The notes: generated by a model not told the origin, from the sequence alone. DNA of 51,491 bases from Patescibacteria group bacterium (GCA_025449635.1 JANWIZ010000006.1:1-51491), one strand, 5' to 3'; positions 1 through 51,491 are shown, counted from the stretch's first letter. Numbers and translations: made by a program.

Positions 1-890
1 AAATAACGAACTTCCTCAACCAAATCAATTGAGAATTTTTCTTTAACTGAAGATTTCATTAGATTGATAAGTTCTTTAACGTCTGCTGCTCGAGCGTTTC
101 CGGTGTTGATAATAAAATTCGCGTGTTGATCGGAAATTTTAGCTCCACCGATCACAGTTCCCTTTAGACCACATTGATCTATCAACGCTCCAGCCTTAGC
201 CCCGTCTGGATTTCGAAAAGTCGAACCAACCGACGGTCCTGCAGGATGATGAGCTTTTCTTACCAATATATCTTTAACTTTTTCATCAATCTGCTCTTTT
301 GTCATTTTTTCTAGTTTCAGCTTTGCCGAAAGAATAACTTCTCCTGAGGTTTGAAACCGACTCGTTCGATAAGAAAAGTCAGCATTTTCTGAAAATATTT
401 TTTTTACCTTACCGTCTTTATCAATTATTTTTATCGAAACCACCAAATCGCCAAAAAACTCACTTTTACCCGTATCTCCGGCGTTCATATAAATTGCGCC
501 ACCAACCGTACAGGGAACCTTAGTCAATCTCTCAAGACCACCCAAACCTCTATTGATTGCTTCTCTAGTAAGATTGATAATATTCACTCCTGAATCAACT
601 TCAACAAAATCGTGCGGTAAAAACTTAATAGACTTTGTTTTATTGACAATAGCCAAACCTCGTATCCCTTTATCCGAAACCAAAACATTGGCACCTAGTC
701 CAATAACTGTGTAAGCTACTCCTAACTCATTTGCGGTTTGAACAGATTCAATCAGCTCCTCTTCAGTTTCTGCTTCGAAATAAAGATCAGCCGGTCCCCC
801 AACTTTAATCCAAGTGTGAAGACTCATTGGTTCGTTTAGCTTGACTCTATTAAACCCTAATTTTCGAATTAACTCTTCAGATGAATCCAT
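1..890 (-). CDS. murB: UDP-N-acetylenolpyruvoylglucosamine reductase MurB, partial (C-terminal end runs off the window at position 1)
   Basis: Absent from the ORF track because there is no stop inside the window. My translation of the minus strand from ATG 890-888 reads MDSSEELIRKLGFNRVKLNEPMSLHTWIKVGGPADLYFEAETEEELIESVQTANELGVAYTVIGLGANVLVSD... and stays open to position 1. It has a MurB-like FAD-binding N-terminus. The start lies 3 nt after the murC stop (893). Confidence 0.85.
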   Translation of the reverse strand, partial: MDSSEELIRKLGFNRVKLNEPMSLHTWIKVGGPADLYFEAETEEELIESVQTANELGVAYTVIGLGANVLVSDKGIRGLAIVNKTKSIKFLPHDFVEVDSGVNIINLTREAINRGLGGLERLTKVPCTVGGAIYMNAGDTGKSEFFGDLVVSIKIIDKDGKVKKIFSENADFSYRTSRFQTSGEVILSAKLKLEKMTKEQIDEKVKDILVRKAHHPAGPSVGSTFRNPDGAKAGALIDQCGLKGTVIGGAKISDQHANFIINTGNARAADVKELINLMKSSVKEKFSIDLVEEVRY

Positions 891-892
891 CC

Positions 893-2179
893 TTAACCTC
901 GATTCTTTAGCTTTTCTAAGAAAATGCTCGAAAGTTTGTAAATATCCCCAGCTCCCATAACAATAACAATATCGTTTGCTTGGGTGCTTGTATTCAAATA
1001 TTCAGCTGATTCTTCAAACCTTGGGATATATTTAACACTTTCTCTTTTTACAGCATCAACAATATCTCTGCTTGAAATATTCTCCTTATTTTCTTGCCTT
1101 GCCGCAAAAATATCTACCAAAATTATTTCGTGAATATTGAGTGAGCTAAAAACTTTAACAAAATCATCAAACAAATACTTTGTGCGACTAAACATATGTG
1201 GTTGATAAACCAGCCAAATTCTCTTTCCCTGAAATTCTTTTTCAGCTGCTTCAATAGTGGCTTTAATTGCTGTTGGGTGGTGACCATAATCATCAAAAAC
1301 TTTGACACCTTTTTCTTCACCCTTTAACTCAAATCTTCTTGAAATCCCCCCAAACCTGGATAAAGATTCTTTAATTTTCGCATCTTCAACCCCTAATACA
1401 GATGCAACTGTTGCCGCAACAGAAGCATTGGTTTGATTTAGCTCTCCAATTAACTTTAGATTGATCTTCTGCTTTTCAACAGTTTTTTTTCTAATTTTAC
1501 CGACCTCAAGATCAACATTTTCCCCTAAAACTATCGTACCTTCTTCATCAGTCTGGGAAATAAATTTTTGAAAAGCAGACTTCACTGCCTCTTCATTAGA
1601 AAAATATTCTGGATGGTCCATCTCAATCGCAGTCACAACGGAAACAAAAGGGTGATAGAGCAGAAATTTCTCCTGGTATTCATCTGCTTCGAGAACAAAA
1701 TAATCTCCATGTCCAATGCGATAATTCTTCCTCCAATCAAGAACAACTGCTCCAACAAAAACACTGGGATCAAATCCACTATCTTCCAATATTTTTCCAA
1801 CCATCGCAGTTGTTGTGGATTTTCCATGTGTACCGGTTATCGCGATTATTTTTTTGTCTGCTATCATATACTGAGAAAGAAATTCTTCACCAAGCAGAAC
1901 TGGAAGATTCTTTTCTTTTGCTGCTAATAACTCTTTATTATTCGAATCCAAACTTTCAATAGCTGGGGATACTACCAAAATATCGGCGCTTTCTAAGTGC
2001 TTCTCGTCGTGATTTGAGAAAATTTCAACATTGTCATATGAAAGTTGTTTTAAAAATTGAGACTCGAGATCCAGATCACAACCAGAAATTTTGAAACCAG
2101 CTGCTTTTGCAAACGCAGCCACTGCAGAAACTCCTGCCCCACCAATACCCATGAAGTGAACTCGTTTACCCGTTTCCAT
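893..2179 (-). CDS. murC: UDP-N-acetylmuramate--L-alanine ligase
   Basis: 428-aa ORF. It has N-terminal GIGGAGVSAVA, the Mur-ligase P-loop GTHGKSTTT and DDYGHHP in the C-domain. It sits in dcw context between the glmU-like gene and murB. Confidence 0.95.
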   Translation of the reverse strand: METGKRVHFMGIGGAGVSAVAAFAKAAGFKISGCDLDLESQFLKQLSYDNVEIFSNHDEKHLESADILVVSPAIESLDSNNKELLAAKEKNLPVLLGEEFLSQYMIADKKIIAITGTHGKSTTTAMVGKILEDSGFDPSVFVGAVVLDWRKNYRIGHGDYFVLEADEYQEKFLLYHPFVSVVTAIEMDHPEYFSNEEAVKSAFQKFISQTDEEGTIVLGENVDLEVGKIRKKTVEKQKINLKLIGELNQTNASVAATVASVLGVEDAKIKESLSRFGGISRRFELKGEEKGVKVFDDYGHHPTAIKATIEAAEKEFQGKRIWLVYQPHMFSRTKYLFDDFVKVFSSLNIHEIILVDIFAARQENKENISSRDIVDAVKRESVKYIPRFEESAEYLNTSTQANDIVIVMGAGDIYKLSSIFLEKLKNRG

Positions 2180-2918
2180 TTAGCCTTTCTTTCATCAATT
2201 TGTTAGCCAATTCTAATTCCTCTGGTGTATTTACCCCAACCCATTCCTCTACCCCAACTTCAAAACCCAATACTTTTTCTCCACTATTAAATGCTACCGT
2301 TACCAAATCTGGCAAAATCAATTCCCCTTTACCCACCTTACTAGGTTTCAACTTAGCATAATTTTTGTTAAACCACTCTCTTTCGACAAAATAAGTTGCA
2401 GCGTTAACTTCGTTAATTTGCTTTTCTTCATCTGTTGCAGTTTCTTTCTCAACGATTGCAACCACATTTCCATCTTTATTTCTTATGACACGACCAAAAG
2501 CCCCAGGATTGTTCAGTTTTACAGTTGTAAAGCCAATTTTAAAATCGCTAGCTTTTCTAATAAAACTTTCGATTGTTTCTTTGCTGTAAAAAGCACTATC
2601 ATCCCCTTGAATTATCAATAAATGCGTAATGTCATTAACTATTTGTTCCTCACCAACTTTTGCAGCGTGTGCAGTTCCTTTTCTTTCCTCTTGAACTGCA
2701 AATTTCACTTGCCTGGAAAAAGCTTCTCTAACCAAATCAGCTTTATAGCCAATCACCATCACAATCTCATTAAAATCAAGCGCTTTCAACAAATCAAGGG
2801 TGTACGAAACCATAGGTCGATCACAAATTTCATACAAAACTTTAGGTTTTTCTGAAGGTTCTCCTAGATTTAACCGAGTGCCAGAGCCTGCTGCCAAAAT
2901 AATTGCTCCAACTTTCAT
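2166..2918 (-). CDS. glmU: Stand-alone GlmU-type uridyltransferase domain (UDP-GlcNAc pyrophosphorylase half, no acetyltransferase beta-helix)
   Basis: 250-aa ORF with the LAAGSGTRL nucleotidyltransferase loop. TVKLNNPGAFGRVIRNKDGNVVAIVEKETATDEEKQINEVN closely parallels the E. coli GlmU N-domain as I recall it. The ORF ends before any hexapeptide-repeat region and overlaps murC by 14 nt. Confidence 0.8.
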   Translation of the reverse strand: MKVGAIILAAGSGTRLNLGEPSEKPKVLYEICDRPMVSYTLDLLKALDFNEIVMVIGYKADLVREAFSRQVKFAVQEERKGTAHAAKVGEEQIVNDITHLLIIQGDDSAFYSKETIESFIRKASDFKIGFTTVKLNNPGAFGRVIRNKDGNVVAIVEKETATDEEKQINEVNAATYFVEREWFNKNYAKLKPSKVGKGELILPDLVTVAFNSGEKVLGFEVGVEEWVGVNTPEELELANKLMKERLNGNG

Positions 2919-2952
2919 AAGCTACCTCTATTTTTATATAAATAAAAACTGC

Positions 2953-3000
2953 TTGTGAATGCATGGTTCTTTGAGCGTAGTGAAAAGGTTCTTACTTTCA
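2953..3000 (-). promoter_or_regulatory. Conserved intergenic element, copy A (direct repeat AAGAACC x2), upstream of the glmU-like nucleotidyltransferase gene
   Basis: Minus strand reads TGAAAGTAAGAACCTTTTCACTACGCTCAAAGAACCATGCATTCACAA, starting at the murE TGA stop. It is near-identical to copy B at 18559-18607. The sequence duplication is certain; its function is unknown. Confidence 0.4.
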
Positions 3001-4272
3001 TAATTTAAGCCTTTTCCGTAAAGCCTTAGTCGCTGTTTCCTTATCGCTCCAAGGATACTCTACACCAGCTATATTCATACTTTTTTCATGCCCCTTACCC
3101 AAAATGACAACACAATCCCCCTTTTCAGCCAAATTCATGACAGCTTTCTCAATTGCTTCCGACCGATCAACAATTTTCCAATAATTTTGATTATTGACCC
3201 CACCTGCTTTAACGATTCCTTTCTCGATTTCTTCAATTATTTTCTCTGGTTTTTCACTTCTAGGATCCTCTGACGTGACTACAATTAAATCTGCTTTTTC
3301 TTGCGCGACATGGCCCATCAAAGCTCTCTTACTTCTATCTCGTTCTCCAGCCGCCCCAAAAACACAGATTAACCGCTTTGGAGTAATTTTTTTCAGCGTC
3401 TGTAAAGAAACCTCAATCGAACGTGGGGTATGGGCAAAGTCGATAAACACTTTAAAGTCTTGTCCTAAACTAATTCTATCCATCCTACCTTCCACCCCAG
3501 GAAAAGATTCGATTGCTTCAGTAATTTTTTTATCCTCTAAACCTAAAGTTTTACTAACCGCAAATGCAGCTAAAATATTTGATAAATTAAAATCCCCTAT
3601 CAAATTACTCTGAACCACCATAGTCTTTAACATTTTTTGTTTAGTTTTATAGTGAATACCATAATTTGTATACTCGTCAAAATAATTAACCACTTCACCC
3701 ATATAGTCAGCCCCATCTTTACCAAAAGAAATCAGTTGCCCCTTACCCATCATTTTTAATCTTTCAAAAGAAGGGTCTTCATTATTCAGTATTCGAAAAT
3801 TCACTTTGCTTAAAATTTTTGCTTTAGTTAATAAATAGGATTTAAAACTTCGGTGATAGTCTAAATGTTCTTGAGTTACGTTTGTAATCAAACCAATATG
3901 CAATGGAACAAAGGCAACTCTATTTTGATCAAGACCGTGAGATGTGATCTCTAAGACAACTATCTCAATACCAAAGTCAACCATCTTTCGCAGAAGCTTC
4001 TGTATTTGGAAAGCTCCTGGTGTCGTCACATGGAACCCAGTATCAATTCTTTCCCCAGAAATTTTCGCTTCAACAGTGGAGATCATACCAATTTTAGAGT
4101 CAGTTTTACTTAGAATATGATAAATGAGATTGACTGTAGTCGTTTTTCCGTCTGTTCCGGTAACACCAATAACTTTAAGTTTACGAGCCGGAAAACGGTA
4201 AAAAAGAGCTGCTAAAAAAGCTACGAGCAGATGATAGAAATTTTTTGCAGGTTGCGGAATCCTTTTTTTCAT
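2998..4272 (-). CDS. murE: MurE-type Mur ligase (UDP-MurNAc-L-Ala-D-Glu:diamino acid ligase) lacking the canonical N-terminal domain
   Basis: 424-aa ORF. Motifs: P-loop GVTGTDGKTTT beginning at about aa 36, DFAHTP, GAAGERDRSKRALMG and TSEDPRSEKPEKIIEEI at the position of the MurE DNPR motif. Located in the dcw operon directly after ftsI. Confidence 0.8.
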   Translation of the reverse strand: MKKRIPQPAKNFYHLLVAFLAALFYRFPARKLKVIGVTGTDGKTTTVNLIYHILSKTDSKIGMISTVEAKISGERIDTGFHVTTPGAFQIQKLLRKMVDFGIEIVVLEITSHGLDQNRVAFVPLHIGLITNVTQEHLDYHRSFKSYLLTKAKILSKVNFRILNNEDPSFERLKMMGKGQLISFGKDGADYMGEVVNYFDEYTNYGIHYKTKQKMLKTMVVQSNLIGDFNLSNILAAFAVSKTLGLEDKKITEAIESFPGVEGRMDRISLGQDFKVFIDFAHTPRSIEVSLQTLKKITPKRLICVFGAAGERDRSKRALMGHVAQEKADLIVVTSEDPRSEKPEKIIEEIEKGIVKAGGVNNQNYWKIVDRSEAIEKAVMNLAEKGDCVVILGKGHEKSMNIAGVEYPWSDKETATKALRKRLKL

Positions 4273-4335
4273 TAATAATTGTTCTTGGATGTTACCACAT
4301 AGCCTGCTTCAAGCTCAAACTAGTAGTGTAATAAT

Positions 4336-6111
4336 TTACTGCAGAGCAATGCCCCAATAAGTATAAAGTTCTTTGGCTATTTTGAAAAAAGTCGGTTCAG
4401 CTGTTTCTGCACCATAAATAGGAGTTGGTTCTACATATTTTACAATCATTACGAATTTGGGGTTTTCGATTGGTCCAAAGCCAACAAACGAGGCTATAGT
4501 TTTTCCTGGATCATATCTTCCATTAAGCGGGATTTGGGCAGTACCTGTTTTTCCGCCAACTCTCATGCCTTTTGGAACGATTCTCCTTGCCTCACCGTTT
4601 TCAACTGCTGAAAGTAACAATTCTTTCATCGTTGTAGCCACTTCAGATTTAATTACCCGCTTTACTTCTTTAGTCTCAGATTTTACCTCTTTATTACCAG
4701 TTTGTATTTTTTTCACTATGTGCGGTTTCATTAAGATACCATCGTTTGCAATTGCCCCAACAGAAACTGCCAGCTGCAATGCTGTGGTTGAAACTCCTTG
4801 ACCAAATGAAGCTGTAACTAAATCTATCTCTCCCCAGTCTTGAAGTTTCTTTATCAAACCTGTACCTTCTCCTTGAAGATCAATTCCTGTGGCTGTACCA
4901 ATACCGAAATTTTTAATATAGGAAATAAATTTTTTCTTACCTAATTGCTGTCCCCAAAAAGCAGCTCCAATATTATCTGAACGCTGCAGAATTTGTGCCA
5001 TTGTAGAATTTGGGTTATATTTGTTGTTCCAGGTCTGAACCTCATACCCAGCAATTTTAAGTGCGCTGCTACAAGGACAAATGCTATCTATTTTTACTGC
5101 TCCTGCATCCAGCGACGAAGCTGCAGTTAAAGCTTTAAACGTAGATCCTGGTTCATACGCATCACTAATTGCTCTATTTTTTAGAATACTAGCGTCAAAA
5201 CTACTCCATTTGCTTGGATCAAAGTTAGGATAGTTTGCAATAGCTAAGACTTCCCCACTGCTTGGATCTAATACTACTGCTGATGCTTCTTTGGCACCGT
5301 ATTTCTTCGCTCCATCAAATAAATACTTTTCAACAGTATATTGGACTGTACGATCAATCGTTAATTGAATATCAAATCCTTCTTTTGGCCGGGACTCTGC
5401 ATTATCAACAGCAATAATTGGCCGACCTTGAGCATCTACTTCTTGAGTAAGTTTACCTGTTCGTCCTTGCAGTTGATCTTGATAAAAACCCTCTACCCCA
5501 AGATAACCCTCATCATTTCCATCACTGTCTTTTCCGACAAACCCAAGTACAGATGAGGCTAGTTCTCCTTCAGGGTAGAATCTAGTACTTTGTTCCTCAA
5601 ATCCTAAACCATTTATCTTTAATTGTTCGATTTTTTCATACGCTTCCTGAGATATTTTTCTTGCTAAAGGAACCCAAATTAGGTTTGTGCTATGAAGTTG
5701 CTGTGAAATTCGATTCTTTAAATTAGCTTCAATTGTTTCCTTTTCTTTTCGTAATAGTTTATCTGGGTCCTTTTTTTGTGAAACTTCTTCCTGATATAAG
5801 ATAGGGGTCAGCTGTTCAATGATTTTTTCAACTGTGTCTTCATATTTTTGCCCGTTCTTTAGCGTTTTTTTAATATCCGGAATAAGTGCATAAAGCAAAT
5901 AGGCAGGTTCGTTAGACACCAACAAACTTCCATCTGAAGAATAAATACGGCCACGTGGAGATTCTATGTTTACAGTAGTTAAATGTTGTTCACTGGCAAC
6001 AACTGACAGATTAGTATAATTAACTATCTGCCAATAAAATAGTCTTCCAGAAATACTTAGGAATAAGATCAGGAAAAAGATTTTTATCAAGCCGAAACGC
6101 CAAGTTTTCAT
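4336..6111 (-). CDS. ftsI: Class B penicillin-binding protein / septal transpeptidase FtsI
   Basis: 591 aa with an N-terminal TM helix. Transpeptidase motifs are STFK (GSTFKALTAA), SxN (RSDNIG) and KTGTA. Its position after ftsL supports the call. Confidence 0.9.
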   Translation of the reverse strand: MKTWRFGLIKIFFLILFLSISGRLFYWQIVNYTNLSVVASEQHLTTVNIESPRGRIYSSDGSLLVSNEPAYLLYALIPDIKKTLKNGQKYEDTVEKIIEQLTPILYQEEVSQKKDPDKLLRKEKETIEANLKNRISQQLHSTNLIWVPLARKISQEAYEKIEQLKINGLGFEEQSTRFYPEGELASSVLGFVGKDSDGNDEGYLGVEGFYQDQLQGRTGKLTQEVDAQGRPIIAVDNAESRPKEGFDIQLTIDRTVQYTVEKYLFDGAKKYGAKEASAVVLDPSSGEVLAIANYPNFDPSKWSSFDASILKNRAISDAYEPGSTFKALTAASSLDAGAVKIDSICPCSSALKIAGYEVQTWNNKYNPNSTMAQILQRSDNIGAAFWGQQLGKKKFISYIKNFGIGTATGIDLQGEGTGLIKKLQDWGEIDLVTASFGQGVSTTALQLAVSVGAIANDGILMKPHIVKKIQTGNKEVKSETKEVKRVIKSEVATTMKELLLSAVENGEARRIVPKGMRVGGKTGTAQIPLNGRYDPGKTIASFVGFGPIENPKFVMIVKYVEPTPIYGAETAEPTFFKIAKELYTYWGIALQ

Positions 6112-6446
6112 TGCTTAAGAGCAACAGGTGAGATTGGCTTGAGAGTTTCAACTTTGGTTATCTTTACTAGACCCATTTCCTTGGCTTTACTTTCCAGATA
6201 ACCAAGCGTAGATCTCAAACTTATCTCATTTTCTAATTGGTAGTTTTCTTTTTCAAGTTCAATCGCCTTACGTTCAGAATAATTTACAGCAGCTCCCGAA
6301 ACAGCTAATTGATTGGAAAAATATATTTGTACAGTCAAGAGACCGAGAGTTAAAAGCCCCAAACTAAAAATTATTTTTTGATAGACAAAAAAATTCTTTG
6401 AGCGATTAGCAACATTTTTAATTGTTTGTTTTCTTACAAGTCTCAT
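6108..6446 (-). CDS. ftsL: FtsL-like small bitopic division protein
   Basis: 112 aa with a single TM helix (FSLGLLTLGLLTVQIYF) followed by a helical/coiled segment. It lies between rsmH and ftsI and overlaps ftsI by 4 nt. Assigned from position and architecture only. Confidence 0.6.
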   Translation of the reverse strand: MRLVRKQTIKNVANRSKNFFVYQKIIFSLGLLTLGLLTVQIYFSNQLAVSGAAVNYSERKAIELEKENYQLENEISLRSTLGYLESKAKEMGLVKITKVETLKPISPVALKQ

Positions 6447-6462
6447 GGGCAGGTACGACTTT

Positions 6463-7368
6463 CTAAATTTTTTCAGCTATACGCAATTTTGCACTCCGTG
6501 AACGAGGATTTAACTTCTGCTCCTCCAAAGCGGCGATAATTGGTTTTTCATTTATCAACTTCAGATGTTGTTCGTTTTTAAAAAAGTCTTTAACAATTTT
6601 ATCTTCTAGCGAGTGGAAGCTAATAACTACCAGTCTTCCTCCGATACTTAGGGCTCTGACAGCCTTTGGTAACGCTTGTTTTATATTATTTAGTTCATCA
6701 TTGACTGCAATTCTTAGTGACATAAAAACTTTTGTTGCTGGGTGTATCTTATCTAAACCAAGTTTCTTCTCACCGATAATTCTTACTAAATCCTTCGTCG
6801 TTTCAATACTCTGTGTTCTTCGGTATCTGACGATATCACGAGCAATAGATCGTGCATGATGTTCTCCACCCAGTTTAGTAAAAAGCTCATATAATTCTCC
6901 TTCATTTAAAACTTCTAATAATTCTTTGGCTGAAACAGTAAGTCTACTATCAAGTCTCATATCCAAAGGTCCTTCCTTCGAAAACGAAAATCCTCTTTCT
7001 GCGGTATCTAGCTGATAGCTCGAAACGCCTAGATCAAACAAAACTCCTGATATTTTTTCCACTTTACTTCTCTCAACTACCGTGTCTAGATCTTTAAAAT
7101 TTTCCCAATAAATTTTTAGCTTCTCCTCTGGTGTTACCCAAACCCCATCTTTTTCAACCAACCCAAACGATTGCTTTGCGTTTTCTATCGCCTCTAAATC
7201 AACTTCCAAACCAACTACCTTACCTCCTAAATTCAGAATCTCCTTGCTATGAGTACCTCCCCCAAACGTACAGTCCAAATAAACTTCTTCTGGGAAGATA
7301 CTGAGACCTTGGAGCACCTCTGTCATCAATACACCAGTGTGAAAGTTGTTTTCTTTTTTTATCATCAA
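6463..7368 (-). CDS. rsmH: 16S rRNA (cytosine1402-N4)-methyltransferase
   Basis: 301 aa with the motifs GGGTHS, DLGVSSYQLD and SFHSLEDKIVK, typical of RsmH/MraW. It directly follows mraZ. Confidence 0.95.
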   Translation of the reverse strand: MMIKKENNFHTGVLMTEVLQGLSIFPEEVYLDCTFGGGTHSKEILNLGGKVVGLEVDLEAIENAKQSFGLVEKDGVWVTPEEKLKIYWENFKDLDTVVERSKVEKISGVLFDLGVSSYQLDTAERGFSFSKEGPLDMRLDSRLTVSAKELLEVLNEGELYELFTKLGGEHHARSIARDIVRYRRTQSIETTKDLVRIIGEKKLGLDKIHPATKVFMSLRIAVNDELNNIKQALPKAVRALSIGGRLVVISFHSLEDKIVKDFFKNEQHLKLINEKPIIAALEEQKLNPRSRSAKLRIAEKI

Positions 7369-7800
7369 TTAGATCCCACTCTCAGACAATTTTTCGGCAA
7401 TTTCTTCACTCTTATTCTCGATTTTCTTGTTATAGACTTTCCAAATTCTTTTTGACCAAATTTCTACTCTTGACGCGACTCCGATTATCAAAACTTCCTT
7501 TTCGAGGTTAGCAAAACTAATCAAATGTTCTGGAATCATAATTCTCCCCAACTTATCAAAGCTAACCTCAACAGCGCTACTAAATAGATAGCGTGAGAAA
7601 GCTCTTGCATCAGATCCGGTAAGCGGTAATTGTTGTACCGAAGAGCTCAGGTTATTCCATTCTTGTTTAGGGTATAAAAAGAGGCATCCGTCTAAACCTT
7701 GTGTTAGAACGCATGCAAATTCCAACTTATCCCGAAATTTCTTTGGGATAGCTAATCTTCCTTTGTGATCAAGGTTATGTAGGTATCTGCCGAGTAACAA
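7369..7800 (-). CDS. mraZ: Transcriptional regulator MraZ
   Basis: 143 aa with a TTG start codon (7800-7798). It has two AbrB/SpoVT-like halves carrying DHKGRLAIP and DKLGRIMIP. The stop abuts the rsmH start. Confidence 0.95.
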   Translation of the reverse strand: MLLGRYLHNLDHKGRLAIPKKFRDKLEFACVLTQGLDGCLFLYPKQEWNNLSSSVQQLPLTGSDARAFSRYLFSSAVEVSFDKLGRIMIPEHLISFANLEKEVLIIGVASRVEIWSKRIWKVYNKKIENKSEEIAEKLSESGI

Positions 7801-7948
7801 TTTTTATACAGTTTGGGCAGATAACTGTCTCCAAAGGTACTCTCTTATGCTTTCAAAGTGCTAGAGGAGTACCAGCTGTCCAGAAGGGCAGGCAAACATG
7901 GTTCATATACGTTTAGACTCTAAGTATATGCAGGGTAAAAATATGTTT

Positions 7949-7972
7949 CCACAATTTACCACTTTTTACCAC
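7949..7972 (-). promoter_or_regulatory. Putative MraZ operator: three GTGG boxes with exact 10-bp phasing
   Basis: Minus strand reads GTGGtaaaaaGTGGtaaattGTGG (plus-strand ccac at 7949, 7959 and 7969). It begins 7 nt after the predicted -10. This matches the three 10-bp-spaced direct repeats described for the E. coli MraZ operator. Confidence 0.55.
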
Positions 7973-7979
7973 TGAATTT

Positions 7980-8008
7980 ATTCTATTACCCACACCACAC
8001 TCGGTCAA
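7980..8008 (-). promoter_or_regulatory. Sigma70-type promoter of the mraZ/dcw operon
   Basis: Minus strand: TTGACC (8008-8003), a 17-nt spacer, then TAGAAT (7985-7980). The implied 5-prime UTR is about 170 nt and contains a hairpin, GGTACTC/GAGTACC, at 7836-7873. Confidence 0.55.
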
Positions 8009-8106
8009 GCCACTACATATGCAATAGAAAATAGTTACAGGATACTAAATATAGTACTTCCTGCTCTATATCAGGTTGGAAATTATGATATGATTACTGA
8101 TAAACT

Positions 8107-8769
8107 ATGGACTGGCATAACCTAATTGATCTAAAAAATTCGCCTCATTTAAATTTTCTACAAAGTAAGGGTTCGTTCTGGGAGGCAATTGTGGATTTGG
8201 AAAACTATATAGACGAGTTCTTCAAAAACCCTCCGGCTGAGTTTTCCAAAAATAATAATCTTCTTCTAGGAAGAGGGGTAAAGATTGCTAAAACCGCTAC
8301 AATTTTAGGAAAAGCAGTTATTGGAGCAAATAGTGAGGTCAAGGACAGTGTTTTGTTGCGTGATGGGGTGGTTATAGGTGAAAACTGTATCATTGGTCAC
8401 GCATCCGAAGTCAAGCATTCCATGATTCTAGATAGTTCCAACATTGCCCACCTAAATTACGTGGGTGATTCTTTGATCGGTAGTAAAGTTAATATTGCTG
8501 CTGGGGTAATCGTTGCAAATGTTAAAAGTGGTGCGAGAAACAGCGAGGTGTTTGTTGAAGTCTCAGGAGAAAAGGTCGCAACTGGACTTCAAAAATTAGG
8601 AGCCCTGGTCGGCGATGGGACAAAAATCGGTAGTAATTGTGTCCTTGATCCTGGGGTTATACTAGGAAAAAATATTATTACTTACCCATTAACACCCATT
8701 CGGGGAACTTTTCCAAGTAATAAAATTATAAAGTATAAACCAAATCTCGAAATTGTAGATAAAGAATGA
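8107..8769 (+). CDS. Stand-alone GlmU-type left-handed beta-helix acetyltransferase (glucosamine-1-phosphate N-acetyltransferase half)
   Basis: 220 aa, with hexapeptide repeats throughout. AHLNYVGDSLIGSKVNIAAGVIVAN and LGALVGDGTKIGSNCVL parallel the GlmU C-domain. There is no nucleotidyltransferase domain. It shares an ATGA overlap with the next gene. Confidence 0.75.
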   Translation: MDWHNLIDLKNSPHLNFLQSKGSFWEAIVDLENYIDEFFKNPPAEFSKNNNLLLGRGVKIAKTATILGKAVIGANSEVKDSVLLRDGVVIGENCIIGHASEVKHSMILDSSNIAHLNYVGDSLIGSKVNIAAGVIVANVKSGARNSEVFVEVSGEKVATGLQKLGALVGDGTKIGSNCVLDPGVILGKNIITYPLTPIRGTFPSNKIIKYKPNLEIVDKE

Positions 8770-9884
8770 AGCTTTACGAATTTGAGGCAAAAAATCTTCT
8801 ACGCTCTGCTGGAATAAACGTTCCGAAAAGCTCCCTTTTGTCGAACCCAGATCAAAAAGTAAAAATAAATGGTAAGTATCTGGGGAAAGCCCAGGTACTT
8901 TTTGGTGGACGTGGAAAAAAGGGTTTGATTTCTACAGACTACAAAACTCTTTTTGCGAAGAACAATGTTGACAAAGTGTTGGTTGAAGAGTTTCTTGAGT
9001 GTGAGCAGTTGTTTTATTTAGCAATAACTTATTCTACCAAAACGAGAAGCCCAGTGATTCTTTTTTCAACCAATGGTGGTGTTGATGTTGAAGACAATCG
9101 AGAAATTGAACAATTTCCAATTGATCTGGAAAACCCAACTTTACCTATAATTAACTCTGCCGTTGACATGGTTGTCAAAAAACTTTGGAACCTTTTTAAA
9201 CAGCTTGATGCAAGATTAGTTGAAATCAATCCATTGGGAAAAATTGGAGAAAATTTTGTAGCCTTGGATGCCAAATTTATACTAGATGACGATGCGTTGT
9301 ATAGACACCCAAACTTACAGTTTGAACCCCGAAGTCAACTTGGGATAAAACCTACCCAAGCTGAAAAACTAGCTTTAGAGATTGATAAGCAGGATCATCG
9401 CGGTAGTGCCGGCAGTAGTTACTTTGACCTCTCTGGAGACATAGCTGTTATAGCTGCTGGCGGAGGTGGTAGTGTGGTTAATATGGATGCTCTGATTGCC
9501 TTAGGAGGTAAGCCTGCTAATTATACAGAACATTCTGGTAACCCCCCTGCAGAGAAGGTAGAAAAACTTACCAAAATCGTTTTATCGAGGCCAGGATTAA
9601 ATGGTTTGTGGTTTGTGGGGGCAACAGCAAATTTTACAGATATGGTTGAGACTCTGTCAGGCTTTATCAATGGGTTAAGGACAATAAAACCAAAACCCAA
9701 ATACCCAATCGTAATCCGGCGCGGCGGACCACGTTGGAAAGAGGCTGAAAAAATGTTGCTCCTGATCAAAGAAAAGGAGCGTTTTGATTTTCATATTTTC
9801 GGTCCTGAAACACCAATGACAAGCACTGCCAAAATAGTTGTAGATTTAGTCAACAAGTATAAACAAAATAATAAACGAACTTAG
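8766..9884 (+). CDS. ATP-citrate-lyase / citryl-CoA-synthetase-type ATP-grasp (beta-like) subunit
   Basis: 372 aa with an ATP-grasp N-half (MKLYEFEAKNLL). The C-half motifs are AAGGGGSVV, PANYTEHSGNP, GATANFTD, IVIRRGGP and FGPETPMT. These line up with the N-terminal part of ATP-citrate lyase as I recall it, not with SucC. Confidence 0.75.
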   Translation: MKLYEFEAKNLLRSAGINVPKSSLLSNPDQKVKINGKYLGKAQVLFGGRGKKGLISTDYKTLFAKNNVDKVLVEEFLECEQLFYLAITYSTKTRSPVILFSTNGGVDVEDNREIEQFPIDLENPTLPIINSAVDMVVKKLWNLFKQLDARLVEINPLGKIGENFVALDAKFILDDDALYRHPNLQFEPRSQLGIKPTQAEKLALEIDKQDHRGSAGSSYFDLSGDIAVIAAGGGGSVVNMDALIALGGKPANYTEHSGNPPAEKVEKLTKIVLSRPGLNGLWFVGATANFTDMVETLSGFINGLRTIKPKPKYPIVIRRGGPRWKEAEKMLLLIKEKERFDFHIFGPETPMTSTAKIVVDLVNKYKQNNKRT

Positions 9885-9888
9885 AAAT

Positions 9889-10770
9889 ATGGCTATTTTA
9901 ATTGACAAAAAGACAAAAGTATTAGTCCAAGGAATCACTGGAAAGGAAGGTACTAGAGCTACTGAACAAATGCTTTCATACGGCACCGCTGTTCTCGCTG
10001 GCGTGACTCCAGGAAAAGGTGGGCAAGAGCTACTTGGGGTAAAGGTGTTTAATTCTATCAAAGAGGCACTTCTTAAAAACCCGGAGATTAATGCGACTTC
10101 GATATGTGTACCCGGAGCATTTGCAAAAAACGCAATTCTAGAAGCAATTGAAAACAAAATCCCATTAATTCATGTTCTTACGGAACATATCCCTATTGCG
10201 GACACTGCATATTGTTTTGCTAAAGCAAGAAAAATTGGGGTAAGAATAGTTGGTCCAAGCTCAATCGGTATAATTAGTCCAGGAGTTTCAAAGCTTGGTT
10301 CGATCGGCGGTCCTGACCCTAGTTTTAGTTTTTCCAAAGGCAAGATTGGCCTTATCTCAAAGTCTGGAGGTATGACCAGTGAGATTGCGTTGATACTTAA
10401 AAAAGCAGGTCTCGGGGTTTCAACCGCAGTTGGAATTGGAGGAGATGTGATAATCGGATCAACTTTCGCTGACCTATTTCCGTTATTTGAAGAAGACCAT
10501 GCAACTTCTGGTATTATTATTTTTGGCGAAATTGGTGGCAGTTATGAAAACGACTTTGCAAAACTCATACGTGATAAAAATCCAGCCTTCCCAGTTGCCG
10601 CCTTTATCAGCGGTCTTTTTGCACAAAAACTTCCTGAGGACTTGGCACTTGGACACGCTGGTGCAATAATAGAAAAGGGAAATTCCTCAAGAGCAGAAAA
10701 AATTAGAGAACTTAGAAAAGCAGGGGTCTTAATTGCTAATACTCCTGACCAATTAGCAGGTTTTTTTTAA
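9889..10770 (+). CDS. Succinyl-CoA-synthetase-alpha-type CoA-binding subunit with phosphohistidine loop (CcsB/AclA-N-like)
   Basis: 293 aa with the motifs QGITGKEGT, GVTPGKGG, SKSGGMTSE and LGHAGAII (catalytic His loop). Confidence 0.85.
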   Translation: MAILIDKKTKVLVQGITGKEGTRATEQMLSYGTAVLAGVTPGKGGQELLGVKVFNSIKEALLKNPEINATSICVPGAFAKNAILEAIENKIPLIHVLTEHIPIADTAYCFAKARKIGVRIVGPSSIGIISPGVSKLGSIGGPDPSFSFSKGKIGLISKSGGMTSEIALILKKAGLGVSTAVGIGGDVIIGSTFADLFPLFEEDHATSGIIIFGEIGGSYENDFAKLIRDKNPAFPVAAFISGLFAQKLPEDLALGHAGAIIEKGNSSRAEKIRELRKAGVLIANTPDQLAGFF

Positions 10771-11256
10771 ATGAACCTCAAGAATCCGAAAACAATAGCA
10801 CCCAAATCACTTTTTGTAAAAGTACTTCAATGGTTTTACCTAATTACCGGAATCTTGACTGCAACATTTTTCCTCTGGTCTAAGCAAATTTCATTTTTCT
10901 CCTCGCCAAACATTCCTGGGGAGCTTATTTTGGCAATCACTGTTGCAGCTGGTTTGTATTGTTTAATACTCTCTTTGTCTTTTTTTGCTCAAAATACCAA
11001 TTTGCTTATTCTATCTTTGGTTTTAATCTTTTTTACGACCATATCTGCTCTTATTATGTTGGTAGTAACTATTCCCAATGCGCAAACTATTTTTAGTGGC
11101 AATTTACCAGAATGTTCGCGAAATCTAGCGCTGTGTAATCTTAAAGACGGCGTTATTGTGGCTTCGGCAATGTTTATGGCAATTTCGATACCCTTACTCA
11201 TTCTAAATTTTATTACTATCATTGGAGCAGTAATAGCAATTGCTGCAACAGACTAA
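10771..11256 (+). CDS. Hypothetical 4-TM membrane protein embedded in the citrate-cleavage operon
   Basis: 161 aa with four hydrophobic helices. The loop before the last helix carries a Cys pair (CSRNLALC). The start codon directly abuts the upstream TAA (TAAATG), and its stop is 2 nt before the next ATG. I recognise no family. Confidence 0.65.
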   Translation: MNLKNPKTIAPKSLFVKVLQWFYLITGILTATFFLWSKQISFFSSPNIPGELILAITVAAGLYCLILSLSFFAQNTNLLILSLVLIFFTTISALIMLVVTIPNAQTIFSGNLPECSRNLALCNLKDGVIVASAMFMAISIPLLILNFITIIGAVIAIAATD

Positions 11257-11258
11257 TC

Positions 11259-12008
11259 ATGAACAACGAAAAATTTGAAACTAAAATCAGTAAGCACGAC
11301 GAAAATGGAGAACCTATAATCCGTGGTTACAATTTGATTGAACTAATTAACAAAGTAAATTTCACTCAAAGCATTTTTTTGACGTTAAAAGGAGAGTTGC
11401 CAAGCGAAAATGAAGAAAAATTATTGAATGCCATTTTAGTTTCTTCTCTAGATCATGGGGTCGAAGCCCCATCGACTACAATCGCCCGTTTAACTGCCTC
11501 AAATGGAGTCTCAAGCTCTACTGCAATTGCTGCAGGAATTTCTTCAATTGGTGACGCCCACGGTGGAGCTGGCGAAGCTCTTGCCAAACTTCTTCAGGAA
11601 ACCCCTGAAAAAAATGCTTCAAAAATTGTGGTTGAATTTAAGGAAAAGAAAAAAAGAATCCCTGGTTTTGGTCACAAAATTTATGAAGTTGACCCTCGCA
11701 CACAATCCTTATTGAAAATTGCGCAGGATACTGGTTTTTATGGAAAATTTGTGAACCTTTGTCTCGAGATAGAAAGAGAGCTTGAAAAAGTTTCTGAAAA
11801 GAAGCTTCCACTCAATATCGACGGGGCAATTGCAGCTTTAATGAGTGAACTCGGGTTTGACTGGAGACTGGGGAAAAGTCTATTCATCATTTCCCGGGTT
11901 GTAGGAATTTCTGCTCACGTCCAAGAGGAGCAAACAACTGGAAAACCAGTAAGAAGAGTTTCTGAAAAGGATGTTGACTATACTGGTCCCACAAAACGAA
12001 ATTTATAG
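11259..12008 (+). CDS. Citryl-CoA-lyase-like protein (short citrate-synthase-fold protein)
   Basis: 249 aa with the motifs LDHGVEAPS, IGDAHGGA, GFGHKIYEVDPR, LNIDGAIAAL and SRVVGISAHVQEE. These align with the C-terminal citryl-CoA lyase module of ATP-citrate lyase. The protein is much shorter than a full citrate synthase. Confidence 0.75.
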   Translation: MNNEKFETKISKHDENGEPIIRGYNLIELINKVNFTQSIFLTLKGELPSENEEKLLNAILVSSLDHGVEAPSTTIARLTASNGVSSSTAIAAGISSIGDAHGGAGEALAKLLQETPEKNASKIVVEFKEKKKRIPGFGHKIYEVDPRTQSLLKIAQDTGFYGKFVNLCLEIERELEKVSEKKLPLNIDGAIAALMSELGFDWRLGKSLFIISRVVGISAHVQEEQTTGKPVRRVSEKDVDYTGPTKRNL

Positions 12009-12029
12009 CAAAAAGCGTAGAGCTACTAG

Positions 12030-13349
12030 CTAGCTCAGCTTAACCCGCAAATATTCACTTAGTTCCGTAACTGATACCCTTTTTTGTTTCATACTATCCC
12101 TTTCGCGAATTGTCACGGAATTATCCTCCAACGAATCGAAATCAACGGTAATACAAAACGGGGTACCGATCTCGTCAGAGCGACGATATCTACGCCCAAT
12201 TGAGCTAGTCTCATCATAAGTTACAAACCAGTTTTCTTTAAGATCTTTGTATATATCTTTAGCTATTATTTGTAATTTCTCGTCCTTCACCAAAGGTAAA
12301 ACTGAAACTTTGATAGGTGCTAATTTTGGGTTAAACTTAAGAACTGTCCGTGCCTCCCCCTTAATTTCCTCTTCAGTATAGGAGTCAATAAGAAAAGCTA
12401 GAAATGCTCGACCCACACCAACTGATGGCTCAATCACATACGGTAAATATTTATCCTTATCATCTTCATCAAAGTAAGTCAGGTCTTTACCTGAAGTTTT
12501 CATGTGTTGTTTGAGATCATAATCACCTCGGCTAGCAATACCCTCCAGCTCGCCAAAACCCATGAATGGCCAATCATACCAAATTTCCGCAGTTCCCTTG
12601 GAATAGTGAGCAAGATCTTCCTTAAGAAGCTGAACCAGTTTAATATTCTCTTTTTTTATTCCTAGATTTAAAAACCAGTTTAACCTTTCCTTTTGCCAAT
12701 ATTCGTGGGCTTTTTTCTCAGTTCCTGGTTTTACAAAATATTCAAGTTCCAACATTTCAAACTCGCGGACTCGAAAAAGAAAATTTCCTGTTGTAATCTC
12801 GTTACGAAAACCTTTTCCGATCTGTGCTATACCAAAAGGAAGTTTTACTCGAGAACTTTGCATCACATTGTCAAAATTGATGAAAATTCCTTGAGCTGTT
12901 TCGGGTCTCAAATAAACCACTTCCGCATCTTCTTCAGTTGATCCAAGTGAGGTCTTAAACATCAGGTTGAAGTCTTTAGCTTTGGTAAAATCCTTTTTCC
13001 CGCAAGTTAGACATTTGCTGTCCTGTGGTAAATGGTCAGCTCGAATACGGCTGTGACAGTTTTTACATTCAATTAACGGATCAGTGAAATTTTTGATATG
13101 ACCTGATGCTTCCCAAACTTTCGGGTGATGAAGAATTGTTGAATCTAAACCAAGTACATCATCGCGTTTTTGAACTATAGCTTTCCACCATTCTTCTTTA
13201 ATATTTTTTGCTAACAATGTTCCAAGTGGTCCCAAATCCCAAGTTCCATTTAAGCCTCCGTAGATCTCACTGCCTTGAAAAACAAAACCTCGTCTTTTAG
13301 CAAGTGAGACTATTTTTTCCATTATTTGAATTTTTTCGCTTGTAGCCAT
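12030..13349 (-). CDS. glyQS: Glycine--tRNA ligase (dimeric class II type)
   Basis: 439 aa with the motifs LAKRRGFVFQGSEIYGGLNGTWDLGPLG and RPETAQGIF and a Cys cluster (CKNCHSRIR...CLTCG). The C-terminal anticodon-binding region matches GlyQS-type enzymes. Confidence 0.95.
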   Translation of the reverse strand: MATSEKIQIMEKIVSLAKRRGFVFQGSEIYGGLNGTWDLGPLGTLLAKNIKEEWWKAIVQKRDDVLGLDSTILHHPKVWEASGHIKNFTDPLIECKNCHSRIRADHLPQDSKCLTCGKKDFTKAKDFNLMFKTSLGSTEEDAEVVYLRPETAQGIFINFDNVMQSSRVKLPFGIAQIGKGFRNEITTGNFLFRVREFEMLELEYFVKPGTEKKAHEYWQKERLNWFLNLGIKKENIKLVQLLKEDLAHYSKGTAEIWYDWPFMGFGELEGIASRGDYDLKQHMKTSGKDLTYFDEDDKDKYLPYVIEPSVGVGRAFLAFLIDSYTEEEIKGEARTVLKFNPKLAPIKVSVLPLVKDEKLQIIAKDIYKDLKENWFVTYDETSSIGRRYRRSDEIGTPFCITVDFDSLEDNSVTIRERDSMKQKRVSVTELSEYLRVKLS

Positions 13350-13361
13350 AACTCAGGTAGC

Positions 13362-13391
13362 AGTATAAGCCAAATTAAGAGCTTTTTGCAA
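13362..13391 (-). promoter_or_regulatory. Candidate promoter for glyQS
   Basis: Minus strand: TTGCAA (13391-13386), an 18-nt spacer, then TATACT (13367-13362). Only 12 nt remain before ATG 13349, and there is no Shine-Dalgarno sequence. Confidence 0.3.
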
Positions 13392-14015
13392 TTAAAACTT
13401 TGGATGACAATAATAGAAGATACAATCAGCTATTTTCTTTGTCATAAATCCTTCAATCAAGGCAGCCATTAATAATACTGCTGCAGCTAATATTAAAACT
13501 AGAATTAATTCTCTAAAATTTATTAAAAAAATTGCAAATCTCCTGCCTTTATTAAACTTAAATGTCCAATTAATCCCTAGCCTCAAACCAAAGGCTAATG
13601 ATAAAAAGGTAGCAAAATACTCAAAAACCCCGTGAGGAATAATTAATGCTATTAAATATAGTGGGTTCGCTAATGTATAGATTTTTGGATATCCAAAAAT
13701 CAAACCCAACAGAAAACCGTTTATAAATGTAACAAAAACTGCAGCTATCCCAAAGAAAAAGGAAAATAAACTTGCAAGAACTGTAATTGTGATATTTCGC
13801 TGATAAATAAACCCTGATAATTCCCAACCTTCTTTCAAATCAGGTTTTATCGATCGAACATAATGACCTATAATTTCTTCAGCCACCTTCGGTATAAAAA
13901 GTGAAGTTAACACCCCCACAACCGCACTTGCGAAAAACATTCCAGATACAATAAAAAACCATCTTCTATTACCCCAGATTAGGTTTTTATAGTAATTGGA
14001 TATTCGAAACAGCAT
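13392..14015 (-). CDS. SpoIIM/DUF95-like polytopic membrane protein
   Basis: 207 aa with about 5-6 TM helices. IIPHGVFEYFATFLSLAFGLRLG resembles the DUF95 signature. Confidence 0.65.
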   Translation of the reverse strand: MLFRISNYYKNLIWGNRRWFFIVSGMFFASAVVGVLTSLFIPKVAEEIIGHYVRSIKPDLKEGWELSGFIYQRNITITVLASLFSFFFGIAAVFVTFINGFLLGLIFGYPKIYTLANPLYLIALIIPHGVFEYFATFLSLAFGLRLGINWTFKFNKGRRFAIFLINFRELILVLILAAAVLLMAALIEGFMTKKIADCIFYYCHPKF

Positions 14016-14016
14016 T

Positions 14017-14781
14017 CTAATGATAAAGTTTTTCCACCGCCAAAGTAAATCGAGGTGAATTGAGATCTTTTTCTAGAAAGAATACGGTGTAAAAATTCAG
14101 CACATCAAATAATTCCTTTAAAAGTTTCTTTTCCAAACTAAGTTTATAGATTTCTTCGAACGGAGTTTTTATCAAGAATCTTAAAGTTTTGATTGCTTCT
14201 AAACTCAGCGAACGTGAGAGTAAAACTTCTCGACTACAAGTCTTATCTACCAACCCTCCCAAATAGGGTGCTAGAAAATTTGTTTCGGGTTGAATCTGTT
14301 GATCACAAACTACACAATTTTGAAGTTGCGGTAAATAACCTACTTGGCTAAGAAACTTTAATTGAAAATTGGTCGCAAAAACTTTAGCTTTTTCCAAACT
14401 TGGACTATTATCAATTGCAACAAGAGTTGAAACTAACAAGTCAAATACAAATGGGCTTTCTTGCTCTTCTGTCAAAAATTGATCTACTAATTCAAAGAGC
14501 AAATATGTCAAACTCAATTTGGATAAATCCTCTTTGATATTATTAAAATTTCCCTTTGTTTCTACTTCAGTCAAGATTGGCCAACTTTTTGTCTCATGGA
14601 GAAATATTTTGACATGATTGAGAATTTCCAGGCTTCCAGCTCTACGAGAATTTACCTTTCTAACACCTTTGGCTAGAGTTTTTATTTTTCCCCTACTTCT
14701 TGTAAAAACCGTAACTAGTTTATCAGCTTCACCTAAATTTCTTCTTTTTAGTATCACTCCTTCAGCGCTAAAAGAATTCAT
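14017..14781 (-). CDS. recO: DNA repair protein RecO
   Basis: 254 aa. It has an OB-fold N-terminus (EGVILKRRNLGEADKLVTVFTRSRGKIKTLAKGVRK) and a central C..C zinc-type segment (CVVCDQ...C). Confidence 0.9.
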   Translation of the reverse strand: MNSFSAEGVILKRRNLGEADKLVTVFTRSRGKIKTLAKGVRKVNSRRAGSLEILNHVKIFLHETKSWPILTEVETKGNFNNIKEDLSKLSLTYLLFELVDQFLTEEQESPFVFDLLVSTLVAIDNSPSLEKAKVFATNFQLKFLSQVGYLPQLQNCVVCDQQIQPETNFLAPYLGGLVDKTCSREVLLSRSLSLEAIKTLRFLIKTPFEEIYKLSLEKKLLKELFDVLNFYTVFFLEKDLNSPRFTLAVEKLYH

Positions 14782-14799
14782 AATTATATTTTAGTATAT

Positions 14800-16710
14800 T
14801 TAGATATCAATGCTAAGCTCTTTGTCGGTTGTTAGCTTAAATTCTTCTTTTTTCACTCCGTTTATCTTAATGATCATTTCAATTTCATTTACCCCTGGTT
14901 GCTTCTGAATCAACATTTTATACTTTTCACCTACTTTAACTTTAAAAGGTAGTTGATATGTAAAATTAGATGTTGAAGAACTTTTTGGATAAGTTGGTCC
15001 AAACCCTCGATAAACCTCCTTATCTAACTCCTCTCCGCTTGTAAAATCCTTAAATACTTTCTTACTAACTAGAGTTGATCCCTCTGGGACAAATAACCTC
15101 ATCCAGTTTAGATAAATCGAAACCAACCATCCATCCGCTTTCACTGGGTTTGTTAAAGTCACATCTACATTTTTGGTAACCTTACCTTCGGAATCGATTT
15201 TAATATCTTGAACTACTTTTTGCTTGATATAAAGATTTCCCTTCAAACCTCCAAAATTTGAATTATTTAAATGAAAATAATCTCCCTCATAATCCTTAAT
15301 TCTACCAGCATAATTGTATTTTTCCGCTAATTTTTGTGCAAAATCGTTATGGAAATAAAAAAGAATATGCTTTCGATTTGCAGTATCAATAAATGCTTCA
15401 ATATAGTCCTTCATTTTATCCGGCTTTGCGCTCAACACCTTGTCTATTAATGTATCCATCAGCTCACCCATAAATCCTTTTCTATCATTACTATGTTTAT
15501 TTATTTTTTCTGCGTAAAGCTCTAATTTATAAATTACATCTGGAATTCCTAGCTTGTTTTTCTCTGCCGACCACACCTCTCTTGTCTTTTTTGTCCTTAT
15601 CGGACCACTGACTTCTAAAATACTTTTCACAAACTCTGTGTCTAGAGCAAAAACTCCATCAACTTTAGGCATTTTTGGGATCGTGTTATACATCGCTTCA
15701 AATTTCTCCGCGGATATTTTATAGTCGGGAGAAATATTAGAATCACGAATGGGTAAAAGAGTCCACCCAATATATTTTTTTATTGCTTCAGGAGCTTTTT
15801 CAGTATCCCGATATTTCAGATCAAGTTTATAGATATCATCACTTTCCGTCTCAACAATTTTCCCACCTTTCATTTTTATCAAAGCATAGGCTGTGATAAA
15901 ACCTCCTGTAGCTCTAAGCTCTTTGTCGTTTTGCAATAATATTAAATAAGTTTTTGCAGTGGGTTCTCCGGCTAGTTCGGGGGCAACTTGCAAAATTGGC
16001 TTTGTCTCGGGAATAAACTTGCTAAGTTTTTCTAAATAATCTTTTGTTACGTTCAAAGTTTCTTTAACCCTTACACCTTTTACTTCCATACTTGACGGGT
16101 ATCGACTTGGGTTTACTTTATCCATTTCTAACTTAATTTTGTTTACCCCAATTTCAATATCTTCAACCAACGGGATTATTTGTGGTATTACCTCTTTAAC
16201 TATTTTCTGTGCTTTTTCTTCAGCTGTTACTTCCTTTTCGTTGGTCTTAAATCCTAAAATTGCCGAAAATGGTTCAAACGCTAATAAACTTTTATCGCCT
16301 AAATCTATCCCAATCTCTGCAGCGTTAAGAAAATGACTACCATCGGAATAATAGCTAGCCGCTACTGGAATAAACTTAAGAAAAGAAAGTTTGTTGTATT
16401 CGGTTTTAGTAAGACTTAACTCTTTTTTTAGAGAAATTAATTCGGTTTCTGCTTGCTTTAAATCTTTGGTTTCCGATAGAGCTATTTCCAGTTTTTTTGC
16501 CTGCGCATAAGTGGAATCAATTCTAGCCATTACTGACTTCGCTTTTGGATAAACTACCACCCCCAGAATAAGCGATAGGACAATCACAGTGACCACTGCA
16601 AAGGCAAAGGAAATTAGTAGTGTTTTAAAGAACAATTTAAAACGGCCTTTACTCGGTTTACCTTCGACTTTAATTTCTCTGGCACTCGCATCAATATAAG
16701 TAATTGCCAT
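14800..16710 (-). CDS. DUF4012-family membrane-anchored protein
   Basis: I moved the start to ATG 16710. GGAAGGAG lies about 7 nt upstream, and this start removes the 22-nt overlap that the track start 16734 creates. The protein has an N-terminal TM helix, a coiled-coil-like stretch and LLQNDKELRATGGFITAY as in DUF4012. Confidence 0.7.
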   Translation of the reverse strand: MAITYIDASAREIKVEGKPSKGRFKLFFKTLLISFAFAVVTVIVLSLILGVVVYPKAKSVMARIDSTYAQAKKLEIALSETKDLKQAETELISLKKELSLTKTEYNKLSFLKFIPVAASYYSDGSHFLNAAEIGIDLGDKSLLAFEPFSAILGFKTNEKEVTAEEKAQKIVKEVIPQIIPLVEDIEIGVNKIKLEMDKVNPSRYPSSMEVKGVRVKETLNVTKDYLEKLSKFIPETKPILQVAPELAGEPTAKTYLILLQNDKELRATGGFITAYALIKMKGGKIVETESDDIYKLDLKYRDTEKAPEAIKKYIGWTLLPIRDSNISPDYKISAEKFEAMYNTIPKMPKVDGVFALDTEFVKSILEVSGPIRTKKTREVWSAEKNKLGIPDVIYKLELYAEKINKHSNDRKGFMGELMDTLIDKVLSAKPDKMKDYIEAFIDTANRKHILFYFHNDFAQKLAEKYNYAGRIKDYEGDYFHLNNSNFGGLKGNLYIKQKVVQDIKIDSEGKVTKNVDVTLTNPVKADGWLVSIYLNWMRLFVPEGSTLVSKKVFKDFTSGEELDKEVYRGFGPTYPKSSSTSNFTYQLPFKVKVGEKYKMLIQKQPGVNEIEMIIKINGVKKEEFKLTTDKELSIDI

Positions 16711-16712
16711 TT

Positions 16713-17348
16713 TTAGACTCCTTCCCCTCGCCAAACGGCAAACGGGGTTTTGAGCATAATTTTTAAATCAAGCCACAGTGATTTTGCTCTAGCGTAATCT
16801 GCATCCATTTTTATTCTTTCCTCAAAGCCGATGCTGCTTCTACCAGAAACTTGCCAAAGTCCTGTAACTCCTGGTTTTACCGTGAGAGATGATTCAACCA
16901 GTTGTTTACAATTAGGAAATTTCTTGGTTTGTTCAGAAAGTTCATCGGGATAATAGGCTCTTGGTCCAATCAGGCTCATTTCATTTCTCAAAACATTAAT
17001 TAATTGAGGTAGCTCATCAATACTAGTTTTTCGCAAAAACGACCCAACTTTAGTAATCCTGGGATCTTTATCAAGCTTAAAGTTGTTTTGTTTGTATTTT
17101 TCCAAAAGTTCTTTGTATTTTGGATCAGTTCGAAGTAATTTGTGAGAATCCTTCAACATTGAACGAAACTTATACATCCTGAAAGTCTTACCCTTTTGAC
17201 CAACACGATTAGAATTTTCGACCAAAATCGGTCCTTCTGAGGTAAGTTTGATTGCAAGGGCAGCTAAAATCATAATTGGTAAAAGAATAATTAAACCTAA
17301 AATTGCTCCAACAAGATCAATTACCCGTTTTAGAAAAAAATAAACCAT
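16713..17348 (-). CDS. Initiating polyprenyl-phosphate phosphoglycosyl transferase (small monotopic bacterial sugar transferase, PglC/WbaP-C type)
   Basis: Motifs: KRVIDLVGAILGLIILLPIMIL (re-entrant helix), FRMYKFRSM and DELPQLINVLRNEMSLIGPR. The start is ambiguous. I prefer ATG 17348 (MVYFFLKRVIDL); the track uses GTG 17408. Confidence 0.85.
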   Translation of the reverse strand: MVYFFLKRVIDLVGAILGLIILLPIMILAALAIKLTSEGPILVENSNRVGQKGKTFRMYKFRSMLKDSHKLLRTDPKYKELLEKYKQNNFKLDKDPRITKVGSFLRKTSIDELPQLINVLRNEMSLIGPRAYYPDELSEQTKKFPNCKQLVESSLTVKPGVTGLWQVSGRSSIGFEERIKMDADYARAKSLWLDLKIMLKTPFAVWRGEGV

Positions 17349-17439
17349 AGTTCGTAAGTGGAACCAATGTTTCGCCTGCCTTTGACAAAATAGGCAAAGG
17401 TTGCCCACCTTTGCCCTAGATATTCTAGTTCAAATTATA

Positions 17440-18525
17440 TCACAGATACTTTTCGGTTTTATTGTCTTTCAACTTTTGAACAATTTTCTTCACATCCTGA
17501 GACCGTGACTTTGGACAAATCAAAAGTGCATCCGGAGTATCGACAATAATCATACTTTCCAAACCAACAGTAGCGACTAATTTATTTTCATGGGTTTGGA
17601 ATATTAAACAATCAACTGAGTCAATATCGATATGCTGTCCTTTTACAACATTTTGCTCCAAAGTCTCCGCTAATTCATCCTTCAAAACATTCCAAGCCCC
17701 AACATCAGTCCAACCCAACACAGCTGGAATTTCCAATTGATCCGCTTTTTCAAGTTTTTCAAATAGCGCATGATCGATCATCATCTTTGGAATTTTGGAA
17801 TACTCTTGTTCAATAATCTTTTTTTCTGAAGAGTTACCAACTGCTTCTTGAATTTTCTTTAATGCGGTAAAAGCTTCAATACTGTGTTTTTCGAGTACCT
17901 CCATAAACTTACTTAATCTCCAAACAAAATAACCAGTATTCCAAAGATAGTTACCCTCTTCCAAAAACCTTTCCGCTGTAGCGTGATCAGGTTTCTCAAT
18001 ATGACGACGAAATTCGTAAACTTCGAAACCATCAACCTCTCTTACTTTACCTCCAATTTCCAAATACCCTAGATGAACACTTGGAAAAGTTGGGCGTACA
18101 TCAACTTTGGCAATCACGTTCTCCTCGTTTGCCAATTTTTCAGCCGCTTTTAAAGCTTTGATAAAAGTTTCCTTTTCCCTAACAATATGATCAGCCCCCC
18201 ATATAGCAGCCATAGTTTCACCAGGAAATTTTTTCTCTAGATAAGCAGCTGCAAAGCTAACTGCTGCCAGGGTATCTCTCATCTCAGGTTCACCAATAAT
18301 GTTTTCTGCTGGAATATCAGGAACTTGTTTTTTTACAATATCAACAAAATCTTTACCAGTTAGAATAAAAACATCTGTCTTTGAAAAACCTGAGAGTACC
18401 ATTTCAACCATTTGCTGAAACATCGAAGTTTCCCCTACTAATTTTTGAAATTGTTTGGGCATAGCTTTTCGACTCAAGGGCCACATTCTAGTCCCAGATC
18501 CACCAGAAAAGATTACAACTTTCAC
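17440..18525 (-). CDS. Mannose-1-phosphate guanylyltransferase-like sugar nucleotidyltransferase (no cupin/PMI domain)
   Basis: Contains FSGGSGTRMWPLSR and about 360 aa of ManC-like fold. I prefer the GTG 18525 start because AGGTAGG lies about 6 nt upstream. The track start is TTG 18531. Confidence 0.8.
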   Translation of the reverse strand: MKVVIFSGGSGTRMWPLSRKAMPKQFQKLVGETSMFQQMVEMVLSGFSKTDVFILTGKDFVDIVKKQVPDIPAENIIGEPEMRDTLAAVSFAAAYLEKKFPGETMAAIWGADHIVREKETFIKALKAAEKLANEENVIAKVDVRPTFPSVHLGYLEIGGKVREVDGFEVYEFRRHIEKPDHATAERFLEEGNYLWNTGYFVWRLSKFMEVLEKHSIEAFTALKKIQEAVGNSSEKKIIEQEYSKIPKMMIDHALFEKLEKADQLEIPAVLGWTDVGAWNVLKDELAETLEQNVVKGQHIDIDSVDCLIFQTHENKLVATVGLESMIIVDTPDALLICPKSRSQDVKKIVQKLKDNKTEKYL

Positions 18526-18558
18526 AAACAACCTACCTTTCTATAATAACTAATAGTT

Positions 18559-18607
18559 TTGGGAATGAACGGTTCTTTAAGCGTTAGCGAAAAGGTTCTT
18601 ATTTTCA
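18559..18607 (-). promoter_or_regulatory. Conserved intergenic element, copy B (direct repeat AAGAACC x2), upstream of the manC-like gene
   Basis: Minus strand reads TGAAAATAAGAACCTTTTCGCTAACGCTTAAAGAACCGTTCATTCCCAA, starting at the TGA stop of the GT4 gene. About 42 of 49 columns are identical to copy A by hand alignment. Confidence 0.4.
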
Positions 18608-19753
18608 TTTTATTGACCTTTCATAAACTTGAGATACAAAGTCTTTCATTTTTGTTCGAAACACCTCCTTTGAAAACTTTTCCGCCTGCTCAATACAATC
18701 CTGAGGTTTGATTTGACTTGAATCGAGATTCTTAAGTGCTTCTATTATAGACTCTGGGGTTTGTTCGTCAAAGAACACCCCAGTCTTACCTTCGATTATT
18801 GTTTCCAATGCTCCTCCACTCTTATAAGCTAATACGGGCTTTCCCGCTGCCATAGCCTCGACTGGGACTATACCAAAATCCTCCAATGTGGGGAAAATTA
18901 GCGCTCTACAGTTGATTAGTAACTCTTTAACTTTTTCATCGTTAACTCTACCTAAAAGATTGACGTTGGATTGTGCGATTTCTTTGAGATAGGTAAGCTG
19001 TGGTCCATCTCCAACAATTATTAGTTTATCTTTAATTTTGTTAAAAGCCTTAACAACAACATCAATTTTTTTATAACCACCCAACCTTGAAACAACCAAA
19101 TAATACTTCTCTGATTTTGGATTTTGTTTGGTATTTTCAAACCTCTTTGTATCAACAGGAGGATAAATAACAGTTCCGGTTCGATTGTAATGCTTCTTCA
19201 ATCTAGCCTCAACTTCTTTTGAATTAACAAGAAAGTAATCAATATTTTGGGCAATATTGTAATCCCAACGACGCAGTAATGATTTTATTGGGGGAACTAA
19301 TATTTTATAAAAAAATTCCAAATAACGATCAAAACCATGTCTGTAGTAACGAGAAAGTTCAGTATCATAACCCCAAAGAAACCTTGGAACTGTATGTAGA
19401 TAACAAATATGAATCGAGCCTTTTGGTTTTTTTATAAATTTAGCTGCGTATGAAGACGAACTTATAATTAGATTAGGATTACCAAGATTTTGCAATCTAA
19501 AAGCTACTGGGTAAAGGAAAAAATAGTGTTTTGAAAGATAATTTGCAAAAGGTAGCTTACTAATAAAATTGGTTTTGATTCTCTTAGGATCGATTTTGAG
19601 CCAATTTTTCATCAATTTTTGATCATAAATGCTTGTGTAAACATAAGCGTTCGGCCAAATTTCTGCTAACGCTTCTGCTACCCGTTCGCCACCTCCGTAT
19701 TGATTGAAATAATCGTGAACAATTGCTACCTTTAGTTCTTTTGAATCAGACAT
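18605..19753 (-). CDS. GT4-family (GT-B) glycosyltransferase
   Basis: 382 aa with the C-terminal motif EDFGIVPVEAMAAGKPVLA, typical of GT4/GT1 retaining transferases. Confidence 0.85.
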   Translation of the reverse strand: MSDSKELKVAIVHDYFNQYGGGERVAEALAEIWPNAYVYTSIYDQKLMKNWLKIDPKRIKTNFISKLPFANYLSKHYFFLYPVAFRLQNLGNPNLIISSSSYAAKFIKKPKGSIHICYLHTVPRFLWGYDTELSRYYRHGFDRYLEFFYKILVPPIKSLLRRWDYNIAQNIDYFLVNSKEVEARLKKHYNRTGTVIYPPVDTKRFENTKQNPKSEKYYLVVSRLGGYKKIDVVVKAFNKIKDKLIIVGDGPQLTYLKEIAQSNVNLLGRVNDEKVKELLINCRALIFPTLEDFGIVPVEAMAAGKPVLAYKSGGALETIIEGKTGVFFDEQTPESIIEALKNLDSSQIKPQDCIEQAEKFSKEVFRTKMKDFVSQVYERSIK

Positions 19754-19760
19754 GGCTGTA

Positions 19761-19769
19761 ATTATAGCA
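19761..19769 (-). promoter_or_regulatory. Extended -10 promoter element (TGCTATAAT) 7 nt upstream of the GT4 ATG
   Basis: Minus strand reads TGCTATAAT tacagcc ATG(19753). There is no Shine-Dalgarno sequence and no convincing -35. This implies a leaderless or near-leaderless transcript. Confidence 0.35.
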
Positions 19770-19808
19770 TTATTAAACCTAAAAGTAGTTTCTAAACGGA
19801 TTTATTGT

Positions 19809-21404
19809 TTATTTCAAAAGTTTCGTAACATCTGTAAACTTGTAGAGATTTTGTTCATCAGGGTATATGTAATTTTTGTCTGGTAAAAGATTCAGGCTAG
19901 CTCCGAAATATTTATTCAAGACAACTCTAAAAGAATTTACTGGAGTTATTTCTGGATATAACTTCGAATAATCTTTATCAGGGAAGTAATAAGCGGATAG
20001 AATAGGGAATTTTTCTTTTAATGTTTCTTGGCTAGCTTTTTCCCAACTACCGCCTCTAGGAAAAAGCATTGGATGTGGACCTTCGTCTGCTTGAAGAACA
20101 ATCACTGGTTTACCGTTTTTGTTGGACATTAATGTTTTTATTAACTTTTCTATTTTTTTATTTGTACATTGAAGCTGGTCGGTGTAAAGCTCTACTTGCG
20201 GTTTTTGAATACCTTCTTGGATATTTTTGCAATTTTCATCAAACACATAAGGTTCATGAGGAGCGAGGATATGGGTGAAAATAAACTTTGGTCCAGATTC
20301 CTTTATAATTTCACTAAAAATTGAGAATTCATAATTCACGGTTTCACGGTGATTAGCAAAATGGTACAAATTTGCAGCTGCTTCAGGTGAGAACCAACGA
20401 ACTATAGGTATTAAAACCGTATGTTGGATCAAAGCCCTATAATACTCCTCCAATCTCACTTCAACTTTATTGGATAAGTAATTCTTATCTGCGTTTTTGT
20501 TAGTATGAGTCACTGGCCACCAGGGGCCAACATTAAAAAATTTATAGCCTCTTTCTTTAAGATTTAAAAGCACTTTATTAGTCTCAACCAAATTATGAGT
20601 GAGGTTTTCGTTACCAAACCCGGCAGAATTCAATTTTTTATCTTCAAAATTCAGATAAGACATATTTAAAGACGAGATCAACGAATGAAGTGTTTTAGGA
20701 TAATTTGAAGTTGCCTTTGAAGCTACAAAGAACCCCTGAGAAGTTAAAAAATCGTAAAACCCATTGTTATTGTATTTGTACAAACCTTCGATAGTAGGTT
20801 TCCCGGCGTAGCGATCAAAGATAAAGTAATAAATATCTGGTTTTTCTCCAACAGACTTCTTTAAAGAGTCTGTTAGTTTTTTTTCTTCTGAAGCTATCTT
20901 TATTACTTGTCTTTGCTGACCAAAGTTATTTACTTGAAATTCAATTATTGAAAACAAAGGGGAAATTAATAGTACTAAAGTCATTAAAGTGAACATTTGG
21001 GTAAATATATTAATATTGTTTTTTACCCTCTTTAACCGATAAAAACTCAAGTAAATAACTAAAGCCCAAACTCCAAAAATAACGCCAGCGTGCGGTATTT
21101 TTAAAGGTTCTAAGATAAAGTTAATCTTACTCAAAATTTCATCGATTGTCTGATAACTTGTAAAAAAGAGTGACAAAATTGTGGCTGAAATTGCAGATTT
21201 ACGAAAATCTTTGAAAAAATAATACGATCCTAAAATTAAAATTATAACGACAACAAAAGACAAAATTATGGGTAAGAGGATAATCGATAATGGAAGGTAG
21301 TCCATATTTTTACGGAAAGTAAAGAGAATTGGGAATAGGACAAAAAGAAACGGATGCAAAGGCGTACTAAATAGTTCTTTAAATTTATTAAAAGTTTGGT
21401 GCAT
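19809..21404 (-). CDS. Polytopic membrane protein with extracytoplasmic alkaline-phosphatase-superfamily (LtaS/GacH/sulfatase-like) domain, paralog 1
   Basis: 531 aa with about 5 N-terminal TM helices. The following domain carries IYYFIFDRYAG, SNYPKTLHSLISSLNM and LQADEGPH. The C-terminus (EITPVNSFRVVLNKYFG...FTDVTKLLK) is paralogous to 49596..51206. Confidence 0.7.
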   Translation of the reverse strand: MHQTFNKFKELFSTPLHPFLFVLFPILFTFRKNMDYLPLSIILLPIILSFVVVIILILGSYYFFKDFRKSAISATILSLFFTSYQTIDEILSKINFILEPLKIPHAGVIFGVWALVIYLSFYRLKRVKNNINIFTQMFTLMTLVLLISPLFSIIEFQVNNFGQQRQVIKIASEEKKLTDSLKKSVGEKPDIYYFIFDRYAGKPTIEGLYKYNNNGFYDFLTSQGFFVASKATSNYPKTLHSLISSLNMSYLNFEDKKLNSAGFGNENLTHNLVETNKVLLNLKERGYKFFNVGPWWPVTHTNKNADKNYLSNKVEVRLEEYYRALIQHTVLIPIVRWFSPEAAANLYHFANHRETVNYEFSIFSEIIKESGPKFIFTHILAPHEPYVFDENCKNIQEGIQKPQVELYTDQLQCTNKKIEKLIKTLMSNKNGKPVIVLQADEGPHPMLFPRGGSWEKASQETLKEKFPILSAYYFPDKDYSKLYPEITPVNSFRVVLNKYFGASLNLLPDKNYIYPDEQNLYKFTDVTKLLK

Positions 21405-22776
21405 TTAAACTTTCTAACAAATAAATACTTCGCTGACTACCTTTGATTTTAGTTGAATCAATTATTTTATAGAACTGCGTAAAAGCTTTTTCAAAACCTT
21501 CCTCAGTGTAGTTTTGGAAGATATCTGTCCTTGTTGACAATAGTTTCTGAACCTGTGAATCCTGCTTAGGAACAAATTCAATTATCAAATACTTACTCAA
21601 AGAGGAAAAAAATTCTGCTTGTAGTTCAAGTGGTATGTTATTTGAAATTGTAAGGTGATGTATGAGAGCAAGAGCTAAAATACAATCAACTAATCCCCTG
21701 CCACTAAACGGATCTCTTTCCAAATTTCTCCACCCCAAACCGGGGCTAGGATTTACTAAATCTATCTGTAAAGGCAAAATATTTTTTTCGCTTTTTTCTT
21801 TAACTATTCTATAGTTCAACTCAACTGCAGCTGGATCTATGTCGGAGGCGATTGTTTCAATCCCTTTTTTTGAGGCGATTCGGCTAAATTCACCAGTATT
21901 AGCTCCCAGATCCCAAACAAATTTTGGTTTGCTTTTAGTTAAATATTTTTCGATTAAAGCCGCTTTTTGCTTAAAAGCTGTTCTTTTGTAATTTGTATTT
22001 GAGTAATAATCACCCCATTCTGTTCCCTTTGGAGTCCAACTCAAACCTTTTACAGTACTTTCTAGATTATCTAAAAGTCCTAGAAAAGATTGTTTGCTAA
22101 ACTTACCGACTTTTTTGACTCCTTTGCCTGAATATTTCTCTTGCATCGAAGCATGTAGGTGAATATGAACTAAGAGTCCAAGGTTTAATCTAGTTTTCCA
22201 AGGAAGTAGTGTACTTACTAGTTTGAGTGGGGTTCCATCTAGGAAAACCGTTGAGAGTTTGTTTAGATAGATATCCTTCTTACTCATCAGAGCTAGTGGT
22301 CCTAAGAAATGCTGGCAAAACTGCTTGTAGGCAACCCAAGGACGATCCTGCTTATATTTTTCAAATGATAAGGTATCTATAAAAATTGGCTTTCCTTCCA
22401 AAAATTGGACGTTAAAAGCACTAGCGTCTTTCAAAGACATACCAAACTCAAGTGCAACCCTCTCAATTTGCAGAGTTAAAAATGCAGCGTCTTTTAGCTG
22501 ACTAAATGACCATTCATATGGGTACGAAATAAAAGGTATTCTCAGAGGTTTAATTACTTTATAAGCTGAATCAGAATATTTTTGGGAATTGTTAACTTCA
22601 GAATGAGGTATCAAGAGTTTTTCCTTAACCAATCTGGTATAAAGACCAGACTCCATCAATAAATCAAAATTTTCTTTATATGAAAGGTTTACTTGTCTAA
22701 AAATGGTTTCTTCAACCTCAAAAAGAAAACCGTCTGGATCTCTGAAAGAAGCGTTAGATTTATGACCTCGAACCAT
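21388..22776 (-). CDS. Fusion of a kinase-like N-domain and a class I SAM-dependent methyltransferase
   Basis: 462 aa. The N-half has FRDPDGF and KDASAFNVQFLEGKPIFIDTLSF, a D-x4-N...D spacing like the APH/choline-kinase catalytic core. The C-half has VWDLGANTGEFS (SAM motif I). Confidence 0.6.
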   Translation of the reverse strand: MVRGHKSNASFRDPDGFLFEVEETIFRQVNLSYKENFDLLMESGLYTRLVKEKLLIPHSEVNNSQKYSDSAYKVIKPLRIPFISYPYEWSFSQLKDAAFLTLQIERVALEFGMSLKDASAFNVQFLEGKPIFIDTLSFEKYKQDRPWVAYKQFCQHFLGPLALMSKKDIYLNKLSTVFLDGTPLKLVSTLLPWKTRLNLGLLVHIHLHASMQEKYSGKGVKKVGKFSKQSFLGLLDNLESTVKGLSWTPKGTEWGDYYSNTNYKRTAFKQKAALIEKYLTKSKPKFVWDLGANTGEFSRIASKKGIETIASDIDPAAVELNYRIVKEKSEKNILPLQIDLVNPSPGLGWRNLERDPFSGRGLVDCILALALIHHLTISNNIPLELQAEFFSSLSKYLIIEFVPKQDSQVQKLLSTRTDIFQNYTEEGFEKAFTQFYKIIDSTKIKGSQRSIYLLESLNAPNF

Positions 22777-23014
22777 TAGTTTTGTTTTTAGATTTGGCAG
22801 TGTTAGTCGTTACCTTTTTGAAAGGCTTTGTAAAAAATACGCTTAAGTTTCTCCAGAAACTTTTAATGAGAAAAAGTGCACCGACTAAACCAGCTATCAG
22901 AAACTGAAATACGAAACTTCCTGTCCCAGGATCTAGGTAAGCAAATGCTGGTCTAGCAAATAAAAGTAATAGAAATCCAATATAAAGTAGTACAGATAGT
23001 TTTATGTTTTTCAT
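22760..23014 (-). CDS. Small membrane protein with YLDPGTGS motif
   Basis: 84 aa. It has a hydrophobic N-terminus ending AFA, then YLDPGTGSFVFQFLIAGLVGALFLI (a second TM helix) and a basic tail. It overlaps the next gene by 17 nt. Confidence 0.5.
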   Translation of the reverse strand: MKNIKLSVLLYIGFLLLLFARPAFAYLDPGTGSFVFQFLIAGLVGALFLIKSFWRNLSVFFTKPFKKVTTNTAKSKNKTNGSRS

Positions 23015-23042
23015 AATTTACAATATATTACTTGTTGTTCAG

Positions 23043-23085
23043 AAAAAAATCTACACCGCGTTTTACTAAACAATCAGCAAAACGC
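23043..23085 (-). terminator. Candidate intrinsic terminator after the deacetylase gene
   Basis: Minus strand: GCGTTTTGCT gattgttt AGTAAAACGC, a 10-bp stem with one G-U pair. An 8-nt spacer and T7 follow. The spacer before the T-run weakens the call. Confidence 0.35.
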
Positions 23086-23088
23086 TCT

Positions 23089-24012
23089 TTATTTGGATAA
23101 TTTTGCTTTAAAAGTTTCCAGAGTATCAAAACCACTAACAACCACTCTGTTGAGGAATAGCTGCTCGCTTGAAGTTAGAGTGTTTCCTGGTCTGGTACTA
23201 AACGCCAAACGGTAACCAGCTTCTCTGGCTAAATTAACAACCTCCTCGTTATAATCTCCGTAAGGATAAGCCAAATAATTTATCTTCTTCCCTAAACCTT
23301 CCTCTAGTAGCCTTTTGCTTTCAAAAATTTCTCTCCTTCGCTCATCCGGAGAAATTTTTGTTAGTAAAAAATGTGACAATGTATGACTCTGTACATCAAC
23401 CAAACCAGAGTTGTGAATTTCCTTCAACATTGACCAGCTCATATAATTCGGGTAATTAGTGTAGTTACCGACATAAAAACTTACTACCCTTAGGTTGTAC
23501 TTCTTAATTATTGGAAAGGCATTTTGATAAAAGTCTCTATATCCGTCATCAAAGGTAATAATTACACTTTTTGGCGGTAATGGTGTACGGTTTACCAAAC
23601 TTTCGTAAAGATCATTCAGACTGATCGTCTGAAAGCCATTTTTTGATAAATATTCGAACTGACGATCCAGTTCTGCCACTTTGACTGAAAGGTGATAACT
23701 TAACTCCTCAGTTGGAGGAACAGCATCTCGCACATAGTGGTACATCAACACTGGCACATGAACAACAAAATCATTTTCAGTTTTTATCTCCAATTTTTGC
23801 CTGGCGCTGATGCTAGCAACTTCTCTAGCAAGATTGATAGCTGATGAAGTTGCCAAAATCTGACTTTCCCTTACTTTCTCGGTTGAGAGTTCGATTATAT
23901 TAACATTAGAGAATTCTTCCCAGTAAAATTCTTTAAAAAAACTCAGTAACCCTCCAACTATTAAAACCGCAACAAAAACCTTTTTAAAAAATTTCATATT
24001 CCTCGTTAACAT
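23089..24012 (-). CDS. Membrane-anchored polysaccharide deacetylase (CE4/NodB)
   Basis: 307 aa with an N-terminal TM helix. NodB motifs are ITFDDGYRD and VQSHTLSH. An alternative start is ATG 23997. Confidence 0.85.
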   Translation of the reverse strand: MLTRNMKFFKKVFVAVLIVGGLLSFFKEFYWEEFSNVNIIELSTEKVRESQILATSSAINLAREVASISARQKLEIKTENDFVVHVPVLMYHYVRDAVPPTEELSYHLSVKVAELDRQFEYLSKNGFQTISLNDLYESLVNRTPLPPKSVIITFDDGYRDFYQNAFPIIKKYNLRVVSFYVGNYTNYPNYMSWSMLKEIHNSGLVDVQSHTLSHFLLTKISPDERRREIFESKRLLEEGLGKKINYLAYPYGDYNEEVVNLAREAGYRLAFSTRPGNTLTSSEQLFLNRVVVSGFDTLETFKAKLSK

Positions 24013-24947
24013 TTATCTTTTGTAACTTTATCAAAAACTGAGCCAGTTAAATCAACTGCTTTAATTAAAATTCTACAATCCTCTGCTTCAACAGTTAAAA
24101 AATGGTAAACTGATTTTTGAACTTTTGTAAACCATTTTGCGACCCCCACTGGATACAGGCTTCGACCCCCTCCACCAGTAACAATATAAACTATTCCATT
24201 TTTGTCACAGCGGTTTTTATAAATTTCACAAGTTCGCTGATAGTTATGCTCATGCCCATTAAAAACAAAATCTACCTTATGCTTTTCCAAAATTGGAATG
24301 ATTTTATCGATCACTTTTTGGTCTTGCCCATGAACAACACCACTACTATAAGGAGCGTGGTGGAAATAAACTATTACCCATTTATTTTGACTTAACTTTT
24401 GCGAAAGCACCTTTTCCAACCAAGGTAGCATTTTATTGGGGACTTCATTCAACGGTGAGTTTGAATCGAGCGCAACAAATAAAACACTGGCGAAAGAAAA
24501 AGAGTAATACCGCTCGTTATCAGGAAGATCAAAAGTATCAACGAATGGCTGACCATTATCAGTTAAATAATCATGATTACCTAGTGTTGGGTAAAAAGCA
24601 GCTTTTGAAAATAAATCTTTATAAACGTCTAAGACCTTCTCCTTGATCTCCTTTGGTGTACCTCTATCATATGCCAAATCTCCAGTATGAAGTACAATTT
24701 TAGGATTTTCCTTCACCATCAGTGAAGCTAATTTTTTTTGCTCGCTACTACCAGAACCACTATCTCCAAAAACTAAAAATTTTATCTTTTCATTCTTATC
24801 TACTTCGATTTTCTTCTGGGGAATTTTTGTAACAATACTTTGATCATAAATTGAGTAAACTAAAAAGAACCCTATTATTAGAACCAGTAAACTTATTGGT
24901 AGGAAAGTAATAAGCAGTTTAATCCTTGGCTGAAACTGTTTTTTCAT
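24006..24947 (-). CDS. Membrane-anchored calcineurin-like metallophosphoesterase
   Basis: 313 aa with an N-terminal TM helix. Motifs: GDSGSG, GDLAYDRG, GNHDY, HHAPY and GHEHNYQR. Confidence 0.85.
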   Translation of the reverse strand: MKKQFQPRIKLLITFLPISLLVLIIGFFLVYSIYDQSIVTKIPQKKIEVDKNEKIKFLVFGDSGSGSSEQKKLASLMVKENPKIVLHTGDLAYDRGTPKEIKEKVLDVYKDLFSKAAFYPTLGNHDYLTDNGQPFVDTFDLPDNERYYSFSFASVLFVALDSNSPLNEVPNKMLPWLEKVLSQKLSQNKWVIVYFHHAPYSSGVVHGQDQKVIDKIIPILEKHKVDFVFNGHEHNYQRTCEIYKNRCDKNGIVYIVTGGGGRSLYPVGVAKWFTKVQKSVYHFLTVEAEDCRILIKAVDLTGSVFDKVTKDKC

Positions 24948-26075
24948 TTATCCGAAATCCTGATAAATTTTTAAAGTTTCTTGTGCAGTTTTTCTCCATG
25001 AAAATTTTTTTACTTGACTCAAACCTTTTTTAGCCAAGTTTGATCTCAAAGTTTCACTCGTCAATACAAGATTAATTTTCTTACTTATATCAATCGTTGA
25101 TTTCGGGTCAAAATACTCTGCAGCGTCGCCATAAACCTCCGGTAAGCTTGAGGCTCTTGCCGCAACAACAGGACAACCAACACCCATAGCCTCTAATCCA
25201 GGTAAACCAAAACCCTCTGACAATGACGGGAAGGCTAATAGCTTCGCTGATTTTAACAAAACCACAAGCTCACTATCGGGTACAAAACCAGTAATTACTA
25301 TCCTCTCTAAAACTCCTAACTGTTTTGCTTTTATTAGTATGTCTGCCGTCCAAGAATCCCGCTTAGTGACACACACAAGCTGTACTTTTTTATCTATTTT
25401 CGGCAGAGATTCAACAAGTTTTTCTAAATTCTTGTAAGGAAAACTGTTTCCAATAAACAAAATGTAATCTCCCTTAATTGCGTATTTCCCCAGGATTTGT
25501 CTTTCCTTACCATTACTCACGAATTGAGTTGACAAATAAAAATCATCAGCTGCTTCGTAGATCACATTAATTTTACTTTCGGAAATTTTGAATATTTTCT
25601 CAATTTCCTTTTTTACAAAATTACTTGGTGAAATAATTTTCTCTGCTCGTTTTAATGTTTGCGCGATTGTGAAATTATAAGCTTGCTGTTTAGCAAATGA
25701 TAAAGGCGTTATCTTCTTTCGACTTGCAGCTTTGGCAAAGCTTGTTTTTGTCAAATCATGAATTGTAACCACAAATTTCCCCGAATAAAGAAGAGGGATA
25801 TTGAAATGTGGAAAATGTACCAAATCAAGTTTCTTTGAATTTAAGGCTGCTGGCATAATGAGCTGCTCTTTCAGCGAGTACCAATGAGCGTCAGCTGTAA
25901 ATTTTTGAAAGTTTTTGGCTGTTGGAGTATAAAGGTGAAAATTACTATTTTTTAGGAACACGAAATACTCGTTATTATCATCTAATTTTTCAAGATTTTT
26001 TAATAAGTTTTGGAGATACCGTCCGATTCCAGTTCCTTCTGGTCCATAAAATCGAGCGTCAATACCAATACGCAT
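24948..26075 (-). CDS. GT4-family glycosyltransferase
   Basis: 375 aa with SLSEGFGLPGLEAMGVGCPVVA. Its stop abuts the next gene's start. Confidence 0.85.
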   Translation of the reverse strand: MRIGIDARFYGPEGTGIGRYLQNLLKNLEKLDDNNEYFVFLKNSNFHLYTPTAKNFQKFTADAHWYSLKEQLIMPAALNSKKLDLVHFPHFNIPLLYSGKFVVTIHDLTKTSFAKAASRKKITPLSFAKQQAYNFTIAQTLKRAEKIISPSNFVKKEIEKIFKISESKINVIYEAADDFYLSTQFVSNGKERQILGKYAIKGDYILFIGNSFPYKNLEKLVESLPKIDKKVQLVCVTKRDSWTADILIKAKQLGVLERIVITGFVPDSELVVLLKSAKLLAFPSLSEGFGLPGLEAMGVGCPVVAARASSLPEVYGDAAEYFDPKSTIDISKKINLVLTSETLRSNLAKKGLSQVKKFSWRKTAQETLKIYQDFG

Positions 26076-26134
26076 TTTATAAATTCCTCTTTACAGAGCG
26101 CGCAACCCTTGTTTTATTTTTTATAAATACTTAA

Positions 26135-26971
26135 TTAGCGATCTATTTTTTTAACTAAATAAGAAACCAGAGCAGCAGGGTAGCTAAGAACCACGAAAGG
26201 TAGTAACACCAAAATTGTAACCCAATTTTGGTGTTTTTTAAAGTAATGCAAAAGGCTTTTGTTCCAAATTGTTTGCTTATGGATAAAATTTAGCTGTTTT
26301 GTACTTTGACCAATCAAATGGTTTACTCTAGCTTCAGTATAATAAATTATTTTGTAACCCAAATCTTTAATTCGTTTTAAAAGGTCTGTTTCTTCGAACC
26401 AAAGGAAAAATTTTTCATCAAAACCGCCTACTTCTTCAAAAATTTCCCGACGGATCAGCAAGGCAGCTCCCATTAGGTGCTCAACTTCCTGTGTTTTCTC
26501 GTAATCAAGCTTCGGGTACACAAAATTCTTCAGAAAACCAACCCGATGCAGTCTCAACAAAGTAAAACTTTCACTAAGTAGGTTTGGGAATCTGGTTATT
26601 TCTGTTTGTACTGAATTGTCACTGTTAAGCAGTTTTGGTCCAACAACTGCCACATTTGAATTGGAATCTAGATAGGAAACGAGGTTTTTAATAGTATTAT
26701 TTTCGAGGACACAATCCGGATTCAGGAAAAAAAGAAAATCCCCAGAGGCTATTTTAACTGCAATATTATTTGCCTTACCAAAGCCAAGGTTTTCACTATT
26801 TTGAATAAGTTTAACTTTTGGAGATTGTTTAACTACTTCAACAGTCTTGTCATTTGAATTGTTATCAACAACAATTACTTCAGTTTCCAGTTGGTTGGAG
26901 AAAACGGAACTCAAACAATTCCTAATTGATTTTTCAGAATTGTAAGTAACTATAATTACCGAAATTTTCAT
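26135..26971 (-). CDS. GT2-family glycosyltransferase (rhamnosyltransferase-like)
   Basis: 278 aa with ISVIIVTYNS, VVDNNSND and FFLNPDC. It overlaps the upstream gene by 4 nt. Confidence 0.85.
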   Translation of the reverse strand: MKISVIIVTYNSEKSIRNCLSSVFSNQLETEVIVVDNNSNDKTVEVVKQSPKVKLIQNSENLGFGKANNIAVKIASGDFLFFLNPDCVLENNTIKNLVSYLDSNSNVAVVGPKLLNSDNSVQTEITRFPNLLSESFTLLRLHRVGFLKNFVYPKLDYEKTQEVEHLMGAALLIRREIFEEVGGFDEKFFLWFEETDLLKRIKDLGYKIIYYTEARVNHLIGQSTKQLNFIHKQTIWNKSLLHYFKKHQNWVTILVLLPFVVLSYPAALVSYLVKKIDR

Positions 26972-29052
26972 ATACTGTTTCCAAATTTTCTTGCTACGGT
27001 TTTATAAAAACCCTCTAATTCTAAAATTTTTTCCTTCCAACGATAGTTTTCAGCAGTTTTTAGCCCTTCTGTAATTAAGCTCTCCTTCATATTCACATCA
27101 CCAAAAGCAATTTTTAGTTTCTCAACCACATCTTTTACATCTGTTTTACTGACTATCAAGCAATTTTTCCCATCAATACAAAACTCATCATTTCCATCCG
27201 CTTGAGTACAAACTACAACACAACCACAAGCCATCGCTTCCAATACTGGTAAACAAAATCCTTCATGAATTGAAGTTTGAATAAAAACCTCTGATTCATT
27301 ATAAAGCTCAACAACTTTCTGGTCAGTTGGTTTATACTCGTAATTAACTCCTAAAAGCTTTCCGAGCCTTGGTTCTGTACCAAAAAGTTTCAATTTTGGC
27401 CTTGGAGTCATCAATCTCCAGGCTTTCTCAGTAAGATTAAAATTTTTCAAGTTAAGACTTCTCCCCAAAGCAAGTAACTGATTTTTTTGTCTTTCTGTGT
27501 TTGTAACTTTAAAAATTTCTGAAATTCCAGGATTCACTACTTTTGCGCTTATCCCCTCCTTGTTCAACTGCTCCCTATCCCAATCTGAAACCGTAAGATA
27601 ATTAAACTCTTGACGATAGTTTGATAATACTTTGCTTTGGTAATCACTGTCCCCTTTGTAATACGAACTCTCAACGTCTTGAACCAAGAATAAAGGGATT
27701 CCTTTTAAAATACTAGATTCCCAAACTACCTGGGCTGTTTCCCACCAAGTAGCAACTTTGATCGCCTCAACAGCCTTCAAATCTGCTAGCAAAGATTCGA
27801 AACTTTTAAAAGTTTTTATTGGAACATCAAGTTTGAACCAATCTGGGCCATCATCCAGCGAATAAAGCTCTACCTGATGACCAAGTATTTTTAATCTATT
27901 AAGATGCTCAAAAATCACCCTTGGACCACCACCAACTCCATTATCTAAAGTGACATAAATAATTCGTAATTTACCTTCATTAGTTAAAATATTTCTTTTA
28001 TCAAAAAAGTCTCTCCATTTTTCCCAAAAATAGTCTTTGGATCTCATCTCTCTTTCTCCTTGCTTCTTACCTCTCGTTTTTGACTCAAGATGGACAACAA
28101 TAGACTTTGGACAATAAACCACTTTAAACCCTGTCTGCCAAGCACGAAGAGAAAAATCAACATCCTCAAATGCCATAGCAAAATTCTCATCAAGTAAACC
28201 AATACTATCCAGCACTTCTTTTTTGATATACATACATGCTCCGGTAGCTGACAAGATGGGGTAAGAAAAATTTGAGGGTCCAAAATCTCCTGCCTGAAAA
28301 CGGTAATAATGATCAAACCAATCTGCTTCCGACTTGTTTCTAAAAGTACCTACCCACTGAATAGTTTGATCCGGATAAAGCAGTTTCGGACCTACTATTC
28401 CAATTGTAGGTTCGGAGTAGGCCCAAAATTGTAATCCCTCTAACCAACCTTGTTTTACAACCGTGTCATTATTGAGCAATATGACATCATTCTTTTCAGA
28501 TTGTTTTAAACCTTTATTTATGGTCTTTGCAAAACCTTCATTTTTCTCACTAAGTACAAGTTTGACGGGTAGGTCTTTTAGTTTGCTCACAAACTCTGTC
28601 CTCGAACCGTCGTCAACTACAATTATTTCTACATCTGATTTATTTGATGTTTCAAGAATACTTTTCACACAGTTTTTGGTTAATTCAAAATCATTATATG
28701 TAGGAATAATTATCGAAACTTTACGCTTATTTTGTTTATACCAACTAATTATTTTTTTGTCCGGAATGAAATCAATTATCTTAGGAGTAATGAAAAAAAC
28801 AATCCATCCAAATAAAACTACAGAGATTAATCGAAAAATAAATATAATTAGTCCTTTTGTTTTGTAAGTTTCAAAAACTTTACGCCATAAAAACGAATAA
28901 GATCCTCTTGAAATAATTAGACTAAAATTTCTACCAAATAGATCTTTTGTTAAAAAAACCCTCACTTTTTTAATAAAAAAACCTACGCCTTTATCTTTTA
29001 AAGCTAGGATCGACTTATTTACAAGCTCAATTAATCTGTAGAAAATCTTCAT
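26968..29052 (-). CDS. Membrane-anchored bifunctional GT2 + GT-B(GT4-like) glycosyltransferase
   Basis: 694 aa with a TM segment around aa 70-95. The GT2 domain has VSIIIPTYND, VVDDGS and LLNNDT. The C-terminal GT-B domain has QTSIHEGFCLPVLEAMACGCVVV. Confidence 0.8.
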   Translation of the reverse strand: MKIFYRLIELVNKSILALKDKGVGFFIKKVRVFLTKDLFGRNFSLIISRGSYSFLWRKVFETYKTKGLIIFIFRLISVVLFGWIVFFITPKIIDFIPDKKIISWYKQNKRKVSIIIPTYNDFELTKNCVKSILETSNKSDVEIIVVDDGSRTEFVSKLKDLPVKLVLSEKNEGFAKTINKGLKQSEKNDVILLNNDTVVKQGWLEGLQFWAYSEPTIGIVGPKLLYPDQTIQWVGTFRNKSEADWFDHYYRFQAGDFGPSNFSYPILSATGACMYIKKEVLDSIGLLDENFAMAFEDVDFSLRAWQTGFKVVYCPKSIVVHLESKTRGKKQGEREMRSKDYFWEKWRDFFDKRNILTNEGKLRIIYVTLDNGVGGGPRVIFEHLNRLKILGHQVELYSLDDGPDWFKLDVPIKTFKSFESLLADLKAVEAIKVATWWETAQVVWESSILKGIPLFLVQDVESSYYKGDSDYQSKVLSNYRQEFNYLTVSDWDREQLNKEGISAKVVNPGISEIFKVTNTERQKNQLLALGRSLNLKNFNLTEKAWRLMTPRPKLKLFGTEPRLGKLLGVNYEYKPTDQKVVELYNESEVFIQTSIHEGFCLPVLEAMACGCVVVCTQADGNDEFCIDGKNCLIVSKTDVKDVVEKLKIAFGDVNMKESLITEGLKTAENYRWKEKILELEGFYKTVARKFGNSI

Positions 29053-29102
29053 TGCTTCTCTATTGATATGGAATTATACAAATTTATTTTTCCAAATACC
29101 AA

Positions 29103-29945
29103 TTAAGTATTTAAGTGCTCTTTGAGGGCCTCTTTCCATGATCGCAGACCAACGCCTAATTTTCTGGCGCGTTTATTTACAAGAATTGACCTTGGAGGCG
29201 GAACTGATTGCCTAACATAGTCTTTTAATTTTATCGAGGTTACTTTTACGTTCTTTCTTCCAGAGTTTTTTAAAATTTCGATTGCCCACTCAAAACGAGA
29301 ACAAAACCCCTCATTTGCCAAATGGTAGATACCAGACGGGTTTTTCCTCACCAAATCAAAAATTGCCTTCGCTAAATCTGGAGCATAGGTTGGAGTGGCT
29401 ATTTCATCAGCTACAACTTTTAATTCTCCTGATTTATCCGCTGCTGTTATTATTTTTAGAGGGAAATTACTTTTACCTTTGGGTCCGTAGACCCAGGAAG
29501 TTCTTACAACCACTCCATCTTTCTCAAGTACTTCTTGAACAAACTTTTCTCCAGCTAATTTTGAAACAGCGTAAGGGTTAATTGGGTTTGGTTTATCGGT
29601 TTCTTCGTAAGCAGTATTCTTTTTTCCATCAAAAACCTCGTTTGTACTGATATAAAGTAATTTTGCACCTATTTCTTTACTTGCTTGGGCCAAATTTTTG
29701 GTACCCTCGCCATTTATAAACATTGCCTTTTCTGGATTTTCCGCACACCCCTCAACGTCAGTCCAAGCAGCGCAATGAATTATCAGATCAGGTTTTGTAT
29801 TTGCAAAAACCTTTTCGATCTGCTCTCTATTTGTAATGTCTAAGTTATGAGTATCGGTCGCTATAACTTCCCATTCAGCTTCAAAAACCTCGACCAACTC
29901 CAGACCCAACTGACCATTGGCACCAGTGATTAATACTTTTTTCAC
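29103..29945 (-). CDS. rmlD: dTDP-4-dehydrorhamnose reductase
   Basis: 280 aa with ITGANGQLG and YAVSKLAGE (YxxxK). It overlaps rmlB by 4 nt. Confidence 0.9.
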   Translation of the reverse strand: MKKVLITGANGQLGLELVEVFEAEWEVIATDTHNLDITNREQIEKVFANTKPDLIIHCAAWTDVEGCAENPEKAMFINGEGTKNLAQASKEIGAKLLYISTNEVFDGKKNTAYEETDKPNPINPYAVSKLAGEKFVQEVLEKDGVVVRTSWVYGPKGKSNFPLKIITAADKSGELKVVADEIATPTYAPDLAKAIFDLVRKNPSGIYHLANEGFCSRFEWAIEILKNSGRKNVKVTSIKLKDYVRQSVPPPRSILVNKRARKLGVGLRSWKEALKEHLNT

Positions 29946-30958
29946 TCTTGACTCACCTCATACTGCTGTTTGTAATAATCTTGATAAGACCCACTCTTTA
30001 CTCTCTTCCACCAATCAGTGTTGTTTTTAAACCACTCAACCGTCATTGCCAAACCTTTATCGAAGTCATACTTTTGACTCCAGCCAAGCTCTTTTCGAGC
30101 CTTCGAACTATCCAGAGCGTAACGACGATCATGTCCTAGGCGGTCCTTGACTGTTTTCAAAAGTGATTCGGGCTTGTTCAAAATTTTTAAGATTTTTTTG
30201 AGTACTTGAATATTTGGCAATTCCTCTTCGGTCCCAATCAAATAAGTCTCTCCAATAACCCCTTTTGCAATAGCAACCTCAGTAGCCAGAGCAGTATCTT
30301 CTACATGAGTCCATTCTCTAACAGAAAGGCCATCTCCATAAACTGGTATTTCTTTATCTTCCATCGCGTTTGTTATCGCCAGTGGGATCAATTTTTCTGG
30401 GAAATGGAAAGGACCATAGTTATTTGAAACATTGAGTATTATCAATGGTAAGTCGTAAGTATTTGCGTAGGCTCTGGCAATATCCTCTGCTGCTGCCTTT
30501 GAGGCAGCGTAAGGACTGCGTGGATTGTGAGCTGTAGTTGCATTAAACTTTTTTTTTGAATCTAAACTTAGTGCTCCAAAAACTTCATCAGTTGAAAAAT
30601 GAACGATTTTTTTTACCTTATTTTCTCTAGCTGCTTCCAGAAGCACTGCAGTTCCCTTGATGTTTGTTTCAATGAATGGATTCGGGTCAGTAATCGATCG
30701 ATCGACGTGAGACTCCGCAGCAAAGTTTATTAAAGTATCGACTTTGTCCAATGCCTTCAGCATTGCTTGTGTGTCTGCAATATCCGCCTTTAGAAATTTA
30801 TAATTTTGGTTTTTTTCAACTTCTTTAAGATTTTCTAAATTACCCGCGTAAGTTAGCTTATCTATATTAATAAGTTGATCTTGGGGATGATTTTTTACCC
30901 AATGGCGTACAAAAGCAGAACCAATAAATCCTGCTCCTCCAGTTACAGCAATTTTCAT
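29942..30958 (-). CDS. rmlB: dTDP-glucose 4,6-dehydratase
   Basis: 338 aa with VTGGAGFIGSAF, FSTDEVFG and YAASKAAAED. The C-terminal end is typical of RmlB. Confidence 0.95.
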   Translation of the reverse strand: MKIAVTGGAGFIGSAFVRHWVKNHPQDQLINIDKLTYAGNLENLKEVEKNQNYKFLKADIADTQAMLKALDKVDTLINFAAESHVDRSITDPNPFIETNIKGTAVLLEAARENKVKKIVHFSTDEVFGALSLDSKKKFNATTAHNPRSPYAASKAAAEDIARAYANTYDLPLIILNVSNNYGPFHFPEKLIPLAITNAMEDKEIPVYGDGLSVREWTHVEDTALATEVAIAKGVIGETYLIGTEEELPNIQVLKKILKILNKPESLLKTVKDRLGHDRRYALDSSKARKELGWSQKYDFDKGLAMTVEWFKNNTDWWKRVKSGSYQDYYKQQYEVSQE

Positions 30959-30994
30959 AAATTCTGATTCATATCGTGCTTAAGTTTCTTCTAA

Positions 30995-31450
30995 TTATTT
31001 TACTATCCCCTGTTCAAGCTCTTTTTGGGTGTATTCAACCTGCTCATCTTTCAAATCTGGGTCATAAGCAGGATCTGGGTAATTAATAAGCCAGCCTTCC
31101 TCATTTCCGATATTCTCTAGTCCCGTGGCTATATTTTTGGGAATAAAAAGTCGTTTTGGTTCATTTGCATCTAAAATATGCTCTTCCCGGACCCACTTCG
31201 TTTTTCCATTAATTTCCTCAGGTAGATAAAGGATTATTCGCATTCTGCCTTTGACACACACATACCGAGCTGCTCGCACTCTGTGAAGATGATAACCCTT
31301 AAAAGCTTGTGTGATTGCAGCCGACAAGTAAACTTCAGTCTTGCTACCATCCTCACTCTTAAACATTTCTATAAGAAAGCCATTTTCCTTGCTGGAGTGA
31401 TCCTTGGTTATAACTTTTTTTGCGATTTCTTCTGAGACTTTATCTACCAT
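30995..31450 (-). CDS. Cupin-fold NDP-4-keto-6-deoxyhexose epimerase/isomerase, non-canonical RmlC-like
   Basis: I moved the start to ATG 31450 (GGAGG 5 nt upstream), which removes the 55-nt overlap with rmlA. The cupin core is FKGYHLHRVRAARYVCVKGRMRIILY...LFIPKNIATGLENIG. It occupies the rmlC slot between rmlA and rmlB, but it is short and lacks the RmlC motifs I know. Confidence 0.5.
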   Translation of the reverse strand: MVDKVSEEIAKKVITKDHSSKENGFLIEMFKSEDGSKTEVYLSAAITQAFKGYHLHRVRAARYVCVKGRMRIILYLPEEINGKTKWVREEHILDANEPKRLFIPKNIATGLENIGNEEGWLINYPDPAYDPDLKDEQVEYTQKELEQGIVK

Positions 31451-31470
31451 TTTTCCTCCAAATAATTTTT

Positions 31471-32223
31471 TTAAAAGTTTGTAAGTTTCTTTTCTTGATC
31501 TTGTCCAAGTTTCTTTTTTGTCCAAAAAACATTTGTTCGATAAAGACTCTCAAAAGTTCCTGCGTCACTCCAAAACCCTTGAAGCTCTGACCAACTCATT
31601 TTTCCGTCATTAATGTAGCGGTTGTTAACGTCTGTTATTTCAAGTTCCCCCCGATCAGAGGGTTTGTTCATCTTAATGTAATCAAAAACCTTGTTGTCAT
31701 AAATATAGAGTCCCGTGACAGCATAGTTATTAGTCGGAGATTTTGGTTTCTCGTCTATTCTAACAATTCTCGATTTGTCCACTTTATCAAAAACTGGAAC
31801 TCCAAACCTTTGGGGATCTGGAACTTCTTTCAAAAAAACTACTGAGCCTTTAGAAAATCTTTTTACCTCGTCTTTTATATCAGCATCAGTACAGTTGTCT
31901 CCTAATATTACAGTTACACTGTCCTTTCCAACAAAGTCTTCACAAAGCTTCAACGCCTCAGCAATACCACCTTCTGCTTCTTGATAAGCATACTCGATGT
32001 GATCAACTCCAAAATCTTCCCCGTTTTTTAGCACGTGAAGAAAATCACCAGCATGAGGCCCACCTGTAACAATAATAATTTCGGTAATTCCAGCACTAAC
32101 CAAAGTCTGAATTGGATAATAAATCATCGGTTTGTCAAAAACCGGAAGTAAATGTTTGTTAGTTGCGTATGTCAGTGGATAAAGTCGGCTACCCTTACCA
32201 CCAGCTAAAATTGCACCTTTCAT
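31471..32223 (-). CDS. rmlA: Glucose-1-phosphate thymidylyltransferase (short form)
   Basis: 250 aa with MKGAILAGGKGSRLYPLTYATNKHLLPVFDKPMIYYPI. It sits in rml gene context. Confidence 0.85.
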   Translation of the reverse strand: MKGAILAGGKGSRLYPLTYATNKHLLPVFDKPMIYYPIQTLVSAGITEIIIVTGGPHAGDFLHVLKNGEDFGVDHIEYAYQEAEGGIAEALKLCEDFVGKDSVTVILGDNCTDADIKDEVKRFSKGSVVFLKEVPDPQRFGVPVFDKVDKSRIVRIDEKPKSPTNNYAVTGLYIYDNKVFDYIKMNKPSDRGELEITDVNNRYINDGKMSWSELQGFWSDAGTFESLYRTNVFWTKKKLGQDQEKKLTNF

Positions 32224-32316
32224 GAAAGCATTTTAACACAACCTAACATTTCAGAGAAAAAGCCTTGATTAGTATTTAAATATTACTTAGACTTAATTTA
32301 ACAGATCGAAATAAAT

Positions 32317-32661
32317 ATGAAGTTCTTTCTTTTACTAATGTCAATGAGTCTTGGAATTACTGGTCAACTACTCCTAAAACGCGGGGTCTTAGCATCCAGC
32401 CTTGAGCCAAACATACCATCTATTCTAAAAACAATTTTTTCGCCTTTGGTTTTCTCTGGTTTTGTGTTTTATGGAATATCAGCTATTATCTGGTTGTTTG
32501 TTTTACAAAAATTTCCACTTTCAGTTGCCTACCCCTCACTAGCAGTTACCTATGCAATAATAGTTTTATTTAGTTTTTTGTTTGTTAACGAACCTATAAC
32601 AACAAATAAAATTATCGGTATTATCCTAATTTTTCTTGGGGTTACATTTCTTTATAGATAA
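32317..32661 (+). CDS. Small 4-TM EamA/SMR-like protein, candidate polyprenyl-phosphate-sugar flippase (ArnE/ArnF-like)
   Basis: 114 aa with four TM helices. Assigned from size, topology and glycan-locus context only. Confidence 0.5.
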   Translation: MKFFLLLMSMSLGITGQLLLKRGVLASSLEPNIPSILKTIFSPLVFSGFVFYGISAIIWLFVLQKFPLSVAYPSLAVTYAIIVLFSFLFVNEPITTNKIIGIILIFLGVTFLYR

Positions 32662-32671
32662 GTTAATCTTC

Positions 32672-33829
32672 TTAAAGGTTGTAAAAAAATTTTAACTCTT
32701 CAACCGTATTCTCCCAACTCCAATCTTTAGCAGTTTTTGTACCATTTTCAATAAGTTTTGTTAATTTTACTTTATCTAGCATTAACGAATTAATTGCGTT
32801 TCTAGCAGAAACAATATCCCCCGGTTCAACTACAATAGCATTTTGTCCATCAATAATATACTCATCGTACCCAGTTACTTTGGATACAACATTGGCTCCA
32901 CCACAAGCCATCATCTCTAGTGGGGGGCAAAATAACCCTTCAACTTTAGACATTTTCAGAAGAACATCACAACTAGAATAGATTTCTCTCATCTTCTCCA
33001 TAGGTACTTTTTCAAAAAACCTATCACAGTGCCATTCCTTTCTTGGCCTTCCAGCATTACTCACACACCACACTTCACTTTCTAAGTTTTGCACTACAGC
33101 AAATGCATCTTCCATCCCCTTGTAAGGAAGATTGATTGCTCCTTCTAGTAAAATCCGCAACTTATCTTTTGGCTTAGGCGTAAGTGGCTCTGTTTTAAAA
33201 AAAATATTTTTGTCCAAACCCATTGGAACATAATGGGAATCCTTATTAAAATTATTTTTTAACCAGTCCTTGATCCATTTAGCCTCAACCATGAACTCAT
33301 AGTTAAGTTTGTATGTTAACCATGCTTCAAGCCTTTCGAAACTTCCATTTGGGTAAAACCTGCTTTCGTCCGATTGAACAAAATAGATTTTGCGTTTAGA
33401 TTTTATTCTCATTAGATCAAAGGCAGTATCCCAAGAAGTAGCTATCAAAATATCGATGTTACTTCTCCAAACATTATCAGAGTATGGGAAAATTTTACCG
33501 CCAAAATCCGGAAACCAATCTATTTGCTGCTTATTGTCTTTACTAACAATAGATACCTCAAACCCTAGTTTTACTAACCTATTAACATGTTGGCAAACTA
33601 CTGCTATGCCGCCAGTAATAGTAGTTGCTGGAATAAGATAGACAATTTTTTTTGCCTTTTGCCTACTAATTGCTCTTTTTGTAAATACAGAGGTCGAATA
33701 GTATTTGTAGAAAAGCTTTTTCAGTACTGAACCTCGAGGTAGAGATAACTTCTGGTGAATACCTAAATATAGACTCCTTAGCCAATTAAAAGTATTCTTT
33801 GGTAGTATTTTTTTGATGGCTGTTTTCAT
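32672..33829 (-). CDS. GT-B (GT4-like) glycosyltransferase
   Basis: 385 aa with KVEGLFCPPLEMMACGGANV. It is a monocistronic minus-strand gene between plus-strand genes. Confidence 0.75.
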   Translation of the reverse strand: MKTAIKKILPKNTFNWLRSLYLGIHQKLSLPRGSVLKKLFYKYYSTSVFTKRAISRQKAKKIVYLIPATTITGGIAVVCQHVNRLVKLGFEVSIVSKDNKQQIDWFPDFGGKIFPYSDNVWRSNIDILIATSWDTAFDLMRIKSKRKIYFVQSDESRFYPNGSFERLEAWLTYKLNYEFMVEAKWIKDWLKNNFNKDSHYVPMGLDKNIFFKTEPLTPKPKDKLRILLEGAINLPYKGMEDAFAVVQNLESEVWCVSNAGRPRKEWHCDRFFEKVPMEKMREIYSSCDVLLKMSKVEGLFCPPLEMMACGGANVVSKVTGYDEYIIDGQNAIVVEPGDIVSARNAINSLMLDKVKLTKLIENGTKTAKDWSWENTVEELKFFYNL

Positions 33830-33927
33830 AATTTCTCAATTAAGGATCCTTACTAATCATTCAGTATATAATATACCTTACTTTTGTAATAAATTAGTGT
33901 CAGAAGTTAGTGTATAATTTACCTCTT

Positions 33928-34788
33928 ATGAAGCTACTAGTGACTGGTTCAAATGGTTTTTTAGGTTCAAGTTTTACATCTTTGCTAAAAGAAACAAATA
34001 TTCCGTTTGAAACATACGATCGAGTAAAACCAAACCAAATAGGAAATTTCGATCAGGTTGTTCATTTTGGAGGTTTGACACCTAATTCAATCCTTCCTAA
34101 TGGTAAAAATCCTACAGATAGGGATTTGTACCAGGCTAATGTGATTGGAACCAGAAATCTCTTAGATCAGGTCTTAAAAAATAAATTACTTAATTTATTT
34201 ATCAATGTAGGGTCAGCCGCTGAATACGGAACTAGCAGCACTATAATAGATGAAAATTCGCCTGCCAATCCAATTGATTATTATGGTCAAACTAAACTTG
34301 AGCAATCAAAACTTATCCAAGAATTTGCCTCTCAAACTTCGGTTGCTGCATTGAATTTAAGGGTTTTTAATGTTATTGGACACCGAAGGGCAATTACTAA
34401 TTCAAGCGAAAAACTATCCTTACCAATATTTGAAAGTCTAGAGAGACAATTTAAGCAGATTAAAGTCCCTAAGAACATTGTAATTAGCAATAGTCATAAT
34501 GTACGTGATTTTCTTCACATCGACGATCTGTTTGCTGGAATTGTTGCGTCACTCAATTATAGACCAGTTACAGTTTTTGAAAATATAAACCTCTGTTCTG
34601 GTAAAGGTGTTTCATTGGGAGAATTGGTAAAATTATTTGCAAAAATACTAAAAGTTGAGTATATAGTAACTGAAACCCAGAAAAACTATAGCTTATCAGT
34701 GGGTAACTGTACCAAAGCGAGCAAATTATTATCTTGGAAACCAAAAATTACTCTGGAAGAAAGTATCAGGAAATTTTTAAATGATTAA
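33928..34788 (+). CDS. NAD-dependent NDP-sugar epimerase/reductase (extended SDR)
   Basis: I prefer the ATG 33928 start (MKLLVTGSNGFLGSS). The track's GTG 33910 start lies inside a TATAAT box. The YxxxK motif is YYGQTK. Confidence 0.8.
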   Translation: MKLLVTGSNGFLGSSFTSLLKETNIPFETYDRVKPNQIGNFDQVVHFGGLTPNSILPNGKNPTDRDLYQANVIGTRNLLDQVLKNKLLNLFINVGSAAEYGTSSTIIDENSPANPIDYYGQTKLEQSKLIQEFASQTSVAALNLRVFNVIGHRRAITNSSEKLSLPIFESLERQFKQIKVPKNIVISNSHNVRDFLHIDDLFAGIVASLNYRPVTVFENINLCSGKGVSLGELVKLFAKILKVEYIVTETQKNYSLSVGNCTKASKLLSWKPKITLEESIRKFLND

Positions 34789-36085
34789 ACATAGGTTATT
34801 AATTATTGGTGCTGGAATTGCCGGTCAAGAGGTGGTCAGACAAATAAAGAACTCGGGGCGCAAGGATATAAAAGTTGTGGCTTTTGTAGACGATGATGAA
34901 ACTAAACAAAATACAACAATCGAATCAATAGTTGTTAAGGGAAAAATTAGTGATTTACCCAAAATCGTTAAAACGGAGCAAATTTCACAAGTACTAATTT
35001 CTACTCCTTCTGTTAATAAAGGTATCGTAACCAGAGTATCAGAACTACTTCCTCCAAACTTCCCAAAGAAAATATTACCAAGTATTTCTTCCGTAATTTT
35101 AGGAAGAGTTGATATGTCTTATGTTAGAGATATTGATCTTTCAGATTTGATTGGTAGACCTTTAGTCAAAGCCAACCAAGAACTTATTCTAAAAAAAACA
35201 GAAGGAAAAACTTTTCTAATCACTGGAGGTGCTGGATCAATTGGTAGTGAAATAGTGAGACAACTTTATGATTCAAAAGCCAAAAATTTAGTGATAGTAG
35301 ATGCTTGGGAAGAAGGTGTTTTCAATTTACTCGAGGAATTAAAATCTGTTACTCACAATATATCATCGCGACCCAAAATTACTGCTTTTATTGGTAACAT
35401 TCGTGACGGAAAAAGGTTGGAAGAAATAATTAAGCCCAACTCAATTGATGTAATAATTCATGCAGCAGCTTATAAACATGTTCCTTTGATGGAAGATAAT
35501 CCTACTGAGGCCGAAAAAACTAATTATTTTGGAACGAGGAATATTCTAAAACTAGCCAGCAAGTATAAGATAAACGAATTTGTACTTATATCAACTGACA
35601 AGGCTGTTAATCCATCTAGCATAATGGGAAAAACCAAAAGAAAAGCAGAGCTTTTGATGAAGAAGTATTCCAAAAAATCAAAGTATAATCGTTATTGTGC
35701 TGTTCGATTTGGTAATGTTTTAAACTCTTCTGGTAGTGTTGTTCCAAAGTTCCTTAAGCAAATAAATTCAAATTTGCCTTTAACAATCACCGATAAACGC
35801 ATGACTAGATACTTTATGTCAATTCCCGAAGCAGTTTCTCTAGTTTTACTTTCTTGGACCATCGCAAAAAACGGACAAATATTGTTATTGGATATGGGAC
35901 AACCGATAAAAATAGTAGATCTTGCAAAAAACTTGATTAGACTACATGGTCTTGAGCCCAACAAGGATATAGATATAATTGAGGTCGGCATTCGGCCAGG
36001 AGAAAAATTATATGAGGAATTATCCTACGACCAAAACAAGTTAAAAGTCAGTGGTATGGATAGAATATTTATCGCTGAAGAATAA
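34781..36085 (+). CDS. CapD/PglF/WbpM-type UDP-HexNAc 4,6-dehydratase (soluble form, no TM domain)
   Basis: 434 aa with FLITGGAGSIGSEIVRQL, AAAYKHVPLME and STDKAVNPSS. Confidence 0.85.
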   Translation: MIKHRLLIIGAGIAGQEVVRQIKNSGRKDIKVVAFVDDDETKQNTTIESIVVKGKISDLPKIVKTEQISQVLISTPSVNKGIVTRVSELLPPNFPKKILPSISSVILGRVDMSYVRDIDLSDLIGRPLVKANQELILKKTEGKTFLITGGAGSIGSEIVRQLYDSKAKNLVIVDAWEEGVFNLLEELKSVTHNISSRPKITAFIGNIRDGKRLEEIIKPNSIDVIIHAAAYKHVPLMEDNPTEAEKTNYFGTRNILKLASKYKINEFVLISTDKAVNPSSIMGKTKRKAELLMKKYSKKSKYNRYCAVRFGNVLNSSGSVVPKFLKQINSNLPLTITDKRMTRYFMSIPEAVSLVLLSWTIAKNGQILLLDMGQPIKIVDLAKNLIRLHGLEPNKDIDIIEVGIRPGEKLYEELSYDQNKLKVSGMDRIFIAEE

Positions 36086-36096
36086 AACTACAGCTC

Positions 36097-37668
36097 TTAA
36101 TCACTAAATATTCTATAGACTTCAAAATTATTGATAGTTCTTACTTTCTCGATTAATGTTGAATTTATGATTGGCCAATTTTTCACAGAATAATAATCAT
36201 TTGTTCTGGAAATTAAGTACTTTATGTCATATTTATCTGCCTTCTCAACCAACACATGCTCCTCCATAAGTACATCATTTGCTAATTCGACATATTTGAC
36301 TTTTGCATTGAAACCGATATCCTTCGGGGCCAATATTGTTCCTAGATCATTCTTTTTCACGTAATCAATGAGCGAATTCATACTTTTTTCACCATAGTAA
36401 TATGTTACAGATTTTTGAGAATCAGAACGCAAATTCATAATTAACCCTTGTGAACTTATGATAGCTAGTAAACCGACTACTAAATAAAGTCTCTTTTGTC
36501 TCAAAAACAGCAAGGGAACTAAAATCAGTGCAATTAGCAACGGATTCAAATAACTCTCGGTAATTACACTCCAAAAACCTCTCACATAATACGCATCGAA
36601 TATAGGATCTGTTCTTACTAAAATCAAAGACCCTAACAAACCAATAAAAAAGAGGGATGAAAAATAAATATATATTTGTGGAAAAAATTTCTTATAATTA
36701 TTTAGAAATAGAGTTATTGAGAAAATAAAAAGAAACAAAACCACAGGTAAGTACTTAACAAACTCAAACGGGTAGGATCTAAAAATGAAAGTGTAAAGAA
36801 AAATCAAAATAGCCGAGGCCGATAAGGCAAATATCTGATACTTATTCTTTGTTATTGATAGCAAAGCTGCTAATACTAGCAGTGGGTTTATCCAAAGTAA
36901 ATTTCTCGGAATATTGTCAATCATTACACTTTTAAAATACCCAAGAGTTAACTCTGGTCGGTTTGTACTAGACTTTACATAGTTAAGATTATCTTGGAAA
37001 CTGCCACCGAAAAGTTTATTCAGTAGTATCCAAAAAATACTAAAAGCAAAGATACCAAGAAACACTTGTGTCAAGACAGATACCCGCTTTCTGTTAAGAA
37101 GCTCTTTGTAATTGGTAATCAGATATGAAATTACAATAACAGGCCCAAATGTGAGCTTGGACAGAAAAGAGATTGCGATTCCCAACCAGAAGTTCTTCGT
37201 TTCTAGTAGTAGTAAACAAACTAAAGCTATTAACGGAAATAGTTGGGTATCTATATCTGGAAGTAAACTTGAGAAAGTAAAATAAGGAATTAATGCAATA
37301 GCAAAAGCAACTAGGTTTGGTCTTCCAAATTTTCTCTTAAACCAAAAATAAAAAATAATTAGCGTAAGTAGATAAATCAGCACACCAAATAATCTTGCCG
37401 TAGAAGCTAAAAAAGGAACGGCAAGAAAAAATAATCCCAACATACTTATATATAATGGTGGGTGCCATAAACCCAAGTTTTCTGGATTTGCTTCCCCCCG
37501 ATAATATATCGCAGACAAATTTTCAGATATCGATTTACCGACAAGTGGGTATTCTATTTCGTCCATAATCAAAGGAAATCTAATATGTCTAAAGGCTAAA
37601 TAAGCGCTAAAAGCTAAAAGGAGAAGAAATATAATATCCTGTACACTGAGTTTAAGAAGTTTTTTCAT
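36097..37668 (-). CDS. GT-C fold polytopic glycosyltransferase (ArnT/PMT-like)
   Basis: 523 aa with at least 10 TM helices. The first loop, RFPLIMDEIEYP, carries a DE motif as in ArnT/PMT. It overlaps the upstream polyprenyl-phosphate GT2 gene by 17 nt. Confidence 0.7.
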   Translation of the reverse strand: MKKLLKLSVQDIIFLLLLAFSAYLAFRHIRFPLIMDEIEYPLVGKSISENLSAIYYRGEANPENLGLWHPPLYISMLGLFFLAVPFLASTARLFGVLIYLLTLIIFYFWFKRKFGRPNLVAFAIALIPYFTFSSLLPDIDTQLFPLIALVCLLLLETKNFWLGIAISFLSKLTFGPVIVISYLITNYKELLNRKRVSVLTQVFLGIFAFSIFWILLNKLFGGSFQDNLNYVKSSTNRPELTLGYFKSVMIDNIPRNLLWINPLLVLAALLSITKNKYQIFALSASAILIFLYTFIFRSYPFEFVKYLPVVLFLFIFSITLFLNNYKKFFPQIYIYFSSLFFIGLLGSLILVRTDPIFDAYYVRGFWSVITESYLNPLLIALILVPLLFLRQKRLYLVVGLLAIISSQGLIMNLRSDSQKSVTYYYGEKSMNSLIDYVKKNDLGTILAPKDIGFNAKVKYVELANDVLMEEHVLVEKADKYDIKYLISRTNDYYSVKNWPIINSTLIEKVRTINNFEVYRIFSD

Positions 37669-38365
37669 TGAAGAAATAATTTAATGCCATAAAAATCATC
37701 GTCATACCTAAGACAAAAGTTTTCTTGAAATCTCCCGTTACCGAAGAAATACCAATTCTTTTTTGATAAGTAATTGGTATTTCAATGTGCTCAATCTTCT
37801 TAACAAAGACCCACAGCATCATTTCAAGCCCAAAGTGAGATGTGCCAACACGAAATTTCGGCTGAATTTTCTTTAACGCCTCTCTTTTAATCATCCTGAA
37901 CGTGCAACCTACATCACTAATAGATCTAGTATTAAAAAGAAATTCAATCATTTTAGCGACAAACCAATTTCCCCATTTTAGAAACAAGCCCATGTTTGCA
38001 CCTTCACCTAGCAAAGCTCTGGTTGTACGAGAACCAATAACAAAATCAACATCATCTGAGTAAGCTAAGAATTTATGTATATCACTTGGAAGAAAAGTAC
38101 CATCAGGTTCGCAAACAAAAATAAGATCACCTTCTGCACTTTTTAACCCTGCTCTGATCGAATAGCCATAACCTTGTTTCCTCTCAAATATTTGTTTGGC
38201 TCGAGTTTTCTCAACCTCCTCTTTTGTTCCCTGAGCAGCATTATTATTGACTACCACCACCTCATCTACAACTTTTGTTGAAAAGAAGGCATTAATACAC
38301 TCTCTGATCGAGTCTTTTTCGTTATATGTAGGAAGAATTACTGATACTTTTTGCTGCCTATACAT
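37652..38365 (-). CDS. Polyprenyl-phosphate glycosyltransferase (GT2; DPM1/ArnC/GtrB/GacI-like)
   Basis: Motifs: VSVILPTYNEKDSI, VVVVNNNAAQGT and VCEPDG, plus C-terminal TM helices. I prefer ATG 38365 over the track's TTG 38380. Confidence 0.8.
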   Translation of the reverse strand: MYRQQKVSVILPTYNEKDSIRECINAFFSTKVVDEVVVVNNNAAQGTKEEVEKTRAKQIFERKQGYGYSIRAGLKSAEGDLIFVCEPDGTFLPSDIHKFLAYSDDVDFVIGSRTTRALLGEGANMGLFLKWGNWFVAKMIEFLFNTRSISDVGCTFRMIKREALKKIQPKFRVGTSHFGLEMMLWVFVKKIEHIEIPITYQKRIGISSVTGDFKKTFVLGMTMIFMALNYFFNEKTS

Positions 38366-39053
38366 TTTTTTGCACAACAATTACATTGTGGGCAGCGAAA
38401 TTTTTTATTAAAGGAGCTCGTTCAAGCACAGATTCGACATGCTTCCAAATTGATAGAATTTTGTTTGGAAAAAAGTCGGCAGTAAATGTTAGTCTGAAAA
38501 GTTTTATTTCCGTTTTTTCTGGAAAAGCGGACATAATTTCTCGAGCAGAAACCAATCTCTCGTTCCCAATATCTTGAGGTGCCTTTTTCATAAGAACTTT
38601 CCAATAAGGGTTTAACGGGTTATGATCCCACGCAACTATCACCCCTCCTGGCTTAGTAATGCGATACATCTCTTTTAAAGTATTTTTTACATTAGTTTTT
38701 GTTATCAAGTGATGCAATACCGCTACCGTATAGACAAAGTCGAAGTAGTTATCCCTATAAGGTAATTTTGTAATAGATCCTACCCTAAATTTTCCATTAG
38801 GAACTTTTTCTTTTGCAATTGCTATCATTCCTTCAGAGATATCGATTCCGTTTTTATCAAGACCTGATGGTAAACTTTGAAGGATCTCGCCTGTACCACA
38901 TCCGACATCTAATACTTTCCCATCCAAACCCTTGTCGAGGAATAATTTGATCCTTTTCGCCTTTAAATACGCTACAATGTGTTTGGGGATTGTCTCATCA
39001 TATTGATGAGAAATTAAATTGTAATGTTTTTTTTGTTCCTGTTCAATCTTCAT
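38358..39053 (-). CDS. Class I SAM-dependent methyltransferase
   Basis: 231 aa with VLDVGCGTGEIL and TKPGGVIVAWDH. Confidence 0.85.
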   Translation of the reverse strand: MKIEQEQKKHYNLISHQYDETIPKHIVAYLKAKRIKLFLDKGLDGKVLDVGCGTGEILQSLPSGLDKNGIDISEGMIAIAKEKVPNGKFRVGSITKLPYRDNYFDFVYTVAVLHHLITKTNVKNTLKEMYRITKPGGVIVAWDHNPLNPYWKVLMKKAPQDIGNERLVSAREIMSAFPEKTEIKLFRLTFTADFFPNKILSIWKHVESVLERAPLIKNFAAHNVIVVQKNV

Positions 39054-41163
39054 TTAGTAATTTGGCGAACTCAATGGCAGTATTTTTTATATCTGCTTTT
39101 TTTACTGCTATCTCTCTTAGCAACTTATTTTCAGGTTTTCGCTCAAGAATTTCCAAAATCTTATAATAAAACGCTTCTGCATTTCGTTCAAAAACAATAA
39201 ACTCCTTTGGTAGAAGACTTGAAACTCCCCCCACATTAGGGGCAATAGCTGGTACATTTTGTGCTAATGCTTCCATTAATGTCAAAGGGACTCCTTCAAT
39301 CTTTGAGGTGTTGACTAGTATATCAGTTGCATTCAATATCGGAGATACATTTTCTCTAAAAGGTAGTAGTAAAACGTTAGTTAGCTTAGCATTTTTAATT
39401 TTTCGCTTTAAGATATTGTGCAAAGGCCCTTCTCCAACTAAGACAAACTTGATCTCATGATTTTTGGAAAATAGTTTTGCGATACTAAGGAAAAGCAAAG
39501 GATCTTTTTCGTCTGAGAATCTTCCAAGAAATGTGATTATCTTAGATTCTGGTGTAAAACCAAGGTTAATTTTTGAATTTAAGATATCAATTTCCTTTGG
39601 AGGCTTAAATTCTTCTAGGTTAATACCGTCATTGATTATTTTTACCTGTTCCTCAAGAACTCCATTAGAAACAATCTCCTTCGATACAATGTCGCTTGGA
39701 ACAACTGTCTGATTTATAACATGGTCAAAGAGCTTTGAAAGATCACTGTGACCATGAATCGAACCATTTTTAATAATATCTAAGACTTTTGTTTTCGGAT
39801 TCACCTCTTTAAACATAGCGGCGAAGGAGTAAGACCATCTGGATTGACTAATAACAATTTTACTGATTTTATTTTTTGTTAGGTAATTCATACAGAATAA
39901 TTCCCAGTAAGCTGGGTCTAAAAAGTTGTGAAGATCGAATACTTCTTTTGTAATTTCTGAATATTTTGATATCCAGTCACTTTTTTCCAGTAATGTAGTA
40001 AAGATAACAAACTCAAAATCTTTCTTCTTTAACTCTCTTAGAATATCCAACAATACTTTATCCGCCCCGCCTCGTACTACCCAAGGTACAAAAACTGCAA
40101 TTTTTTTCGGGTAAATATCTTTACTGATAGCATCAAGATTAAATTGGCTTGGTTGAGGCCATTGCTTTGGAACTTTTCTCAACTTTAGCCTTCCGTGAGA
40201 TCTATATAATTCTTTATGTAGCTCTCTTATTTGTGTCATTGTTTCCGAATGCCTCTTAATATCCTCAGAGGTTTTTGACTCGTTGTGGATTCTGTACAAA
40301 AAAAGAGGCTCCTCGATTACTTTTCCACCCCACCCTACTTCTCCAAGTGAAATCCAGAGTTCCCAATCCTCATAGGAAATATTTGATTTGTACCCGCCAA
40401 CTTCCATCCAAGCAGATTTTCTCATTACAGCCGAAACAGAAGTTGTGTTTATCCCAAGAGCTGATCCAATATCAAAATCTATAGTTTTCCAAACTTCGTC
40501 ACTACCGTCGAAAAGTTTAGCCCAAGAAAAAGCAAATCCAATATTTAGATTTGTTTCCAAGAGCCAAAGGCATTTTTCTAAATAAGTCGGTTCAAAATAA
40601 TCATCTGGATCTATACAACAAACATATTTTCCCCTTGCCTCATTAATACCGATATTCCTTGCTACTGAAACTCCATTATTCTCCTGATATATAACCAAAA
40701 CCCCTTGTTTTTCAATTTTTTTCAATACTTTTTTTGTCTCTGGATTAGTTGAACCATCGTCAACGACAATGATTTCCAATCGATTCAATGTTTGTCTCTT
40801 CAAGCTTTCTATACAATTTTCTAAAAAATGCCCATAATTAAAACAAGGTATTACAACCGAAACTAAAGGTAATTTCTTTTCCCAAGTTTCTATTTCGGCA
40901 TTTCTATATACTAAATTTTGTCTGTTAATCCTATAAATTGGAATGTAATTTAAAGGATTCAAGATAAAATTCTTTATTGACCTGTAAACCAACCAAAGTT
41001 TCCAGGTTTTAGAGTTATGAATACTCGAAATCTCTGCTTTAAGATTGTTTAACTGCATCTCTTTTTGAACCAGCGAGTTACGATTTTGCACTAAAAGTTT
41101 TACTAGCTTTTCTTTCGATTCTTTTTCTAATTTTCCTTTTGGATCAATATTCTCTGCTTTCAT
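39043..41163 (-). CDS. Bifunctional GT2 + GT-B(GT4-like) glycosyltransferase with N-terminal helical/coiled segment
   Basis: 706 aa. The N-terminus is KLEKESKEKLVKLLVQNRNSLVQKEMQLNNLKAEISSIHNSKTWKLW. The GT2 domain has VSVVIPCFNY, VVDDGS and IDPDD. The C-terminal GT-B domain has TSKIEGVPLTLMEALAQNVPAIA. Confidence 0.8.
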   Translation of the reverse strand: MKAENIDPKGKLEKESKEKLVKLLVQNRNSLVQKEMQLNNLKAEISSIHNSKTWKLWLVYRSIKNFILNPLNYIPIYRINRQNLVYRNAEIETWEKKLPLVSVVIPCFNYGHFLENCIESLKRQTLNRLEIIVVDDGSTNPETKKVLKKIEKQGVLVIYQENNGVSVARNIGINEARGKYVCCIDPDDYFEPTYLEKCLWLLETNLNIGFAFSWAKLFDGSDEVWKTIDFDIGSALGINTTSVSAVMRKSAWMEVGGYKSNISYEDWELWISLGEVGWGGKVIEEPLFLYRIHNESKTSEDIKRHSETMTQIRELHKELYRSHGRLKLRKVPKQWPQPSQFNLDAISKDIYPKKIAVFVPWVVRGGADKVLLDILRELKKKDFEFVIFTTLLEKSDWISKYSEITKEVFDLHNFLDPAYWELFCMNYLTKNKISKIVISQSRWSYSFAAMFKEVNPKTKVLDIIKNGSIHGHSDLSKLFDHVINQTVVPSDIVSKEIVSNGVLEEQVKIINDGINLEEFKPPKEIDILNSKINLGFTPESKIITFLGRFSDEKDPLLFLSIAKLFSKNHEIKFVLVGEGPLHNILKRKIKNAKLTNVLLLPFRENVSPILNATDILVNTSKIEGVPLTLMEALAQNVPAIAPNVGGVSSLLPKEFIVFERNAEAFYYKILEILERKPENKLLREIAVKKADIKNTAIEFAKLLNED

Positions 41164-41909
41164 TTGTTCTTTTCTCTTTCGGTCAAATACTCTTCATACT
41201 TGTAAAACCCAAGTTTTGGATCACCCTCAAATTTAATTGACCCATCTATCAACAAAACAACTCGCTGAGCGTTTTCTTCGATTAATGACCTGCTATGGCT
41301 GATAAGAACAATTGTGGTACCCTTATTTTTTATCTCAGAAATTTTATCTAAACACTTTTTTTGAAAAGAAGAATCTCCAACTGCCAAAATTTCATCAACA
41401 AGTAAAATATCTGGTTTGGTATGAACTGCAACTGCAAACCCTAATCTAAGGTACATACCAGAGGAATAGTGTTTCACTGGCTCATCAATAAAGCTGCCAA
41501 TTTCAGAAAAGGCAACTATGGAATCAAAATTATCGCGAATTTCTTTTTTGCTCATACCAAATATCAACCCATTCAAAAAAACATTCTCTCTACCAGATAA
41601 ATCAGGATGGAAACCTGCACCCAACTCAATCAGTGAAGAAACATTTCCTTGTATATTAATTTTTCCGCTTGTAGGTGCAGTGACTCCAGCTAGAAGCTTC
41701 ATGATTGTAGATTTTCCAGATCCGTTTGGCCCTATTATTCCAAAACTCTCACCCTTAGAAACTTCAAACGAAATATCCTTTAATGCCCAGAAGGTTGTCG
41801 CCCAGGATTTGCCAAAAAGGAAAGCCGGAACAAACTCTTTAAATGTGTTTTCATGCTGTAAACTAAATTTTTTCGATACTTTTTCAACAGTGATTACTTT
41901 GGTACTCAT
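41160..41909 (-). CDS. Polysaccharide/teichoic-acid-type ABC exporter ATPase (Wzt/TagH-like, no C-terminal carbohydrate-binding domain)
   Basis: 249 aa with Walker A GPNGSGKST, signature YSSGMYLRLGFA and Walker B ILLVDEILAVGD. Confidence 0.9.
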   Translation of the reverse strand: MSTKVITVEKVSKKFSLQHENTFKEFVPAFLFGKSWATTFWALKDISFEVSKGESFGIIGPNGSGKSTIMKLLAGVTAPTSGKINIQGNVSSLIELGAGFHPDLSGRENVFLNGLIFGMSKKEIRDNFDSIVAFSEIGSFIDEPVKHYSSGMYLRLGFAVAVHTKPDILLVDEILAVGDSSFQKKCLDKISEIKNKGTTIVLISHSRSLIEENAQRVVLLIDGSIKFEGDPKLGFYKYEEYLTEREKNK

Positions 41910-42721
41910 CAGACTATGTCCGCAAAAGAATTCTCCAGTTTTTTAAATAATGCGTAAGAGACAATCAAAGTTACCAAAGCAATTATCCCAGCGATTCCAA
42001 GGAGAGTCGTATCTGGTGCCTTTGATTCGAGGAGAATATTTCGGTAGGAATCAATAACGGCAGCCATTGGATTTAAAACTAATAAAATTTGAAATTTCTT
42101 TGGGAATATTTCTGCCGGATAGATCACTGGGGTTAAATACATCCACAAAAGCAATACAACCCCGAGTAAATTGGCTATGTCCCGATAAAATAGGTTAAAC
42201 GCCGATAGTATCAAAGACAGCCCGGTGGTAAAAATAAACTGAATGAGAAAAATAACTGGAAGCCAGACAATAAAAACTGAAGGCTCTACTTTATAAAAAA
42301 CCATTAACCCAACAAAAACTAAAGAGGAAAAAACTAAATCAAATGCCTTAGAAAATACTGCCGCTAGAACTAAAATTTCTCTAGGAAAATAAATTTTAGT
42401 TATCAAGGTAGAATTTGAAACTAGTTGTGAAGTAGAGCTAAGTAACGACCCAGAAAAAAAAGTCCAAGCCAATAGTCCTACATAAACAAATATTGGATAA
42501 GGTATTCCTCCGGTTTGAACATTTATGACTCTTGAGAAAACAAAGGTCAGTACAACCATCGTAAACAAAGGTACCAAGATGATCCATAAGTAACCCAAAA
42601 CGGACTGTTTATACCTCTGCTTTATATCTCTTTGGGTAAGTGCGATAACCAGCTCACGCTTTTTCCAAATCAAAGAAATGTTTTTAACAATGTTCATAAA
42701 CAAACTTGGCAAATTATACAA
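41909..42721 (-). CDS. ABC-2 type exporter permease (Wzm/TagG-like)
   Basis: 270 aa with about 6 TM helices. The N-terminal RDIKQRYKQSVLGYLW is typical of ABC-2 permeases. It overlaps the ATPase gene by 1 nt. Confidence 0.85.
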   Translation of the reverse strand: MYNLPSLFMNIVKNISLIWKKRELVIALTQRDIKQRYKQSVLGYLWIILVPLFTMVVLTFVFSRVINVQTGGIPYPIFVYVGLLAWTFFSGSLLSSTSQLVSNSTLITKIYFPREILVLAAVFSKAFDLVFSSLVFVGLMVFYKVEPSVFIVWLPVIFLIQFIFTTGLSLILSAFNLFYRDIANLLGVVLLLWMYLTPVIYPAEIFPKKFQILLVLNPMAAVIDSYRNILLESKAPDTTLLGIAGIIALVTLIVSYALFKKLENSFADIV

Positions 42722-42745
42722 TAATTACTAATTGTCCTCTAAAAA

Positions 42746-43291
42746 TTACTCTTTTTCAGCTATAACTGTATAGTGAATTGGCATCAGATCTCGTTCCTTC
42801 GTTTCAATCTGGTCGAGAACAATAATCTTGAAGTTTCTTAACAAATATCTTAATCCATGTTCAGTGAATCTCCAACAGTCTGGTAAAGGACCGTGTATTC
42901 GAAAATTGAATGGTGTAGAAATAAAAACCTTCCCTCCTGGCTTCAGTATTCGATATATCTCCTCCACAGCGGCAAGGGGATTTAAAGTATGCTCCAAAAC
43001 CTCAGTGCATAGAACAAAATCAAAATAAGAATCGGTAATTAATTTATTATTCTTGTCGCAGATATCAGCTATAATATCTGCCTTTGAATTAGGATCAATA
43101 TCTAAAGTTTTTATTTTTGACTTAGAAAAAAATTCTTTAGCCCCTTCATAATCTTGTGGAGCTATGTCTAACAAAACCTTTCCTTTTGTATCATACTTTT
43201 TGGAACAAGATGAGATAAAATTAGTAACATCTTTTCTGATTATTTCTAGAAAATTCTTGTCTAACTCACTTATAATTATTTCTTTTTTCAT
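42746..43291 (-). CDS. Small SAM-dependent methyltransferase-like protein
   Basis: 181 aa with VLLDIAPQD, CTEVLEH and LKPGGKVFISTP. Motif I is degenerate. Confidence 0.65.
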   Translation of the reverse strand: MKKEIIISELDKNFLEIIRKDVTNFISSCSKKYDTKGKVLLDIAPQDYEGAKEFFSKSKIKTLDIDPNSKADIIADICDKNNKLITDSYFDFVLCTEVLEHTLNPLAAVEEIYRILKPGGKVFISTPFNFRIHGPLPDCWRFTEHGLRYLLRNFKIIVLDQIETKERDLMPIHYTVIAEKE

Positions 43292-43293
43292 AA

Positions 43294-44571
43294 TTAAAGA
43301 CTCTCAAATAACGACTCGACTGCACTTGCATCAAAAACAGTAATACCTGTATTTTTATGCACTTCCTTACGTTCAGCAAATGAATCATCAATAAAAATTG
43401 CATCTTTCTCTTTTATAAAATTGGATTTCGCTGTTTTTTGGTCAATTAAAATTATTTCTGAAAAAATATTTGCTATTTTATAAATTTCTAAGGTCCGAGT
43501 TAAGTCCTTTTTATGTCGCGTTAATAATTTAACTTTGATTTTATTCCTTAGGCATTTAAATAAAAAGGATACTAAACGGATATTTAGTTGCTTATTCAAA
43601 ACAAGGCAATCATCCAGATCAACATAAACTGTATTATATCTCAGATTTGATTTGAATCTATTTACTAATGCCCTATCCATCTCTAGAGATAAATCGTTTT
43701 TAATGATTTCAACATTTTGATCAAGTGCATCCCAAATGCTCAACAGAGGAAGGTTGACTCCAATATTTCTCTGTATAGCCATAGATCCTGCAACTCTTGG
43801 GGCGATTTCTAACAAAACTAATTCTCCGTACTTATTTCTTTTAACCTGAAAAAACCAAACACCCCTTAATTCTAAATGGTTATTTATTTTCTCTGCCAAA
43901 TCTCTAAAATCAGCGTTATTAGTAATAGGTTTTGTGTTAACACTGATACCATTTTGGATTCTAATCCTTTCCCTAGGTCCGACAAATAATAATTTCCCAG
44001 TCCTATCAGTAAAACAATCAACTGTATATTCTTTACCAGGTAGGTACTCAAGAATTAATAATGATTGATCTTTCTTCTGAAAAAACAAAATTTCTTCCTT
44101 GGTTTTTGCTAAAACCGTACCTTTTGAACCCTGACTCTTATCAGGCTTTAGAAAAACAGGAAAATCAATTACATTACTAGAGCTCTCAAAAACCTCTGGT
44201 ACTTTAATAAAAGGTTTAAAGCTCTTATAAGTTTCAGATTTGGAGCGGCATATAAGTGCTGTTTCAAAATCTGACCCAATTACAGTACAACCTAAAATTT
44301 TTGAATTCTCAGCTAAAATCACGACAGCATCATCATGAGCCGGAAAAATTAGATCAATTTTATACTTGGCAACAAGCTCTTTTAAATCTCTGATAAAATA
44401 GTTATCGTTTACAAACGGCAGATTTCCAATGTAATTTTGATAAACAAAACTACCATGATCCTCGACACTACTTGCACCGAAAAGCTTAAAGTGTGCTGAG
44501 CTTTCTAAGGAACGATAGATCTCTAAACCAATTTCCGAACCACATGGAAAAACCAGTACATTCTTTCTCAT
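43294..44571 (-). CDS. ATP-grasp ligase fused to a HAD-like phosphatase domain
   Basis: 425 aa. The N-terminal part, about 300 aa, has an ATP-grasp layout (VLVFPCGSEIGLEI...LILEYLPGKEYTVDCF...LLEIAPRVAGSM). The C-terminal part has HAD motifs: VYVDLDDCL (DxD), LLT and IFIDDSFAER. Confidence 0.7.
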   Translation of the reverse strand: MRKNVLVFPCGSEIGLEIYRSLESSAHFKLFGASSVEDHGSFVYQNYIGNLPFVNDNYFIRDLKELVAKYKIDLIFPAHDDAVVILAENSKILGCTVIGSDFETALICRSKSETYKSFKPFIKVPEVFESSSNVIDFPVFLKPDKSQGSKGTVLAKTKEEILFFQKKDQSLLILEYLPGKEYTVDCFTDRTGKLLFVGPRERIRIQNGISVNTKPITNNADFRDLAEKINNHLELRGVWFFQVKRNKYGELVLLEIAPRVAGSMAIQRNIGVNLPLLSIWDALDQNVEIIKNDLSLEMDRALVNRFKSNLRYNTVYVDLDDCLVLNKQLNIRLVSFLFKCLRNKIKVKLLTRHKKDLTRTLEIYKIANIFSEIILIDQKTAKSNFIKEKDAIFIDDSFAERKEVHKNTGITVFDASAVESLFESL

Positions 44572-44572
44572 A

Positions 44573-45655
44573 CTATTTATTTCCTAAAGTTTCATTAATT
44601 ATCCTACATATTTGCGATACACTACTTGGTTTCAAATCTGGGTACAAAGGCAAGCAAAGTACCTTAGACGCAGTCTCTTCAGAGTTTGGCATTTTTTGTT
44701 TTTTTACATAATTAAGTTTGTTAAGAGATGGGAAAAAATATCTTCTTGGATAAATATCATTTTTGTTAAGTTCTTCCTTCACTTTCCTCATCATAGCTTC
44801 ATTTTCAAAAATAATTGGAAAATAGGAATAATTGTAGGCTATTTTTCTTGGCAATTCTGGTCTTTTTATTCCGTTAAATTTTAACTTGCTTTCGTAAATT
44901 TCTGTTAGTCTTTTTCTTTTTTCGATAAGAAAGCGGACTTTCGGTAATAAGGACAAACCCATTGCAGCGTGAAGCTCCGAGTTTTTTCCATTAATACCTA
45001 AGCCCCAAAATTCCTCTTGACCTTTATGGCCAAAGTTTCTCATATATTCAATTTTGTGTGCTAGTTCATTGCTATTAGTAACGATTGCACCGCCCTCTCC
45101 AGAATGAAAGATTTTAGTTGCATGAAAACTTAATATTGATATATCTCCCATATTTAAAATCGATTTTCCATTTAATTTCACTCCAAAAGCATGTGCCGCG
45201 TCATACAAAAGCTTTATATTGTGTTTCTTTGCTATTTTTTGAAGCTTTTCATTTTCACAAGGTATTCCATATACATGCGTTACAAGTATTCCAGTCGTCT
45301 TCTTTGTGATTGCTTTTTCTACTTTTTCTGGATCTATACATAAAGTTTTAGGGTCAATATCTACAAATACTGGTTTACAACCTTCCCACACCAAGCTTGA
45401 AGTGGTTGCAACATATGAGAAAGGTGTCGTGATAACTTCGTTTTTCAAATCTAGAGCTCTAATCGCAATTTGTAAGGCAATTGTTCCATTTGAAACGAAA
45501 AATAAATGTTTTACACCAAGGTAACGCTTAAGTTTATTCTCCAATTCAGAAACTAACGACCCATGGTTTGTAACCTGACCAGTTTCCCAGATTTTTTGTA
45601 AATATTTAGTATATAATCTAAGTGAAGGTAAATATGATTTTGTGACATTTATCAT
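44573..45655 (-). CDS. DegT/DnrJ/EryC1-family PLP-dependent NDP-sugar aminotransferase
   Basis: 360 aa with ITTPFSYVATTSS and SFHATKIFHSGEGGAIV (PLP lysine). Confidence 0.9.
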   Translation of the reverse strand: MINVTKSYLPSLRLYTKYLQKIWETGQVTNHGSLVSELENKLKRYLGVKHLFFVSNGTIALQIAIRALDLKNEVITTPFSYVATTSSLVWEGCKPVFVDIDPKTLCIDPEKVEKAITKKTTGILVTHVYGIPCENEKLQKIAKKHNIKLLYDAAHAFGVKLNGKSILNMGDISILSFHATKIFHSGEGGAIVTNSNELAHKIEYMRNFGHKGQEEFWGLGINGKNSELHAAMGLSLLPKVRFLIEKRKRLTEIYESKLKFNGIKRPELPRKIAYNYSYFPIIFENEAMMRKVKEELNKNDIYPRRYFFPSLNKLNYVKKQKMPNSEETASKVLCLPLYPDLKPSSVSQICRIINETLGNK

Positions 45656-46737
45656 AAGGTCTTTTTTACTTTATCAACAATCCTATTGAACAGTGTTTTT
45701 CGGGTTTGTGAATTCTGAGAAATAAGTTTTTCAATAGTTTTTTCTTTTTGATTCAATAAGTTTTTGTGTGCTAAAAGTTGCTCTATATGCCATCCCAAAT
45801 TGTCCTTATAAAAATCAAATGTTGCAGCTAGCCATTCAAAACTCCTATTACTTTTTTTCTCCATAATTTTTTCGTTAAATTGATTGATATTCGTGTATTT
45901 TAAAGCAGCTAAAAAAGCACTTAAAATTTTTCCTTTTTTCACTGTTGTTAAGTTTTTATATAGAGGATGATTAACGAGACCAACAATAACTAATGATAAA
46001 TCTTTCTGATTTAATGCTTCGATTACATAGTTTCTATTAATATAAAGAACTTCATAAAATTTTACCTCTGGATTGGTATTTGTGATGTTTAATTTATGCG
46101 AACGATAGTAAGTTAGCTTGTTTGCTAGAACTTTAAAAGTACTTTTGGATTTAATATTTCTAAGCCAAAATTCATAATCAGGGCTGTAAATTAGCTCTTT
46201 GTTAAAATTCCCTACTTTCTTGTGGATTTCTGTTCGAATCATTACTGAAGAGTGACAAAGACGATTTCCCCAAACCCAGCTTTTTGGATCATTCAAATCT
46301 ATTTCTACATTAAACCAATTTTCAAATTCTGAATTTCCTTTTTTACCCTTTCCTTCCTCATCAATCTCAGAAATATATGTTCCTAAAATATCCACTTTTG
46401 GATTTTTTTCAAGAAAATTTACTTGCTTCTCTATCCGTTCTGGATGCATGTAATCATCAGAATCTAAACTAACAAAATATTTACCTGTACTTAACTCATA
46501 AGCTCTTGTGTAAGCCTCATAAGCTCCTTGATTCTTCGAATTTGTAATTAGTTTAATTCTAGGCTCTTTAAAACGTTTAATGATTTCAAGAGAATTATCT
46601 GTTGAGCAGTCATCGGAAATGATAAGTTCCCAGTTTTGATAAGTCTGATCTAAAACTGATTGAATGGTTTTTCCAATATATTTGGCGTAGTTATACGAGG
46701 TAACAATAATTGATACCAAAGGTAAAGACTTTCCCAT
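45652..46737 (-). CDS. GT2-family glycosyltransferase with extra C-terminal domain
   Basis: 361 aa with VSIIVTSYNYAKYIGKTIQSVLDQTYQNWELIISDDCSTDNS and LDSDD. Confidence 0.85.
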   Translation of the reverse strand: MGKSLPLVSIIVTSYNYAKYIGKTIQSVLDQTYQNWELIISDDCSTDNSLEIIKRFKEPRIKLITNSKNQGAYEAYTRAYELSTGKYFVSLDSDDYMHPERIEKQVNFLEKNPKVDILGTYISEIDEEGKGKKGNSEFENWFNVEIDLNDPKSWVWGNRLCHSSVMIRTEIHKKVGNFNKELIYSPDYEFWLRNIKSKSTFKVLANKLTYYRSHKLNITNTNPEVKFYEVLYINRNYVIEALNQKDLSLVIVGLVNHPLYKNLTTVKKGKILSAFLAALKYTNINQFNEKIMEKKSNRSFEWLAATFDFYKDNLGWHIEQLLAHKNLLNQKEKTIEKLISQNSQTRKTLFNRIVDKVKKTL

Positions 46738-46780
46738 CGCTTGTATATTAAAAGCTTACAGTCAAAATAACAACAATTTG

Positions 46781-48535
46781 TTATTTTACTGTAACCGACT
46801 TTGCTAAGTTACGAGGTTTATCGGGGTCATAACCTTTTTCTAAAGCTAAATAATAACCAAGAATTTGCGCAGGAACAACCAAAGGTATTAGCGACGCTTC
46901 CTGAATATCCTTTACTTCAATCCAATGGTCAAAGACATCTGCCTTTGTTGGTCCAATTCCAATAATTAAACCCCCGCGCGAACGTATTTCGGTAGCGTTG
47001 GAAATAATTGCCTGATAAGTCTCATCATTAGGTGCAAAAACAATGCAAGGAGATCCTTTATCTATCAACGCAATTGTCCCGTGCTTTAGCTCGCCTCCAG
47101 CAAACCCCTCTGTGTGAATATAGCTTACCTCTTTGATCTTCATGGCTGTTTCTAATGCCAGCGCATAAGTAACACCCCGACCGATTGTATAAATATGCTC
47201 CTTAGAGGCTAATACTTTTGCAATATTTTTAAGTTTCTTTAAATTACTTGATTCAAGAATCCTTTCTATTTCTCCAGCTGCTTGAAACAGTAAATTTTGT
47301 GCGTCTTTAACTTTATTTGCAAGCGTAAAGGTCAATAAGAGTAGGAAAGCTATCTTTGCTGTGTAGGCTTTTGTCGAAGCAACAGCTAACTCTGGACCTG
47401 CTCCAAGTAAAATCTTAATGTCCCCCATCCGATAAATTGTCGATCCTAAAGCATTTACTATTGAAGCAATTCTAACCCCGCTTTTTTTAGCAAAGTTTAA
47501 CGGCTCTACCACATCAATAGTCTCCCCACTTTGAGATAATGCAATTACCAAACTTTTTTTTGTAAGAAACTTTTCTAAGTATACAAATTCTGAGGCGAAG
47601 GAAGTATTGACATGTCTATCTATTTTTGAAAATAAATAGGTTGCAGCTAAACAAGCATAAGAAGCGGTTCCTGAACCTATTAGAAATGTTCCTTTGGCTT
47701 TTTCCACCGCCGTTGCCAGAATTTTTGCCTCAGAAACCAAAGTATTAGCAACATTCCTAATGACTTTAGGTTGCTCATAAATTTCTTTTAACAAATAGTG
47801 AGGGTATTTACCTAAATCGTTGTCGAGAACACTCCAATCAAGGGTTATTAACTTTTTCCTAATAAAGTTGCCTGATTTAAGATCAAAAATCTTAATCCCA
47901 TCTTTACCCAAAGTTGCCAACTGACCATCATCCAAAAAAATAACCCTTTTCGTATGAGGAAGAATTGCAGTCGCATCGGAAGATAGATAAAATACATCCT
48001 CTCCTTCTCCCAAAACTAAAGGTGAACCGTTTTTAGCTACCACTATTTCGCCATTTCCTGATCCAACCGCAATAGCATTCAAGCCCTCAAGTTTAGAAAA
48101 TACTTTCCGAACCGCGTCTTTAAGGGTATGTGACCCTACCTCCTCTTCTATCATATGAATTATTACTTCAGTATCGGTTTGGGATCTGAAATGATGGCTT
48201 TTTGACAAATTTTTTACAAGCAGTTGGTAGTTTTCAACAATACCGTTATGAACTAAACTAAGACTATTGTCACAAGATAAATGTGGGTGTGAATTCTCCT
48301 TAGTTACACCACCATGAGTAGCCCAACGAGTGTGTCCTAGACTTATTGTTGAATCTGGTAAAGTTACTATCGAACTACCAATTTTTCCGGAAGCTTTTTC
48401 AACTAGAAATGTCTTATTACTTCTAACTGTTACACCCCATGAATCATAACCACGATATTCGAGTACTCGCAAGCTCTCTAATGTTTCTTTTGCCGTTCTC
48501 GGTGTTTTTGAAACGTAACCAAAAATTCCGCACAT
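46781..48535 (-). CDS. glmS: Glutamine--fructose-6-phosphate aminotransferase
   Basis: 584 aa with N-terminal MCGIFGY (Cys nucleophile), two SIS domains and a C-terminal LAKSVTVK. Confidence 0.95.
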   Translation of the reverse strand: MCGIFGYVSKTPRTAKETLESLRVLEYRGYDSWGVTVRSNKTFLVEKASGKIGSSIVTLPDSTISLGHTRWATHGGVTKENSHPHLSCDNSLSLVHNGIVENYQLLVKNLSKSHHFRSQTDTEVIIHMIEEEVGSHTLKDAVRKVFSKLEGLNAIAVGSGNGEIVVAKNGSPLVLGEGEDVFYLSSDATAILPHTKRVIFLDDGQLATLGKDGIKIFDLKSGNFIRKKLITLDWSVLDNDLGKYPHYLLKEIYEQPKVIRNVANTLVSEAKILATAVEKAKGTFLIGSGTASYACLAATYLFSKIDRHVNTSFASEFVYLEKFLTKKSLVIALSQSGETIDVVEPLNFAKKSGVRIASIVNALGSTIYRMGDIKILLGAGPELAVASTKAYTAKIAFLLLLTFTLANKVKDAQNLLFQAAGEIERILESSNLKKLKNIAKVLASKEHIYTIGRGVTYALALETAMKIKEVSYIHTEGFAGGELKHGTIALIDKGSPCIVFAPNDETYQAIISNATEIRSRGGLIIGIGPTKADVFDHWIEVKDIQEASLIPLVVPAQILGYYLALEKGYDPDKPRNLAKSVTVK

Positions 48536-49515
48536 TAGTCTAATATTCTAATAAGTTCTTTAGCAATTTTGCTTGAATCGTGGCGAATAAAGCTTCTCTT
48601 TAACTTATCCCCAGTTGATTTTTCAATCGGATCTGAGGCAAGAAAATCTTGCCTGACAATTTTGAAACCTTTTTCAATTAAATCATCTTCAACTGGTGAG
48701 TCTTGTTCAGCTACATAACGCTCTATGATATCCTCTGGAAGTTTTGTGTCGTTGATTAAAACAAAATCTAAGCAGTTACCTAAATATTTCTGCATTTCCC
48801 CTACAAAGTCACTGGCTTTGAAACCAAAAGTCTGCCCGTACTTCGTCATCAAATTTACAATATAAACTTTCTTTGCTTTTGAATTGCAAATAGCTTCTCT
48901 CACTTCGGGTACAACTAAATTCGGAACAAGTGAGGTGTATAAATCTCCTGGACCAATCACTATCAAGTCAGCTTGCTCTATCGCCTCCAAAGTTTTCTTA
49001 TACGCAGTTGCCTTCGGTTCTAAATACAAATTCTTGATTCTCAAAGTCCCATCATGCTTCGGAACATCAATCTCATCTTCACTTTTGACCACTGAACCGT
49101 CCTCATACTCAGCAACTAAATTTGCATTTGTTAAAGTCACTGGCAATACTTTACCCTTGATGTTCAAGATTTTACTTGTTTCCTCAAGAGCTTTTTCCAT
49201 ACCGCCAGAAACTTCCGCAAGAGTAGTTAAGAAAATATTCCCAAAACTATGTCCAGCTAGTCCTTCGCCTTTCTCAAAACGATAGTTAAAAAGCTCTCTC
49301 AAAGTTGAAGTATCCCGACTCAGGGCCACAAGGGCTTGTCTAACATCTCCGGTAGGTAAGTGACCAAATTCATCTCGCAAGCGTCCAGAGGAACCGCCAG
49401 AATCCATCATTGTAACAACTGCTGTTAGATCTAAACTAATGCCGTTCAGACCGGTTAACACTGTATATGTACCCGTTCCCCCACCAATAACTACAATTTT
49501 TTTGGACTTTGTCAT
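48535..49515 (-). CDS. YvcK/GlmR (CofD-like, UPF0052) family protein
   Basis: 326 aa with IVVIGGGTGTYTVLTGL and MMDSGGSSGRLRDEFG. Its stop overlaps the glmS start by 1 nt (TAATG). Confidence 0.85.
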   Translation of the reverse strand: MTKSKKIVVIGGGTGTYTVLTGLNGISLDLTAVVTMMDSGGSSGRLRDEFGHLPTGDVRQALVALSRDTSTLRELFNYRFEKGEGLAGHSFGNIFLTTLAEVSGGMEKALEETSKILNIKGKVLPVTLTNANLVAEYEDGSVVKSEDEIDVPKHDGTLRIKNLYLEPKATAYKKTLEAIEQADLIVIGPGDLYTSLVPNLVVPEVREAICNSKAKKVYIVNLMTKYGQTFGFKASDFVGEMQKYLGNCLDFVLINDTKLPEDIIERYVAEQDSPVEDDLIEKGFKIVRQDFLASDPIEKSTGDKLKRSFIRHDSSKIAKELIRILD

Positions 49516-49595
49516 ATTATTTTAACGAGGTAATTTTATCATATTTTTACAGTTTGGTTGTAAGTTTCAAACAAACCTGTTTTAATCAACGTTCT

Positions 49596-51206
49596 ATGAC
49601 CAAACGAAGTAAAAGAAATCACTTTGCTATTCAAAAATTTATTTCTTTACCTTTCCATTTCTTAGCGTTTACTTTAGTACCCATATTGTTTTTTATTTCT
49701 AAAAATCTAGGTCAAGTTTCCTCATTCAATAACGATGCGCTTATTTTGATAATTGCTTCATTAGTTTGTGCAATTACAATTTGGACCATTTTATTTTTTT
49801 TCTCCAAGAATTACGAGAAGAGTTCGTTAATTACTACTGTAATTCTAGTAAGTTTTTTCTCTTATGTTCCTTTGCTTAAATTTTGGCAGAAAATTCCAAT
49901 GAAACTATCAAATAACACGATTGAATTATCACTTTATCTTTTCTTAATTACATTAGTGACTATTACCACTATAGTAATTTTTAAATTTAGAAAATCTTTA
50001 GCGATTTGGACTAAGTTTTTTAATATTATTGCTCTTACCTTACTAATAATTTCCCTCGGTACAATTGCTAAATACGAGCTTTCTCAGTTAAAAATTAATC
50101 TAAATAAAACAAGCGAACGAATGGAGATAGATAAGATGAATCTCAAGAAACCAGAAAACCCTCCTGATGTCTACTATATAATTTTTGACGCATTTCCAAG
50201 ATCAGATACTCTTTCTAAGCTTTATAATTATGACGATAAAAGCCTTGATCATTTTTTTGTTAAAAAAGGTTTTTTCATCGCAACCAAAAGTGTTAGTAAT
50301 TATGCTCATACTCATTTTTCCCTTCCGTCAAGTTTGAATATGAGATATCTAAACTATCTGACCGATGAGATTGGCGGCAAAAGCAATAATATAAATCTAC
50401 CAAAAGAAATGATCAGAAATAACGATGTGATTTATGCATTTAAGTCGCTTGGTTATAAAATTATCCAAATAGGTTCGGAGTATGATCACACAGCGTCAAA
50501 TCCCTATGCTGATCTAAATATAAACAACTCAGATGCTGTGATAAAAATTGGTAAATTATCGTTGGCGGTAAATAACTATTTAACTACCTTTTTGGAAACA
50601 ACAGCTTTATATCCCGCGATTAAAAATTTAACTGATAATAACGTAAGAACTATCCGCCTTAACGCGGTGAACAATGTTCCTAAAACACTTAAAGAACAGG
50701 GTCCGAAATTCGTTTTTGCCCATCTTACTATCTCTCACCCATCCCCTTTGTTTGATAAAAATGGAGCGCCTGTCAGCGATGCAGTTTTAAATTCAATTTC
50801 TAACATTTATACTGACATAAATCATAACTTAGATCAAAATATTTTTGTTATGAAAAAAATGAAAGAAATTATAGATAAATTACTTTCCAACTTAGAAAAT
50901 CAGCCAATAATTATTATTCAATCCGACCACGGTCCTACCTCGATTCTTGGACACCCGCATCATTGGGAAAGACCGTTTGAAAATAAGATTGAAGGTCTCA
51001 AGGAAAGAATGAGGATATTAAACGCTTATTATTTTCCGAAAGTTAAAAACCCAAATCTTTACGAAACAATAACCCCTGTCAATACATTTCGTGTTTTGTT
51101 TAATACGTATTTTGGGGGTAATTTTAATCTTCTTGAAGATAGGAGCTATTATTCAGATCACGTTAATAAGTATGAATTTTTTGATGTAACTAAAATTGTA
51201 AAATAA
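49596..51206 (+). CDS. Polytopic membrane protein with extracytoplasmic alkaline-phosphatase-superfamily (LtaS/GacH/sulfatase-like) domain, paralog 2
   Basis: I prefer ATG 49596 (MTKRSKRNHF), because the track start 49509 overlaps the divergent yvcK gene. N-terminal TM helices are followed by VYYIIFDAFPRSD, SNYAHTHFSLPSSLNM and IIQSDHGPTS. The C-terminus is paralogous to 19809..21404. Confidence 0.7.
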   Translation: MTKRSKRNHFAIQKFISLPFHFLAFTLVPILFFISKNLGQVSSFNNDALILIIASLVCAITIWTILFFFSKNYEKSSLITTVILVSFFSYVPLLKFWQKIPMKLSNNTIELSLYLFLITLVTITTIVIFKFRKSLAIWTKFFNIIALTLLIISLGTIAKYELSQLKINLNKTSERMEIDKMNLKKPENPPDVYYIIFDAFPRSDTLSKLYNYDDKSLDHFFVKKGFFIATKSVSNYAHTHFSLPSSLNMRYLNYLTDEIGGKSNNINLPKEMIRNNDVIYAFKSLGYKIIQIGSEYDHTASNPYADLNINNSDAVIKIGKLSLAVNNYLTTFLETTALYPAIKNLTDNNVRTIRLNAVNNVPKTLKEQGPKFVFAHLTISHPSPLFDKNGAPVSDAVLNSISNIYTDINHNLDQNIFVMKKMKEIIDKLLSNLENQPIIIIQSDHGPTSILGHPHHWERPFENKIEGLKERMRILNAYYFPKVKNPNLYETITPVNTFRVLFNTYFGGNFNLLEDRSYYSDHVNKYEFFDVTKIVK

Positions 51207-51213
51207 AACCAGG

Positions 51214-51491
51214 TTAATTTATATTTGATTTGAAATACTCAATTGTTTTTACTAACCCCTCTCGAAGTGAAGTTTTTGGTTTCCAGCTGGTACTATTAAT
51301 CAATTTTTGCGAACTCGCGTATGTTGCCTGGGTATCCCCGGTTCTTTGACCTAAATCTTTGATTTCAACTTTGTAGCCAACAATATCAAAAATTGTCTCA
51401 ATTACATCTTTAACTTTTGTTCCAATTTCTGATCCTACATTAAATATTTCTAATCCTTTTATGTTCAAAACCGCAACATGAGCGGCTGCCA
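51214..51491 (-). CDS. C-terminal part of an NAD-dependent NDP-sugar epimerase/dehydratase (N-terminus beyond window)
   Basis: The reading frame stays open upstream of the track's TTG 51468 (...AAAHVAVLNIKGLEIFNVGSE...). The C-terminal SWKPKTSLREGLVKTIEYF is typical of extended SDR epimerases. Confidence 0.7.
   Translation of the reverse strand, partial: AAAHVAVLNIKGLEIFNVGSEIGTKVKDVIETIFDIVGYKVEIKDLGQRTGDTQATYASSQKLINSTSWKPKTSLREGLVKTIEYFKSNIN

Follow-up and report, generated by a model that had tools for sequence, protein, structure and literature searches.

Genes for a predicted citryl-CoA synthetase/citryl-CoA lyase system lie in an amino-sugar gene context in a Patescibacteria group bacterium

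A gene cluster of a Patescibacteria group bacterium very probably encodes, judging from sequence comparison, the canonical two-enzyme system for ATP-dependent citrate cleavage, i.e. citryl-CoA synthetase (CCS) and citryl-CoA lyase (CCL). In the reading that we favour, to which we assign a probability of roughly 60%, this system cleaves citrate to supply acetyl-CoA for the N-acetylation of amino sugars. If this is correct, citrate cleavage would serve cell-wall amino-sugar acetylation instead of carbon fixation. The CCS/CCL system itself is of an already known kind, and what appears to be new is its amino-sugar gene context; a search of a literature library found no paper naming both citryl-CoA lyase and GlmU.

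The window, i.e. the whole stretch of DNA that was analysed (51,491 nucleotides), is an envelope-biosynthesis island in which the locus lies beside a dcw/mur cluster. Five plus-strand genes are tightly packed over positions 8107–12008 (Table 1), and along this operon, from the LbH acetyltransferase gene onward, the first two genes overlap by 4 nt and the three junctions that follow have gaps of 4, 0, and 2 nt. These four lengths, the ORF coordinates, and the motifs quoted in the original prediction were all verified in the sequence. The host is a reduced-genome bacterium of the CPR/Microgenomates type, and the complete chromosomes of its relatives are smaller than 1 Mb. Profile annotation detected no TCA genes within the 51-kb window, and the earlier statement that the locus has no TCA context holds for this window.

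Table 1. Positions of the genes of the citrate-cleavage locus and of the amino-sugar genes in the window
Feature	Position	Strand	Evidence
LbH acetyltransferase (GlmU C-half type)	8107..8769	+	Pfam, NCBIfam TIGR03992
CcsA-like beta subunit, 372 aa	8766..9884	+	PF16114, PDB ranking, tree
SucD/CcsB-type alpha subunit, 293 aa	9889..10770	+	Pfam CoA_binding, Ligase_CoA; GHAGA loop
Orphan membrane protein, 161 aa	10771..11256	+	Four helices; no family model match
Citryl-CoA lyase (CCL), 249 aa	11259..12008	+	NF004869, PDB 6hxp_A
GlmU N-terminal (uridylyltransferase) half	2166..2918	-	NCBIfam GlmU models, Pfam NTP_transferase
yvcK	48535..49515	-	TIGR01826 YvcK
glmS	46781..48535	-	NF001484 GlmS

The beta subunit consists of an ATP-grasp domain and an ATP-citrate lyase (ACL)-type citrate-binding domain, and it matched the Pfam models PF16114 (Citrate_bind; 89.6 bits, cutoff 26.8) and PF08442 (82.7 bits). 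Its weaker matches in NCBIfam were SucC models, and its assignment to SucC was rejected (157.7 vs. a cutoff of 375.55 for TIGR01016 and 146.1 vs. 370 for NF001913). The CCS large subunit 6hxq_B ranked first in the PDB with 168 bits, compared with 157.7 for AclB (6hxj_A) and 101.8 for the best SucC. In a bootstrapped tree, SucC was split from the CPR, CCS, and ACL sequences in 200/200 replicates, placing the protein outside SucC, as had been proposed. The ACL clade in this tree contained no CPR sequences (200/200), and the CPR beta subunits formed a separate clade, apart from both Hydrogenobacter CcsA and ACL (138/200). The motifs ANYTEHSGNP, ANFTD, and RRGGP align to G309, N346-F347-T348, and R379 of human ACLY, and residues G258, N289, T291, and R319 of the beta subunit, which correspond to ACLY G309, N346, T348, and R379, are invariant in 21 CPR homologues. 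We take these four ACLY positions to be citrate-contact residues, a role that was reportedly described by Sun and colleagues in 2010. The ATP-grasp residues K41, R49, E74, N155, and D168 are likewise invariant in the CPR homologues.

The alpha subunit contains the Pfam domains CoA_binding (PF02629) and Ligase_CoA (PF00549), as well as a phosphohistidine loop, G-H256-A-G-A, of which H256 is invariant in 78 orthologues. It remained under the SucD equivalog cutoffs of NCBIfam (292.9 vs. 353.2), and its PDB scores were 248 bits against an archaeal SucD and 230 bits against CcsB (6hxq_A); score fails to separate CcsB from SucD for this protein. The ccsB gene adjoins ccsA in essentially all loci.

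The product of the last gene of the operon scored 286.5 bits (cutoff 212) against NF004869 (citryl-CoA lyase), which is a subfamily-level NCBIfam model. Its best PDB match was Hydrogenobacter CCL (6hxp_A; 226 bits, E = 3.9e-66), whereas citrate synthases in the PDB reached 101.5 bits at most, and the protein therefore does not fall among ordinary citrate synthases, in line with the original prediction. The score against the Chlorobium CCL module was 68 bits. Identification as a complete citrate synthase or 2-methylcitrate synthase was rejected on the basis of both the best citrate synthase model (103.9 vs. a cutoff of 421.3) and the length of the protein, i.e. 249 aa compared with about 370–430 aa, with the Pfam match covering profile positions 162–355 of 357. 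CCL residues H66, H101, H139, and R147 align with H229, H264, H305, and R314 of Escherichia coli citrate synthase, and D188, F209, and R213 align with D362, F383, and R387. Seven of the eight citrate synthase active-site residues are identical in CCL, and the eighth is replaced in the validated Hydrogenobacter CCL as well; all 78 orthologues retain H101, H139, R147, D188, and R213. CCL is predicted to comprise the C-terminal, catalytic portion of a citrate-synthase fold, encoded as a separate protein. The family matches of the beta subunit and CCL and the aligned motifs are strong signals of homology and do not reflect chance. Family models, PDB ranking, the tree, and invariant residues all agree with CCS plus CCL, the core of the original prediction, rather than with SucCD or citrate synthase; among the family models, NF004869 and PF16114 scored above their cutoffs and the SucC, SucD, and citrate synthase models below theirs.

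The membrane protein encoded between ccsB and ccl has no Pfam or NCBIfam match, and its homologues make up only 26 clusters, every one of which is unnamed. Its AF2 model (pLDDT 83) contains four long helices, and a Foldseek search of the PDB with this model gave no match with E<0.33. Two cysteines, C115 and C122, are invariant and lie in the loop that leads into the final helix. The interruption of the module by this gene, pointed out previously, is real but confined to the clade of the window, and the gene persists, together with a HAD gene, in relatives (loci L086–L090) in which ccsA, ccsB, ccl, and the LbH gene are absent. It is a clade-specific insertion, and the protein is probably not a dedicated subunit. 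The three-gene split, which had been thought unusual, is in fact the defining architecture of CCS/CCL.

The most informative neighbour of the module is the upstream acetyltransferase, which the original prediction had mentioned merely as part of the operon. Its product has Hexapep and LbH domains (Pfam), matches model positions 247–389 of 393 of TIGR03992 (Arch_glmU; 129.7 bits), and is 33% identical to the C-terminal half of a full-length GlmU-like protein encoded at the same position in locus L003. It is the predicted stand-alone counterpart of the C-terminal glucosamine-1-phosphate (GlcN-1-P) N-acetyltransferase half of GlmU. Among the orthologous neighbours, 38/38 matched TIGR03992 and 37/38 matched classical GlmU models. 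The GlmU N-terminal half, which is encoded within the mur cluster and matches positions 2–241 of 447 of the NCBIfam GlmU models (176–180 bits), is presumed to be its partner; both GlmU domains are thus present in the window as split genes. In L017, the halves are encoded side by side immediately upstream of ccsA, and in L003–L005 they are fused into one gene at the LbH position. Translation of the LbH gene and of ccsA may be coupled, as their 4-nt overlap suggests, and in L088 and L090 the LbH gene is missing together with ccsA, ccsB, and ccl, the flanks being unchanged.

The window also encodes YvcK (TIGR01826, 320.5 bits, cutoff 196) and GlmS (NF001484, 607 bits, cutoff 381), and glmS and yvcK, both genes of the UDP-GlcNAc pathway, directly flank the CCS/CCL genes in other CPR genomes, with the gene orders glmS-ccsA-ccsB-ccl-yvcK-glmU in L083 and glmS-glmU-yvcK-ccsA-ccsB-ccl in L038. 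NeuB clusters are located upstream of the module in L062 and L081, a PseH-like GNAT gene lies 10 nt upstream of ccsA in L062, and a Mur ligase gene is found downstream of the module in L017. Within the 6-kb flanks that defined the neighbourhoods, 42 of the 85 loci have a GlmU-type gene 3 kb or less from the module, as do 7 of the 15 CcsA clusters formed at 60% identity, counts that are inflated by the shared ancestry of the loci; this linkage holds down to 43% CcsA identity. Unrelated neighbours also occur, e.g. dnaG-rpoD in L031 and ruvC in Curtissbacteria. Neither the window nor the neighbouring genes yielded a citrate transporter.

Relatives of ccsA were found in at least 205 species genomes, mostly of Microgenomates-type CPR bacteria. 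In almost every one of the 84 loci examined, ccsA, ccsB, and ccl are clustered, and alpha and CCL are encoded by separate genes in all 84. Public annotation already names these enzymes in CPR. Passages of a 2022 preprint (bioRxiv 10.1101/2022.10.25.513756) note CCS/CCL homologues in CPR and DPANN and describe CPR proteins annotated as SCS or CS as grouping phylogenetically with CCS and CCL, which is the same observation as that made here; in these passages, the homologues are framed within the evolution of the reductive TCA (rTCA) cycle.

According to the favoured reading, CcsA and CcsB would use ATP to phosphorylate H256 of CcsB, the phosphate would move from H256 to bound citrate, and CoA would then yield citryl-CoA, which CCL would cleave by its His/His/Asp set into acetyl-CoA and oxaloacetate. 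The module would be co-transcribed with the GlmU acetyltransferase half and would act outside any reductive TCA cycle, and acetyl-CoA would be used for the N-acetylation of GlcN-1-P and other amino sugars that go into peptidoglycan and the glycans of the envelope. Overall, citrate, ATP, and GlcN-1-P would be converted into GlcNAc-1-P, oxaloacetate, ADP, and Pi, and CoA would act catalytically. Citrate is the presumed substrate and cleavage the presumed direction, and the citrate would presumably come from an external source. The locus probably represents a stand-alone route from citrate to acetyl-CoA in a CPR-type genome; to the specific coupling of citrate cleavage to GlmU, we give about even odds.

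About half of the loci, with 6-kb flanks considered, have no GlmU-type gene 3 kb or less from the module, which counts against this coupling. Together with the unrelated dnaG-rpoD and ruvC neighbours and the phylogenetic non-independence of the linkage counts, this absence would fit a genuine CCS/CCL system for the general supply of acetyl-CoA and oxaloacetate, the adjacency to GlmU and dcw genes being inherited gene order. Moreover, at least one Microgenomates genome contains PFOR and acetyl-CoA synthetase (PMC7143001), so that acetyl-CoA need not depend on citrate. We nevertheless regard general supply as rather unlikely, because non-homologous genes of acetyl-CoA or UDP-GlcNAc pathways (glmS, yvcK, GlmU in full-length or split form, and the PseH-like GNAT) recur beside the module in rearranged order, the LbH gene is absent along with the module, and the LbH/ccsA overlap suggests translational coupling. 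Reverse operation, in which CCL would make citryl-CoA from acetyl-CoA and oxaloacetate and CCS would convert it into citrate and ATP, so that a fermenter would conserve energy through citrate synthesis, appears improbable: neither the window nor the neighbours yielded an enzyme that uses citrate or generates oxaloacetate, the recurrent neighbours consume acetyl-CoA and none produce it, and an ADP-forming acetyl-CoA synthetase would, by our reasoning, yield equal ATP and spare oxaloacetate. It is consistent, however, with the full citrate-synthase catalytic set in CCL, with the dependence of CPR bacteria on substrate-level phosphorylation (PMC7143001), and with energetics, since the overall reaction is near equilibrium (-5.9 kJ/mol for CCS, -2.1 for CCL, and -8.0 for ACL; PMC13147460), near enough in the case of ACL for reversal. 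The CCS and CCL values modestly favour cleavage and thereby speak for the favoured reading.

A different di- or tricarboxylate and acyl-CoA, e.g. malate, citramalate, methylcitrate, or itaconate, might be suspected from the separate clade of the CPR beta subunits and the subfamily level of the matching CCL model, but the identity and invariance of all ACLY citrate-contact positions, along with the seven identical oxaloacetate/citrate-site residues (the eighth differing in Hydrogenobacter CCL too), make such a substrate quite improbable. Ordinary SucCD accompanied by a citrate synthase that is truncated or degenerate, or else part of an rTCA carbon-fixation cycle, could be argued for from the SucD-like alpha subunit and the weaker SucC matches of the beta subunit. 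This explanation has been largely refuted by the sequence tests and is very improbable: the beta subunit, with PF16114, lies outside SucC and more than 200 bits under the SucC cutoffs, the CCL family is conserved at about 250 aa with catalytic residues intact, and both the lack of TCA genes within the window and the small chromosomes of relatives argue against rTCA.

CCS (CcsAB) and CCL (Ccl) of Hydrogenobacter thermophilus were reportedly described by Aoshima and colleagues in 2004. This system (6HXQ, 6HXP) comprises three polypeptides, as does that of the window, and both have a citrate-binding beta subunit, a phosphohistidine alpha subunit, and a stand-alone CCL of about 250 aa; in the PDB, the beta subunit and CCL of the window match their Hydrogenobacter counterparts best, and the catalytic residues are conserved. 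The citrate-loop motifs of CPR (ANFTD and RRGGP) are nearer to those of ACL than to those of Hydrogenobacter CcsA (ANNTR and RRNGP), the alpha subunit is shorter than the 353-aa chain of 6hxq_A, and the window differs in having all three genes in one operon with a GlmU-type acetyltransferase gene. The reduced CPR-type host and the lack of TCA genes across the 51-kb window make a role in rTCA unlikely. SucCD has the same fold and phosphohistidine mechanism, and its alpha subunit is nearly inseparable by score, whereas the beta subunit of the window has a citrate-binding domain and falls outside SucC. ACL (AclAB of Chlorobium limicola, 6HXJ, and eukaryotic ACLY) shares its chemistry and citrate-binding residues with the window system, but its alpha part and CCL module form a single polypeptide; in the window these are separate genes with an unrelated membrane-protein gene between them, and identification as ACL was rejected because the alpha gene (up to 10770) and the CCL gene (from 11259) are distinct. 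Eukaryotic ACLY also provides biosynthetic acetyl-CoA outside any TCA cycle.

The window contains a block of five genes on one strand, and this conserved operon encodes an intact citryl-CoA synthetase (CCS; large subunit CcsA and small subunit CcsB) and citryl-CoA lyase (CCL) together with the acetyltransferase half of GlmU. The five ORFs and their junctions are as originally predicted, i.e. a 4-nt overlap followed by gaps of 4, 0, and 2 nt. On one flank the block diverges from the mraZ-rsmH-ftsL-PBP-mur genes, and on the other it converges with glyS. A scan for consensus promoters and terminators between positions 7700 and 12200 gave counts at or below the shuffled expectation and is thus uninformative on operon structure, and an Rfam scan of the entire window returned zero matches. 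The intergenic region upstream of the operon carries three TTT(A/C)CCAC repeats with an exact 10-nt spacing and a fourth CCAC, which read as GTGG on the mraZ strand and lie just downstream of a promoter-like site on the minus strand. Because they adjoin this site, the repeats look like a candidate MraZ operator. Blocks of the same region are kept in a related locus, L090, although the next plus-strand gene differs there.

Features of the window, with coordinates, strand, and length or content
Feature	Position	Strand	Length or content
GlmU N-terminal (uridylyltransferase) half	2166-2918	-	between two Mur ligase genes in the mur cluster
mraZ-LbH intergenic region	7801-8106		
TTT(A/C)CCAC repeats	7946-7952, 7955-7962, 7965-7972		candidate MraZ operator
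Fourth CCAC	7990-7993		candidate MraZ operator
Promoter-like site	8008-7980	-	TTGACC-17-TAGAAT
Left-handed beta-helix (LbH) acetyltransferase	8107-8769	+	220 aa
Beta-like subunit (CcsA-like)	8766-9884	+	372 aa
Alpha subunit (CcsB/SucD-type)	9889-10770	+	293 aa
Membrane (TM) protein	10771-11256	+	161 aa
Citrate synthase-fold protein (CCL)	11259-12008	+	249 aa
Envelope-glycan island	14800-46737		DUF4012, sugar transferase, ManC-like, many GT1/GT2/GT4 glycosyltransferases, sulfatase-like protein, polysaccharide deacetylase, RmlA/B/D-like, PglF-like dehydratase, DegT aminotransferase, ATP-grasp enzyme, ABC-2 exporter
ORF without any Pfam match	36097-37668	-	523 aa
yvcK and glmS, directly adjacent	46781-49515	-	yvcK: UDP-GlcNAc-binding protein, above the TIGR01826 cutoff
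ORF without any Pfam match	49509-51206	+	565 aa

The assignment to CCS and CCL made in the original prediction is supported at the sequence level by family models, the ranking of PDB matches, a neighbour-joining (NJ) tree, and active-site residues. The beta-like subunit matches the Pfam ATP-grasp_2 model and the ATP-citrate lyase (ACL)-specific Citrate_bind model, the latter with 89.6 bits (gathering score, 26.8), and falls >200 bits below the NCBIfam SucC cutoffs. Its best PDB match is the Hydrogenobacter CCS large subunit (168 bits), followed by Chlorobium AclB (157.7 bits) and the best SucC (101.8 bits). In an NJ tree built with bootstrapping from residues ~125-372, with the PDB-alignment sequences and Escherichia coli SucC as references, SucC was split from the CPR, CCS, and ACL sequences in 200 of 200 replicates, and the beta-like subunit therefore does not appear to nest within SucC. 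The CPR subunits formed a clade of their own in 138 replicates and were excluded from the ACL clade in all 200; they grouped specifically with Hydrogenobacter CcsA in just 24. In the alignment, G258, N289-F290-T291, and R319 correspond to G309, N346-F347-T348, and R379 of human ATP-citrate lyase (ACLY), which we take to be citrate contacts. These positions are invariant in 21 CPR homologues, as are the ATP-grasp positions K41, R49, E74, N155, and D168.

The alpha subunit possesses CoA-binding and CoA-ligase domains (Pfam), and the histidine of its GHAGA loop (H256) is invariant across 78 orthologues. Since its PDB scores were 248 bits for archaeal SucD and 230 bits for CcsB, this subunit alone is not diagnostic, and we assign its partner from the neighbouring ccsA gene. 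With the NCBIfam model NF004869 for citryl-CoA lyase, the 249-aa protein exceeds the cutoff (286.5 against 212 bits); it scored 226 bits (E = 3.9e-66) with Hydrogenobacter CCL but ≤101.5 bits with any citrate synthase (CS), which argues against a position within the (methyl)citrate synthases. Seven of the eight active-site residues listed for E. coli CS (PMC13147460) are identical in CCL (H66, H101, H139, R147, D188, F209, and R213), whereas the eighth, R407, differs in the window CCL and the validated Hydrogenobacter enzyme alike.

Many homologues of the beta subunit (50-73% identity) are found in CPR bins (Woykebacteria, Daviesbacteria, and 'Patescibacteria group'), some homologues having already been named 'citryl-CoA synthetase large subunit' by JGI, and a 2022 preprint (bioRxiv 10.1101/2022.10.25.513756) describes CPR and DPANN "SCS" and "CS" sequences as monophyletic with CCS and CCL; the enzyme identity is thus not new. 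A scan of GTDB species representatives identified a relative of the beta subunit in at least 205 genomes, and among the best 80 of these the informative titles are nearly all of Microgenomates-type CPR. Related chromosomes or contigs measure 0.9-1.0 Mb in several cases. For many contigs with the operon beside mraZ, rsmH, and mur (L005, L006, L009, L017, and others), the public record gives the title as 'uncultured Gammaproteobacteria', 'Candidatus Nanoarchaeia archaeon', or 'uncultured archaeon'; these taxonomic labels are probably wrong or mere placeholders.

Of 84 related loci, essentially every one that is long enough encodes ccsA, ccsB, and ccl on the same strand and in the same order, with a ccsB-ccl spacing of usually -16 to +100 nt. 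Lineage-specific insertions between ccsB and ccl include small toxin-antitoxin-like pairs, a PhoU/PHO4 pair, and a thioredoxin/DsbD pair. The small ORF pairs (~77-82 and ~115-121 aa) occur in Daviesbacteria-type loci (L016, L032, L033, L041, L077, and L084) and resemble mobile cassettes of the toxin-antitoxin type; at this position, L016 has the PhoU-like/PHO4 phosphate-transporter pair as well. In some relatives, a HAD-family hydrolase gene of ~150 aa without a counterpart in the window lies between ccsA and ccsB (L001, 9115-9573; L002, 9137-9580). Its top models are TIGR02253 and a YjjG-type nucleotidase, every score being below the cutoff, and it is also found in L007, L088, and L090. In Curtissbacteria-type loci (L037, L039, L040, L045, L055, L063, L065, L068, L069, L072, L075, and L078), the genes consistently found after ccl are a RuvC-like one (167-202 aa; assigned by eye from the sequence) and one for a conserved multi-pass membrane protein (267-291 aa). 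A search for a citrate transporter among the multi-TM neighbours in other loci revealed no carboxylate transporter; these neighbours include the PHO4/PhoU pair, DsbD with thioredoxin, and a PMT-type glycosyltransferase.

Outside the clade of the window (L001-L005), no locus encodes the TM protein between ccsB and ccl. It has no family in Pfam or NCBIfam, and its own family comprises only 26 clusters, all unnamed. The AF2 model (pLDDT 83) predicts a four-helix membrane bundle, and two invariant cysteines are located in the loop preceding the last helix; against PDB, the model hit generic four-TM bundles at best, none of them significantly (lowest E, 0.33). A 160-aa, 5-TM ORF located 3' of ccl in L006 showed no homology to this protein. 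The loci L086-L090, from close relatives with identical flanks, lack LbH, ccsA, ccsB, and ccl, and their mraZ-glyS interval (e.g. 9498-10785 in L090) holds nothing but genes for the HAD hydrolase and the TM protein plus a hydrophobic ORF of 89 aa. The module thus shows a presence/absence polymorphism at this site. No remnants of the four missing genes were found in L088 and L090. A role for the TM protein as a citrate transporter or membrane anchor was considered, but an obligate component is ruled out because the protein is clade-restricted and is kept where the module is absent. Its retention with the HAD gene in L086-L090 marks it as a resident of the locus rather than a demonstrable module subunit, and its interruption of the module is incidental.

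The LbH gene upstream of ccsA corresponds to the C-terminal (acetyltransferase) half of GlmU (Pfam/NCBIfam). GlmU is split in the window into halves ~5 kb apart on opposite strands, with the acetyltransferase half heading the CCS/CCL operon. In L003-L005, a full-length GlmU-like gene lies directly upstream of ccsA, and in L017 this position is taken by the two halves as neighbouring genes. Of 85 loci, 42 have a GlmU-type gene no more than 3 kb from the module (40 of the 71 whose upstream sequence is long enough), and all 38 neighbours tested match GlmU-family models. This linkage spans 7 of 15 CcsA clusters (60% identity) and is still seen at 43% CcsA identity. Loci with rearranged contexts agree: the gene orders are glmS-ccsA-ccsB-ccl-yvcK-glmU in L083 and glmS-glmU-yvcK-ccsA-ccsB-ccl in L038, where yvcK and glmS, which are present in the window as well, also flank the CCS/CCL genes; NeuB-type nonulosonic-acid genes lie upstream of the module in L062 and L081, with a PseH-like GNAT acetyltransferase gene located 10 nt 5' of ccsA in L062; and a Mur ligase gene is located downstream of the module in L017. 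Our literature search found no paper naming citryl-CoA lyase together with GlmU, and the element that appears to be new is this recurrent genomic coupling of the module to amino-sugar acetylation. The absence of TCA context noted in the original prediction holds for the whole 51-kb window, the remainder of which is an envelope-glycan island including two GT2-GT1 fusions of ~700 aa each.

We tentatively propose, with a probability of about 0.45, that in many Microgenomates-type CPR bacteria citrate is the acetyl donor for cell-wall amino sugars, CCS/CCL being coupled in transcription and in evolution to GlmU-type and PseH-type acetyltransferases, and gained or lost with them, and working as a closed CoA cycle. 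CcsAB would convert citrate to citryl-CoA at the expense of ATP, and CCL would cleave the latter to acetyl-CoA and oxaloacetate. The LbH protein would then acetylate GlcN-1-P with acetyl-CoA, releasing CoA for reuse, and the N-terminal half of GlmU would produce UDP-GlcNAc for MurA and glycosyltransferases. The net reaction would be citrate + ATP + GlcN-1-P -> GlcNAc-1-P + oxaloacetate, with a host or the environment as the presumed source of the scavenged citrate.

A general supply of acetyl-CoA, without specific coupling to GlmU, is conceivable but rather unlikely. In its favour, about half of the loci lack a GlmU-type neighbour. Other routes to acetyl-CoA may exist: PFOR and ACS are both encoded in one Microgenomates genome (PMC7143001). 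The standard free energies of CCS (-5.9 kJ/mol) and CCL (-2.1 kJ/mol) (PMC13147460) modestly favour cleavage, which acetyl-CoA consumption would draw further forward. ATP-yielding citrate synthesis in the reverse direction is improbable. With the putative citrate contacts conserved, another acid as the substrate is also quite improbable. An ordinary SucCD/CS set, or a reductive TCA cycle role, is hardly credible: although the alpha subunit scored higher with archaeal SucD than with CcsB, the beta subunit and CCL stand apart from SucC and CS.

CCS/CCL and ACL are commonly taken to mark the reductive TCA cycle. Yet CCS/CCL is present, with no surrounding cycle in the sequence examined, in a large clade of bacteria that are ultra-small and non-autotrophic, and inferring autotrophy from these genes in metagenomes would thus be misleading. 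The recurrent coupling points to a non-autotrophic role of citrate cleavage in CPR bacteria that can be tested. If coupling to GlmU is true, citrate would be a key imported metabolite, there would be a specific and testable account of where some CPR bacteria get the acetyl groups of their peptidoglycan precursors, and there would be a bearing on host dependence and the design of cultivation media.

Of the arrangement originally regarded as unusual, the membrane-protein gene between ccsB and ccl stands and the three-gene split does not: separate ccsA, ccsB, and ccl genes are the defining architecture of CCS/CCL systems, which the window module resembles. In supplying acetyl-CoA for biosynthesis, the CPR module would parallel eukaryotic ACLY as its bacterial, non-autotrophic counterpart.
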